From Puniceicoccales bacterium (GTDB lineage Bacteria > Verrucomicrobiota > Verrucomicrobiia > Opitutales > LL51), in assembly GCA_031283585.1 (NCBI GenBank), contig JAITBP010000011.1, positions 1 to 32,000 of the forward strand: DNA of 32,000 bases, written 5' to 3'. The notes beneath the pieces were generated by a model. That model was not told the origin of the DNA and made no database searches. It saw only the letters and a program-made list of their open reading frames with translations. Positions 1 through 32,000 of the stretch are shown piece after piece. A program made the translations under genes and the position numbers. Numbering within the stretch: position 1 is the stretch's first letter; the number at the start of each line of letters is the position of its first letter.

Positions 1-43
1 AACAGGCTCAAGAGTAAAAAGTAAAATCAACCTAGAATTAATC

Positions 44-119
44 TGGTGCGAGCGAAGGGGTTCGAACCCTCAACATCCACCTTGGCAAGGTGGCACTCTG
101 CCAATTGAGTTACGCTCGC
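44..119 (-). tRNA. tRNA-Gly (anticodon GCC)
   Basis: The reverse complement reads GCGAGCG...CGCTCGC-A-CCA, giving a 7-bp acceptor stem and an encoded CCA. The anticodon arm is CCACC-TTGCCAA-GGTGG and the T-arm is GAGGG-TTCGAAC-CCCTT. Length 76 nt. Confidence 0.93.
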
Positions 120-263
120 ATAAGATGATTCGTCAACTTGAAAATTAGTTGATCCCAGTCAAGGACAAACACATTTGAATTGCCACGAAATTTTAAGTGC
201 TTAGTGGTAAGATTGCGTTGATTCATCCGTTTTTCCGTTCGACTTTTTAAAACTAGATACAAC

Positions 264-734
264 ATGGCAGCCGAGATGAGTGATACCACATTTAAACCCA
301 TTGTTTATGAGCCCATACTGCAGTTTTCAATCATCCTTGATAACAAAATAGGCAAACTAAATGATCTGGTCCGGTTGTTCCATAATCACGATGAGCATAT
401 TCTGGCTATTTCAGTGATAGAACATGCGGATATCCATATCATCAGAACTATTCCAAGTTACCCAGAGGAAACAAAAGAATTACTCAAAGCCCATTCTATA
501 AATTTTGTTGAAACAAAACTTATTGGCATCGAGCTGGTATCGGTAACTGCCCTGACCAAGGTAATGCAAGCCATTGCCGAAGCCGAAATAAATATCAATT
601 ATATGTACTCTCTGCTTGTGCATAGATATGGCCATAGTGTCATAGTGGCCAGTGTGGATGATGCGCAGGCGGCTTCGACCATATTAAGACGCGTAGGGTT
701 ACGAATCCTAGGTCAAAGCGATATCATCAGATAA
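264..734 (+). CDS. ACT-domain (small-molecule binding) protein, tandem ACT-like halves
   Basis: 156-aa ORF with an ATG start. It has two beta-alpha-beta-beta-alpha-beta-like halves: ILQFSIILDNKIGKLNDLVRLF...ILAISV and LIGIELVSVTALTKVMQAIAEAEININYMYSL. These are typical of stand-alone ACT regulatory proteins. There is no catalytic motif. Confidence 0.55.
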   Translation: MAAEMSDTTFKPIVYEPILQFSIILDNKIGKLNDLVRLFHNHDEHILAISVIEHADIHIIRTIPSYPEETKELLKAHSINFVETKLIGIELVSVTALTKVMQAIAEAEININYMYSLLVHRYGHSVIVASVDDAQAASTILRRVGLRILGQSDIIR

Positions 735-750
735 TAATTTTATCGAATTT

Positions 751-2094
751 ATGTGGACGTTTTATGGAATATTTATACAATTAAAATCTATGAATGGATG
801 GACAAAATATATAGGGTTGGCTAGTTTATTAACACTATCTTTATGTACAAATAGTTATGGTTGCTGCTGTGGCTGTGGCTGTGGCTGCGACGTGGATCAA
901 TGTGATTGTGATGATGATGGCTGCGAAGTTTATTGTAGTTGCAATTGTAAATGCGACCATTGTGACGACGTTAATAACAAAAAAATATGTCCGATACCTG
1001 TTGGCATTAATAACAAAAAAATATGTGTGATGCCTGACGACGTTAATAACAAAAAGGTGTGCCCGATACCTGTTGGCATTAATAACAAAAAAATATGTGT
1101 GATGCCTGACGACGTTAATAACAAAAAAATATGCCCGATACCTGTTGGCATTAATAACAAAAAGGTGCATGAGGTAGCTGAATTATGGATGACTCACAGA
1201 AATCATGACGATAATCTCGATTCGGTGGCATTTTGGGATAACAAGATTTACGTCACAGCAAAAGATAGTCATGCCATCCATGTCTATGACGCTAGGAATG
1301 GTATCTATCTTGATAAATTTGGTGGGATGGGTGATGAGTTCGGTCGCATGAATAGGCCAAATGGAATCGCGGCTATTGATAGCATGATCTTTGTTACCGA
1401 AAGAAATAATGGCAGAGTTCAGGTATTTTCCATTCCTGAAAATTCTTCTTCAAATTTTACCCAGGAGTCCATCATGGATTACACGTCAGTGTGTACCTTT
1501 GGAGAAGAGGTTCTTTTAAGACCCTATGGTATTTTTGCCTGTAAAATAAATGGTTATTACGTGATATATGTTACCGATGATGGCAAGTTCAAGGGGTCAG
1601 AAAATGACAATTATAGAAGAGTAGTTGTATTTGTCATGAATAGCGAAATGGATCAGGTCGACCCAGCAAAATTGGGATTACCCGATGAATTTGGTGCGGG
1701 TAAGTTTGAAAAGCTTGAGTCAATTTACGGAAATCTTTGCGATGGAACCCTATTGATTGCCGATGAGGGCACCAATGAATTGCTTCTTTTTTCAATTTTC
1801 GGTAAATATTTAGGTAAAAAAATTACCAGTGAATTTTTCACAGAGGGGGAACCCGAGGGCATTTGGTTTTTTAGAAAAAATGGCAAATCCTATTGGCTTT
1901 CAGCTGAACAGAGGGTGAAAAAAACGACGATATTCCATGTTTTCGATGGCGACCTTAACCACGTGAAATCTTTTTCAGGTTTATATACAAAAAATACCGA
2001 TGGCGTATGTATTGCTGAAACTAAAAATGGTCTGACTCTATTTGCGGTTAATGATGACCAGGCCGTGACTGCGTTTTCGCTAGATTTTATATAA
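751..2094 (+). CDS. Secreted/lipoprotein-like cysteine-rich tandem-repeat protein with C-terminal beta-propeller (phytase/NHL-like) domain
   Basis: 447-aa ORF; the alternative ATG at 790 gives MNGWTKYIGLASLLTLSLC, a signal peptide with a lipobox-like LSLC. Next comes a 14-Cys cluster, CCCGCGCGCDVDQCDCDDDGCEVYCSCNCKCDHCDD, followed by six 12-aa Cys-periodic units (NNKK[IV]C...). The C-terminal ~280 aa carry propeller-blade-like motifs: FGRMNRPNGIAAIDSMIFVTERNNGRVQVF, LESIYGNLCDGTLLIADEG, EPEGIWFF..YWLSAEQ, TDGVCIAE..LFAVNDD. The start codon is uncertain. Confidence 0.7.
   Translation: MWTFYGIFIQLKSMNGWTKYIGLASLLTLSLCTNSYGCCCGCGCGCDVDQCDCDDDGCEVYCSCNCKCDHCDDVNNKKICPIPVGINNKKICVMPDDVNNKKVCPIPVGINNKKICVMPDDVNNKKICPIPVGINNKKVHEVAELWMTHRNHDDNLDSVAFWDNKIYVTAKDSHAIHVYDARNGIYLDKFGGMGDEFGRMNRPNGIAAIDSMIFVTERNNGRVQVFSIPENSSSNFTQESIMDYTSVCTFGEEVLLRPYGIFACKINGYYVIYVTDDGKFKGSENDNYRRVVVFVMNSEMDQVDPAKLGLPDEFGAGKFEKLESIYGNLCDGTLLIADEGTNELLLFSIFGKYLGKKITSEFFTEGEPEGIWFFRKNGKSYWLSAEQRVKKTTIFHVFDGDLNHVKSFSGLYTKNTDGVCIAETKNGLTLFAVNDDQAVTAFSLDFI
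964..1167 (+). repeat. In-frame 72-nt tandem repeat (about 2.8 copies) with 36-nt sub-period
   Basis: gacgacgtt recurs at 964, 1036 and 1108. The core ttaataacaaaaa[a/g][a/g]t[a/g]tg occurs 6 times at 36-nt spacing. It encodes DDVNNKK[IV]CPIPVGINNKK[IV]CVMP and contains A7 and A5 tracts. Confidence 0.95.
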
Positions 2095-2149
2095 ACAATA
2101 GGTAAATATTAATTGCAAAGAAAAGTTTTTAACATAAAAATTGCATTCT

Positions 2150-3871
2150 ATGTACTTATGGCGTAAAATATTGTTAACGATTTGTTTTCTATACGTCGGC
2201 ACAGTAACTAATAATGCTGAAATAAAGTTAACAATAGTTACAAGTGATGATGAGAGAATTAAGCTGAAGAAGGTTGTTACAAAAAGCAAGAGGCTCAACA
2301 ATTTTCTAAAATCCAAAAATCGAATTGTGTTAAAAATTCCGTTAGAATACGAAAGAGCATTGCTGTTTGCTGTTGAAATATTTCGTATGGCCACCGAAGC
2401 TTCCGAAAATAACGAAAGTATATCCGGTGCAAAAATTTATGAAACCGATTTGATAAGTGATAACGGAGATCTGCTTCCTCTGAGTGAAGAAGACGACATA
2501 CCTTGTTATTGTAAAATTTGCAGTGAATATTTTGACCGCATTTCCTGCGATTATGTGGATAAACATATTGTATTTTTTGCGCCAGAAGATAAGGGAATTG
2601 TATGTTTTATCTCGAAACAGATGGTTACTATTGGTTGTGGATGCAGTCCGTCATGTGACATAGACAAGTATTATAAAACAAAAAAATGTTCCAGTTGGGA
2701 GGATATATATAATGAACTGGAGGGTATGGATGATGCGCTTTGGTTGCTAAAGTCCAGTACTGATTTGGGTGGCACTGACCTATGTATTGCTCTAAAGGAC
2801 AATGATCTGGATCAATATTCCGAGTCGCCATCCGATGCGTTGTATGAGGCCGAGTCACTGCCCGATGTGCCTGAATCCACTTCTGAATTAACCAGTGGAG
2901 TGCCTAGAAGTTATTCAACGCTTAAAATTGTACCAAATGGAAAAGGCAAAAAGAGTAAGAAGAGCAAAAAAGATAAAAAAGATAAAGAAAGATCTGTACC
3001 AGACACCTATGTTAATGATCCGGTGGAGGAAGTTGACCAGGAGGAAAAAGAATCATCCTGTTGTTGTATACCCAAGTGTTTGAAATCGAAGACAGCTATC
3101 GCATGTTATGTTGGTATAGCGGGTATTGCCTGTGCCGGAGCGTTGTATTATAATTGGCCAGAGGTCGCTAGTTGGGCAAATTCGTTCGGTAGCAGTGCAG
3201 CCGGCGCATTAAAATCCGCGGCAACTAGTGTTTCTCATGGCTGTATGGTTGCGGCTGATAAAACAAAAGATTTTTTTTGCAATTCATGGAAATTTATTAC
3301 CGGCATTGGTAGCCTAGGCTTTTTTGGATCCAATGATCAGCCAAGTCATCCTTCTTGTGATATTCCTACCAATGAAATTCAGCCAAGTAGCAATAAATAT
3401 GTAAGTTGTTCTTGTAATATTCCTATCAATGAAATTCTGCCAAATAGCAATAAATATGTAAGTCGTTCTTGTAATGTTCCTACCAATGAAATTCTGCCAA
3501 GTAGCAATAAATATGTAAGTCGTTCTTGTAATGTTCCTACCAATGAAATTCCGTCAAGTAGCAATAAATATGTAGGTTGTTCTTGTAATGTTCCTACCAA
3601 TGAAATTCCGTCAAGTAGCAATAAATATGTAGGTTGTTCTTGTAATATTCCTACCAATGAAATTCCGCCAAGTAGCAATAAATATGTAAGTCGTTCTTGT
3701 GATATTCCTACCAATGAAGTTCCGCCAAGTAGCAATAAATATGTAAGGCGTTCTTGTGATATTCCTACCAATGAAGTTCCTCCAAGTAGCAATAAATATG
3801 TCAATTGTAAAAAATATGTCATGTGTAGTAATGATTGGCAATGTACAGATATTAATTTATGTAAAAAATAG
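2150..3871 (+). CDS. Hypothetical membrane-associated repeat protein (signal peptide, Cys-containing N-domain, acidic and poly-Lys tracts, one TM helix, 8 x 19-aa C-terminal repeats)
   Basis: The ORF is open from TTG 2141; ATG 2150 gives MYLWRKILLTICFLYVGTVTNNA, which is signal-peptide-like. It contains a KGKKSKKSKKDKKDKE tract and CCCIPKC followed by the hydrophobic helix AIACYVGIAGIACAGALYY. It then has eight repeats of SC[ND][IV]P[TI]NE[IV]xPxSNKYVxx and a Cys-rich tail, KKYVMCSNDWQCTDINLCKK. I recognise no family. Confidence 0.7.
   Translation: MYLWRKILLTICFLYVGTVTNNAEIKLTIVTSDDERIKLKKVVTKSKRLNNFLKSKNRIVLKIPLEYERALLFAVEIFRMATEASENNESISGAKIYETDLISDNGDLLPLSEEDDIPCYCKICSEYFDRISCDYVDKHIVFFAPEDKGIVCFISKQMVTIGCGCSPSCDIDKYYKTKKCSSWEDIYNELEGMDDALWLLKSSTDLGGTDLCIALKDNDLDQYSESPSDALYEAESLPDVPESTSELTSGVPRSYSTLKIVPNGKGKKSKKSKKDKKDKERSVPDTYVNDPVEEVDQEEKESSCCCIPKCLKSKTAIACYVGIAGIACAGALYYNWPEVASWANSFGSSAAGALKSAATSVSHGCMVAADKTKDFFCNSWKFITGIGSLGFFGSNDQPSHPSCDIPTNEIQPSSNKYVSCSCNIPINEILPNSNKYVSRSCNVPTNEILPSSNKYVSRSCNVPTNEIPSSSNKYVGCSCNVPTNEIPSSSNKYVGCSCNIPTNEIPPSSNKYVSRSCDIPTNEVPPSSNKYVRRSCDIPTNEVPPSSNKYVNCKKYVMCSNDWQCTDINLCKK
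3353..3808 (+). repeat. In-frame 57-nt tandem repeat, 8 copies
   Basis: Units start at 3353, 3410, 3467, 3524, 3581, 3638, 3695 and 3752. The copies at 3524-3580 and 3581-3637 are identical 57-mers; the others differ by a few substitutions. A degenerate partial unit follows (KKYVMC). Confidence 0.97.
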
Positions 3872-3941
3872 CGGTATGAGGATGTTAGGTGATCACTTAG
3901 ATCTTTAAAAGCCATATAATTTGATTAGCATTCAAATCACC

Positions 3942-5933
3942 ATGGGTATCATAAGTTTTCTCAGATCATTATTATCAAGCAGTGTTGCTGCGACTAATCT
4001 CCTAACTAAAATTCCAAAAAGCGCGCTGCTGGAGAGCTCTATTGAAAATATTAAAGAATGGTATGAGTGTGGAAACTCCCAGGCAATTGTCCATGAAGCG
4101 ATCGGCGAGCTTGTTGAAGCAGGTGAGTTCAATGAATTAAATGACAGGTTTTTTAAAACACTTACCTTTGGAACCGGAGGTATCCGCGGGAGGACCATAT
4201 CTGGCTATATTACAAAGGCTGAAATTGGCAATGGATCGAAGATTTTACCAGAATTTCCTGCCATTGGCAGTGCCTGTCTGAATCACTTCAATGTCATTCG
4301 AGCTACCATTGCATTGCATGAATACTGCAAGAAAGTGGCGGTTTCCCAGGGCCGTGAAATGCTGTTGGTTGTGGCCTATGACGTGAGGTTTTTTTCAAAA
4401 TTATTTGCAGAAATAACGGCAAAAACCTGGGAATACCTTGGCGGTAAAGCAATGATTTTCGATGGACCCAGGTCCACTCCTCAGCTTAGTTTTTCCGTTA
4501 GATATTTCAGGGCCATGGCTGGTGTTGTTATTACCGCTAGCCACAATCCCTATTACGATAACGGTTATAAGGCCTATTTTGCAGATGGAGCCCAGGTAAT
4601 TGACCCTCAGGCTGCTGCCATAATAGAGAATTTTTCCAAGCTGAAGTTGGCGGATAGCATGGCCATATTTAAAGCCATCGAAGCCAAAGAGTTTACTAAT
4701 ACCGTATCCGGTAAAGACGAAGAGCGCTATGTCCAGGTGGTGAAGGATTCGGTTCTAGACAGAGCTTCATTGAAGAATTGTGCCAAAAAAGTTGTGTTTA
4801 CTCCATTGCATGGAACCGGTGGTGTGGTAGCTGTGCCTGCATTGCAATCTCTTGGAGTCGAAGTAATCTGTGTGGAAGAACAAATGAAGCAGGATCCTGG
4901 GTTCAGCACAGTAAAGTCTCCGAATCCGGAAAATTTCGATTCTCTAAAGCTGGCGATAGATAGGGCTAAAGCCACTGGAGCTGACCTGGTAATTGCCACT
5001 GATCCGGATGCCGATCGCATGGCCATTGCTGCCAAAAACAATGACGGAGAGTTTGAAAAATTTTCCGGAAATCTGACCGCATCGCTTTTGCTCGAATATC
5101 GGATTAGAAAAATGAAAGAGCTTGGAATTTTACCGAAGGATGGCTCCAAAAACGCCGTGGTGCTGAAAACGTTTGTAACCACACCGCTGGTAGAAAAAAT
5201 AGCCATTAGTCATGGATTGAAGTGTGTAAATACACTCACTGGGTTTAAATGGATTGGTAGTAAAATCAACAACTATGCGCTGGGTTTAATGGAAAAGGTT
5301 GGTAATGTCCACGATGGTTATGACGATATCGAACTGGATGAAAGAAGAAAGCTTCTGCTCCAGCATAGCCAATTTTGTATCTTTGGCTGCGAAGAGAGCT
5401 ACGGTTGTCTAGCCAGCGATTTGGTCCGAGATAAGGATGCCAATGCCGCCGCAGCGATGGTCTGTGAAATGCTGGCCGAGCTGGACAAAAAGTCCATAAC
5501 ACTGATGGACTTTCGTATGGAAATTTATTCTACCTATGGCTACTATGACGACACATTGTTGAATATATATTATGAAGGCGCCAGCGGTGTAGCCAGGATT
5601 AAGAATATTTTGAGCTCCTATAGAAAAAATCCGCCGGAAACGGTGGCTGGCCAGAAGGTTTTAAAGATCCAGGATTTCCTGAATGATCCTATCCTAGATG
5701 CGGACGGTTGTCATGTACCCAGGGAGGATTTTCTATTTCTAGAGCTGGAAAATGGCGATACCTATGCGGTGCGCGGAAGCGGTACCGAGCCGAAAATAAA
5801 ATTTTATATATTTTGCCATGGGGAAGGTGCAGGTTATGGAACCGAAATCGATGTCGTTGGCAAAATAAAATCTAGGCTCGATGCCCTGAAGGGTTTTTTA
5901 GAGGCCGATGCAGAAGTCCGTTCGGCTGGTTAA
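3942..5933 (+). CDS. Phosphoglucomutase/phosphomannomutase-family phospho-sugar mutase (alpha-D-phosphohexomutase)
   Basis: Motifs seen: TFGTGGIRG; active-site phosphoserine loop ITASHNPYYDNGYKAY; Mg-binding loop ATDPDADRMA; sugar-binding loop GCEESYG; C-terminal phosphate-binding RGSGTEPKIKFY. The start is uncertain (TTG 3921 or ATG 3942). Either gives a Ser-rich N-terminal extension of about 35 aa compared with PgcA-type enzymes as I remember them. Confidence 0.9.
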   Translation: MGIISFLRSLLSSSVAATNLLTKIPKSALLESSIENIKEWYECGNSQAIVHEAIGELVEAGEFNELNDRFFKTLTFGTGGIRGRTISGYITKAEIGNGSKILPEFPAIGSACLNHFNVIRATIALHEYCKKVAVSQGREMLLVVAYDVRFFSKLFAEITAKTWEYLGGKAMIFDGPRSTPQLSFSVRYFRAMAGVVITASHNPYYDNGYKAYFADGAQVIDPQAAAIIENFSKLKLADSMAIFKAIEAKEFTNTVSGKDEERYVQVVKDSVLDRASLKNCAKKVVFTPLHGTGGVVAVPALQSLGVEVICVEEQMKQDPGFSTVKSPNPENFDSLKLAIDRAKATGADLVIATDPDADRMAIAAKNNDGEFEKFSGNLTASLLLEYRIRKMKELGILPKDGSKNAVVLKTFVTTPLVEKIAISHGLKCVNTLTGFKWIGSKINNYALGLMEKVGNVHDGYDDIELDERRKLLLQHSQFCIFGCEESYGCLASDLVRDKDANAAAAMVCEMLAELDKKSITLMDFRMEIYSTYGYYDDTLLNIYYEGASGVARIKNILSSYRKNPPETVAGQKVLKIQDFLNDPILDADGCHVPREDFLFLELENGDTYAVRGSGTEPKIKFYIFCHGEGAGYGTEIDVVGKIKSRLDALKGFLEADAEVRSAG

Positions 5934-5976
5934 CATCGGGATTATTTTTATTTTTGATAAACTTTGGCTCTTTCTC

Positions 5977-6005
5977 TTGACCTGATGGTGAAGTTTCCTT
6001 AGAAA
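5977..6005 (+). promoter_or_regulatory. Candidate sigma70-type promoter for tRNA-Ser
   Basis: TTGACC (5977-5982), a 17-nt spacer, then TAGAAA (6000-6005), ending 10 nt upstream of the mature tRNA 5' end at 6016. Confidence 0.45.
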
Positions 6006-6015
6006 TTGGCGGTCT

Positions 6016-6108
6016 GGAGAGATGGCTGAGTGGTCGAAAGCGCCTTCCTGCTAAGAAGGTAGCCTCATAAAACGGGGCTCGAGGGTTCGAATCCCTCTCT
6101 CTCCGCCA
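6016..6108 (+). tRNA. tRNA-Ser (anticodon GCU)
   Basis: GGAGAGA...TCTCTCC-G-CCA acceptor stem with encoded CCA. The anticodon arm is CCTTC-CTGCTAA-GAAGG. It has a long variable arm and the T-arm GAGGGTTCGAATCCCTC. The 93-nt length is typical of a class II tRNA. Confidence 0.93.
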
Positions 6109-6392
6109 GAGCGGTTACCTTTTAATCGGACTAGTGTTCGAAGATTTTGTAGACCAGGATTGAAGACTAACCACCATATTATCCTGAACGACACCATGTA
6201 TTTAGTAACCTCGTGAATACAAAAGAAAAACATCTTGCTAACGGTTTTGTTAGGATTGCCTGGTCCTGTCAAAGCCAGGTTTATATTCTAAAATGGGCCG
6301 TTACAGATAAATATGGCCAACCCTATTCCCTGGTGTTGCCATTGGTGCAAATATTGTTATTATTTATAGTCGAAAAAAGTTCTAAAAATACG

Positions 6393-6422
6393 TTGAAAAA
6401 ATAAAATTAGGGAATTTATATA
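6393..6422 (+). promoter_or_regulatory. Candidate promoter of the amino-acid ABC transporter operon
   Basis: TTGAAA (6393-6398), an 18-nt spacer, then TATATA (6417-6422). A GGAG lies about 10 nt upstream of the GTG start at 6447. Confidence 0.3.
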
Positions 6423-6446
6423 TGAAGCAAATGGAGCTATTGTGAG

Positions 6447-7208
6447 GTGAGAAAATACATATGTGGTTTGATTTTTGCATTGTCCGTTTTTTGTGGTGGC
6501 TGCGGAAGTGAAAATGGCAGCGAAACCATAAGATTCGGAACCTGTGCGGATTACCCTCCATTCGAGTATTATAAAAATGGTGTTTTGGTTGGATTTGAAG
6601 TTGATCTTGTAAAGATTATTGCCGAGAGACTTGGGAAAAAAGCAGTCTTTGAAGACATGGCTTTTTCGACGCTTTTGACCTCATTGAACAATGGGTTTAT
6701 CGATGCTGTTATTTCTGGCTATGGTTCTAGCCAGGAGAAAAGGGAAAAGTATGGCATCACGTTCGTATATTATCCAGAAAAATTGGTGTTTGTGTATAAA
6801 GAGCCGAATTCTATAACCAGCAAAGACCAGTTGGCTAGGAAAAAGGTCGCCTATCAACTCGGTATCCCGGGCATGAAGAAATGGCTAAGGGAAAACATCC
6901 CCGATGCTGAGCCGGTGCTTATGGATAGGATGGAGCTGGCTGTGGAATCATTGAAGGCTGGTCATGTGGATTGTATTATTATAGACGAGTTTGTGGCAAA
7001 TGTATTCTGTGAAAAAAATCCTGGCCTTAAATGCTTTGTGCCAGATTGTTTAAAAATCAGCGATGGCCTAGCGATTGTGACCAGGAAAAACGCATCTTTG
7101 AAAGAAGAGATAAATAAAATTCTAAAAACCTTGGAAACGACTGGCGAACTGCAGAAATTAAAAGAAAAATGGGGCCTAAAGGAAAAATGGAAATTGCTGG
7201 AGAAATAG
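6447..7208 (+). CDS. Polar amino-acid ABC transporter substrate-binding protein (family 3 SBP), copy 1
   Basis: 253 aa with a GTG start and an N-terminal signal/lipoprotein-like segment, LIFALSVFCGGCGSE. It has SBP_bac_3-type motifs GTCADYPPFEY, GFEVDLVKIIAERLGK, VISGYG and DCIIIDEFVA. Confidence 0.85.
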   Translation: MRKYICGLIFALSVFCGGCGSENGSETIRFGTCADYPPFEYYKNGVLVGFEVDLVKIIAERLGKKAVFEDMAFSTLLTSLNNGFIDAVISGYGSSQEKREKYGITFVYYPEKLVFVYKEPNSITSKDQLARKKVAYQLGIPGMKKWLRENIPDAEPVLMDRMELAVESLKAGHVDCIIIDEFVANVFCEKNPGLKCFVPDCLKISDGLAIVTRKNASLKEEINKILKTLETTGELQKLKEKWGLKEKWKLLEK

Positions 7209-7289
7209 AGTTGCTTTGAAGTTTTGTCCGTCAGTTTTTGTGTTGACAAGGTAGGATTGTGCTGTTCATTCAACTGGTGAGTAGATATC

Positions 7290-8054
7290 ATGAAAAAATT
7301 TGTATTTATCGCAATGCTAGCTGCTTTTTTAAGTTCCTGTGGCAATGGAAATGATGGTAAAATCCTAAAATTCGGAACCTGTGCAGATTATCCCCCGTTT
7401 GAGTATTATAAGGATGGTGTTCTTGATGGATTTGAGATTGATCTCGTAAAAATTATCGCTAGAAATATGGGAAAGGAAGTGGTTTTTGAAGATATGGCTT
7501 TTTCTACACTTTTGGCTTCACTGGATAATGATTTCATCAATGTGGTTTTTGCCGGTTATGGTTCTTCGGCGGAAAAAAGAGAAAAATATGACTTTTCGCT
7601 TCCCTACTATCCCGAGAGGATGGTATTTGTATATAAAAAATCCAATCCCATAACCGATGAAACCCAGTTAGCTGGGAAAAAAATTGCCTATCAACTTGGT
7701 TCCACCGCAGCAAAAAAGTGGATTGAGGAAACCATTGCCGATGTGGAACTTGTTCCGCTGGATAAAATGGATTTGGCGATAGAATCTCTGAAAGCTGGGC
7801 ATGTGGAATACGTTGTTATAGATGAGTTTGTGGCCAATGTTTACTGTGAGAAAAATTTTGACCTGGGATATTTTGTGCCGGATTCCTTGAAGCTTAGTGA
7901 TGGCATAGCAATGGCTGTTAAGAAAGGATCACCACTTACAGCTCAGATAAATAAAATACTAAAAGATTTGGAATCCAGTGGCGAACTACAGAAATTAAGA
8001 GAAAAATGGGGATTAAAACAGAAATGGAGATTGCCAGATGGGAGCAATTTGTGA
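7290..8054 (+). CDS. Polar amino-acid ABC transporter substrate-binding lipoprotein, copy 2 (tandem paralog)
   Basis: 254 aa with signal peptide and lipobox MKKFVFIAMLAAFLSSC. It is colinear with copy 1 along its full length, sharing GTCADYPPFEYYK.GVL.GFE.DLVKIIA...FEDMAFSTLL.SL.N.FI and ending SGELQKLREKWGLKQKW. Confidence 0.88.
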   Translation: MKKFVFIAMLAAFLSSCGNGNDGKILKFGTCADYPPFEYYKDGVLDGFEIDLVKIIARNMGKEVVFEDMAFSTLLASLDNDFINVVFAGYGSSAEKREKYDFSLPYYPERMVFVYKKSNPITDETQLAGKKIAYQLGSTAAKKWIEETIADVELVPLDKMDLAIESLKAGHVEYVVIDEFVANVYCEKNFDLGYFVPDSLKLSDGIAMAVKKGSPLTAQINKILKDLESSGELQKLREKWGLKQKWRLPDGSNL

Positions 8055-8712
8055 TCTCGATCCAGGCTTAGGGTTTGATAAAATTGCTCAAAATTTCCTG
8101 TTCATTGGCCATGGCATTGAAATTTCGCTAAAATTATTATTTGGCGGAATTTTTATTGGAATTTTATTTGGCGGAATATTGTCTATACTCAGGTACAGTG
8201 GAATGTGTAGACCAGTGATAAATGGGTTCATATCCATCATAAGAGGTACACCGGTCATGCTGCAATTGAGTTTCGTGTACTTCATAACCCCAGGTATCAT
8301 CGGTGTCAAACTTGGTATAATATCTGCAGGTATCATTGCCTTTGGCATAAATAGCTCCGCCTATATCGCCGAAATACTAAGGTCCGGCATAGAGAGTTTG
8401 CCAAAAGGACAGTTCGAAGCTGCACAAACATTGGAAATCCCAGGTTTTTATATTTGGAGAGATATCATATTACCCCAGGTCATTGCAAATATTTTGCCAG
8501 CCATGGTAAACGAAGTTATTTCTTTGCTGAAAGAAACTGCACTGATTGCAACCATAGGTGGTATGGATATTATGAGAAGATCCCAGGCGATTGCCGCAGA
8601 ACAATATGAGTATTTCATGCCATTGTGTATTGCTGCGCTTTATTATTACAGCCTTGTCTTGATTATTGAATTTGTCGGTAGAAAAATCGAACGCAGGAGA
8701 GCTCTATGGTAA
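8038..8712 (+). CDS. Amino-acid ABC transporter permease (His/Glu/Gln/Arg/opine family)
   Basis: 224 aa and multi-TM. The EAA-loop region reads SSAYIAEILRSGIESLPKGQFEAAQTLEIPGFYIWRDIILPQV. It overlaps the SBP2 stop by 17 nt, so the start is uncertain. Confidence 0.88.
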   Translation: MGAICDLDPGLGFDKIAQNFLFIGHGIEISLKLLFGGIFIGILFGGILSILRYSGMCRPVINGFISIIRGTPVMLQLSFVYFITPGIIGVKLGIISAGIIAFGINSSAYIAEILRSGIESLPKGQFEAAQTLEIPGFYIWRDIILPQVIANILPAMVNEVISLLKETALIATIGGMDIMRRSQAIAAEQYEYFMPLCIAALYYYSLVLIIEFVGRKIERRRALW

Positions 8713-9365
8713 AAATCTGCAACGTTTGTAAGATTTTTAATGACGTAAAAGTGCTTGATAACATTAGCCTCAATGTTGATAAATCCAGTGTGTTTGGGTT
8801 GGCAGGCCCATCCGGAAGTGGTAAATCTACATTGCTTCGCTGCATCCAGAAACTAGAAATCATAGACAGTGGATCCATAGAATGTAACGGCCAGGTCTGT
8901 TTTATGTTCCAGGACTTTCAACTTTTCCCTCACATGACTGTGTTGCAAAACCTTACCTATGCACCGACGTTAAACCACAAAGATAAAAAAGAAAGCTATG
9001 AGGCCCGGGCGAATAATATTTTGAATAGTCTCGGCATTGGATCTAAGGCACATAAATACCCACGAACTTTATCCGGAGGCCAGAGACAGCGGGTGGCATT
9101 GGCTAGGAGTTTGATGATAAATCCAGACATTTTGCTATGTGATGAACCAACTTCCGGGCTAGATGTATCTACAACCATGGATGTGGTTTCTCTGCTGAAA
9201 TCTGTCAATGAGCTCGGTGTCACTATGATAATTGCCTCCCATGATTTGGATTTTTTGACAAAGATATCTGATCGTATCGTTTTGTTGAAGAACGGCATAA
9301 TTGCCGTGGACATTAATCCTAGGCAGTATGATGATCCGGTGAATTATTTAAAAAAATACTATTAG
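8706..9365 (+). CDS. Amino-acid ABC transporter ATP-binding protein (compact, 219 aa)
   Basis: Walker A GPSGSGKST, Q-loop FQDFQLFPH, signature LSGGQRQRVALARSL, Walker B ILLCDEPTSGLD, H-loop IIASHD. The start overlaps the permease stop (ATGGTAA). Confidence 0.9.
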   Translation: MVKICNVCKIFNDVKVLDNISLNVDKSSVFGLAGPSGSGKSTLLRCIQKLEIIDSGSIECNGQVCFMFQDFQLFPHMTVLQNLTYAPTLNHKDKKESYEARANNILNSLGIGSKAHKYPRTLSGGQRQRVALARSLMINPDILLCDEPTSGLDVSTTMDVVSLLKSVNELGVTMIIASHDLDFLTKISDRIVLLKNGIIAVDINPRQYDDPVNYLKKYY

Positions 9366-9446
9366 TAGTGCAATTTGGCCGATTCCAGGGTCCTGAGCTC
9401 GTATCACCATTATGGTTGGTCCGGTCACCAGATTAACAGGCAGATT

Positions 9447-10517
9447 TTACAAAAATTCTTCTATTTTATCCGCCACTTTACCGGTAACGTCTGCGGTTGA
9501 TGCGTCAATGCATGCGGTTATCATGCCTGACAGTTTTTCCCTGTTGGTGAGAATCGAGATAAGTACATCAAATAACATATTGAGGTTGTTTTGGGTTACC
9601 TTCACTGCACAGCCATTTTGTTCGGCAGTATTTGCGTTTTCTTCCTGATGATTTTCTGCTGCAAGAGGATAGGGGACTAAAATCATAGGCGTATGGCAGG
9701 TAATGCATTCGGCGATGGTGCTTGCTCCAGCTCTTGCTACCGCGATGTCGGCGGCATGGAGTAGTGTATTCATATCGTCGCTAAATGGCTCAAAAGTTAT
9801 GCTGCACCCTCCCTGGGTTATCTTTTGGCTTTTTGTGTCCAGACCACCTAGGCAGTAACAATTTATGTGGTGCTGTGCTAAATTATTTACATTTTCCTGT
9901 ACCCACTGGCTAAGAGCTTTGGCTCCCTGGCTACCACCTAAAACCAGCAGCAATTTCTCCCGGTTGTCAATGCCTAACATTTTCTTAGCTAACGCCTTAT
10001 CCATATCACATAGTTCTTTCCTGGTGGGCGTGCCTAGGTTTATAAGCTTTGTGCTTTTGACATGTAATTTGGTCTTTATGCCACCGGATGGAAGAATTAT
10101 TAGGTCGGCTAGTCTACAAAGAGCTCTTGTGGATTTGCCAGCGATGGTGTTTGATTCGTGGAGTATAAGTGGTATATTTTTTACTTTCGATGCCACCGCA
10201 AATCCAACGGATGTAAAACCACCGAAGCATACTGTGCAGTTTATCTTCTTTTCTTCTAAGGTCCTGAGTGCGTTGAAGATTTCAATGCCCTGGGAGAACG
10301 CAAATTTTATAAATTTCAGCGGTGATTTTGAAAATGGCAGTGATCCGGTGGTGATGAAATGAAACTGGGAATATTTTTCGATAAATCTGCTATCGATTTT
10401 CTTCCTGCTGGTGCAGATAAAACAGCTGTGACCCCTGGCCTGAAGTTCCTCGGCCACGGCTATGCCTGGAGCCATATGGCCTCCGGAGCCACCACAGACT
10501 ATCAGTATGTTATTCAT
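9447..10517 (-). CDS. murG: Undecaprenyldiphospho-muramoylpentapeptide beta-N-acetylglucosaminyltransferase
   Basis: The N-terminus NILIVCGGSGGHMAPGIAVAEEL is the G-loop 1 of MurG. LLVLGGSQGA follows, and the C-terminal region reads ARAGASTIAE...PMILVPYPLAAENHQEENA. ATG 10517 overlaps the upstream stop by 8 nt (ATGAATAA). Confidence 0.9.
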   Translation of the reverse strand: MNNILIVCGGSGGHMAPGIAVAEELQARGHSCFICTSRKKIDSRFIEKYSQFHFITTGSLPFSKSPLKFIKFAFSQGIEIFNALRTLEEKKINCTVCFGGFTSVGFAVASKVKNIPLILHESNTIAGKSTRALCRLADLIILPSGGIKTKLHVKSTKLINLGTPTRKELCDMDKALAKKMLGIDNREKLLLVLGGSQGAKALSQWVQENVNNLAQHHINCYCLGGLDTKSQKITQGGCSITFEPFSDDMNTLLHAADIAVARAGASTIAECITCHTPMILVPYPLAAENHQEENANTAEQNGCAVKVTQNNLNMLFDVLISILTNREKLSGMITACIDASTADVTGKVADKIEEFL

Positions 10518-11829
10518 GGAGATCAACCCTATCACTATTTAATAATTCTAATTGGTCCGATACACACAGTGATGTCAGAATAGCCGGTAAGGTACTATCA
10601 ATCAAGTGCAAAAAATTATTGTCGTTTTTCCTGATCATCCAGTTCTCATCGATATTGAATAATTCATAGGATACTTTATCATTGGCTTCCAGGATTAATT
10701 TTATGGTCGATGACTCATCCTGGGGGTCAATTTTTTGGCCAAACTGTAAGCCGTTGGATTTTAAGTTATATATAAGCGATAGCAGGGCATGGATTTTATC
10801 ATTGTTAGCCTGGCTTGTGATCCATTCTTCGGTTTTTTTATCCTTATTTACCAGTTTCCAGGTTTCATTGGAATCGGATTTTTGTAAGAACCATTTTGTC
10901 GCCCCCTGGGAAATGCCGATGGAGGAAATATTGGCCATATCGACGATCTTTCTGTCGTAGAGACTGTTTAATGGGTCACGTATCTGAGCCATATTTTCGA
11001 TTTTTACAGTCATTACGGTGCCTTTGTTGTGAATTCTGGCAAAGAAAAGATTTTCGCTCGGTGGAAACCATTTGCCGATGTCGAGGGTTGTCTGCGAATC
11101 TCGGTACTGGATCAACAGGCTACATTCCGGAGTGGCCAGGCCAATTTCATCCATATTGCAGGTTTGTTCGCTGAAAAATTGCTCGGCTTCAATCTTGATT
11201 ATGTCTGCCAGGACTCTGTCGACAAGCTTGGTGTTAGCATTGATAGATATGGGTGCTTCGAATTTCCACAGGTCGCTGTGTTTGGTTAATACATATTTTT
11301 GGTTTGGACCTGAAATATCAAAAATTATTGAATCAATACTAGCCTGGTTATCGCTAAATAGTTCCCGTTGACACCAGTACGACGCAGGCCTGTTCAGTAT
11401 CTTATTGATCTTGTCGATATCGTCGGACGTGTATACTTCGTCAAGAAACGCCAGAGTGTTGTTTGCCAAGGCTATCACATAATCGCGGCGTTTCGTTTTT
11501 ATCAACAGTTTTCTGGTTGGATGTTGCTTCAGGTTTATCTTTTTCATTCGGAGCTGGCCCAGGCAATCGAATAGGCCTTCTATTGAAAATCTATTTGCTT
11601 CCCAGGTAAACGGTTGAGATACCATCCAATTATTTTTATCCCTTACCATCACAATGTGTGTGCCTCGAATGCTATCCGTATATTCTATCCGGTTGGCAGT
11701 TGCCAGGTCATTGTAATTTAAGAAGATATTCTGAGGTATGTCTTCATTTCTAGCGACGATAAAATATAACAATGCCACTGTTAGCACAAAGGATATCGAT
11801 AAAACCACTGTGTTTATAAGCCTTTTCAT
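10510..11829 (-). CDS. DUF4340-like protein (single N-terminal TM, GldG-associated)
   Basis: The N-terminal anchor is MKRLINTVVLSISFVLTVALLYFIV, followed by a long soluble beta-rich region. It sits immediately downstream (1-nt gap) of a GldG-like gene, the usual DUF4340 context. The assignment rests mainly on architecture and context. Confidence 0.5.
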   Translation of the reverse strand: MKRLINTVVLSISFVLTVALLYFIVARNEDIPQNIFLNYNDLATANRIEYTDSIRGTHIVMVRDKNNWMVSQPFTWEANRFSIEGLFDCLGQLRMKKINLKQHPTRKLLIKTKRRDYVIALANNTLAFLDEVYTSDDIDKINKILNRPASYWCQRELFSDNQASIDSIIFDISGPNQKYVLTKHSDLWKFEAPISINANTKLVDRVLADIIKIEAEQFFSEQTCNMDEIGLATPECSLLIQYRDSQTTLDIGKWFPPSENLFFARIHNKGTVMTVKIENMAQIRDPLNSLYDRKIVDMANISSIGISQGATKWFLQKSDSNETWKLVNKDKKTEEWITSQANNDKIHALLSLIYNLKSNGLQFGQKIDPQDESSTIKLILEANDKVSYELFNIDENWMIRKNDNNFLHLIDSTLPAILTSLCVSDQLELLNSDRVDLHE

Positions 11830-11830
11830 T

Positions 11831-13288
11831 TTATCTACGCCGCAGGAAGCAAACATAAACCCAGGCCAGTAGTATCAGCATTGGTATGACAGCAATCCAC
11901 AGAGCAATCGAAAAAATATCGTTTCTGGAAAGATTTACCATATATTGCTTTAGTATCCTTGGTTGTATTCTAAGAGATTGGTTGGCATCGACTAACCAAT
12001 TGACCATGCTGTGAAACAAAATCCTATTTCCAAGCAAATGTATCCTTGAATTTGAAATAAAATTGCAGTTGCCAACTATGAGTAATTTTCCCCGGCTTAT
12101 GTCTATGCCTGTTGATTTGTCTAGCATTCGTTCAGAAAGTGTTGCAATGGGAATCGGCCCTGGCAGGTCAGTGTTTGGGTCAAAATTATTACTGGTTTGG
12201 GTTTTGTCAAAATTTAGCTTGGCGAAGGTATTTACAGAGCTTTCCATTAGTGGTGTTATGACCAACTGACTCGTGTTTGCTCCCAGATCAGGCCTGGCTG
12301 GTTGAGTTGACCCAAATATAGCTGTTAACTGCATGCCAACCATAGCCTTAGTGATCGGATGATCCCTGAAAATTCTTATCATGTTGTCGCCATTATTGGC
12401 TAAATCCGTTGAATCTTTTGAAACCAATATCATGTCATCGGCGATGATTCCCCAGCGGAAAAACAAATCATCTAACCCATTGCGTTTCAATGGACTTAAA
12501 AGTATCAATACCCGGCCATTTTTATGGGAAAGGAAATCTTCTAGCAGGTCGATTTCAGCGTCAATGAATTCAGTCTTTGGGCCAGCTATTACAATGAGAT
12601 CCGGATCATCGCTGTTGGCTAGGTCAGAAATGTGTTTTGTAATCACATCGTAGCCATGCTTTTTAAGCGAACTGACCGCGGATGATATGCCATTGGATGT
12701 GCTGGGATTGTCCGCTGACATTTCTCCATGGCCCACGGTGAATACTATGGATTTTTTTGTCCCACTGGTCATGGCGGATATCGCATTGGATATCACCTCT
12801 TCGCCACAAAATATCGTGGCATTTTCATTGGAAAAGTCGTAAAGCTCGAAGGCTGTTATTATCTTGAATCGATCGCCACAGGAGACCACCACCGAATTGC
12901 TGTCGATTTCACCGAAGCGGTTTCGAAGCAAATCGATTTGTCGAGGTTGCTTATTTACATCGATAAATGTGATTTTTATGAAATTTTGACAATAGGCACG
13001 ATATTCTTGAAGTAATCTTTTCATCGGTTGGACGAATAGCTGTTGATCCGAGTCGGTTTTCTGTTCATAGGCTACAAAGATTTCCACTTCACTGATTATA
13101 TTGTTCAGTATATCGATGGATTCCTCGGATAGGGATTGGTTGTGTTTATCCGCCAGATTGATCCTTTTAAAATGATTCCAGGATAGCACGTTAATGATCA
13201 GAAATAGGGAGATTGCTGATAAAATGACCAGCAGGCCGTTCAGTCTTCTGATCAACCTGGCTGCCCTGAAGTTTTCCATCGATGGCAT
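11831..13288 (-). CDS. GldG-like ABC-transporter auxiliary component (ABC_transp_aux family)
   Basis: It has N- and C-terminal TM helices (LLVILSAISLFLIINVL; IFSIALWIAVIPMLILLAWVYV). It also has the family-typical stretch LLQEYRAYCQNFIKITFIDVNKQP...SVVVSCGDRFKII...FCGEEVISNAI...KSIVFTVGHGE. Confidence 0.75.
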   Translation of the reverse strand: MPSMENFRAARLIRRLNGLLVILSAISLFLIINVLSWNHFKRINLADKHNQSLSEESIDILNNIISEVEIFVAYEQKTDSDQQLFVQPMKRLLQEYRAYCQNFIKITFIDVNKQPRQIDLLRNRFGEIDSNSVVVSCGDRFKIITAFELYDFSNENATIFCGEEVISNAISAMTSGTKKSIVFTVGHGEMSADNPSTSNGISSAVSSLKKHGYDVITKHISDLANSDDPDLIVIAGPKTEFIDAEIDLLEDFLSHKNGRVLILLSPLKRNGLDDLFFRWGIIADDMILVSKDSTDLANNGDNMIRIFRDHPITKAMVGMQLTAIFGSTQPARPDLGANTSQLVITPLMESSVNTFAKLNFDKTQTSNNFDPNTDLPGPIPIATLSERMLDKSTGIDISRGKLLIVGNCNFISNSRIHLLGNRILFHSMVNWLVDANQSLRIQPRILKQYMVNLSRNDIFSIALWIAVIPMLILLAWVYVCFLRRR

Positions 13289-13291
13289 AGG

Positions 13292-14092
13292 CTATTTTAC
13301 TTCTATTGCGCCGAGGCCACTTTCTAAATGTAACCTTTCGCCATTGGAAAGTTCCATGGACAGCACACTGCCATTATCGTAGTAGATTTGAACCGGAGCC
13401 GCATATTCAATTATTTTTTCACAGCCCTTGGTTAGAGTACCTGAAAATATTGCATCTTTGGTTTCTTTGGCCCTTACCAGAACTTTTACTTTGTCGGTGG
13501 CCATGAGTAAAATTTTTTTCTTGATTGACTTTGGGGTTTGGACCGGGCTTAGATCTGATTGCAAAACATTTTTCTGTCTATCATGCTGGTTGTCATTGGC
13601 TTTGTTGATGGTATGAGATAAAATGAATGGGACCAGTAGCATGGGAATGGATATTGCCGTTGCAATGTAGATATATTTTTTCCTGAGCTTTGGGATGCCT
13701 TCGTTGTTATTGGAACCTTGTTCCGTATCCAGGTCTGGTTCAACCGGTACTTCTATATTGCTGTGGTCAACGGCGCGGCTCTTTTTGGCGACCTGTTGTA
13801 CCATTTCGCGGCGCTTCGACGAAGTGGTAAGTGCTACAAATGCTTTGATGGGGCAGAGTGCCATAACATCTTTGGTGTCAAGTTTAAGAAATTCTGCATA
13901 GGTTTTTAGAAACTCGCGCTTGTATATATCAGGAAGATTAAAATCAAAGGAATTTTTTTCGAAACACTCCAGGAAATCCATGCGAATTTTCGTTGCATCC
14001 GCAGCAGCTTCCAGAGAAATCCCCAGATCTTCTCTTGCCTTAGAAAGAAGTTCACCTAATCCATTGCTCATATGTCCATCAAAATTTGCCAA
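13292..14092 (-). CDS. RodZ-like cytoskeleton/cell-shape protein (HTH_25 + TM + DUF4115-like C-terminus)
   Basis: The N-terminal HTH reads LGELLSKAREDLGISLEAAADATKIRMDFLECFEKNSFDFNLPDIYKREFLKTYAEFLKLD. The central TM is YIYIATAISIPMLLVPFIL. The C-terminal beta domain reads VKVLVRAKETKDAIFSGTLTKGCEKIIEYAAPVQIYYDNGSVLSMELNG. Confidence 0.7.
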   Translation of the reverse strand: MANFDGHMSNGLGELLSKAREDLGISLEAAADATKIRMDFLECFEKNSFDFNLPDIYKREFLKTYAEFLKLDTKDVMALCPIKAFVALTTSSKRREMVQQVAKKSRAVDHSNIEVPVEPDLDTEQGSNNNEGIPKLRKKYIYIATAISIPMLLVPFILSHTINKANDNQHDRQKNVLQSDLSPVQTPKSIKKKILLMATDKVKVLVRAKETKDAIFSGTLTKGCEKIIEYAAPVQIYYDNGSVLSMELSNGERLHLESGLGAIEVK

Positions 14093-14128
14093 ATTTAACC
14101 AAAAGGCAACTGATTTTTAGGCTAAGGT

Positions 14129-14947
14129 TTAGCATAGCTGTATCGACGGTACAGATGAAATAAGTTCTTTAGTGTAAGGATGTTGCGGATCGGTACATAT
14201 CATTTCCGAAGAACCGCATTCTATGACCATACCATCTTTCATGACCATTATATTTTCACAGAGGTATTCGATGACAGCGATGTCATGGGATATAAACAGA
14301 ATCGCAATGCCATGATTTTCATTCAGTAGCTTGAGTAGGTTGAGAATCTGAGCCTGGGAGGATACGTCGAGGGCACTGACTATCTCATCACAAATAAGTA
14401 GTTTTGGTTCAACGGCTAATGTTCTAGCTATGGATACCCGTTGCCGTTGACCACCACTCAGCTGATGGGGATATCTGGACAATAGGGATTGGGGCAATAG
14501 GACCATGTTTAGCAATGACTTTATCCTGTCGATCTTCCATTCTTTTGAAGTATAACCAAAATGTATGTCCAGTGGCTCCAGGAGGATTTGCTCCACGGTT
14601 AGCCGCGGGTTTAGGGCATTGCAGAAATCCTGAAATACTATTTGTACGATTTTTCTGTAGTGATTGAACTCTCTCCAGGACAAATGCGTAACGTCTCTAT
14701 CATCTATAAATATTGACCCCGAAGTCAGCGGAATCAGTTTGCACAGAGCGCTAATGAGAGTGGATTTGCCACTACCGCTTTCGCCAACAATTCCGAGACA
14801 CTCACCGTAGCTCATGTTAAATGAAACATTTTTTAGTGCGTTTACCGCCTGTTTTCTAAAAAATGTCAAAGGCCTGGTGTTGCGAAATGTCACATTGAGC
14901 AATTCGGCCCGGATCAACGTCTTTATGTCTTTTAGGTTGATATTCAT
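14129..14947 (-). CDS. OppF/DppF-type (peptide/nickel family) ABC ATP-binding protein, orphan
   Basis: Walker A GESGSGKST, signature LSGGQRQRVSIARTL, Walker B LLICDEIVSALD, H-loop FISHD, and the C-terminal oligopeptide-type motif DPQHPYTKELISSVP. No cognate permease or SBP gene is adjacent. Confidence 0.85.
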   Translation of the reverse strand: MNINLKDIKTLIRAELLNVTFRNTRPLTFFRKQAVNALKNVSFNMSYGECLGIVGESGSGKSTLISALCKLIPLTSGSIFIDDRDVTHLSWREFNHYRKIVQIVFQDFCNALNPRLTVEQILLEPLDIHFGYTSKEWKIDRIKSLLNMVLLPQSLLSRYPHQLSGGQRQRVSIARTLAVEPKLLICDEIVSALDVSSQAQILNLLKLLNENHGIAILFISHDIAVIEYLCENIMVMKDGMVIECGSSEMICTDPQHPYTKELISSVPSIQLC

Positions 14948-15065
14948 TCGATTGGTTAGTCTCTGAAGTCTATGATGTTACAACAGGAACAATGTTTTTA
15001 TTTCCTGAGAAAAGGCAAACAATAACTTGACCTTTAATGATGCTTTTACACATTTTCCAAGAGAA

Positions 15066-15365
15066 ATGAACCATATAGAACAGCCCAACTCCATAGATAT
15101 GGATCTGATTTCTAGCCTTGCGAGGCTGGAATTGTCCGAGGACGAAAAGAGCAAATTGGTCGGCCAAATGGGTAATATTTTAAAATATTTTGACAAATTA
15201 AAACAGGTGGATGTGTCTGGTGTAGAGCCCATGGCCCATGCATCGCCGATTTGTAATGTTTGGAGGGATGATAGCCCTGGAGAAAATTTTACGATTGCCG
15301 AAGTGCTACTCAACGCTCCAGAAGAATCAGATAATCAATTAGTTGTCCCTAAGATAGTCGATTGA
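15066..15365 (+). CDS. gatC: Asp/Glu-tRNA(Asn/Gln) amidotransferase subunit C
   Basis: Sequence LISSLARLELSEDEKSKLVGQMGNILKYFDKLKQVDVSGVEP...NVWRDD. It lies directly upstream of gatA with a 1-nt gap. I prefer ATG 15066 over TTG 15027. Confidence 0.88.
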   Translation: MNHIEQPNSIDMDLISSLARLELSEDEKSKLVGQMGNILKYFDKLKQVDVSGVEPMAHASPICNVWRDDSPGENFTIAEVLLNAPEESDNQLVVPKIVD

Positions 15366-15366
15366 T

Positions 15367-16833
15367 ATGGCCGAGGAACTTTTCCATAAAACCATTTCTG
15401 AGTTGAGCGAAATGCTGAAGAGTCGGGTTATTTCTTCGGAGGAGCTGGTTGGCGTGTTTATTGCCCGGACCAAGGAACTGGATGGAAAGATCGGTGCGTT
15501 CCTGAGCTATGATGAGGAAAAGACCATGGGTCAGGCTAGGGAATCGGACAATAGACGAGCCAAGGGCTTAGCGCTCAGTGAGTTAGACGGAGTGCCAGTG
15601 GGAATAAAAGATGTGATTTCCGAGGATGGCCAACCACTGACCTGTGCTAGCCGAATACTGGAGTCCTACATCAGCCCCTATGATGCCACGGTTATAAGGA
15701 AGTTAAAAAATTGTGGTGCAGTACGTTGGGGGCGATTGAACCTGGACGAATTTGCCATGGGATCATCAACCGAAAGTTCGGCATTTAAAGTCACCCGTAA
15801 CCCCTGGAATTTCGACTGTGTGCCAGGTGGGAGCAGCGGTGGTGCCGCGGCGGCGGTGTGTGCCGGGGAAGTACCGGTGTCACTGGGTTCTGATACCGGT
15901 GGATCGGTTCGCCAACCGGCTTCGCTCTGTGGTATTGTAGGGCTAAAGCCGACCTATGGCCTGGTCAGCCGCTACGGGCTATCTGCATTGGCTAGTTCCA
16001 CGGACCAGATAGGTCCCATTGGCAGGACGGTCGAGGATGTGGCTCTGTTGTTGCAGTCCATAGCTGGCTATGATCAACGTGATTCCACAAGCTACCCGGC
16101 CGATGTGCCAAATTATGTCGGATGTCTTGGCACCGAGACCCCTCCAAAAGTGATCGGGTTACCCAGGGAATATTTTACCGATGGTGCTGACAAAGAGGTT
16201 ATCGAGGCTGTCAATGCGGCGGTGGATTTTTATAAAAAAAATGGTTTTGTGATTAAAGAGATTTCGTTGCCCTGCACCGAATATGCCATTCCGGTTTACT
16301 ACATCATTATGACCGCCGAGGCTTCTTCGAATCTGGCCAGGTTAGATGGCGTTAGATATACCAGGCGCAGTAAAAATACTACCAATGCGATGGATATGTA
16401 TTTTCGGTCCCGGGAAGAAGGTTTTGGCGCCGAGGCAAAACGTAGAATTTTGCTTGGCACCTATGTTTTGAGCAGTGGGCATCATAATGCTTATTACGTT
16501 AGAGCTCAAAAAGTTAGGACGAAAATCCGGGATGATTTTCTCAGGGCTTTTGAAGAGGTTGATGTCATTCTGTCACCGACTTCTCCATCCACGGCCTTTC
16601 CCATCGGCGAAAAGTCGGATGATCCGATCTCGATGTATCTGGCGGATATTTACACAGTTTCGGCGAGTTTGGCTGGGTTGCCAGCGATTTCGATCCCCTG
16701 TGGGTTTTCAACGAAAAATCTCCCCATTGGATTGCAGATCATCGGTAGGCCATTCCATGAGATGGATATCATACTAGTCGCCAAAAAATTCGAGGACGAG
16801 CACGAATTTGCAAACAGGATGCCCGATCTCTAG
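15367..16833 (+). CDS. gatA: Asp/Glu-tRNA(Asn/Gln) amidotransferase subunit A
   Basis: 488 aa with the amidase signature: GVPVGIKD, GGSSGGAAAAV, GSDTGGSVRQPA. GatA-like along its full length. Confidence 0.95.
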   Translation: MAEELFHKTISELSEMLKSRVISSEELVGVFIARTKELDGKIGAFLSYDEEKTMGQARESDNRRAKGLALSELDGVPVGIKDVISEDGQPLTCASRILESYISPYDATVIRKLKNCGAVRWGRLNLDEFAMGSSTESSAFKVTRNPWNFDCVPGGSSGGAAAAVCAGEVPVSLGSDTGGSVRQPASLCGIVGLKPTYGLVSRYGLSALASSTDQIGPIGRTVEDVALLLQSIAGYDQRDSTSYPADVPNYVGCLGTETPPKVIGLPREYFTDGADKEVIEAVNAAVDFYKKNGFVIKEISLPCTEYAIPVYYIIMTAEASSNLARLDGVRYTRRSKNTTNAMDMYFRSREEGFGAEAKRRILLGTYVLSSGHHNAYYVRAQKVRTKIRDDFLRAFEEVDVILSPTSPSTAFPIGEKSDDPISMYLADIYTVSASLAGLPAISIPCGFSTKNLPIGLQIIGRPFHEMDIILVAKKFEDEHEFANRMPDL

Positions 16834-16834
16834 C

Positions 16835-17935
16835 GTGAGTAAATCTACGGCTGATAATATTTTTGTGGCCATGTCCGGTGGTGTCGATAGTTCGGTGGCT
16901 GCATTGCTACTTAGAGAGCGCCGTGGAAATGTGGCCGGTGGATACATGCGAACCTGGCACAATGACGATGCCACCGATCCCATTTCGAACTGTCCCTGGC
17001 GACAAGACCTTGAGTCGGCAAGCCGAGCTGCCTCCAAAATTGGTATAAACTTCGAGGTCATCAATATGATAGAAAATTATCGAAACCTTGTGGTCCGCCG
17101 GCTTATTGATGGCTATAGAGATTCGCTTACGCCAAACCCAGATGTGATGTGTAATCGGTTCATAAAGTTTGGAGCGCTGTATAACTACGTTGCGGAGAAG
17201 GGCTTTGGAAAGATCGCCACCGGTCACTACTGTAGAAAACATGCCAACCAGGATGGCTCATTTGATATAAAGGAAGCCGTTGATAAGCAGAAAGATCAGT
17301 CCTACTTCCTGGCCTATCTTTCCCAGGCACAGCTTGCGATTGCCGAGTTTCCGTTGGGTGATACCACCAAGCCAGAGGTCAGGAAAATAGCCAGAGCCGC
17401 CGGTCTGGAGAATGCTGATCGCAAGGATAGCCAGGGAATTTGTTTCCTTGGTAATGTGAAAATTCAGGACTTTCTCGGGCAATACCTGGAAAAAAAACCA
17501 GGTGATATTGTGGATGAACTGGGCAATATTGTTGGTCAACACCTTGGACTACATAACTTTACACTGGGCCAACGGAAAGGTATCAATGTGCCATCGAATT
17601 CGGATTTTAATCACTATGTGGTGGTAGGTAAGGACGTGGAGCACAACAGGTTGATTGTATCGTTTGAGTCTCCAACGGCCCGGAATCTTTATGCCAGGAG
17701 GTTCCAGGTCTGTGACCTGAGCTACACCAACCGGGTAATCGAACCCAGATGCAGAATCCTGGCCAAGCCAAGGTATCGAGATCCGTCTCAGAAGATATAT
17801 TTTGAGAGAATCGATGAAACAACGGCCGTGGTTGAGTTCGATGAACCACAACGGGCTTTGGCCAACGGTCAGGTCATTGCATTCTATGATGGCGAAACTT
17901 TGGTTGGCGGCGGTACCTATTGCCGTAAATTATGA
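16835..17935 (+). CDS. mnmA: tRNA 2-thiouridine(34) synthase
   Basis: PP-loop FVAMSGGVDSSVAA, plus TPNPDVMCNRFIKFG, IATGHYCR, KDQSYFL and DSQGICFLG. GTG 16835 immediately follows the gatA stop; TTG 16808 is an alternative start. Confidence 0.92.
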   Translation: MSKSTADNIFVAMSGGVDSSVAALLLRERRGNVAGGYMRTWHNDDATDPISNCPWRQDLESASRAASKIGINFEVINMIENYRNLVVRRLIDGYRDSLTPNPDVMCNRFIKFGALYNYVAEKGFGKIATGHYCRKHANQDGSFDIKEAVDKQKDQSYFLAYLSQAQLAIAEFPLGDTTKPEVRKIARAAGLENADRKDSQGICFLGNVKIQDFLGQYLEKKPGDIVDELGNIVGQHLGLHNFTLGQRKGINVPSNSDFNHYVVVGKDVEHNRLIVSFESPTARNLYARRFQVCDLSYTNRVIEPRCRILAKPRYRDPSQKIYFERIDETTAVVEFDEPQRALANGQVIAFYDGETLVGGGTYCRKL

Positions 17936-17969
17936 TTGTTGTGTTGACCGATCTGTCTGATTTCATCCT

Positions 17970-19478
17970 ATGGTAGCCATGAGTGATGTTATGCACCAAC
18001 CCACCATGGACCAAATAGTTGGACTGGCCAGGCGCAGAGGTTTTATATTCCAATCTTCGGAGATATATGGTGGCCTTGCCGGATTTTTTGACTATGGTCC
18101 GCTGGGTTCCGAAATGAAGAAAAACATCCGTGATGCCTGGTGGAATGACATGGTGCGTAGAAGAGACAATGTGGTTGGAGTGGACTGTTCGATAATCATG
18201 AATCCGTTGGTATGGAAGGCTTCTGGTCACGTCGACGGGTTTTCTGACCCCATGGTGGATTGTAAGGAATCCAAGCTGAGATACCGAGCTGATCAGCTCT
18301 ATTTTTCAAGGGTTTTCGTCGACGGTGAACTAATAGGTTATGTTTCTGTATTGGAAGACAGTAATATGCAATCCGCGGCCGAGAAGGCAGCCGATGATCT
18401 CAGGAAAAAATTAGGAAAAATTGGTAAACTAGACGAAGTTATCCTCAGTGATTACACAAAAGCCAGAGAGGATGAGTATGATCTGATCCCGTCGCCGGCC
18501 ACTGGTAGAGCCGGAAGTTTGACTCCACCGAGGGCTTTTAATTTGATGTTCACAACCCGTGTTGGGGCCATGGCCGATGATTCATCGGTTGTTTATCTAA
18601 GGCCGGAGACTGCGCAGGGTATTTTTGTTAATTTCAAAAACATTCTGGATACCAGTCGTGTAAAGTTACCCTTTGGCATTGCCCAGATTGGTAGGGCGTT
18701 CAGGAACGAGATTACACCTAGGAATTTTACCTTCAGATCCCGGGAATTCGAGCAGATGGAACTGGAATTTTTCATTCCCGAGGATGGCTGGGAACAGTGG
18801 TATCACTACTGGGTTGAAGAGCGATTGGCCTGGCACAAAAGCCTGGGATTGGATCCGGCGTTGCTCAGATTGGATGTGCATTCCAAGGAAAAATTGGCAC
18901 ACTATTCCCGGGCTTGCACCGATATAACGTTTAGATACCCGTTTGGCTGGAATGAATTGGAAGGCATTGCAGCCCGTGGTAATTTCGATTTGGCCCAGCA
19001 TCAAAACGCCAGCGGTAGGTCGCTGGAGTTTTTTGACGAAACCATTGGGCAGAGCTACCTTCCTAACGTTATCGAACCTTCGGTTGGTGTGGATCGGCTT
19101 TTCCTAGCATTGCTCTGTTCTGCCTATGCCGAGGACGAAATTGATGGTGAAAAGCGCGTTGTTTTGAGGCTGCATCCTCGGGTTGCACCGGTTAAGATTG
19201 CCATACTGCCGTTGGTGAAAAACAGGCCAGAAATTGTGGCTGTGGCCAGAAAATTGCATGCCAGATTCAGCAAGATCTGCAATGGATTTTATGATGAATC
19301 CGGTGCCATAGGCCGCAGGTACCGAAGGATGGACGAAATTGGCACGCCATATTGTCTGACTGTTGATTTCGAATCTCTTGAGAACCAGACATTTACACTT
19401 CGTGACCGGGATTCCACAGAACAGGTTAGATTGACCGAAGAGCAGATTCTGCAGAGGCTCATGGAAAATATTTTCTAG
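17970..19478 (+). CDS. glyQS: Glycine--tRNA ligase (single-chain, dimeric class II type)
   Basis: Motifs RRGFIFQSSEIYGGLAGFFDYGPLG, YLRPETAQGIF, FGIAQIGRAFRNEITPRNFTFRSREFEQMELEFF, EPSVGVDRL, and the anticodon-binding end GAIGRRYRRMDEIGTPYCLTVD. ATG 17979 is an alternative start. Confidence 0.95.
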   Translation: MVAMSDVMHQPTMDQIVGLARRRGFIFQSSEIYGGLAGFFDYGPLGSEMKKNIRDAWWNDMVRRRDNVVGVDCSIIMNPLVWKASGHVDGFSDPMVDCKESKLRYRADQLYFSRVFVDGELIGYVSVLEDSNMQSAAEKAADDLRKKLGKIGKLDEVILSDYTKAREDEYDLIPSPATGRAGSLTPPRAFNLMFTTRVGAMADDSSVVYLRPETAQGIFVNFKNILDTSRVKLPFGIAQIGRAFRNEITPRNFTFRSREFEQMELEFFIPEDGWEQWYHYWVEERLAWHKSLGLDPALLRLDVHSKEKLAHYSRACTDITFRYPFGWNELEGIAARGNFDLAQHQNASGRSLEFFDETIGQSYLPNVIEPSVGVDRLFLALLCSAYAEDEIDGEKRVVLRLHPRVAPVKIAILPLVKNRPEIVAVARKLHARFSKICNGFYDESGAIGRRYRRMDEIGTPYCLTVDFESLENQTFTLRDRDSTEQVRLTEEQILQRLMENIF

Positions 19479-19509
19479 GAAGAAATCCCATTAATTTATT
19501 GACCTAGGT

Positions 19510-19518
19510 TGTTATAAT
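19510..19518 (+). promoter_or_regulatory. Candidate extended -10 promoter element (TGTTATAAT) upstream of kpsF
   Basis: TG-N-TATAAT at 19510-19518, 15 nt upstream of the GTG start at 19534. There is no good -35. It would imply a very short leader. Confidence 0.25.
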
Positions 19519-19533
19519 TGAAGCATCCTGGTA

Positions 19534-20520
19534 GTGATTACAGATATAGAGACAGCCGTCGATGCCGCTGAAAATTTCCTGGATTACAGCGTCAATGCTC
19601 TCGCGTCGATCAAGAAAAACATTGCCGGTCCTCTTGGTCGGGCATTGCCGATTTTATGCGATCGTTCGGTTAAAGTGATCGTCTGTGGCATGGGAAAATC
19701 TGGTTATATTGCTCAGAAAATTTCGGCCACTTTTAATAGCATAGGGGTGCATTCGGTATTTCTTCATCCGGCGGAAGCGGCCCATGGTGATCTCGGGATA
19801 TATACGCCCGGCGATCCATCGATCCTGATATCTAAAAGTGGGAGCACCGAGGAAATTTTGCGATTACTGCCTATTCTAAAACGATTTAAGTCACCAATAA
19901 TAGCCATCGTTGGCGATATAAATTCTCCGTTGGCCAAAAATTCCGACCTGGTATTTGATATAAATATTAAAATTGAAGGCGATCCCCTGGGCATAATTCC
20001 AACCACCAGTACGATTCTGTCGCTGGCCGTTGGTGATGCCATTGCCTGCGGAATAATGAACGCTATCGGGTTCTCTAAAAATGACTTTGCCTGCTTTCAT
20101 CCCGGTGGTCAGCTTGGTCGTAATCTTCTGCTTTCCGTTGGCGATATTATGCATAGGCTGAGCGATGTGGCCGTGGTAAAAAGCGATTTGCCGTTGAGGG
20201 ACGTTCTGATTAGGATGACAGAACACCCATTGGGAGCTGCCATTGTTATGGATGATGGTGCTCATATGCTCGGGATAATAACCGATGGAGACATCCGGCG
20301 TGCTTTGCAAAAAAATTTATCTATGGACGAAATCGTTGCAATTGATATAATGACCTCAGAGCCGAGGAAAATTTCTGAAAATGATTGCCTCGGTGAGGCA
20401 CTGAGGGTTATGGAAAGCGGTAGTAGTCAAGTCTATGTTTTGCCAGTGGTGGATGGAAATGATAGTACCAGGACTGTCGGATTATTGAGGTTACACGATG
20501 CATATCAGGGATACCCATGA
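19534..20520 (+). CDS. kpsF: Arabinose-5-phosphate isomerase (KpsF/GutQ family; SIS + 2 CBS)
   Basis: The SIS domain reads VIVCGMGKSGYIAQKISATFNSIGVHSVFLHPAEAAHGDLG...ISKSGSTEE. A C-terminal CBS pair follows (GAAIVMDD...GIITDGDIRR; VLPVVD). Confidence 0.9.
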   Translation: MITDIETAVDAAENFLDYSVNALASIKKNIAGPLGRALPILCDRSVKVIVCGMGKSGYIAQKISATFNSIGVHSVFLHPAEAAHGDLGIYTPGDPSILISKSGSTEEILRLLPILKRFKSPIIAIVGDINSPLAKNSDLVFDINIKIEGDPLGIIPTTSTILSLAVGDAIACGIMNAIGFSKNDFACFHPGGQLGRNLLLSVGDIMHRLSDVAVVKSDLPLRDVLIRMTEHPLGAAIVMDDGAHMLGIITDGDIRRALQKNLSMDEIVAIDIMTSEPRKISENDCLGEALRVMESGSSQVYVLPVVDGNDSTRTVGLLRLHDAYQGYP

Positions 20521-20990
20521 GTAACAGAATTAAATTAACGGACAGGGTGGCGGAGATAGCTCAGGACTGTGTTAGCAGGCCAGAGTGGGATGATTATTTC
20601 ATGGCCATGGCTGTTTTGACGGCCTGCCGTTCCATATGTACAAGATTAAAAGTTGGCTGTCTGCTGGTTTCAAAGGGCGAGTATAAAAATAGAGTGATCG
20701 CCGCCGGCTATAATGGTTTCGTTGCCGGTGCTCCGCACATATCCAGGGTGCGTGATGATCATGAGCAGGCCGTAGTCCACGCGGAGCAAAATGCGGTGAC
20801 AGATGCGGCTCGCAGAGGTGTAAGTGTTGACGGTGCAATGGCATACATTTCGCATTTCCCCTGTATAAACTGTGCCAAAGTGATGGTATCAGCCGGCATA
20901 AGAGAAATTAAGTACCATTTTGATTATAAAAACGACGAACTTGTTTTTGAGCTTCTAAATGAATGGAAAATTCCTATAGAAAAATTATGA
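20517..20990 (+). CDS. dCMP deaminase (ComEB-type zinc deaminase)
   Basis: WDDYFMAMAVLTACRS, the zinc motifs VHAEQNAV and PCINCAK, 157 aa. There is a 4-nt start/stop overlap with kpsF. Confidence 0.9.
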   Translation: MSNRIKLTDRVAEIAQDCVSRPEWDDYFMAMAVLTACRSICTRLKVGCLLVSKGEYKNRVIAAGYNGFVAGAPHISRVRDDHEQAVVHAEQNAVTDAARRGVSVDGAMAYISHFPCINCAKVMVSAGIREIKYHFDYKNDELVFELLNEWKIPIEKL

Positions 20991-21535
20991 AGAGCGCAAT
21001 TGATTTGTCTGGACGGTTATTAATCGCAACTCCTGCGGTTAAGGACCGGCATTTTTCCAAGACTGTCTCTTTAATTGCGAAGCATTCTGACTATGGAACC
21101 ATTGGAATTATAATCAATAGGCCAGCCCTAATGACCATTGGAGGATTTAGCAAAAAATTTTCTCGCAGTGTGATATCTGATAATCCACTGTATTATGGTG
21201 GACCGGTTAACAAGAGCCATATAACCTTGACCACCTGGATTCCCCACATCAGCGAAATCGGTTACGAATTAAGGTATAATGTCAATAAGGTTGAGGCCGA
21301 GGAGATTTCTATTCGCGAGGAAAAAGCCCAGATTCGCGGTTATCTTGGTTGTGCCGGTTGGGCTCCATATCAGCTCCTTATGGAAATACTTAGAGGTGAT
21401 TGGTTGGTGGCTGACATTGGTTATTTGTTTGACACGAAGGAACGAGGTGAAAAACTATGGGAAGCGATGGTCGCTAGGATAAACCCAGGAATGCTTCTAT
21501 TCAGGGAGTTGCCAGATGATCCGTCGCTGAACTAG
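20987..21535 (+). CDS. yqgE: YqgE/AlgH family protein (UPF0301)
   Basis: Motifs GRLLIATPAVKDRHFSKTVSLIAKHSDYGTIGIIINRP...YYGGPV...GYLGCAGWAPYQL. There is an ATGA overlap with the dCMP deaminase stop. Confidence 0.85.
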   Translation: MKSAIDLSGRLLIATPAVKDRHFSKTVSLIAKHSDYGTIGIIINRPALMTIGGFSKKFSRSVISDNPLYYGGPVNKSHITLTTWIPHISEIGYELRYNVNKVEAEEISIREEKAQIRGYLGCAGWAPYQLLMEILRGDWLVADIGYLFDTKERGEKLWEAMVARINPGMLLFRELPDDPSLN

Positions 21536-21543
21536 TATAGCCA

Positions 21544-22341
21544 ATGAAACAGTATTTGGATTTGTTAAAATATGTTCTTGAGAATGGAGAACTTAGAAAA
21601 GATCGTACCGGGACTGGTACCCTGGGTCTATTTGGGGCCCAGCTTCGGGTTAACCTGGAGGACAGATTTCCGCTGGTGACCACGAAGAAAGTTCATTTCA
21701 AATCGGTGGTCTACGAATTGCTATGGTTTTTAAAAGGATCAACTAACGTTAAGTATTTGCAGGATAACGGTGTAAAAATATGGAACGAGTGGGCCGATGA
21801 GAACGGTGATCTTGGTCCAGTCTATGGTAAGCAATGGCGTAGCTGGGGTACCAAAGATGGCAGGGAAGTGGATCAAATCGCACGTATCATCAAGCAAATA
21901 AAGGAAGATCCTTATAGTCGTCGTCATTTGATCAACGCCTGGAATGTGGGTGAGCTGGATAGGATGGCATTGCCACCATGTCATTCCCTGTTCCAATTTC
22001 ACGTATCTTCTTCTGGTGCACTGCGTTGTCAGCTATACCAGCGCAGCGCTGATATGTTTTTAGGTGTGCCGTTCAACATCGCGTCATACTCGCTTCTGAC
22101 ATTGATGGTCGCCCAGGTCTGTGGATTGAAAGCTGCTGAGTTTGTCCACACTTTCGGCGATGTTCATATATATACAAACCATATTGACCAGGTGAAGGAA
22201 CAGCTATCCAGGGAACCAAAAAAATTGCCCAGGGTGATGTTAAACCCCGAGGTGAAGGATATAGATGATTTTGTCTATGAAGATATTACCCTGGTTGAGT
22301 ACGATCCGCATGGACCAATAAAGGCTCCAATTGCTGTGTAG
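21544..22341 (+). CDS. thyA: Thymidylate synthase (ThyA type)
   Basis: Textbook ThyA: [36 protein letters not shown] (catalytic Cys), [27 protein letters not shown]. 265 aa. Confidence 0.97.
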
Positions 22342-23554
22342 CCCGGGAACCTGTCTGTAAAAAAGCCAGCGCATGTTCCAGTTCTTGCTCATCCGAAAGA
22401 AGTTCTATTTCTACACGCAGATAATAGGCCGGTAGAGAAAATTTGAAATCTTTCTCCAGCCGTACGGAGTCTTTTTCAGTTGTAACTATAACATCTGCAC
22501 TGACATAGGATGCATTTTCATCCATGCGCTCCAGTTCACCTATCAGGAATCTATGGTGGTCGAGAAATCTTCTTTTATAGACCACATGACCGCCGATGGT
22601 TTTTATGAAGTTTTCAAAGCTATCTGGCATGGCGATGCCACTAAATACGGCCACACGCTTGGCTTTCAAGTACCGTAACGGCTTGATGGAGTTATCTCCT
22701 AGACTTACCAAATGCTTTGGTGTGTGTCGACAATATATTATTTTCGCATTTCGGTTGTGTTTACGGATCGTTTGCTCCAGTTTTACATCGGCCCTGTCAT
22801 CGGACTTTGTAACAACCACACAGGAGGCTCGGCTGATATGGCTTATTGGTTCTCTAAGTATCCCACAGGGAAGGAGTTTGCCATTGCCAAAGGGATTTGT
22901 CCTGTCTATCAACAGCCACTGCATATTTGTCGACAGCCTGAAATACTGAAAGCCGTCGTCTAGCAAAAGCACGTCGGCGCCAAATGTTTTTATGGCGTAA
23001 TTTCCTGCCTTCACCCGATCCTTGTCGACGATCACCGGTATGCCAGGCAAATTCCTTGCAAGCATAAATGGTTCGTCGCCGGCTTTTTCCGAACACAGCA
23101 ACAGGGTCGCGCCATTACTAACAACTTTAGGTGGAGGAGGTTGTCTATGAGTCATCCACCTAAAAAATCTTTTTATCAGTGGATCTTTTTTACTTTTATA
23201 ACCTCGGCTTATGATAGCAACCTTTCTGCCTTCTTTGAGCAATTTTTTCGCCAACATTTCCGTGACCGGTGTTTTTCCGGTGCCGCCAACGGTTAAATTT
23301 CCAATAACTATGACCGGACAGCCAAGGGAAAATGATGTTAAAATTTTGTTTTTGTACATCACTTTTCTTATTTTTACGATGATGGTGAACAGGTAGGATA
23401 GTGGCAGGAGCACGGATATGAACAATTTTGATTTGTGGTCAGTCCTTCTTCCATAGAGCACATCGGACAGAAACTCCGCCAGTGCATCTGTTTTTCGCTC
23501 AATATTCCTGATTTTTTTTTTGAAAAAGTACCTGATTTTTCTTATTTGTCTCAT
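22286..23554 (-). CDS. lpxK: Tetraacyldisaccharide 4'-kinase
   Basis: P-loop context [18 protein letters not shown], plus [16 protein letters not shown] and [12 protein letters not shown] 23554 forms an ATGA overlap with the holA stop; GTG 23569 is an alternative start. The 3' end overlaps the thyA 3' end. Confidence 0.88.
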
Positions 23555-24618
23555 AGCATGTGCATACACCTTCTATACAGGTTCACCATGACTTCTTGCT
23601 GGGAATCATGGCGTTTTATAAGCAAAAAGAACGTGTTGGAAAATAGGAGTTGAAATTCCATTAATTGTTTTATTGTGAACATATTAGTGCTTGAAGCAAT
23701 TTTGTTAATATACCAGGGATTTTGACTAAAAATGCTGTAGCTGGTTTTAGGTTTTCTGGTATCCTGATCAATTTTATATTTTTTTTCAAGCCCATTTAGC
23801 ATGTCCTGGGTCAGGTTCGTTTCAATGTTATGTAGCCGGCGCAGGGCGGCGATTTGTAACATCAACCTGGTTCTGCTCTGTAGCGCCGATAGCAATGGTC
23901 TGGCTTCGGAGGTTTTGGCAAAATATTTACCTATGGTTTTAATGGCAATTTGGTGATTTTTTTGAAAAAATAGATCAACGGTTTCAAAGAAATCGCTATC
24001 CTGCGCTTCCGTGACAACGTCATCTATGTCTTTCTCTAGCACAGTCTTTCGTGGATATATATAGGTAATAAGTTTATCAATTTCGTTGAAAATAGTCCGA
24101 GAATCGTTGCCGGTTTTTGAGATTATTTTTTCCAAAAGCGTTTTGGTCAGTGAGATTCCATTGCTCTCGAGATAGTTCGATACGGCTGTTAGTGTGTTAT
24201 TTAATTTACTTGAATCCAAGTACTTATAATTGCAAACCTCGGACAGTATTTTCAGAAATCTGGATCTTCTGTCCACCGGAGAGGCAGACAGGATAAGATC
24301 GCAATGATTGCATTGTTTTATTTGGTCTATCAGTGTGGAAATTTTTTCACGAACGGCTTCAGATTTGCTTAGGGCGTTGTCTCCCAAGAAATTAGCATTT
24401 CGTAACCAGAGGAATTTTCTGGCACAGAACATCGGCAAGGTTGCCAGCGAAATGCATAGGTCTTCCAACAGGGTTATTGTTTCGTTAACCGTTGAACAGT
24501 AACAGTTAAAAATCTCGGCAGCCGACTCATCCGGGCATAATTTTTTGTAAATTTCACCAGCAACCCGATCTACCATAAAATCATCGTTGCCACAAATAAA
24601 ATGACAATTTTGGTTCAT
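23551..24618 (-). CDS. holA: DNA polymerase III subunit delta
   Basis: 355 aa. The N-terminus HFICGNDDFMVDRVAGEIYKKL is like the YLLYGED.FL start of HolA. The size and helical C-terminal half fit, and it sits in an operon with lpxK. There is no catalytic motif to anchor on. Confidence 0.6.
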   Translation of the reverse strand: MNQNCHFICGNDDFMVDRVAGEIYKKLCPDESAAEIFNCYCSTVNETITLLEDLCISLATLPMFCARKFLWLRNANFLGDNALSKSEAVREKISTLIDQIKQCNHCDLILSASPVDRRSRFLKILSEVCNYKYLDSSKLNNTLTAVSNYLESNGISLTKTLLEKIISKTGNDSRTIFNEIDKLITYIYPRKTVLEKDIDDVVTEAQDSDFFETVDLFFQKNHQIAIKTIGKYFAKTSEARPLLSALQSRTRLMLQIAALRRLHNIETNLTQDMLNGLEKKYKIDQDTRKPKTSYSIFSQNPWYINKIASSTNMFTIKQLMEFQLLFSNTFFLLIKRHDSQQEVMVNLYRRCMHML

Positions 24619-24628
24619 GCATTATTCA

Positions 24629-25303
24629 TTAATTATCTAAGATTGTGCCGTTTGTGCCGGATACACAGGGGGTTACAACACCGCCAGATATGATCATTTT
24701 CATGCCATCAGCCACGGACATGTCGAGATAAATCACCTCGTCTTTTGGTATTAATAGAAGAAACCCGCTGGTTGGATTTGGGGTAGTCGGAACGAGGACA
24801 TTGACAACGGGTTTGCCGACGTTTTTTTGAATCTCACCACCGCTTTCACTAGTAACGAAGCCAATCGCATAGGAATTTTTGTGTGGAAACCTGACCAGCA
24901 CGGTGTTCTGAAAAACCGCGTCCCGATTTCTGCTGAATGTTTCGACGATCTGTTTTACCGTTTTGTAGACCGTGTTTATGAACGGAAGTCTGGCGATGAC
25001 TTTTTCGGTCAGGCTTATTATGCTTTTGCCCAGCACATACTTAGATAGAAACCCGAACAATGCTATGGTGATAACAAGCACCAGTGTGGAAAATACGTTG
25101 ATGATGGTGTTCATCCAGAACGCACTTGGGATAGATATTTTGAAAAAACTCAGAAAAAACTTGCTAGCTGGTGCTCCTACGTAATCCAAAAGTAGATCAA
25201 CCACAATTATGGTTATTCCCAACGGTAGTATCAGTATGAGCCCCGTTATCAATGCGTTACGCAACTTCTTCAACATGGACTGCATTGTGTAATTTTTCAT
25301 CAA
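24629..25303 (-). CDS. DUF502-family membrane protein
   Basis: Two N-terminal TM helices with LILILPLGITIIVVDLLLDYV and IPSAFWMNTIINVFSTLVLVITIALFGFL. Next come RLPFINTVYKTVKQIVETF and a beta-rich C-terminus with PTTPNPTSGFLLLIP. This is the typical DUF502 layout. Confidence 0.75.
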   Translation of the reverse strand: MMKNYTMQSMLKKLRNALITGLILILPLGITIIVVDLLLDYVGAPASKFFLSFFKISIPSAFWMNTIINVFSTLVLVITIALFGFLSKYVLGKSIISLTEKVIARLPFINTVYKTVKQIVETFSRNRDAVFQNTVLVRFPHKNSYAIGFVTSESGGEIQKNVGKPVVNVLVPTTPNPTSGFLLLIPKDEVIYLDMSVADGMKMIISGGVVTPCVSGTNGTILDN

Positions 25304-25394
25304 AGATTACAATATTAATTAATTTATATCAAAACCAGGCCCTGTAATAATTTTGAGCATTGACAGTGGATCTAAAATTGCTGAGGTGCTGTTT

Positions 25395-25565
25395 ATGCCA
25401 AGAGAACATGTGATTTTGGAGTGCACCGAAGCTAAACAGGAGGGAAAGCCTGTGTCGCGGTACATGTCCACAAGGAATAAGAAGCTTCAGACCGAGCGCA
25501 TTGAGAAAATGAAGTATAATAAGTTCCTTAGGAGGCATACCCTTCATCGGGAAATTAAAAAGTAA
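25395..25565 (+). CDS. rpmG: 50S ribosomal protein L33
   Basis: 56 aa from ATG 25395: [30 protein letters not shown]...[19 protein letters not shown], an L33 pattern of the non-zinc (C-minus) type. The 5' part of the 70-aa ORF is probably leader. Confidence 0.88.
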
Positions 25566-25574
25566 TTTGCTCCG

Positions 25575-26051
25575 GTGCAACGAGTTGTTAGTGTATTAGA
25601 TTCCTGTGAAAATTTCCTGGTGAATCAACGGTTGGTGGTTGCATTGTTTAGATATTTGGATGACATTGGTGTCTATAATATACCACCGGGGGATTTGTCC
25701 GTAGCCTTTGTCAATGAGGCTGTTATGGCTTCTCTTCACGGTAGGTTCCTCGATGACCCGGTTCCCACCGATGTGATAACCTTCGATGGCGATAGCCAGA
25801 TGAATTTTGCCGGAGAAATCATCGTATGCCCAGATTATGGTTATGATCGCTGCAATGAATTTGGAACGACTTTAGACTCGGAAATCATGCTCTACCTGGT
25901 CCATGGATACTTGCATCTGGCTGGGCTAGATGATGTTAATGATAGAGATCTGGCCGAAATGAGAGAGGCTGAAGCAAAATGTATGGCTCATCTGAATTCG
26001 GGTATGAATTTAGCTAAAAGCCCTTGTTTGATAAAATATATTGGGTCCTAG
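25575..26051 (+). CDS. ybeY: rRNA maturation endoribonuclease YbeY
   Basis: Motifs VAFVNEAVMASLHGRFLDDPVPTDVITF and LVHGYLHLAGLDD, in the position of the HGxLHLxGxDH zinc motif. GTG start, 158 aa. Confidence 0.85.
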   Translation: MQRVVSVLDSCENFLVNQRLVVALFRYLDDIGVYNIPPGDLSVAFVNEAVMASLHGRFLDDPVPTDVITFDGDSQMNFAGEIIVCPDYGYDRCNEFGTTLDSEIMLYLVHGYLHLAGLDDVNDRDLAEMREAEAKCMAHLNSGMNLAKSPCLIKYIGS

Positions 26052-26086
26052 TTTGAAGATTTTTTGACCCGGGCCGGTGTTAACAT

Positions 26087-27451
26087 CTATATGGTGTTTG
26101 CTGAAAGGCTTTGTTCCGACAATGGCGTCATTTTACCGTCCTTGAACAGAGTGATTTGGTTTGTACTTTCCGACACGGTGATTGCCAGGCTGTTGGAAAC
26201 AAGCGATATGATTGCTGCGGCTGCATGTCGAGTTCCCAGGCCGCTTGGCATCTGGATCTTATGGTTGTTTGGCGCCTGTATTAATGTGCCGGCCGATTCT
26301 ATGACGCCATCGCCCCGGACAATAAATGCGCCATCTATGGATGAAAATTCTTTCACCGTTTCAGCCATAAACGGGTTCAGAATATTCCTTTCATCCTCTT
26401 TGTACCCAAAGAACGGGTTCAGAACCAGTTGCTTAGTAAACGGTCTTATTTTCTCTATATCTCCCAAAACAAATAGACAGCCAACGGGTTTCCCCTCTCG
26501 ACCTTCTATGGAAATATCGCCAACTATGGCCAGTAACCGCTCAAGGACTTCAGGTCTAATGCCATCATGCAGAAACATTTTCCCATTGGTCACCGATGAA
26601 CTGAATTCTTTGGCTATATCTATGATAGATATGGTATCAAAAAGATTACTTTTGGTTATACCGGAGATGCAGCATATCTTTTCATCGCCTTGGATTAATC
26701 CTCGGGTTAACCCTATTATTATCGCGCTTCTCAATTGAGCCAACCTGTGAGATGAAAAAGATTGCACAAAAATCACATTGTTAGAGAGACTTGGCCGAAC
26801 CGAACCGGCAGTTGTTTTCTGTGTAACAAACAATATCTTCAATTCATTGAACTTGTCCATGCCAGGGTAGTAATCGCCGGTTATGACATCATCGAAGATC
26901 ATTACGGCAGAACACCTGGCGGCGGTGGCTATCTGTTTGGCTTTATTGAAAATTAGGTTATTGAATTTCGTTTCACCGAGATTTTCGGTGGGCTTACTTT
27001 TCCCAAATATCTTGCCTATTTCCGATCTAAACGCGGACAGAGAGGATTGGTTCTGTAAATTATTTATCGTGGATTGATCCTGTAACATTCTTGCTAGCGT
27101 AGCCAATGTGCTCAGGTATAAGCCTTCACCTTCGGCTGATAGCAACAAAAACAATATTTTTATCTGTTTATAACTCGATGAATTGTCATAGGACAGACCA
27201 TTGGGGCAGCGGCCGATGGCAAAAACATATGGTTTTGTCATCTTCAATTTAGCATGGGGCATGGCTATGCCGTCACCCAGATAGGTTGTTATGGTCTTTT
27301 CAGAATCTAGAATGCGTTGAAGGATTTCATTGTCATCGCCGGAGGATTTTGGAAGATTGCATATTTTCAAAAGCTCGACAATGGCACCATTGAATGTCTT
27401 GCTTTTGATATCAATAATCCTGTCCTTTGCTAGAAACCTGTGTAGATGCAT
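26087..27451 (-). CDS. PTS-EIIA(Ntr)-like / pyruvate-kinase-C-like / diadenylate cyclase (DAC, DisA_N) fusion protein
   Basis: The N-terminal ~145 aa are EIIA type 2-like, with TYLGDGIAMPHAKL (phosphorylatable His context) and KILFLLLSAEG. The middle region reads AKQIATAARCSAVMIFDD...LKILFVTQ...GDEKICCISG. The C-terminal DAC domain reads GREGKPVGCLFVLGD...SSIDGAFIVRGDG...GLGTRHAAAAIIS...LAITVSESTNQITLFKDG. Confidence 0.75.
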   Translation of the reverse strand: MHLHRFLAKDRIIDIKSKTFNGAIVELLKICNLPKSSGDDNEILQRILDSEKTITTYLGDGIAMPHAKLKMTKPYVFAIGRCPNGLSYDNSSSYKQIKILFLLLSAEGEGLYLSTLATLARMLQDQSTINNLQNQSSLSAFRSEIGKIFGKSKPTENLGETKFNNLIFNKAKQIATAARCSAVMIFDDVITGDYYPGMDKFNELKILFVTQKTTAGSVRPSLSNNVIFVQSFSSHRLAQLRSAIIIGLTRGLIQGDEKICCISGITKSNLFDTISIIDIAKEFSSSVTNGKMFLHDGIRPEVLERLLAIVGDISIEGREGKPVGCLFVLGDIEKIRPFTKQLVLNPFFGYKEDERNILNPFMAETVKEFSSIDGAFIVRGDGVIESAGTLIQAPNNHKIQMPSGLGTRHAAAAIISLVSNSLAITVSESTNQITLFKDGKMTPLSEQSLSANTI

Positions 27452-27525
27452 TTAAATAACGGAGTTATCTTAATATCTATACGAAAGTATGCTAGCAAAA
27501 TTTTAGCATTAACCTATATTTTTTT

Positions 27526-28140
27526 TTAGTTATCAAAGAAATATTGCTCTATGGTTAAGCAAATTGTATGGTATACAACGACATGCAGTTCTTGGACCAG
27601 ATAAGTCTCGATTTCAGGTACCCGGATACAAACGGTACAATAATTGGCCAATTGGCCACCGGTTTTACCAGTAAGGCCGATTACTTTCATTTTTTTTGCC
27701 AGTGCAGTCCTGGCAGCCAGTATAATATTTTTTGAATTTCCTGAGGTTGATATGGCCAGGAGAACGTCATTTTCTAGCCCAAGACCAAAGACTAGCTGGG
27801 CAAATACATATTCCGGCGAGCAGTCATTGGCATAGGCGGTATTTAGAGAGACAAAGTCTGGCAATGAAATCGCCGGAAGAGATCCCTGTAGGTGCTCAAG
27901 AAGATCCTCGCCAAGGTCATTTTTAATATTACCAGTGATTTTGCGTTTAAGCTTGAACCCTTTCAATAATTCGGCCGCCATATGTCCTGAATCAGCGGCG
28001 CTTCCGCCGTTGCCACAGAGCAAAAGCTTGTGTTTTTTTTTGAAAGAGTCACATAGAAAATCAATGGAATTTGACATATCGGCTTCGCAACAACCGAGAT
28101 TAGGATGTCGATCCATACATAATTTTATGTAATTTTTCAT
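27526..28140 (-). CDS. gmhA: D-sedoheptulose-7-phosphate isomerase (SIS family)
   Basis: Motifs LLLCGNGGSAADSGHMAAEL, NDCSPEYVFAQ, LLAISTSGNSKNI, IGLTGKTGG and EIETYLVQELHVVVYH. 204 aa. Confidence 0.88.
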   Translation of the reverse strand: MKNYIKLCMDRHPNLGCCEADMSNSIDFLCDSFKKKHKLLLCGNGGSAADSGHMAAELLKGFKLKRKITGNIKNDLGEDLLEHLQGSLPAISLPDFVSLNTAYANDCSPEYVFAQLVFGLGLENDVLLAISTSGNSKNIILAARTALAKKMKVIGLTGKTGGQLANYCTVCIRVPEIETYLVQELHVVVYHTICLTIEQYFFDN

Positions 28141-28280
28141 AGAAATATTTACAAAAAGTCGTAAAAATGCTTACATCGTCAACTGACGATGATTCTAGGG
28201 ATAAAAGTATTGATAAAGGTTGAAATTATTAATCAAGATATTTAATGTCTAGAAATTGTTGTATTACCTAAAAAACTGAA

Positions 28281-30149
28281 ATGGAAAAAGAGACGGTGGA
28301 GAATATTGTGCGTAGGCAGTCATTGCTTGATCACGAAATTGCCAAATTGTATAAAATGGCTAACGGTGCATTTTGTATGCATCAAAGCTGGGGATTTGGC
28401 CAGATAAAAACCTATGACAAAGGCCAAAATAAACTGTTGATCGTCTTTGAGGATGGAGCCGAACATGCCATGGATCCAGCATTCTGTGCCAAGAAGTTAG
28501 AAATTCTCGACGACAATAATGTTCTGGTCCGATTTCATAAGGATAGGGCCGGGATGTTGAAGTTGGCAAAGGAAGATCCGGTTGGCCTTATTATCGAGAT
28601 GATGGCGGCAGAGGCTGACCGAGAAGTTGCTGTGAGCGAGATTGAAAGGGTGTTTAAACGGATAATCGGCGACTTCGCCTATAGAAAATGGTGGGCTTCG
28701 GCAAAAAAATTACTTGCAAAGGATCCTAGGATTTGTCGGTCCGAGGCAAAATCGAATACGTTTATTCTGAGGGAAGAACCTGTAAGCCAAGAGGATACAA
28801 TACTTGAACAGCTGCGTATAAACCGAGATCCACTCAAAAGGGTACAAATTGCAGAAAAAATCCTGGCATTGCCAAAGGAAAGCCGTGCTTCTCTTGAGGC
28901 TGACATAGCTGGTATTGTTGATGACTTGACCGCCTACCTATCTGTTGAGGATCGCAGGCTTACTATTGCCCAAAGGCTTCAGTGTTGTTGGGTTAGGAAT
29001 GATCTTGCTGCTCTGATCGGCTATGATGTGGAGTCATTGGAACCGTCACCTGAATCCATAGTTAAAGACAGTTCGAATTTTGCCAAGCTGATCGATGAGT
29101 TACCAGTAAATTATTATCAAAAATTTTTAGGACTGATAACCTGTGCCTACCCTGACGAATGGGAGTCGTATTGTTCCAATTTGTTAAAAAATAGCAAAGG
29201 AAAATTTACCAATGAATGTGTGCTGTTTTTGATGGATAGAGGATGCGAAGAACTTCTGGCGGACAATTTGCTTAAGTGGTTAAACGAGAGGTCGTTGAAA
29301 TCTTCGGTCCTGTTGTGGCTTGTGAAAAACAGACATGTGAGGAAGTTTGTGAGTGTGATACCTCCAGAGATCATAGGGCCACGATTATTAAAGGCGATAT
29401 TGATGGCAATAGATACGGAGGCGTTGCTTGGTTCTGGCACCAAAAGGATTCCACTGGCTGATATTTTGAGTGAGGATAGGAATTTAATTAAGGATTTGTT
29501 GGTTGGTGCAAATGATGATAGTGCGAAGGATTTAGCTCAAATACTTATTGCTAGCCAAGGATTTGATGATTTGACCAAGAGATCACTGCTGGCGAGATTT
29601 GTCAAAGAATTCCCCGAGGTGCAATCGGTTATTTCAAGTAAACAGGGTGCTGTTAAGGAGGAGGACATTTCGTTGATGGTTTCCCAGGCCAGTTTCGATG
29701 CTCGGACCAAGGAATATGAAGTTATTGTTAATGAAAAAATCCCTGCAAACAAACGTGCCATTGAGGCTGCACGAGAACATGGCGATCTTCGCGAAAATTC
29801 CGAGTATAAGATGGCTAAGCAGGACCAAGATACGTTGCTTGCCCGGAAAGCCCTATTGGAATCCGAGCTTAAGCGGGTTAAGATAATTGATTTTTCTGAG
29901 ACGCCGGGCGGTGTCGTTTCCCTAGGATCTGTCGTTAAATTGAAAGCTGCCCGGGGCAAAGAGACAGCCGAATATGCTGTGCTGGGAGCCTGGGATGGTG
30001 ATCCGGTCCATGGTATTTTGTCCTATAAAACACCGTTGGGCCAGGCGTTACTTGGTAAAAAAGTCGGAGATGTGGTGACAATTAAAATTGGCACAAAGGA
30101 ACAGTCTTGGGAAGTTCAAGGTATAACTAGGTGGGTTGACCGCAAATAG
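28281..30149 (+). CDS. Long GreA-family transcript-cleavage/elongation factor with ~470-aa N-terminal extension
   Basis: The C-terminal ~150 aa form a Gre module. The coiled-coil motif is AAREHGDLRENSEYKMAKQDQDTLLARKALLESELKRVKIID. The FKBP-like domain is GSVVKLK...EYAVLGAWDGDP..GILSYKTPLGQALLGKKVGDVV. The N-terminus contains FCMHQSWGFGQIKTYDKGQNKLLIVFEDGAEHAMDP. Confidence 0.8.
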   Translation: MEKETVENIVRRQSLLDHEIAKLYKMANGAFCMHQSWGFGQIKTYDKGQNKLLIVFEDGAEHAMDPAFCAKKLEILDDNNVLVRFHKDRAGMLKLAKEDPVGLIIEMMAAEADREVAVSEIERVFKRIIGDFAYRKWWASAKKLLAKDPRICRSEAKSNTFILREEPVSQEDTILEQLRINRDPLKRVQIAEKILALPKESRASLEADIAGIVDDLTAYLSVEDRRLTIAQRLQCCWVRNDLAALIGYDVESLEPSPESIVKDSSNFAKLIDELPVNYYQKFLGLITCAYPDEWESYCSNLLKNSKGKFTNECVLFLMDRGCEELLADNLLKWLNERSLKSSVLLWLVKNRHVRKFVSVIPPEIIGPRLLKAILMAIDTEALLGSGTKRIPLADILSEDRNLIKDLLVGANDDSAKDLAQILIASQGFDDLTKRSLLARFVKEFPEVQSVISSKQGAVKEEDISLMVSQASFDARTKEYEVIVNEKIPANKRAIEAAREHGDLRENSEYKMAKQDQDTLLARKALLESELKRVKIIDFSETPGGVVSLGSVVKLKAARGKETAEYAVLGAWDGDPVHGILSYKTPLGQALLGKKVGDVVTIKIGTKEQSWEVQGITRWVDRK

Positions 30150-30151
30150 TT

Positions 30152-30880
30152 ATGAACCTGTCGCTGGGACTTAATATCATTGTTGATTTACTGTTTCCGC
30201 GCTATTGTTGTTCCTGTGGTAGACTGCTTAGGGCCAGCGAGTTTCGCTACCTGTGCGACTACTGTGTTTCGCAAATATGCCGCATAACCGAACCGCTATG
30301 TCTATCCTGTGGAGCTCCTTTTCACGGTTATATCGCCGATGATGGTAGGATTTGTGCCAAATGTAGGGTTAATCCTCCGAAGTTCAACAGGGCCATATCC
30401 ATGTGGGTGTTCGATGGCGTTGCCCGGAAGATTATCCATGAGCTGAAGTATAAATCCGGAGAATATATGCTGCTGGACATTGAACGTATGGTTTCTCAAA
30501 ACAAATCATTTATAGAACTAATTTCTTCCTCTGTTCTTGTGCCCGTGCCAATCCATTGGCGGAGACTTTTTTACCGTGGCTATAACCAAAGTGAATTGAT
30601 AGCGAAGATGTTATGTAAAATTACCAAAAATTCGACGGTGAGGAATTTGTTGATCAAAAAAAAGCATAATCGGTCCCAGACGGAGCTGTCGTCGGACAAT
30701 AGGGTGAGAAATGTGGCCGGGTCTTTTGCCCTGTGCAAGAAAATCGATTTGCCAAAGCATGTCAAAATTGTTATTGTAGATGATGTTATGACCACCGGCG
30801 CGACGGTAAACGAGTGCGTGAAACAATTCAATGAAGAGGGCTATTATAACCTGTTTGTGGCGACACTTGCCCGGGATTGA
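30152..30880 (+). CDS. comF: ComF-family protein (zinc-ribbon + phosphoribosyltransferase domain)
   Basis: N-terminal Cys pairs CCSCG...CDYC...CLSCGAPF...CAKC, plus KYKSGEYM, VPVPIHWRRLFYRGYNQSELIA and the PRTase motif IVIVDDVMTTGATVNEC. Confidence 0.85.
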   Translation: MNLSLGLNIIVDLLFPRYCCSCGRLLRASEFRYLCDYCVSQICRITEPLCLSCGAPFHGYIADDGRICAKCRVNPPKFNRAISMWVFDGVARKIIHELKYKSGEYMLLDIERMVSQNKSFIELISSSVLVPVPIHWRRLFYRGYNQSELIAKMLCKITKNSTVRNLLIKKKHNRSQTELSSDNRVRNVAGSFALCKKIDLPKHVKIVIVDDVMTTGATVNECVKQFNEEGYYNLFVATLARD

Positions 30881-32000
30881 TTACTTCTTGCGGCTTTCCT
30901 TGGGCTGAAACTCGAAGCCTAGTTTGCCTTCTTTGAAAATCAAAGCCGCCGAGAAAAGTCGGCCGGTTTTTTTTGATCGAAAGCCCTCTATCACGTCTGT
31001 TTTGCCATTGGCTAGAAGTTTAGCCGCCTGCTCGCGAGTTAACTCTTTCCCTAGCACATACTTACCGATTCTAAACATGCATCTGGAGGCTTTGTCTTTT
31101 TTTATGAAATTTTCGCATATGTAGGCGTTTTCATAGTCGTAGACTGTGCCGTCACAATTTTCGCACTGGCATTTTCCTATTCCCTCGTAGCTGCGCAGTC
31201 TTTCGACGGTGATCGTGGGATCGTCCATGTGTTCCAGGTTTTTTTCAAATGAAAAATTGACCTTGCCGCTATCGTCGATGATCAGTGATGCCGAGTATAA
31301 TTTACCAAGTTTGGATCGGAACCCTTCCAATGGACCAACCCTTTTATTGCGTAGTAGTTCTTCAAATTCAGAGATTGCCATCCTCCTGCTGGAAAGAGTT
31401 TTAAGCAACACTATCTTGCCATCTTGTGACCGAAAGTCCTTCAATGTTTCCTGCATTGGAAGGTTGTCGCTGGGTGATATCAGCGTCGATAGCCTTATAA
31501 TTTTGTCGGCTTCTTCAAAAAGTTTTATCTTTTCTACGATATCTTTTGTCAATGTGATAATGCCGTTGATAAATGATTCTCTATCGAGGTTGCCCTGTTC
31601 CATCTGGCGCAGTTTGTATTCCCATTCTCCGGTCATGGTAGGGCTTGATAAGACGTTGATGTTGAAGGCGTCTAAGAATGTAAACAGGTCTTCAGCTTTG
31701 GGTGTAGGCATCAGGTCTCGTTTGTTTCTTTCGATGTATTTCAGGGAAATCAGGTGATCTATTATCTGGGCCCGGGTGGCAGGAGTACCTAGGCCACGTT
31801 CCTTCATAGCCTCTGCAAGTTCTTCATCGTCAACCATTTTACCAGCACCTTCCATCATCGCCAGAAGCGTTGCCTCGGTGTATCTTGCCGGTGGTTTTGT
31901 TGCTTCTTTGACCGCATTTACTTCCAGTACATTTGCCTTGGCAGGATTTCCATCTTGTTCTGCCAAAGCTGGTATTGTTTCGGCATCCGGACCGGTCGCT
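30881..32000 (-). CDS. topB: DNA topoisomerase III, C-terminal part (partial; continues beyond window end)
   Basis: Motifs KPPARYTEATLLAMMEGAGK, ERGLGTPATRAQIIDHLISLKYIERNKRDLMPT and MTGEWEYKLRQMEQGNL. A Cys4 ribbon follows (CQCENCDG...YICENF). There are two C-terminal repeats, GFRSKLGKLYSASLIIDDSGKVNFSF and GFRSKKTGRLFSAALIFKEGKLGFEF. The frame stays open from 31966 to position 32000. Confidence 0.85.
   Translation of the reverse strand, partial: ATGPDAETIPALAEQDGNPAKANVLEVNAVKEATKPPARYTEATLLAMMEGAGKMVDDEELAEAMKERGLGTPATRAQIIDHLISLKYIERNKRDLMPTPKAEDLFTFLDAFNINVLSSPTMTGEWEYKLRQMEQGNLDRESFINGIITLTKDIVEKIKLFEEADKIIRLSTLISPSDNLPMQETLKDFRSQDGKIVLLKTLSSRRMAISEFEELLRNKRVGPLEGFRSKLGKLYSASLIIDDSGKVNFSFEKNLEHMDDPTITVERLRSYEGIGKCQCENCDGTVYDYENAYICENFIKKDKASRCMFRIGKYVLGKELTREQAAKLLANGKTDVIEGFRSKKTGRLFSAALIFKEGKLGFEFQPKESRKK

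What the first reader, a model, noticed from the sequence alone, without database searches (positions are those of the whole stretch)
751..3871. AT-rich two-gene accessory locus encoding cysteine-rich, tandem-repeat, exported proteins
Two adjacent same-strand genes (751-2094 and 2150-3871) interrupt otherwise conserved housekeeping genes, between the ACT-protein gene and the phosphohexomutase gene. They share several features that no other gene in the window has.
- Both have N-terminal signal-like peptides.
- Both are unusually rich in Cys, including runs of CCC.
- Both carry long, near-perfect in-frame tandem DNA repeats.
- Their repeat units have a similar grammar: C-x-[IVM]-P-x-[ND]-...-N-K-[KY]-[IV].
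- They look noticeably more AT-rich. Hand counts of single 60-nt lines give about 30-38% GC here versus about 50% in lines from glyQS and much higher in one gatA line; the whole regions were not computed.
I recognise no family for the repeat modules. This combination is typical of rapidly evolving surface or host-interaction proteins, and disulfide-crosslinked Cys-rich envelope proteins are a known theme in Chlamydiae. It may be a lineage-specific envelope or effector pair that has not been characterised.
Basis: partly seen in the sequence, partly recalled or inferred. Interest (0 to 1): 0.7.

Follow-up and report, generated by a model that had tools for sequence, protein, structure and literature searches.

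The report
Fast-evolving secreted propeller and membrane-protein pair
Two neighbouring genes in a termite-gut Verrucomicrobia genome encode a probably secreted six-bladed propeller protein on a cysteine-rich stalk and a probable membrane protein of unknown family; both recently gained tandem repeats, which makes this a real but fairly ordinary lineage-specific surface-protein locus.

Summary
In detail: two same-strand genes (790/751-2094 and 2150-3871) lie between an ACT gene and a phosphohexomutase gene. Both have signal-like N-termini, 5.4-5.9% Cys, CCC runs and in-frame tandem repeats (72 nt x2.8; 57 nt x7.9; 94% identity), and both are about 2 SD more AT-rich than their neighbours.

The interpretation needs correcting. 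The source is a Puniceicoccales (Verrucomicrobiota) MAG, and relatives come from lower-termite guts; it is not Chlamydiae. Two thirds of gene 1 is a confidently modelled six-bladed NHL-type beta-propeller with a remote link to Bacillus beta-propeller phytase. The pair is not a recent insertion: ACT-gene1-gene2-PGM is syntenic in two related MAGs, and gene2-PGM in a fourth contig.

Gene 2 is a true orphan, with only three relatives among 1.8 billion representatives and no Pfam, PDB or usable AlphaFold signal. It evolves fast (26-29% identity, against 63-78% for the propeller and PGM). The large repeats are specific to this genome and sit in two hypervariable segments: the gene 1 stalk and the gene 2 tail. 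The proposed shared repeat grammar does not exceed chance.

Best reading: a lineage-specific exported or surface module with slippage-prone variable regions. Its function has not been shown.

The parts
790..861 (+). Gene 1 likely true start (Met14 of the 751 ORF) and Sec-type signal peptide, MNGWTKYIGLASLLTLSLCTNSYG, with a small-x-small (S-Y-G) cleavage site.
   Evidence: Orthologs P0002 and P0003 start at the aligned Met and have the same n/h/c layout. By inspection only; SignalP was not available.
862..963 (+). Gene 1 Cys/Asp cluster, CCCGCGCGCDVDQCDCDDDGCEVYCSCNCKCDHC. It has 14 Cys in 34 residues (41%) with CxC/CC motifs.
   Evidence: AlphaFold gives no confident structure (pLDDT <35). 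It cannot be aligned to orthologs, which nevertheless carry their own Cys/Lys-rich segments here.
963..1167 (+). Gene 1 in-frame tandem repeat: 72 nt x2.8 (36-nt half-units x5.4), encoding alternating NNKK[IV]CPIPVGI and NNKKICVMPDDV. The last unit runs into the conserved start of the propeller.
   Evidence: TRF and unit listing. Absent from L001. L002 has different small repeats at the same position.
1168..2094 (+). Gene 1 six-bladed NHL-type beta-propeller with a remote beta-propeller-phytase (BPP) link. Each blade carries a conserved x-[DEN]-[GS] plus [TA]-[DEAK]-[DEKRQ] motif pair (DNLDS/VTAK, RPNG/VTER, RPYG/VTDD, KLES/IADE, EPEG/SAEQ, NTDG/VNDD).
   Evidence: - Pfam NHL 26.3 bits against a cut-off of 20.
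- AlphaFold pLDDT >90 over residues 139-447.
- Foldseek top hits are the Thin/Brat/TRIM2/TRIM71 NHL domains, E 1e-13, TM 0.73-0.79.
- Profile against PDB: TRIM71 4e-27, Bacillus phytase 7e-5 to 2.8e-8.
- 63-68% identity to orthologs.
2150..2218 (+). Gene 2 start (ATG 2150, not TTG 2141) and signal-like peptide MYLWRKILLTICFLYVGTVTNNA.
   Evidence: L002 ortholog starts MYLWYRVLLVTCLWFAVNCKA|EVE. L001 upstream frame reads MCLCYRILSVIYFLVVVTCNA|EVK.
2219..2839 (+). Gene 2 conserved N-terminal region of unknown fold. Its family signature is DDALWLLK...DLCI.LKD. In this genome it carries an extra Cys-rich insert (about residues 113-133).
   Evidence: Alignment A1 invariant columns. No Pfam, PDB, PADLOC or PHROG match. 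AlphaFold pLDDT about 30.
2840..3058 (+). Gene 2 low-complexity acidic then Lys-rich linker (KGKKSKKSKKDKKDKE), with a small 9/19-nt repeat at 2948-2993.
   Evidence: The Lys-rich stretch (residues ~264-279) aligns to gaps in all three orthologs; the flanking acidic stretches align only weakly.
3059..3289 (+). Gene 2 CCC motif, the single hydrophobic transmembrane-like helix (residues 316-334, AIACYVGIAGIACAGALYY) and the following conserved small-residue helix.
   Evidence: The only 19-residue window with hydropathy above 1.4. Conserved Y320, G322, L332, P337 and S341 in all four family members.
3335..3801 (+). Gene 2 in-frame tandem repeat, 57 nt x about 8, encoding NKYV[SG][CR]SC[ND][IV]PTNE[IV]P[PS]SS. 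Neighbouring units differ by 2 nt and distant ones by 6-8 nt.
   Evidence: TRF. Unit matrix: 10 of 11 variable nucleotide columns change the amino acid. Absent in orthologs, but the L004 tail has CDVPD/CPTDQ at the equivalent place and L002 has a 12-nt x2.8 repeat there.
3802..3871 (+). Gene 2 short Cys-rich C-terminal end (…NCKKYVMCSNDWQCTDINLCKK) and stop codon. GC is 0.21.
   Evidence: Orthologs also end in short Cys/Lys-rich tails.

Best explanation
This is a vertically inherited two-gene module specific to a small clade of termite-gut Puniceicoccales.

Gene 1 encodes a Sec-exported six-bladed NHL/BPP-type beta-propeller. Its top face carries conserved acidic and polar residues in every blade, so it is a candidate Ca2+-dependent ligand-binding or phosphohydrolase domain. 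The propeller sits on a disordered, hypervariable Cys-rich stalk.

Gene 2 encodes a fast-evolving orphan protein with a signal-like N-terminus, a conserved domain of unknown fold, one transmembrane-like helix and a hypervariable Cys-containing tail. It is most likely a membrane-anchored partner or neighbour at the cell surface.

The two hypervariable segments (gene 1 stalk, gene 2 tail) are hot spots for replication slippage. In this genome each has recently amplified a short local sequence into an in-frame tandem array, which lengthens and diversifies the exposed part without touching the folded domains.

Shown: the anatomy, propeller fold, synteny, divergence rates, lineage-specificity of the repeats and composition.

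Inferred: export, surface location, any Ca2+ or phosphatase chemistry, and any interaction between the two proteins or with a protist host.
For: - Source: NCBI names the records 'MAG: Puniceicoccales bacterium'.
- Source of a related MAG: isolate Gsp477_bin142, where Gsp477 is a Glyptotermes (lower termite) gut metagenome (PMC11707648).
- Synteny: ACT-gene1-gene2-PGM in L001 and L002, and gene2-PGM in L004.
- Propeller: Pfam NHL above its cut-off.
- Propeller model: pLDDT >90, with Foldseek top hits to NHL domains.
- Remote link to BPP: Bacillus phytase chains at E 2.8e-8, aligning the EPEG, NTDG and NDD motifs to phytase EVYG, TEGM and EED.
- Family conservation: 27 invariant columns across seven relatives, including a Naegleria protein that UniRef names 'BPP domain-containing'.
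- Divergence from the orthologs: ACT 55-56%, PGM 75-78%, propeller 63-68%, gene 1 N-terminus no hit, gene 2 26-29%.
- Gene 2 is an orphan: only P0012 and P0013 among 1.84 billion representatives, and nothing in Pfam, PDB, PADLOC or PHROGs.
- Repeats: in frame at 94% identity, with a neighbour-similarity gradient.
- Repeats in relatives: none in L001, and different small repeats at the same two positions in L002.
- Repeat origin: the gene 2 unit resembles a single CDVPD motif in the L004 tail.
- Operon: no terminator-like site between ACT and the tRNA-Ser after PGM.
Against: - No signal-peptide or topology predictor could be run.
- For gene 2, Lys residues lie on the N-terminal side of the hydrophobic helix. 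That fits poorly with a simple 'signal peptide plus stop-transfer anchor' topology.
- The gene 2 model is useless (pLDDT 33), so nothing is known about its fold.
- Pfam's BPP model (PF02333) did not match any of the seven family members at E <= 10, and Foldseek ranks NHL domains above phytase. Any enzymatic role is therefore a guess.
- Only one genome carries these arrays and no second strain was found. Copy-number variation, and the assembled copy number itself, are unverified.
- Functional coupling of the two genes rests on adjacency in three genomes only.
Confidence: 0.55

Rival explanations
1. One reading: a disulfide-crosslinked, Cys-rich envelope protein pair analogous to the chlamydial outer membrane complex (OmcA/OmcB/MOMP), which stiffens the envelope.
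For: High Cys content concentrated in exported, unstructured segments (41% over 34 residues in gene 1; 8-9% in gene 2 after residue 300). Cys-richness of these segments persists in orthologs although their sequence does not.
Against: - The organism is Verrucomicrobiota, not Chlamydiae.
- The window carries murG (Glyco_transf_28), a gene of the lipid II step. So there is at least no sign that peptidoglycan synthesis has been lost.
- No hit to any chlamydial OMP family.
- Most of the mass of gene 1 is a soluble propeller, not a structural envelope protein.
- Own knowledge: a termite gut or protist interior is anoxic and reducing, which does not favour extensive disulfide networks.
Confidence: 0.08
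2. Gene 1 is a genuine secreted beta-propeller phytase or phosphatase that harvests phosphate (and chelated metals) from inositol phosphates of wood or of the protist host. The Cys/Asp cluster acts as a metallothionein-like metal trap, and gene 2 is its membrane tether or uptake partner.
For: - JGI names P0002-P0004 '3-phytase' and UniRef names P0007 'BPP domain-containing protein'.
- The family profile matches Bacillus phytase chains at E 7e-5 to 2.8e-8.
- Family-invariant acidic residues align to phytase positions that, from my memory of the TS-Phy structure, are Ca2+ ligands (Y159, E211, E227 region).
- The Cys cluster has metallothionein-like composition with CxC motifs.
Against: - Pfam PF02333 gave no hit for any family member.
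- The phytase match covers only two blades.
- The best sequence and fold matches are non-enzymatic NHL domains.
- No metallothionein model matched.
- The Cys cluster sequence is not conserved between orthologs.
Confidence: 0.2
3. The features are signs of decay or artefact. These would be weakly constrained hypothetical ORFs in a reducing genome that accumulate AT-rich low-complexity expansions with no function, or the arrays would be mis-assembled from short reads.
For: - Low GC3, lowest in the repeats.
- 10 of 11 variable sites between gene 2 units are nonsynonymous, which is compatible with no constraint.
- Gene callers disagree on gene 1: the JGI call P0001 starts inside the repeat, and no NCBI protein for gene 1 was returned.
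- The PGM gene of L001 is split into two ORFs, which shows imperfect assemblies or decay in this clade.
Against: - Both ORFs are intact over 434 and 573 codons.
- All repeat periods are multiples of three.
- The propeller is as conserved as the housekeeping neighbours (63-68%).
- Gene 2 keeps 28 invariant columns, a signal peptide and a TM helix across four genomes.
- Unit-to-unit differences (2-8 nt) allow unambiguous assembly of order, though not necessarily of copy number.
Confidence: 0.1
4. A recently acquired horizontally transferred island, as the AT-richness and position between housekeeping genes might suggest.
For: GC and GC3 are about 2-4 SD below the window's other genes. The propeller family has relatives in a eukaryote (Naegleria) and on 22-25% GC contigs with eukaryote-like neighbours (PRORP, zf-AN1).
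Against: - The same order ACT-gene1-gene2-PGM occurs in genomes whose housekeeping proteins are only 55-78% identical, so any transfer predates the clade.
- No mobile-element genes, and no tRNA directly flanking the pair: tRNA-Gly lies upstream of ACT and tRNA-Ser follows PGM.
- In L001 and L002 the pair has the GC of its contig.
Confidence: 0.05

Closest known systems
NHL-repeat six-bladed beta-propellers (Pfam PF01436; solved examples Brat, Thin, TRIM2/3/71, Mei-P26)
   Same: One repeat scores above Pfam's gathering threshold. The whole C-terminal 310 residues model as a six-bladed propeller that superposes on these domains (TM 0.73-0.79, E about 1e-13).
   Different: Those are intracellular eukaryotic RNA- or protein-binding domains within TRIM-NHL proteins. 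This one is bacterial, follows a signal peptide and a Cys-rich repeat stalk, and has its own set of invariant acidic residues. Identity is only 16-19%.
Bacillus beta-propeller phytase (PhyC/TS-Phy; PDB 3AMR, 1H6L, 2POO)
   Same: A secreted bacterial six-bladed propeller. The family profile matches it at E 2.8e-8 over two blades, with blade motifs x-E/D-G and acidic doublets aligned. Database names '3-phytase' and 'BPP domain' are attached to relatives.
   Different: No match to Pfam PF02333. The similarity is partial, and NHL domains are closer in both sequence and fold. Catalytic competence is untested.
Chlamydial cysteine-rich outer membrane complex proteins (OmcA, OmcB)
   Same: Exported, very Cys-rich proteins encoded by adjacent genes in a PVC-superphylum bacterium.
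   Different: No sequence relationship, a different phylum and a different architecture (propeller plus orphan TM protein). Crosslinking is untested.
Surface proteins with slippage-driven in-frame tandem repeats (the general class, e.g. mycoplasma Vlp lipoproteins or staphylococcal SD-repeat adhesins; own knowledge)
   Same: Near-identical in-frame units confined to an exposed, unstructured segment. Copy number and unit sequence differ between close relatives, while the folded domain is conserved.
   Different: No homology. Strain-level copy-number variation could not be shown here. The units are Cys-containing and Asn/Lys-rich, unlike those families.

Membership tests
NHL-repeat beta-propeller (Pfam PF01436 / six-bladed propeller clan) | At least one NHL repeat scoring above the curated Pfam threshold | tested here: met
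   26.3 bits against a cut-off of 20 at residues 201-226. 5 of 7 family members match NHL.
NHL-repeat beta-propeller (Pfam PF01436 / six-bladed propeller clan) | Six-bladed propeller fold superposable on solved NHL domains | tested here: met
   AlphaFold pLDDT >90 over residues 139-447, with 24 strands in six sheets. Foldseek top 21 PDB hits are all NHL domains, TM (target-normalised) 0.73-0.79 for all but the longer filamin-NHL entry 6fq3 (0.54).
Beta-propeller phytase (BPP; Pfam PF02333, PROSITE PS51662) | Significant match to the curated BPP family model | tested here: not met
   PF02333 was not reported for any of 7 family members at E <= 10. Only PF13449 'Phytase-like' appeared, weakly, in 3 members (best E 0.0099).
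Beta-propeller phytase (BPP; Pfam PF02333, PROSITE PS51662) | Sequence homology to solved BPP enzymes, including the Ca2+-ligand acidic residues | tested here: inconclusive
   The profile matches 3AMR/1H6L/2POO at E 7e-5 (whole profile) and 2.8e-8 (C-terminal profile), but only over phytase residues 96-207. EPEG, NTDG and NDD align to EVYG, TEGM and EED. Assigning those positions as Ca2+ ligands rests on my memory of the TS-Phy literature.
Beta-propeller phytase (BPP; Pfam PF02333, PROSITE PS51662) | Ca2+-dependent phytate hydrolysis | not testable with these tools
   Needs an enzyme assay.
Chlamydial Cys-rich outer-membrane-complex proteins (OmcA/OmcB) | Sequence membership in the chlamydial OMP families | tested here: not met
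   No such Pfam or NCBIfam hit at E <= 1 to 10 for either protein or their orthologs.
Chlamydial Cys-rich outer-membrane-complex proteins (OmcA/OmcB) | Host organism in Chlamydiota | tested here: not met
   The records are named Puniceicoccales bacterium.
Chlamydial Cys-rich outer-membrane-complex proteins (OmcA/OmcB) | Intermolecular disulfide crosslinking in the envelope | not testable with these tools
   Needs reducing versus non-reducing envelope proteomics.
Metallothionein-like metal-binding segment (gene 1 residues 38-71 of the 751 ORF) | About 30% or more Cys in CxC/CC motifs with few aromatic residues | tested here: met
   14 Cys in 34 residues (41%), with CCCGCGCGC, CDC, CSCNCKC and CDHC, and one Tyr. 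This is composition only.
Metallothionein-like metal-binding segment (gene 1 residues 38-71 of the 751 ORF) | Match to a metallothionein family model, or conserved Cys pattern among orthologs | tested here: not met
   No Pfam or NCBIfam metallothionein hit. The N-terminal region gives no BLAST hit to orthologs.
Sec-exported proteins (both genes) | N-terminal signal peptide with n/h/c regions and a signal peptidase site | tested here: inconclusive
   Present by inspection and conserved in orthologs. No SignalP, LipoP or DeepTMHMM was available. The charge distribution around the gene 2 TM helix is ambiguous.
Skp1/BTB-POZ fold (my own lead for gene 2 residues 24-80) | Profile similarity to Skp1 | tested here: not met
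   hhalign of A1 against human SKP1 gives probability 0.09%. There is no BTB or Skp1 Pfam hit.

The most novel reading that the evidence does not exclude
The pair is a host-interaction module of protist-associated termite-gut Verrucomicrobia. A BPP-like propeller shared with protists (Naegleria-type relatives), and possibly exchanged with a eukaryotic host lineage, would act on host inositol phosphates or glycans. It would be displayed on a metal-binding Cys stalk. Together with an orphan membrane partner, it would carry tandem arrays of a short Cys-x-[IV]-Pro motif that expand and contract to tune or vary host contact.
Probability: 0.1. Interest if true: 0.55.

Novelty: new member of a known kind. 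Interest (0 to 1): 0.3.

Why it matters
If the surface or host-interaction reading is right, the locus gives a concrete handle on how an uncultured termite-gut Verrucomicrobia lineage meets its environment or a flagellate host. That handle is a conserved propeller, two rapidly changing segments and a clade-restricted partner protein. The lineage may belong to the clade of protist endosymbionts described in PMC8204192.

The gene 2 family, with four known members and no detectable relatives or fold, is a small piece of real protein 'dark matter'. The propeller family sits between NHL and BPP domains and could help define where phytase-type chemistry begins in that superfamily.

On present evidence, though, this is one of many lineage-specific, repeat-bearing hypothetical surface-protein loci. 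It does not open a new question.

Tried and rejected
- **Skp1/BTB-like N-terminal domain in gene 2.** This was my impression from the sequence. It is rejected: hhalign probability 0.09%, with no Pfam or PDB profile hit.
- **Fold search for gene 2.** Not possible, because the AlphaFold model has mean pLDDT 33.
- **Word-index homology searches for gene 2**, alone and as a four-sequence profile. They returned only the query itself. The exhaustive HMMER search found the orthologs, plus about ten repeat-only matches that are unrelated repetitive ORFs.
- **Collection scans.** Metagenome scans with both family alignments found nothing. The genome scan re-found only the L001 contig. Viral scans found nothing.
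- **Exact-protein look-up for gene 2.** It found no other contig, so strain-level repeat variation could not be assessed.
- **AFDB fold library.** The BFVD viral library gave only generic propeller hits.
- **Other family libraries.** Defence (PADLOC), phage (PHROGs) and RNA (Rfam) searches found nothing relevant.
- **Shared repeat grammar between the two genes.** It does not exceed composition-preserving shuffles.
- **Promoter and terminator scans.** Counts do not exceed the shuffled expectation.

Full report

Largely yes. The + strand carries an ACT_8 gene (264-734), an ORF at 751-2094, an ORF at 2141/2150-3871 and a PGM/PMM-family gene (3921-5933).

Tandem Repeats Finder reports two arrays:
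- A 72-nt unit x2.8 (36-nt half-unit x5.4) at 963-1163, with 94% matches.
- A 57-nt unit x7.9 at 3352-3801, with 94% matches.

All periods are multiples of three and the arrays are read in frame.

Cys content is 5.4% and 5.9%, with CCC runs at gene 1 residues 38-40 and gene 2 residues 304-306.

Both N-termini look like Sec signal peptides, and the orthologs share this layout. For gene 1 the orthologs start at the Met that corresponds to nt 790, so 790 rather than 751 is the probable start.

GC is 0.379 and 0.368, against 0.432 +/- 0.027 for the 27 other ORFs. GC3 is 0.359 and 0.286, against 0.450 +/- 0.042. This is a real but modest shift whose extremes lie in the repeats and the gene 2 tail.

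Two statements are overstated:
- Other genes in the window also have high Cys (30152-30880, a double zinc-ribbon protein, 5.35%) or a signal peptide (6447-7208).
- The proposed common 'grammar' of the two repeat units is no better than composition-preserving shuffles (peptide 49% of shuffles, DNA 8%). The short motifs are rare elsewhere in the window, but they were defined post hoc.

**2. Where does it come from?**

Gene 2 is identical to NCBI MDR2735788.1, 'MAG: hypothetical protein LBB20_03055 [Puniceicoccales bacterium]', on a 74.9-kb contig. The closest relatives of gene 1 are in two other Puniceicoccales MAGs.

One of these is isolate Gsp477_bin142. Gsp477 is a Glyptotermes (lower termite) gut metagenome of a large termite MAG survey (PMC11707648).

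Verrucomicrobia of a 'termite/Nucleococcus cluster' are known endosymbionts of termite-gut protists (PMC8204192). The window has no 16S gene, so I could not test whether this MAG belongs to that cluster.

It may have been prompted by features such as a 622-residue GreA with a long N-terminal extension.

**3. Gene 1**

AlphaFold, run with a seven-sequence alignment, gives two parts:
- Residues 1-136 are unstructured (pLDDT <35).
- Residues 139-447 form a six-bladed beta-propeller with pLDDT >90.

Evidence on the propeller family:
- Foldseek against the PDB ranks NHL domains first: Thin, Brat, TRIM2/3/71 and Mei-P26, at E about 1e-13 and TM 0.73-0.79.
- Pfam's NHL model passes its threshold once.
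- A family profile matches TRIM71 NHL at 4e-27 and Bacillus beta-propeller phytase at 7e-5. With a C-terminal profile, the phytase match is 2.8e-8.
- In the phytase alignment, the family's invariant EPEG, NTDG and NDD motifs line up with EVYG, TEGM and EED. From my recollection of the TS-Phy structures, those include Ca2+ ligands.
- Pfam's BPP model itself does not match any of the seven family members.
- JGI calls three relatives '3-phytase', and UniRef calls a Naegleria relative a 'BPP domain-containing protein'.

I therefore file the domain as an NHL-type six-bladed propeller with an unproven BPP-like character.

N-terminal to the propeller, after the signal peptide, come two segments:
- A 34-residue cluster with 41% Cys (CxC/CC motifs, Asp-rich).
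- The tandem array NNKK[IV]CPIPVGI / NNKKICVMPDDV.

**4. Gene 2**

No Pfam, NCBIfam, PADLOC or PHROG family and no PDB sequence matches it. The AlphaFold model is unusable (pLDDT 33).

An exhaustive HMMER search of 1.84 billion representatives found only two relatives, P0012 and P0013 (the L001 and L004 genes), besides unrelated repetitive ORFs. A third relative is the L002 gene at the same position.

The four-sequence alignment shows this layout:
- A conserved signal-like N-terminus.
- A conserved region with the signature DDALWLLK...DLCI.LKD.
- A variable acidic and Lys-rich linker.
- A Cys motif.
- One hydrophobic helix (residues 316-334).
- A conserved small-residue helix.
- A variable Cys-containing tail.

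In the window genome, that tail has become eight units of NKYV[SG][CR]SC[ND][IV]PTNE[IV]P[PS]SS.

**5. Evolutionary behaviour**

The order ACT-gene1-gene2-PGM is conserved in L001 and L002, and gene2-PGM in L004.

Identity between the window and these genomes is:

| Region | Identity |
|---|---|
| ACT | 55-56% |
| PGM | 75-78% |
| Gene 1 propeller | 63-68% |
| Gene 1 N-terminal region | not detectable |
| Gene 2 | 26-29% |

So the propeller is under housekeeping-like constraint, while the stalk and gene 2 evolve fast.

L001 has no tandem repeats. L002 has different small repeats at the same two positions, namely the gene 1 stalk at 8235-8393 and the gene 2 tail at 10369-10402. The L004 tail has a single CDVPD/CPTDQ motif where the window has its array.

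Within the gene 2 array, adjacent units differ by 2 nt and distant ones by 6-8 nt. Ten of the 11 variable columns are nonsynonymous. This is the signature of recent stepwise slippage without purifying selection on the variable positions.

In L001 and L002 the pair has about the GC of its contig, while PGM is GC-richer. The AT-richness is therefore best read as weak constraint under AT-biased mutation, not as foreign origin.

**6. Mechanism**

Best explanation (confidence 0.55): a vertically inherited, clade-specific exported module. A conserved propeller, either ligand-binding or Ca2+-dependent hydrolytic, sits on a Cys-rich hypervariable stalk. Next to it is a fast-evolving orphan membrane protein. 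Both carry slippage-prone exposed segments that expanded recently in this genome.

The anatomy, fold, synteny, rates and repeat dynamics are shown. Export, surface location, chemistry and partnership are inferred.

Rivals:
- A true secreted phytase with a metal-trapping stalk (0.2).
- Non-functional decay or an assembly artefact (0.1).
- Chlamydia-like disulfide-crosslinked envelope proteins (0.08).
- A recent horizontally acquired island (0.05).

**7. Novelty and score**

The architecture is undescribed and gene 2 is a genuine orphan family. But secreted propellers and repeat-bearing, fast-evolving surface proteins are common in host-associated bacteria, and no unusual mechanism is implied. 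I rate it a new member of a known kind, with interest 0.3.

The most novel reading still open is a protist-interaction module with a propeller exchanged with eukaryotes and motif arrays that tune host contact. I give it about 10% probability, and it would merit about 0.55 if true.

Noticed in passing
window 28281-30149 (+): GreA/GreB-family transcription elongation factor of 622 residues. The Gre domains occupy only residues 466-616, so about 460 residues of N-terminal extension have no Pfam match.
   Followed up: partly
window 26087-27451 (-): An unusual fusion: PTS EIIA_2 domain + DacZ_P sensor-like domain + diadenylate cyclase (DAC) domain in one 454-residue protein. This suggests c-di-AMP synthesis coupled to a PTS-type signal.
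   Followed up: no
L005/L006/L007 and L008-L010 (distant relatives P0005, P0006 of the gene 1 propeller): The nearest non-Puniceicoccales relatives of the propeller lack signal peptide and stalk. They lie on 22-25% GC contigs with eukaryote-like neighbours (PRORP + Zc3h12a RNase; zf-AN1), and another relative is from Naegleria gruberi. This hints at a protist or giant-virus-associated branch and possible inter-domain transfer. Scans of the viral contig collection found nothing.
   Followed up: partly
L001 3933-5918: In the related MAG, the PGM ortholog is split into two ORFs (145 + 514 residues) that together align to the single 670-residue window protein. This is a frameshift, a pseudogene or an assembly error.
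   Followed up: no
window 751-2094; protein P0001: Gene callers disagree on gene 1. The JGI call (354 residues) starts at a Met inside the tandem repeat, and no NCBI protein record for gene 1 was returned, although gene 2 has one. The full-length form is supported by the orthologs.
   Followed up: partly
L002 185-6588 and repeats at 3732-4106: Upstream of the syntenic block in L002 lie several large ORFs (582, 1029 and 473 residues) with no Pfam hits and several short tandem repeats. These may be further lineage-specific repeat proteins in this clade.
   Followed up: no
window 3379-3915 (-) and 841-1170 (-): Long antisense ORFs (178 and 109 residues) run through both repeat arrays. They are most likely artefacts of stop-free repeat units, not genes.
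   Followed up: no
window 23551-24618 (-): A 355-residue ORF with no Pfam match at E <= 1e-5, low GC (0.389) and 3.1% Cys. It is another uncharacterised gene in the window.
   Followed up: no

Follow-up and report, generated by a model that had tools for sequence, protein, structure and literature searches.

An EIIA-fused, DacZ-like diadenylate cyclase from a Puniceicoccales bacterium with an altered EIIA active site

Introduction

The 32-kb stretch of Puniceicoccales DNA analysed here (hereafter, the window) encodes a 454-residue protein in which a PTS EIIA domain, a pyruvate kinase-like domain and a diadenylate cyclase (DAC) domain seem to be joined in a single chain, and the question that it raises is whether such a protein makes c-di-AMP and, if so, whether synthesis answers to the PTS. 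K+ homeostasis is governed by PTS(Ntr) in proteobacteria and by c-di-AMP in Firmicutes. To our knowledge, the mechanisms that control c-di-AMP synthesis have been worked out only in Firmicute and Actinobacterial enzymes: CdaA, with its partners CdaR and GlmM, and DisA, with DNA and RadA. EIIA(Ntr) control of K+ uptake has been reviewed (bioRxiv 10.1101/2023.07.05.547876).

Results

A complete three-domain cyclase

A Pfam profile search of the 454-residue cyclase returns three domains, in the order PTS_EIIA_2, DacZ_P and DAC, each above its GA threshold (Table 1) and each with a fold that agrees, so the three domain calls made in a preliminary description of this DNA were right. The N-terminus lines up with the family consensus (MRLDRYIAKSRIID...), so the start codon is correct, and motifs were placed by translation of the window. 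An AlphaFold model of the full protein has a mean pLDDT of 79. Beside the self-match at 100%, the nearest public protein is 79% identical and is named 'diadenylate cyclase [Puniceicoccales bacterium]'.

Table 1. Features of the cyclase gene and its neighbours in the window
Feature	Position	Strand	Basis
EIIA + DacZ_P + DAC diadenylate cyclase, complete CDS	26087..27451	-	ATG start, 454 aa; ORF list and Pfam
PTS_EIIA_2 domain (residues 15-143)	27023..27409	-	Pfam E 1.5e-19, 70.9 bits vs GA 27
Ser50 codon, position of PtsN Arg57	27302..27304	-	numbering checked on E. coli PtsN
His66 codon, equivalent of phospho-acceptor His73 of E. coli PtsN	27254..27256	-	alignment with PtsN
Tyr112 codon, position of PtsN His120	27116..27118	-	alignment with E. 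coli PtsN
DacZ_P domain (residues 163-282), pyruvate-kinase C-terminal-like alpha/beta fold	26606..26965	-	PF21755 E 1.7e-7, 31.4 bits vs GA 27.4
DAC (DisA_N, PF02457) catalytic domain (residues 314-441)	26129..26512	-	Pfam E 7.8e-21, 74.3 bits vs GA 27
DGA motif (residues 373-375)	26327..26335	-	translation; D and G in 120/120, A in 118/120 homologues
RHA (residues 408-410) at the RHR position	26222..26230	-	translation; R in 119/120, H in 120/120, A in 119/120 homologues
GmhA-like SIS protein gene	upstream of cyclase	-	TIGR00441 147.5 bits, below the cut-off of 209
YbeY gene	downstream of cyclase, convergent		77.8 bits vs cut-off 45

The DacZ-like core

PF21755 lies directly upstream of the DAC domain, which is the arrangement of a DacZ-like core. 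When residues 158-295 were modelled separately (pLDDT 82, pTM 0.76), the top 50 Foldseek matches in the PDB were all pyruvate kinases, with TM about 0.6 on the query over ~125 aligned columns, and the DacZ_P domain of one relative (P0137) matches PK_C weakly (E 2.3e-4). The Pfam DacZ_P match and this run of 50/50 pyruvate kinases bear out the connection of the middle region to pyruvate-kinase-C and DacZ that had been drawn earlier; in pyruvate kinase, allosteric effectors are known to act at the PK_C fold (PMC6741144).

Archaeal DacZ/CdaZ proteins (Haloferax volcanii, Methanocaldococcus jannaschii) have the same core, DacZ_P (PK_C-like) followed by DAC, whereas the protein described here is bacterial, carries an extra EIIA domain of 150 residues, has no mscS neighbour and is 23-25% identical to them. 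It matches the DacZ model NF041371 over residues 237-441 only, with 103.5 bits against a cut-off of 430, and is thus related to DacZ equivalogs without being one of them. Sequence and profile searches of the PDB returned no solved DacZ-type structure.

The DAC domain and its RHA motif

The match to PF02457 spans profile positions 3-119 of 119, and the C-terminal domain of the model matches CdaA, DacA and DisA with a Foldseek probability of 1.00 and TM of 0.6-0.67 normalised to the target. CdaA, DisA and CdaS share with it the DAC fold, DGA and the T-R-H motif, but the 454-residue cyclase has no transmembrane, HhH or autoinhibitory-helix module and no CdaR/GlmM partner genes, and it lacks the second Arg found in RHR. 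In the alignment, GTRHAAA stands opposite GTRHRAA of the L. monocytogenes, S. aureus and B. subtilis CdaA chains, and the residues that follow the motif are SEST, against SEET in CdaA.

The preliminary description took RHA as a possible mark of an altered cyclase, a suspicion that does not survive comparison with relatives: Ala is the rule among the close homologues (Table 1), and the third motif residue is free (A, T, Q, R, H, E, V, M and others) in a set of 150 sequences that represent the DacZ_P+DAC clade. Haladaptatus DacZ proteins, which at 442-450 bits lie above the NF041371 equivalog cut-off, have RHH and S-E-S-D, and so have in common with our protein an RHx with a non-Arg third residue and an SxS[TD] stretch. 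Since the third residue is unconserved in the DacZ-like branch, and is His in DacZ equivalogs, a full RHR does not define that branch; judged from natural variation alone, the second Arg would appear to be dispensable. The catalytic core (DGA, R408 and H409) is essentially invariant in the 120 homologues and under strong constraint, and DAC is the most conserved domain, with 63-94% identity to homologues compared to 41-67% for the EIIA domain. For annotation, this makes 'RHR' unfit as a strict test of activity in DacZ-type DAC domains.

The EIIA domain and its active site

In a Foldseek search, the N-terminal domain of the AlphaFold model matches EIIA(Ntr) crystal structures with TM of 0.78-0.83 normalised to the target (best, 2a0j and 1a6j at 0.82-0.83; 3urr, about 0.8), and the cyclase family profile finds PDB PtsN with an E-value of 1.3e-9. 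Against the equivalog model of PtsN (TIGR01419) and the FruA model, the protein scores 44.2 and 48 bits, below the respective cut-offs of 138.7 and 103.5. The fold and the G-x-x-[IV]-A-x-P-H signature are common to the cyclase, EIIA(Ntr)/PtsN and EIIA(Mtl/Fru); PtsN is a free regulator, whereas here EIIA is a domain inside an enzyme.

His66 sits in GDGIAMPHAKL, which keeps the A-x-P-H context of PTS EIIA type 2, and its position is occupied by His in 105 and by Tyr in 15 of the 120 close homologues; more widely, 72/79 EIIA-bearing cluster representatives have the phospho-His. PtsN Arg57 and the second His (His120) are reported to have catalytic roles in structural work on EIIA(Ntr) and EIIA(Mtl). 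The equivalents of both are missing from the 454-residue cyclase when it is aligned with PtsN, Ser50 and Tyr112 standing in their places, and the earlier claim of a retained phosphorylatable His context therefore holds for His66 and fails for these two residues. The position of Ser50, 16 residues before His66, is Arg in 113/120 close homologues, and among the 120 only this cyclase and its three nearest relatives (P0002-P0004) have Ser; in the wider set the Arg57 equivalent is present in 72/79 EIIA-bearing representatives. The position of Tyr112 is Tyr in all 120 close homologues and His in 48/79 wider representatives, with the His120 equivalent absent from the whole Opitutales/Puniceicoccales branch. 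The Arg/His/His triad of PtsN is complete in 48/79 of the EIIA-bearing representatives.

The sister clade, next out from the 454-residue cyclase, has Tyr in place of the phospho-His. Taken with Ser50 in place of Arg, this suggests that in this lineage the phospho-switch of EIIA is likely weakened or being replaced, with the domain still under selection. EIIA and DAC identities are 0.70/0.91 for the Tyr-for-His homologues and 0.56/0.77 for canonical members; because these 15 of 120 homologues keep an EIIA domain as conserved as in canonical members, EIIA would seem to have a phosphorylation-independent role. Relaxed selection on EIIA in the Ser and Tyr clades was considered and rejected, as their EIIA/DAC identity ratios resemble those of canonical clades.

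Genomic setting and PTS partners

As previously described, the gene lies between gmhA and ybeY with neither cdaR nor glmM adjacent, with the qualification that the gmhA match falls below its cut-off (Table 1); the sole PGM-family gene in the window (3921-5933) is far below the GlmM cut-offs. None of the window neighbours travels with the cyclase gene across 80 related loci; gene order is not conserved in relatives, so the position between gmhA and ybeY says nothing about function. In relatives, the cyclase gene usually follows a nuoA-like gene and precedes trpA, with dnaG and rpoD also usual neighbours; these are housekeeping genes, and the conserved neighbourhood was dropped as a functional clue. 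PTS genes are not among the conserved neighbours of the cyclase in the related loci.

Pfam searches of the 29 ORFs in the 32-kb window found no PTS genes, no other DACs and no phosphodiesterases, and Enzyme I was likewise not found in the window. Rfam matches in the window are two tRNAs only, with no c-di-AMP riboswitch, and promoter and terminator scans around the cyclase gene are at background level. A tblastn search with E. coli PtsI gave no match in 1.34 Mb of Opitutia DNA which, at no more than 21 kb per genome, is too small a sample to decide the presence of Enzyme I. HPr does exist in the lineage as a phosphodonor: in a related locus (L079), 8 kb separate the cyclase from an HPr gene that has the His15 and Ser46 contexts, Coraliomargarita and Puniceicoccaceae have homologues annotated as HPr at 70-91% identity, and one MAG, GCA_018402305.1, holds both HPr (L083) and a three-domain cyclase (L044).

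Distribution and naming of the family

Relatives of the 454-residue cyclase are encoded in at least 568 species-level genomes; the best 80 of these relatives are all full-length three-domain proteins, nearly all labelled class Opitutia, and the 120 closest database homologues all have the same architecture. The EIIA-fused cyclase is a lineage-wide gene and the standard type in class Opitutia. Public databases call the homologues diadenylate cyclase and Pfam has a dedicated DacZ_P model, with many family proteins mislabelled 'PTS sugar transporter subunit IIA'. The architecture, whose N-terminal modules the preliminary description set apart from the well-studied c-di-AMP synthases, is common and already catalogued (databases, Pfam DacZ_P, 'DacD'). 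That description had counted a common and already characterised architecture against its own reading; the first half of this applies, and literature searches found no biochemical assay of any EIIA+DacZ_P+DAC protein.

The 'DacD' classification is said to come from Corrigan and Gründling in 2013, the class reportedly being PTS_EIIA_2 fused to DAC. With 'DacD', as its definition is reported, our protein shares the taxon (Opitutia/Verrucomicrobiota) and the DAC domain, its architecture fits the reported fusion, and it differs in having Ser at the Arg57-equivalent position. A 2019 paper lists 'DacD' as a bacterial class whose representatives, from Lacunisphaera, Puniceicoccaceae, Coraliomargarita and Opitutae, are all Opitutae (PMC6741144). 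A human-gut census counts 19 Verrucomicrobiota species in the column for DacZ-class DAC alone (PMC12901056), consistent with the DacZ-class DAC being the sole cyclase in those species. This kind of protein is already known, with an RHA motif that is normal for its branch, and the 454-residue cyclase is an added member.

A second, independent fusion runs in the reverse order: P0171, found in two assemblies, is DacZ_P-DAC-EIIA and keeps both Arg and His, and this independent fusion in the opposite order supports a functional coupling of EIIA and cyclase. In a neighbour-joining tree of DAC domains, built to ask whether EIIA was gained only once but too rough for that and with some entries that are fragments, EIIA-bearing and two-domain sequences are interleaved.

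Discussion

The window gene is most likely an Opitutia-type c-di-AMP synthase, active and probably housekeeping. From the sequence comparisons, we consider it somewhat probable that the protein is a DacZ-like cyclase core with an N-terminal EIIA domain, catalytically competent, in a family where EIIA exerts phospho-control that is weakened here; catalysis, EIIA phosphorylation and the direction of regulation are what we infer in this reading. As in established DAC enzymes, two DAC domains would face each other as a head-to-head pair and make c-di-AMP by condensation of two ATP, with the N-terminal domains acting as brakes or accelerators of the cyclase, and DacZ_P probably mediating oligomerisation and/or binding a metabolite. 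Across the wider family, the conserved His of EIIA is probably phosphorylated by HPr/NPr~P, which would tie c-di-AMP output to the state of a PEP-dependent phosphorelay. In the 454-residue cyclase, which keeps His66 and has Ser for Arg, this switch is likely weakened or in replacement. Control of c-di-AMP by PTS-type phosphorylation or by a metabolite can reasonably be proposed from what the protein contains.

A DAC domain left dead or altered by the change from RHR to RHA, in a protein that serves as a c-di-AMP/ATP sensor or regulator, is very improbable. The second Arg is missing, SEST replaces the SEET of CdaA, and in M. tuberculosis DisA changing RHR to AAA abolishes activity (PMC3328451), but there the second Arg was not changed alone, and the near-uniform Ala of the family, the free third position across the DacZ-like clade and the retention of D, G, A, R and H in the most conserved domain all speak against a dead enzyme. 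So do the RHH and S-E-S-D of DacZ-equivalog proteins, given that Haloferax DacZ is active and essential and that DacZ/CdaZ proteins as a class are active enzymes (PMC6741144), as well as the gut Verrucomicrobiota species for which DacZ is apparently the only DAC class that they carry (PMC12901056). We attach equally little weight to a product, substrate or metal regime different from that of canonical DACs, brought about by clade-specific active-site differences. The RHx and SxST signatures of the clade point that way, as does the strict Mn dependence of Haloferax DacZ, unlike bacterial DACs, but characterised DacZ/CdaZ enzymes make c-di-AMP (PMC6741144), and the DGA context, with its adenine/ribose contacts, is conserved.

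A weightier alternative, though one we still regard as unlikely, concerns the EIIA domain: the cyclase would be active and EIIA would be a phosphorylation-independent module, i.e., a dimerisation scaffold, a partner dock or a ligand pocket, with regulation stemming not from the PTS but from that role and from a metabolite on the pyruvate-kinase-C-like domain. It draws on Ser and Tyr at the Arg57 and His120 positions, on a nearest outgroup clade that has Tyr for the phospho-His and still a well-conserved EIIA, on the lack of PTS genes in the window and in conserved synteny, and on the allosteric effector site known for the PK_C fold (PMC6741144). Yet His66 is kept here and in 105 of the 120 close relatives, the wider representatives have Arg and His in 72/79 each and the full PtsN-like triad in 48/79, HPr is found in related genomes, and the reverse-order fusion P0171 also keeps Arg and His. 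We continue to favour phospho-control across the family, weakened in this lineage.

In their different phyla, PTS(Ntr) and c-di-AMP both rank as major K+/osmotic regulators; the fusion would bring two such controls together in a single protein, and it suggests that they can form one pathway. We tentatively suggest, as a possibility short of an even chance, that c-di-AMP synthesis in Opitutia is gated by PTS phosphotransfer to the built-in EIIA domain and that in the host-associated Puniceicoccales lineage to which the window belongs the switch is being rewired to a phosphorylation-independent form. If true, it would be the first case of a PEP-dependent phosphorelay wired directly to a cyclic-dinucleotide synthase, and, with Ser for Arg in this protein and Tyr for His in the sister clade, the variants would form a natural gradation of 'on-switch', 'crippled' and 'locked' forms. 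The EIIA-fused cyclase predicts a simple, testable input to c-di-AMP synthesis in this phylum, the PTS phosphorylation state.

Domain architecture and distribution of the cyclase

We find that the preliminary description of this protein, as an EIIA domain followed by a pyruvate kinase C-terminal (PK_C)-like domain and a diadenylate cyclase (DAC) domain, is right in all parts, since Pfam assignments, a translation check that confirms the quoted motifs at their positions, and superpositions of structural models all support it. In an AlphaFold model of the full protein (pLDDT 79, 33 homologues as input), the N-terminal domain superposes with EIIA(Ntr) structures (TM ≈0.8) and the C-terminal domain with CdaA, DacA and DisA. 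Residues 158-295, modelled separately (pLDDT 82), return pyruvate kinases as 50 of the 50 best PDB matches (≈125 aligned columns, TM ≈0.6 on the query), and Pfam PK_C also matches the middle domain of one relative (E 2.3e-4). NCBIfam models for DacZ (103.5 bits, cut-off 430, residues 237-441), FruA-type IIA (48 bits, cut-off 103.5) and PtsN (44 bits, cut-off 138.7) match below threshold.

Coordinates of the cyclase gene, its domains and other features
Feature	Position	Strand	Evidence
Complete ORF, 454 aa	26087-27451	minus	ORF list
PTS_EIIA_2	residues 15-143	minus	Pfam E 1.5e-19, above gathering score
DacZ_P (PF21755)	residues 163-282	minus	Pfam 31.4 bits, gathering score 27.4
DAC	residues 314-441	minus	Pfam E 7.8e-21, above gathering score
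GreA-type protein, 622 aa	28281-30149	plus	GreA N+C module at residues 466-616, ≈460-aa N-terminal extension
PGM/PMM-family protein, 670 aa	3921-5933	plus	126.6 vs 439 and 76 vs 447.55 (GlmM cut-offs)
P0171, homologue of 480 aa	99-kb metagenomic contig		DacZ_P 20-139, DAC 169-294, PTS_EIIA_2 348-471

The architecture had been thought unusual; it is instead standard across a whole bacterial class and already catalogued. A search across 5.8 billion proteins gave 3099 matches, the best 120 of which are all ≈450 aa with EIIA and DAC calls, 118 of them with DacZ_P as well. Organisms named among these 120 are Puniceicoccales, Opitutales, Cerasicoccus, Rubellicoccus and Lentimonas. The source names, where given, are either "PTS sugar transporter subunit IIA" or "diadenylate cyclase", and the closest protein shares 79% identity. 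When genomes were scanned at one per species, at least 568 were found to encode a relative, with Puniceicoccales MAGs closest (53-55% identity); in the best 80, the relatives are all full-length and the labels nearly all Opitutia or unclassified Verrucomicrobiota. Two of these 80 loci (L047 and L048) are contigs with an Opitutia-type cyclase inside MAGs labelled Polaribacter and Zhongshania, probably through binning errors in public assemblies. A HMMER search with the DacZ_P+DAC portion, run against 1.84 billion cluster representatives, yields 1199 clusters at E ≤ 1e-3, of which 255 reach E ≤ 1e-30; 79 of the best 150 carry an EIIA domain and 59 are two-domain DacZ_P+DAC proteins, the named ones among the latter being from Planctomycetota (Anaerohalosphaeraceae among others).

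Among other fusions, P0160 (WP_141731014.1, 680 aa, from the complete genome of Oligoflexus tunisiensis) has DHH and DHHA1 domains, a phosphodiesterase/nanoRNase-type module, upstream of DacZ_P and DAC, and may both make and degrade c-di-AMP within a single polypeptide.

A PTS_EIIA_2-DAC fusion is the feature by which Corrigan and Gründling reportedly defined DacD in 2013. Braun et al. (2019; PMC6741144) treat DacZ and CdaZ as one family with bacterial members and with the pyruvate-kinase C-terminal fold as its N-terminal domain, and describe a bacterial class "DacD" in which every representative belongs to Opitutae. Galperin's 2023 census, as cited in PMC12901056, has 22 DAC families, and the citing paper reports that DacZ-class cyclases in the gut occur chiefly in Verrucomicrobiota, with 19 Verrucomicrobiota species in its DacZ-only column. 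Our literature search found no experimental work on any EIIA-DAC protein, and the window protein is a real, correctly described case of a known kind.

The RHA motif and catalytic competence

At the RHR position of the DAC domain the protein has RHA (residues 408-410), its GTRHAAA aligning with GTRHRAA in CdaA crystal-structure sequences, and this variant had been proposed as a possible sign of an altered cyclase. Among the 120 closest homologues, A410 is kept in 119, R408 in 119 and H409 in 120, and the DGA motif is stable too (D373 and G374 in 120, A375 in 118); RHA is thus a fixed family signature and not the decay of a single gene. The third RHx residue in the best 150 DacZ_P+DAC clade representatives is A in 64, T in 15, Q in 12, R in 12, H in 8, E in 6, V in 6 and M in 5, with others making up the rest, and DAC domains of the DacZ type place no constraint on this position. 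Proteins annotated dacZ on two Haladaptatus megaplasmids score 449.8 and 441.8 bits, above the DacZ equivalog cut-off of 430, and both read GTRHHAAA. Within the protein, conservation is also highest in the DAC domain, at 91-94% identity to the nearest relatives versus 62-67% for EIIA. With Ala fixed, the third position free, RHH in DacZ equivalogs and DAC the best-conserved domain, RHA gives no ground for doubting catalysis, and the proposal is not supported, the variant being normal for the DacZ branch. Enzymatic activity is established for the DacZ/CdaZ class, and dacZ is essential in Haloferax (PMC6741144); the RHR-to-AAA triple change in M. tuberculosis DisA (PMC3328451) is uninformative on the last Arg alone.

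The Haladaptatus genes (L081, 1288-2091; L082, 1309-2112) lie on 540-600 kb replicons of two species, classed as plasmids in PLSDB. The genes are possibly second copies; alternatively, the replicons could be chromids. Just after the RHx helix, the DacZ clade has S-x-S-[TD] versus S-E-E-T in CdaA (window 26129-26200 and alignment), a second clade-specific difference in the active-site region that might have a bearing on why Haloferax DacZ is reported to depend strictly on Mn (PMC6741144).

The EIIA active site and evidence for its link to the cyclase

Alignment with E. coli MG1655 PtsN, with residues counted along it, equates Arg57, His73 and His120 with Ser50, His66 and Tyr112 of the window protein. 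Of 120 close homologues, 113 have Arg at position 50, where Ser is confined to the window protein and the three relatives nearest to it. At position 66, 105 have His and 15 have Tyr, and position 112 is Tyr throughout. The more diverse set of 79 EIIA-bearing cluster representatives has Arg in 72, His in 72 and the complete Arg/His/His triad in 48; these counts, with Tyr112 in 120/120, indicate that the ancestral EIIA was canonical and that the second His was lost in the Opitutales/Puniceicoccales branch. The Tyr66 proteins (P0005-P0016, P0018, P0028 and P0032; loci L001-L010), which read AMPYIRR and come from Puniceicoccales MAGs, form the clade lying closest to the window protein's own subclade and have an otherwise well-conserved EIIA; in the branch that includes the window the site is eroding by two different routes. 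By identity, EIIA is about as conserved relative to DAC in eroded-site members as in canonical ones, so the domain evidently keeps a function without strict need of the phospho-His.

P0171, found in two independent assemblies (also as P0401), is built in the opposite order, DacZ_P-DAC-EIIA, retains Arg and His, and is thus an independent fusion of EIIA and cyclase. One Puniceicoccaceae locus has, 8 kb away from its cyclase, an HPr-type gene encoding GIHARPA (His15) and GKSIMG (Ser46); homologues (70-91% identity) are widespread, with Coraliomargarita and Puniceicoccaceae named, and MAG GCA_018402305.1 contains both HPr (L083) and a cyclase of the three-domain type (L044). In 1.34 Mb of Opitutia DNA, a sample far too shallow to decide, tblastn with E. 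coli PtsI gave no Enzyme I match, and Pfam on the ORFs of the 32-kb window found no PTS genes aside from the cyclase's own EIIA.

Genomic context

The window consists of unremarkable chromosomal DNA, with thyA, lpxK, holA-like, DUF502, ybeY, gmhA-like SIS, comF-like, topA, murG, gatA, mnmA, proS, kdsD-like and ABC transporter genes and a long GreA-family gene. None of the window neighbours accompanies the cyclase in the 80 related loci compared, so gene position is uninformative on its function. Most Opitutales have other neighbours: a lone nuoA-like gene for a 126-aa membrane protein lies just upstream in the same orientation at 62 of these loci and trpA follows the cyclase at 38, an arrangement absent from the window. 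Rfam matches in the window are two tRNAs only, with no c-di-AMP riboswitch, and promoter and terminator scans around the gene stay at background level. The GreA-type protein resembles the long GreA fusions NF011309 and NF004969 (both below cut-off), and the PGM/PMM-family protein is unusually long and not adjacent to the cyclase.

Discussion

The protein combines a conserved DAC core of the DacZ type with two further domains, one PK_C-like and the other an EIIA whose phospho-acceptor site is conserved family-wide. We predict from its sequence that it is active in c-di-AMP synthesis, probably as the housekeeping enzyme, and that the two N-terminal domains would control DAC-DAC pairing. In canonical members, HPr/NPr~P would phosphorylate the EIIA His and thereby change activity; with Ser50, phosphotransfer in the window protein is probably inefficient, and in the Tyr66 sister clade it would be impossible, leaving those enzymes in the "unphosphorylated" state or dependent on other input. 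K+ uptake is regulated by c-di-AMP in Firmicutes. EIIA(Ntr) regulates it in proteobacteria (bioRxiv 10.1101/2023.07.05.547876), and an EIIA-DAC fusion plausibly merges these two modes of control. The features behind the apparent specialness of the protein, its architecture and its motif variant, are ordinary; possible PTS control of c-di-AMP synthesis is the remaining point of interest, and active-site variants of the EIIA switch occur naturally in this lineage.
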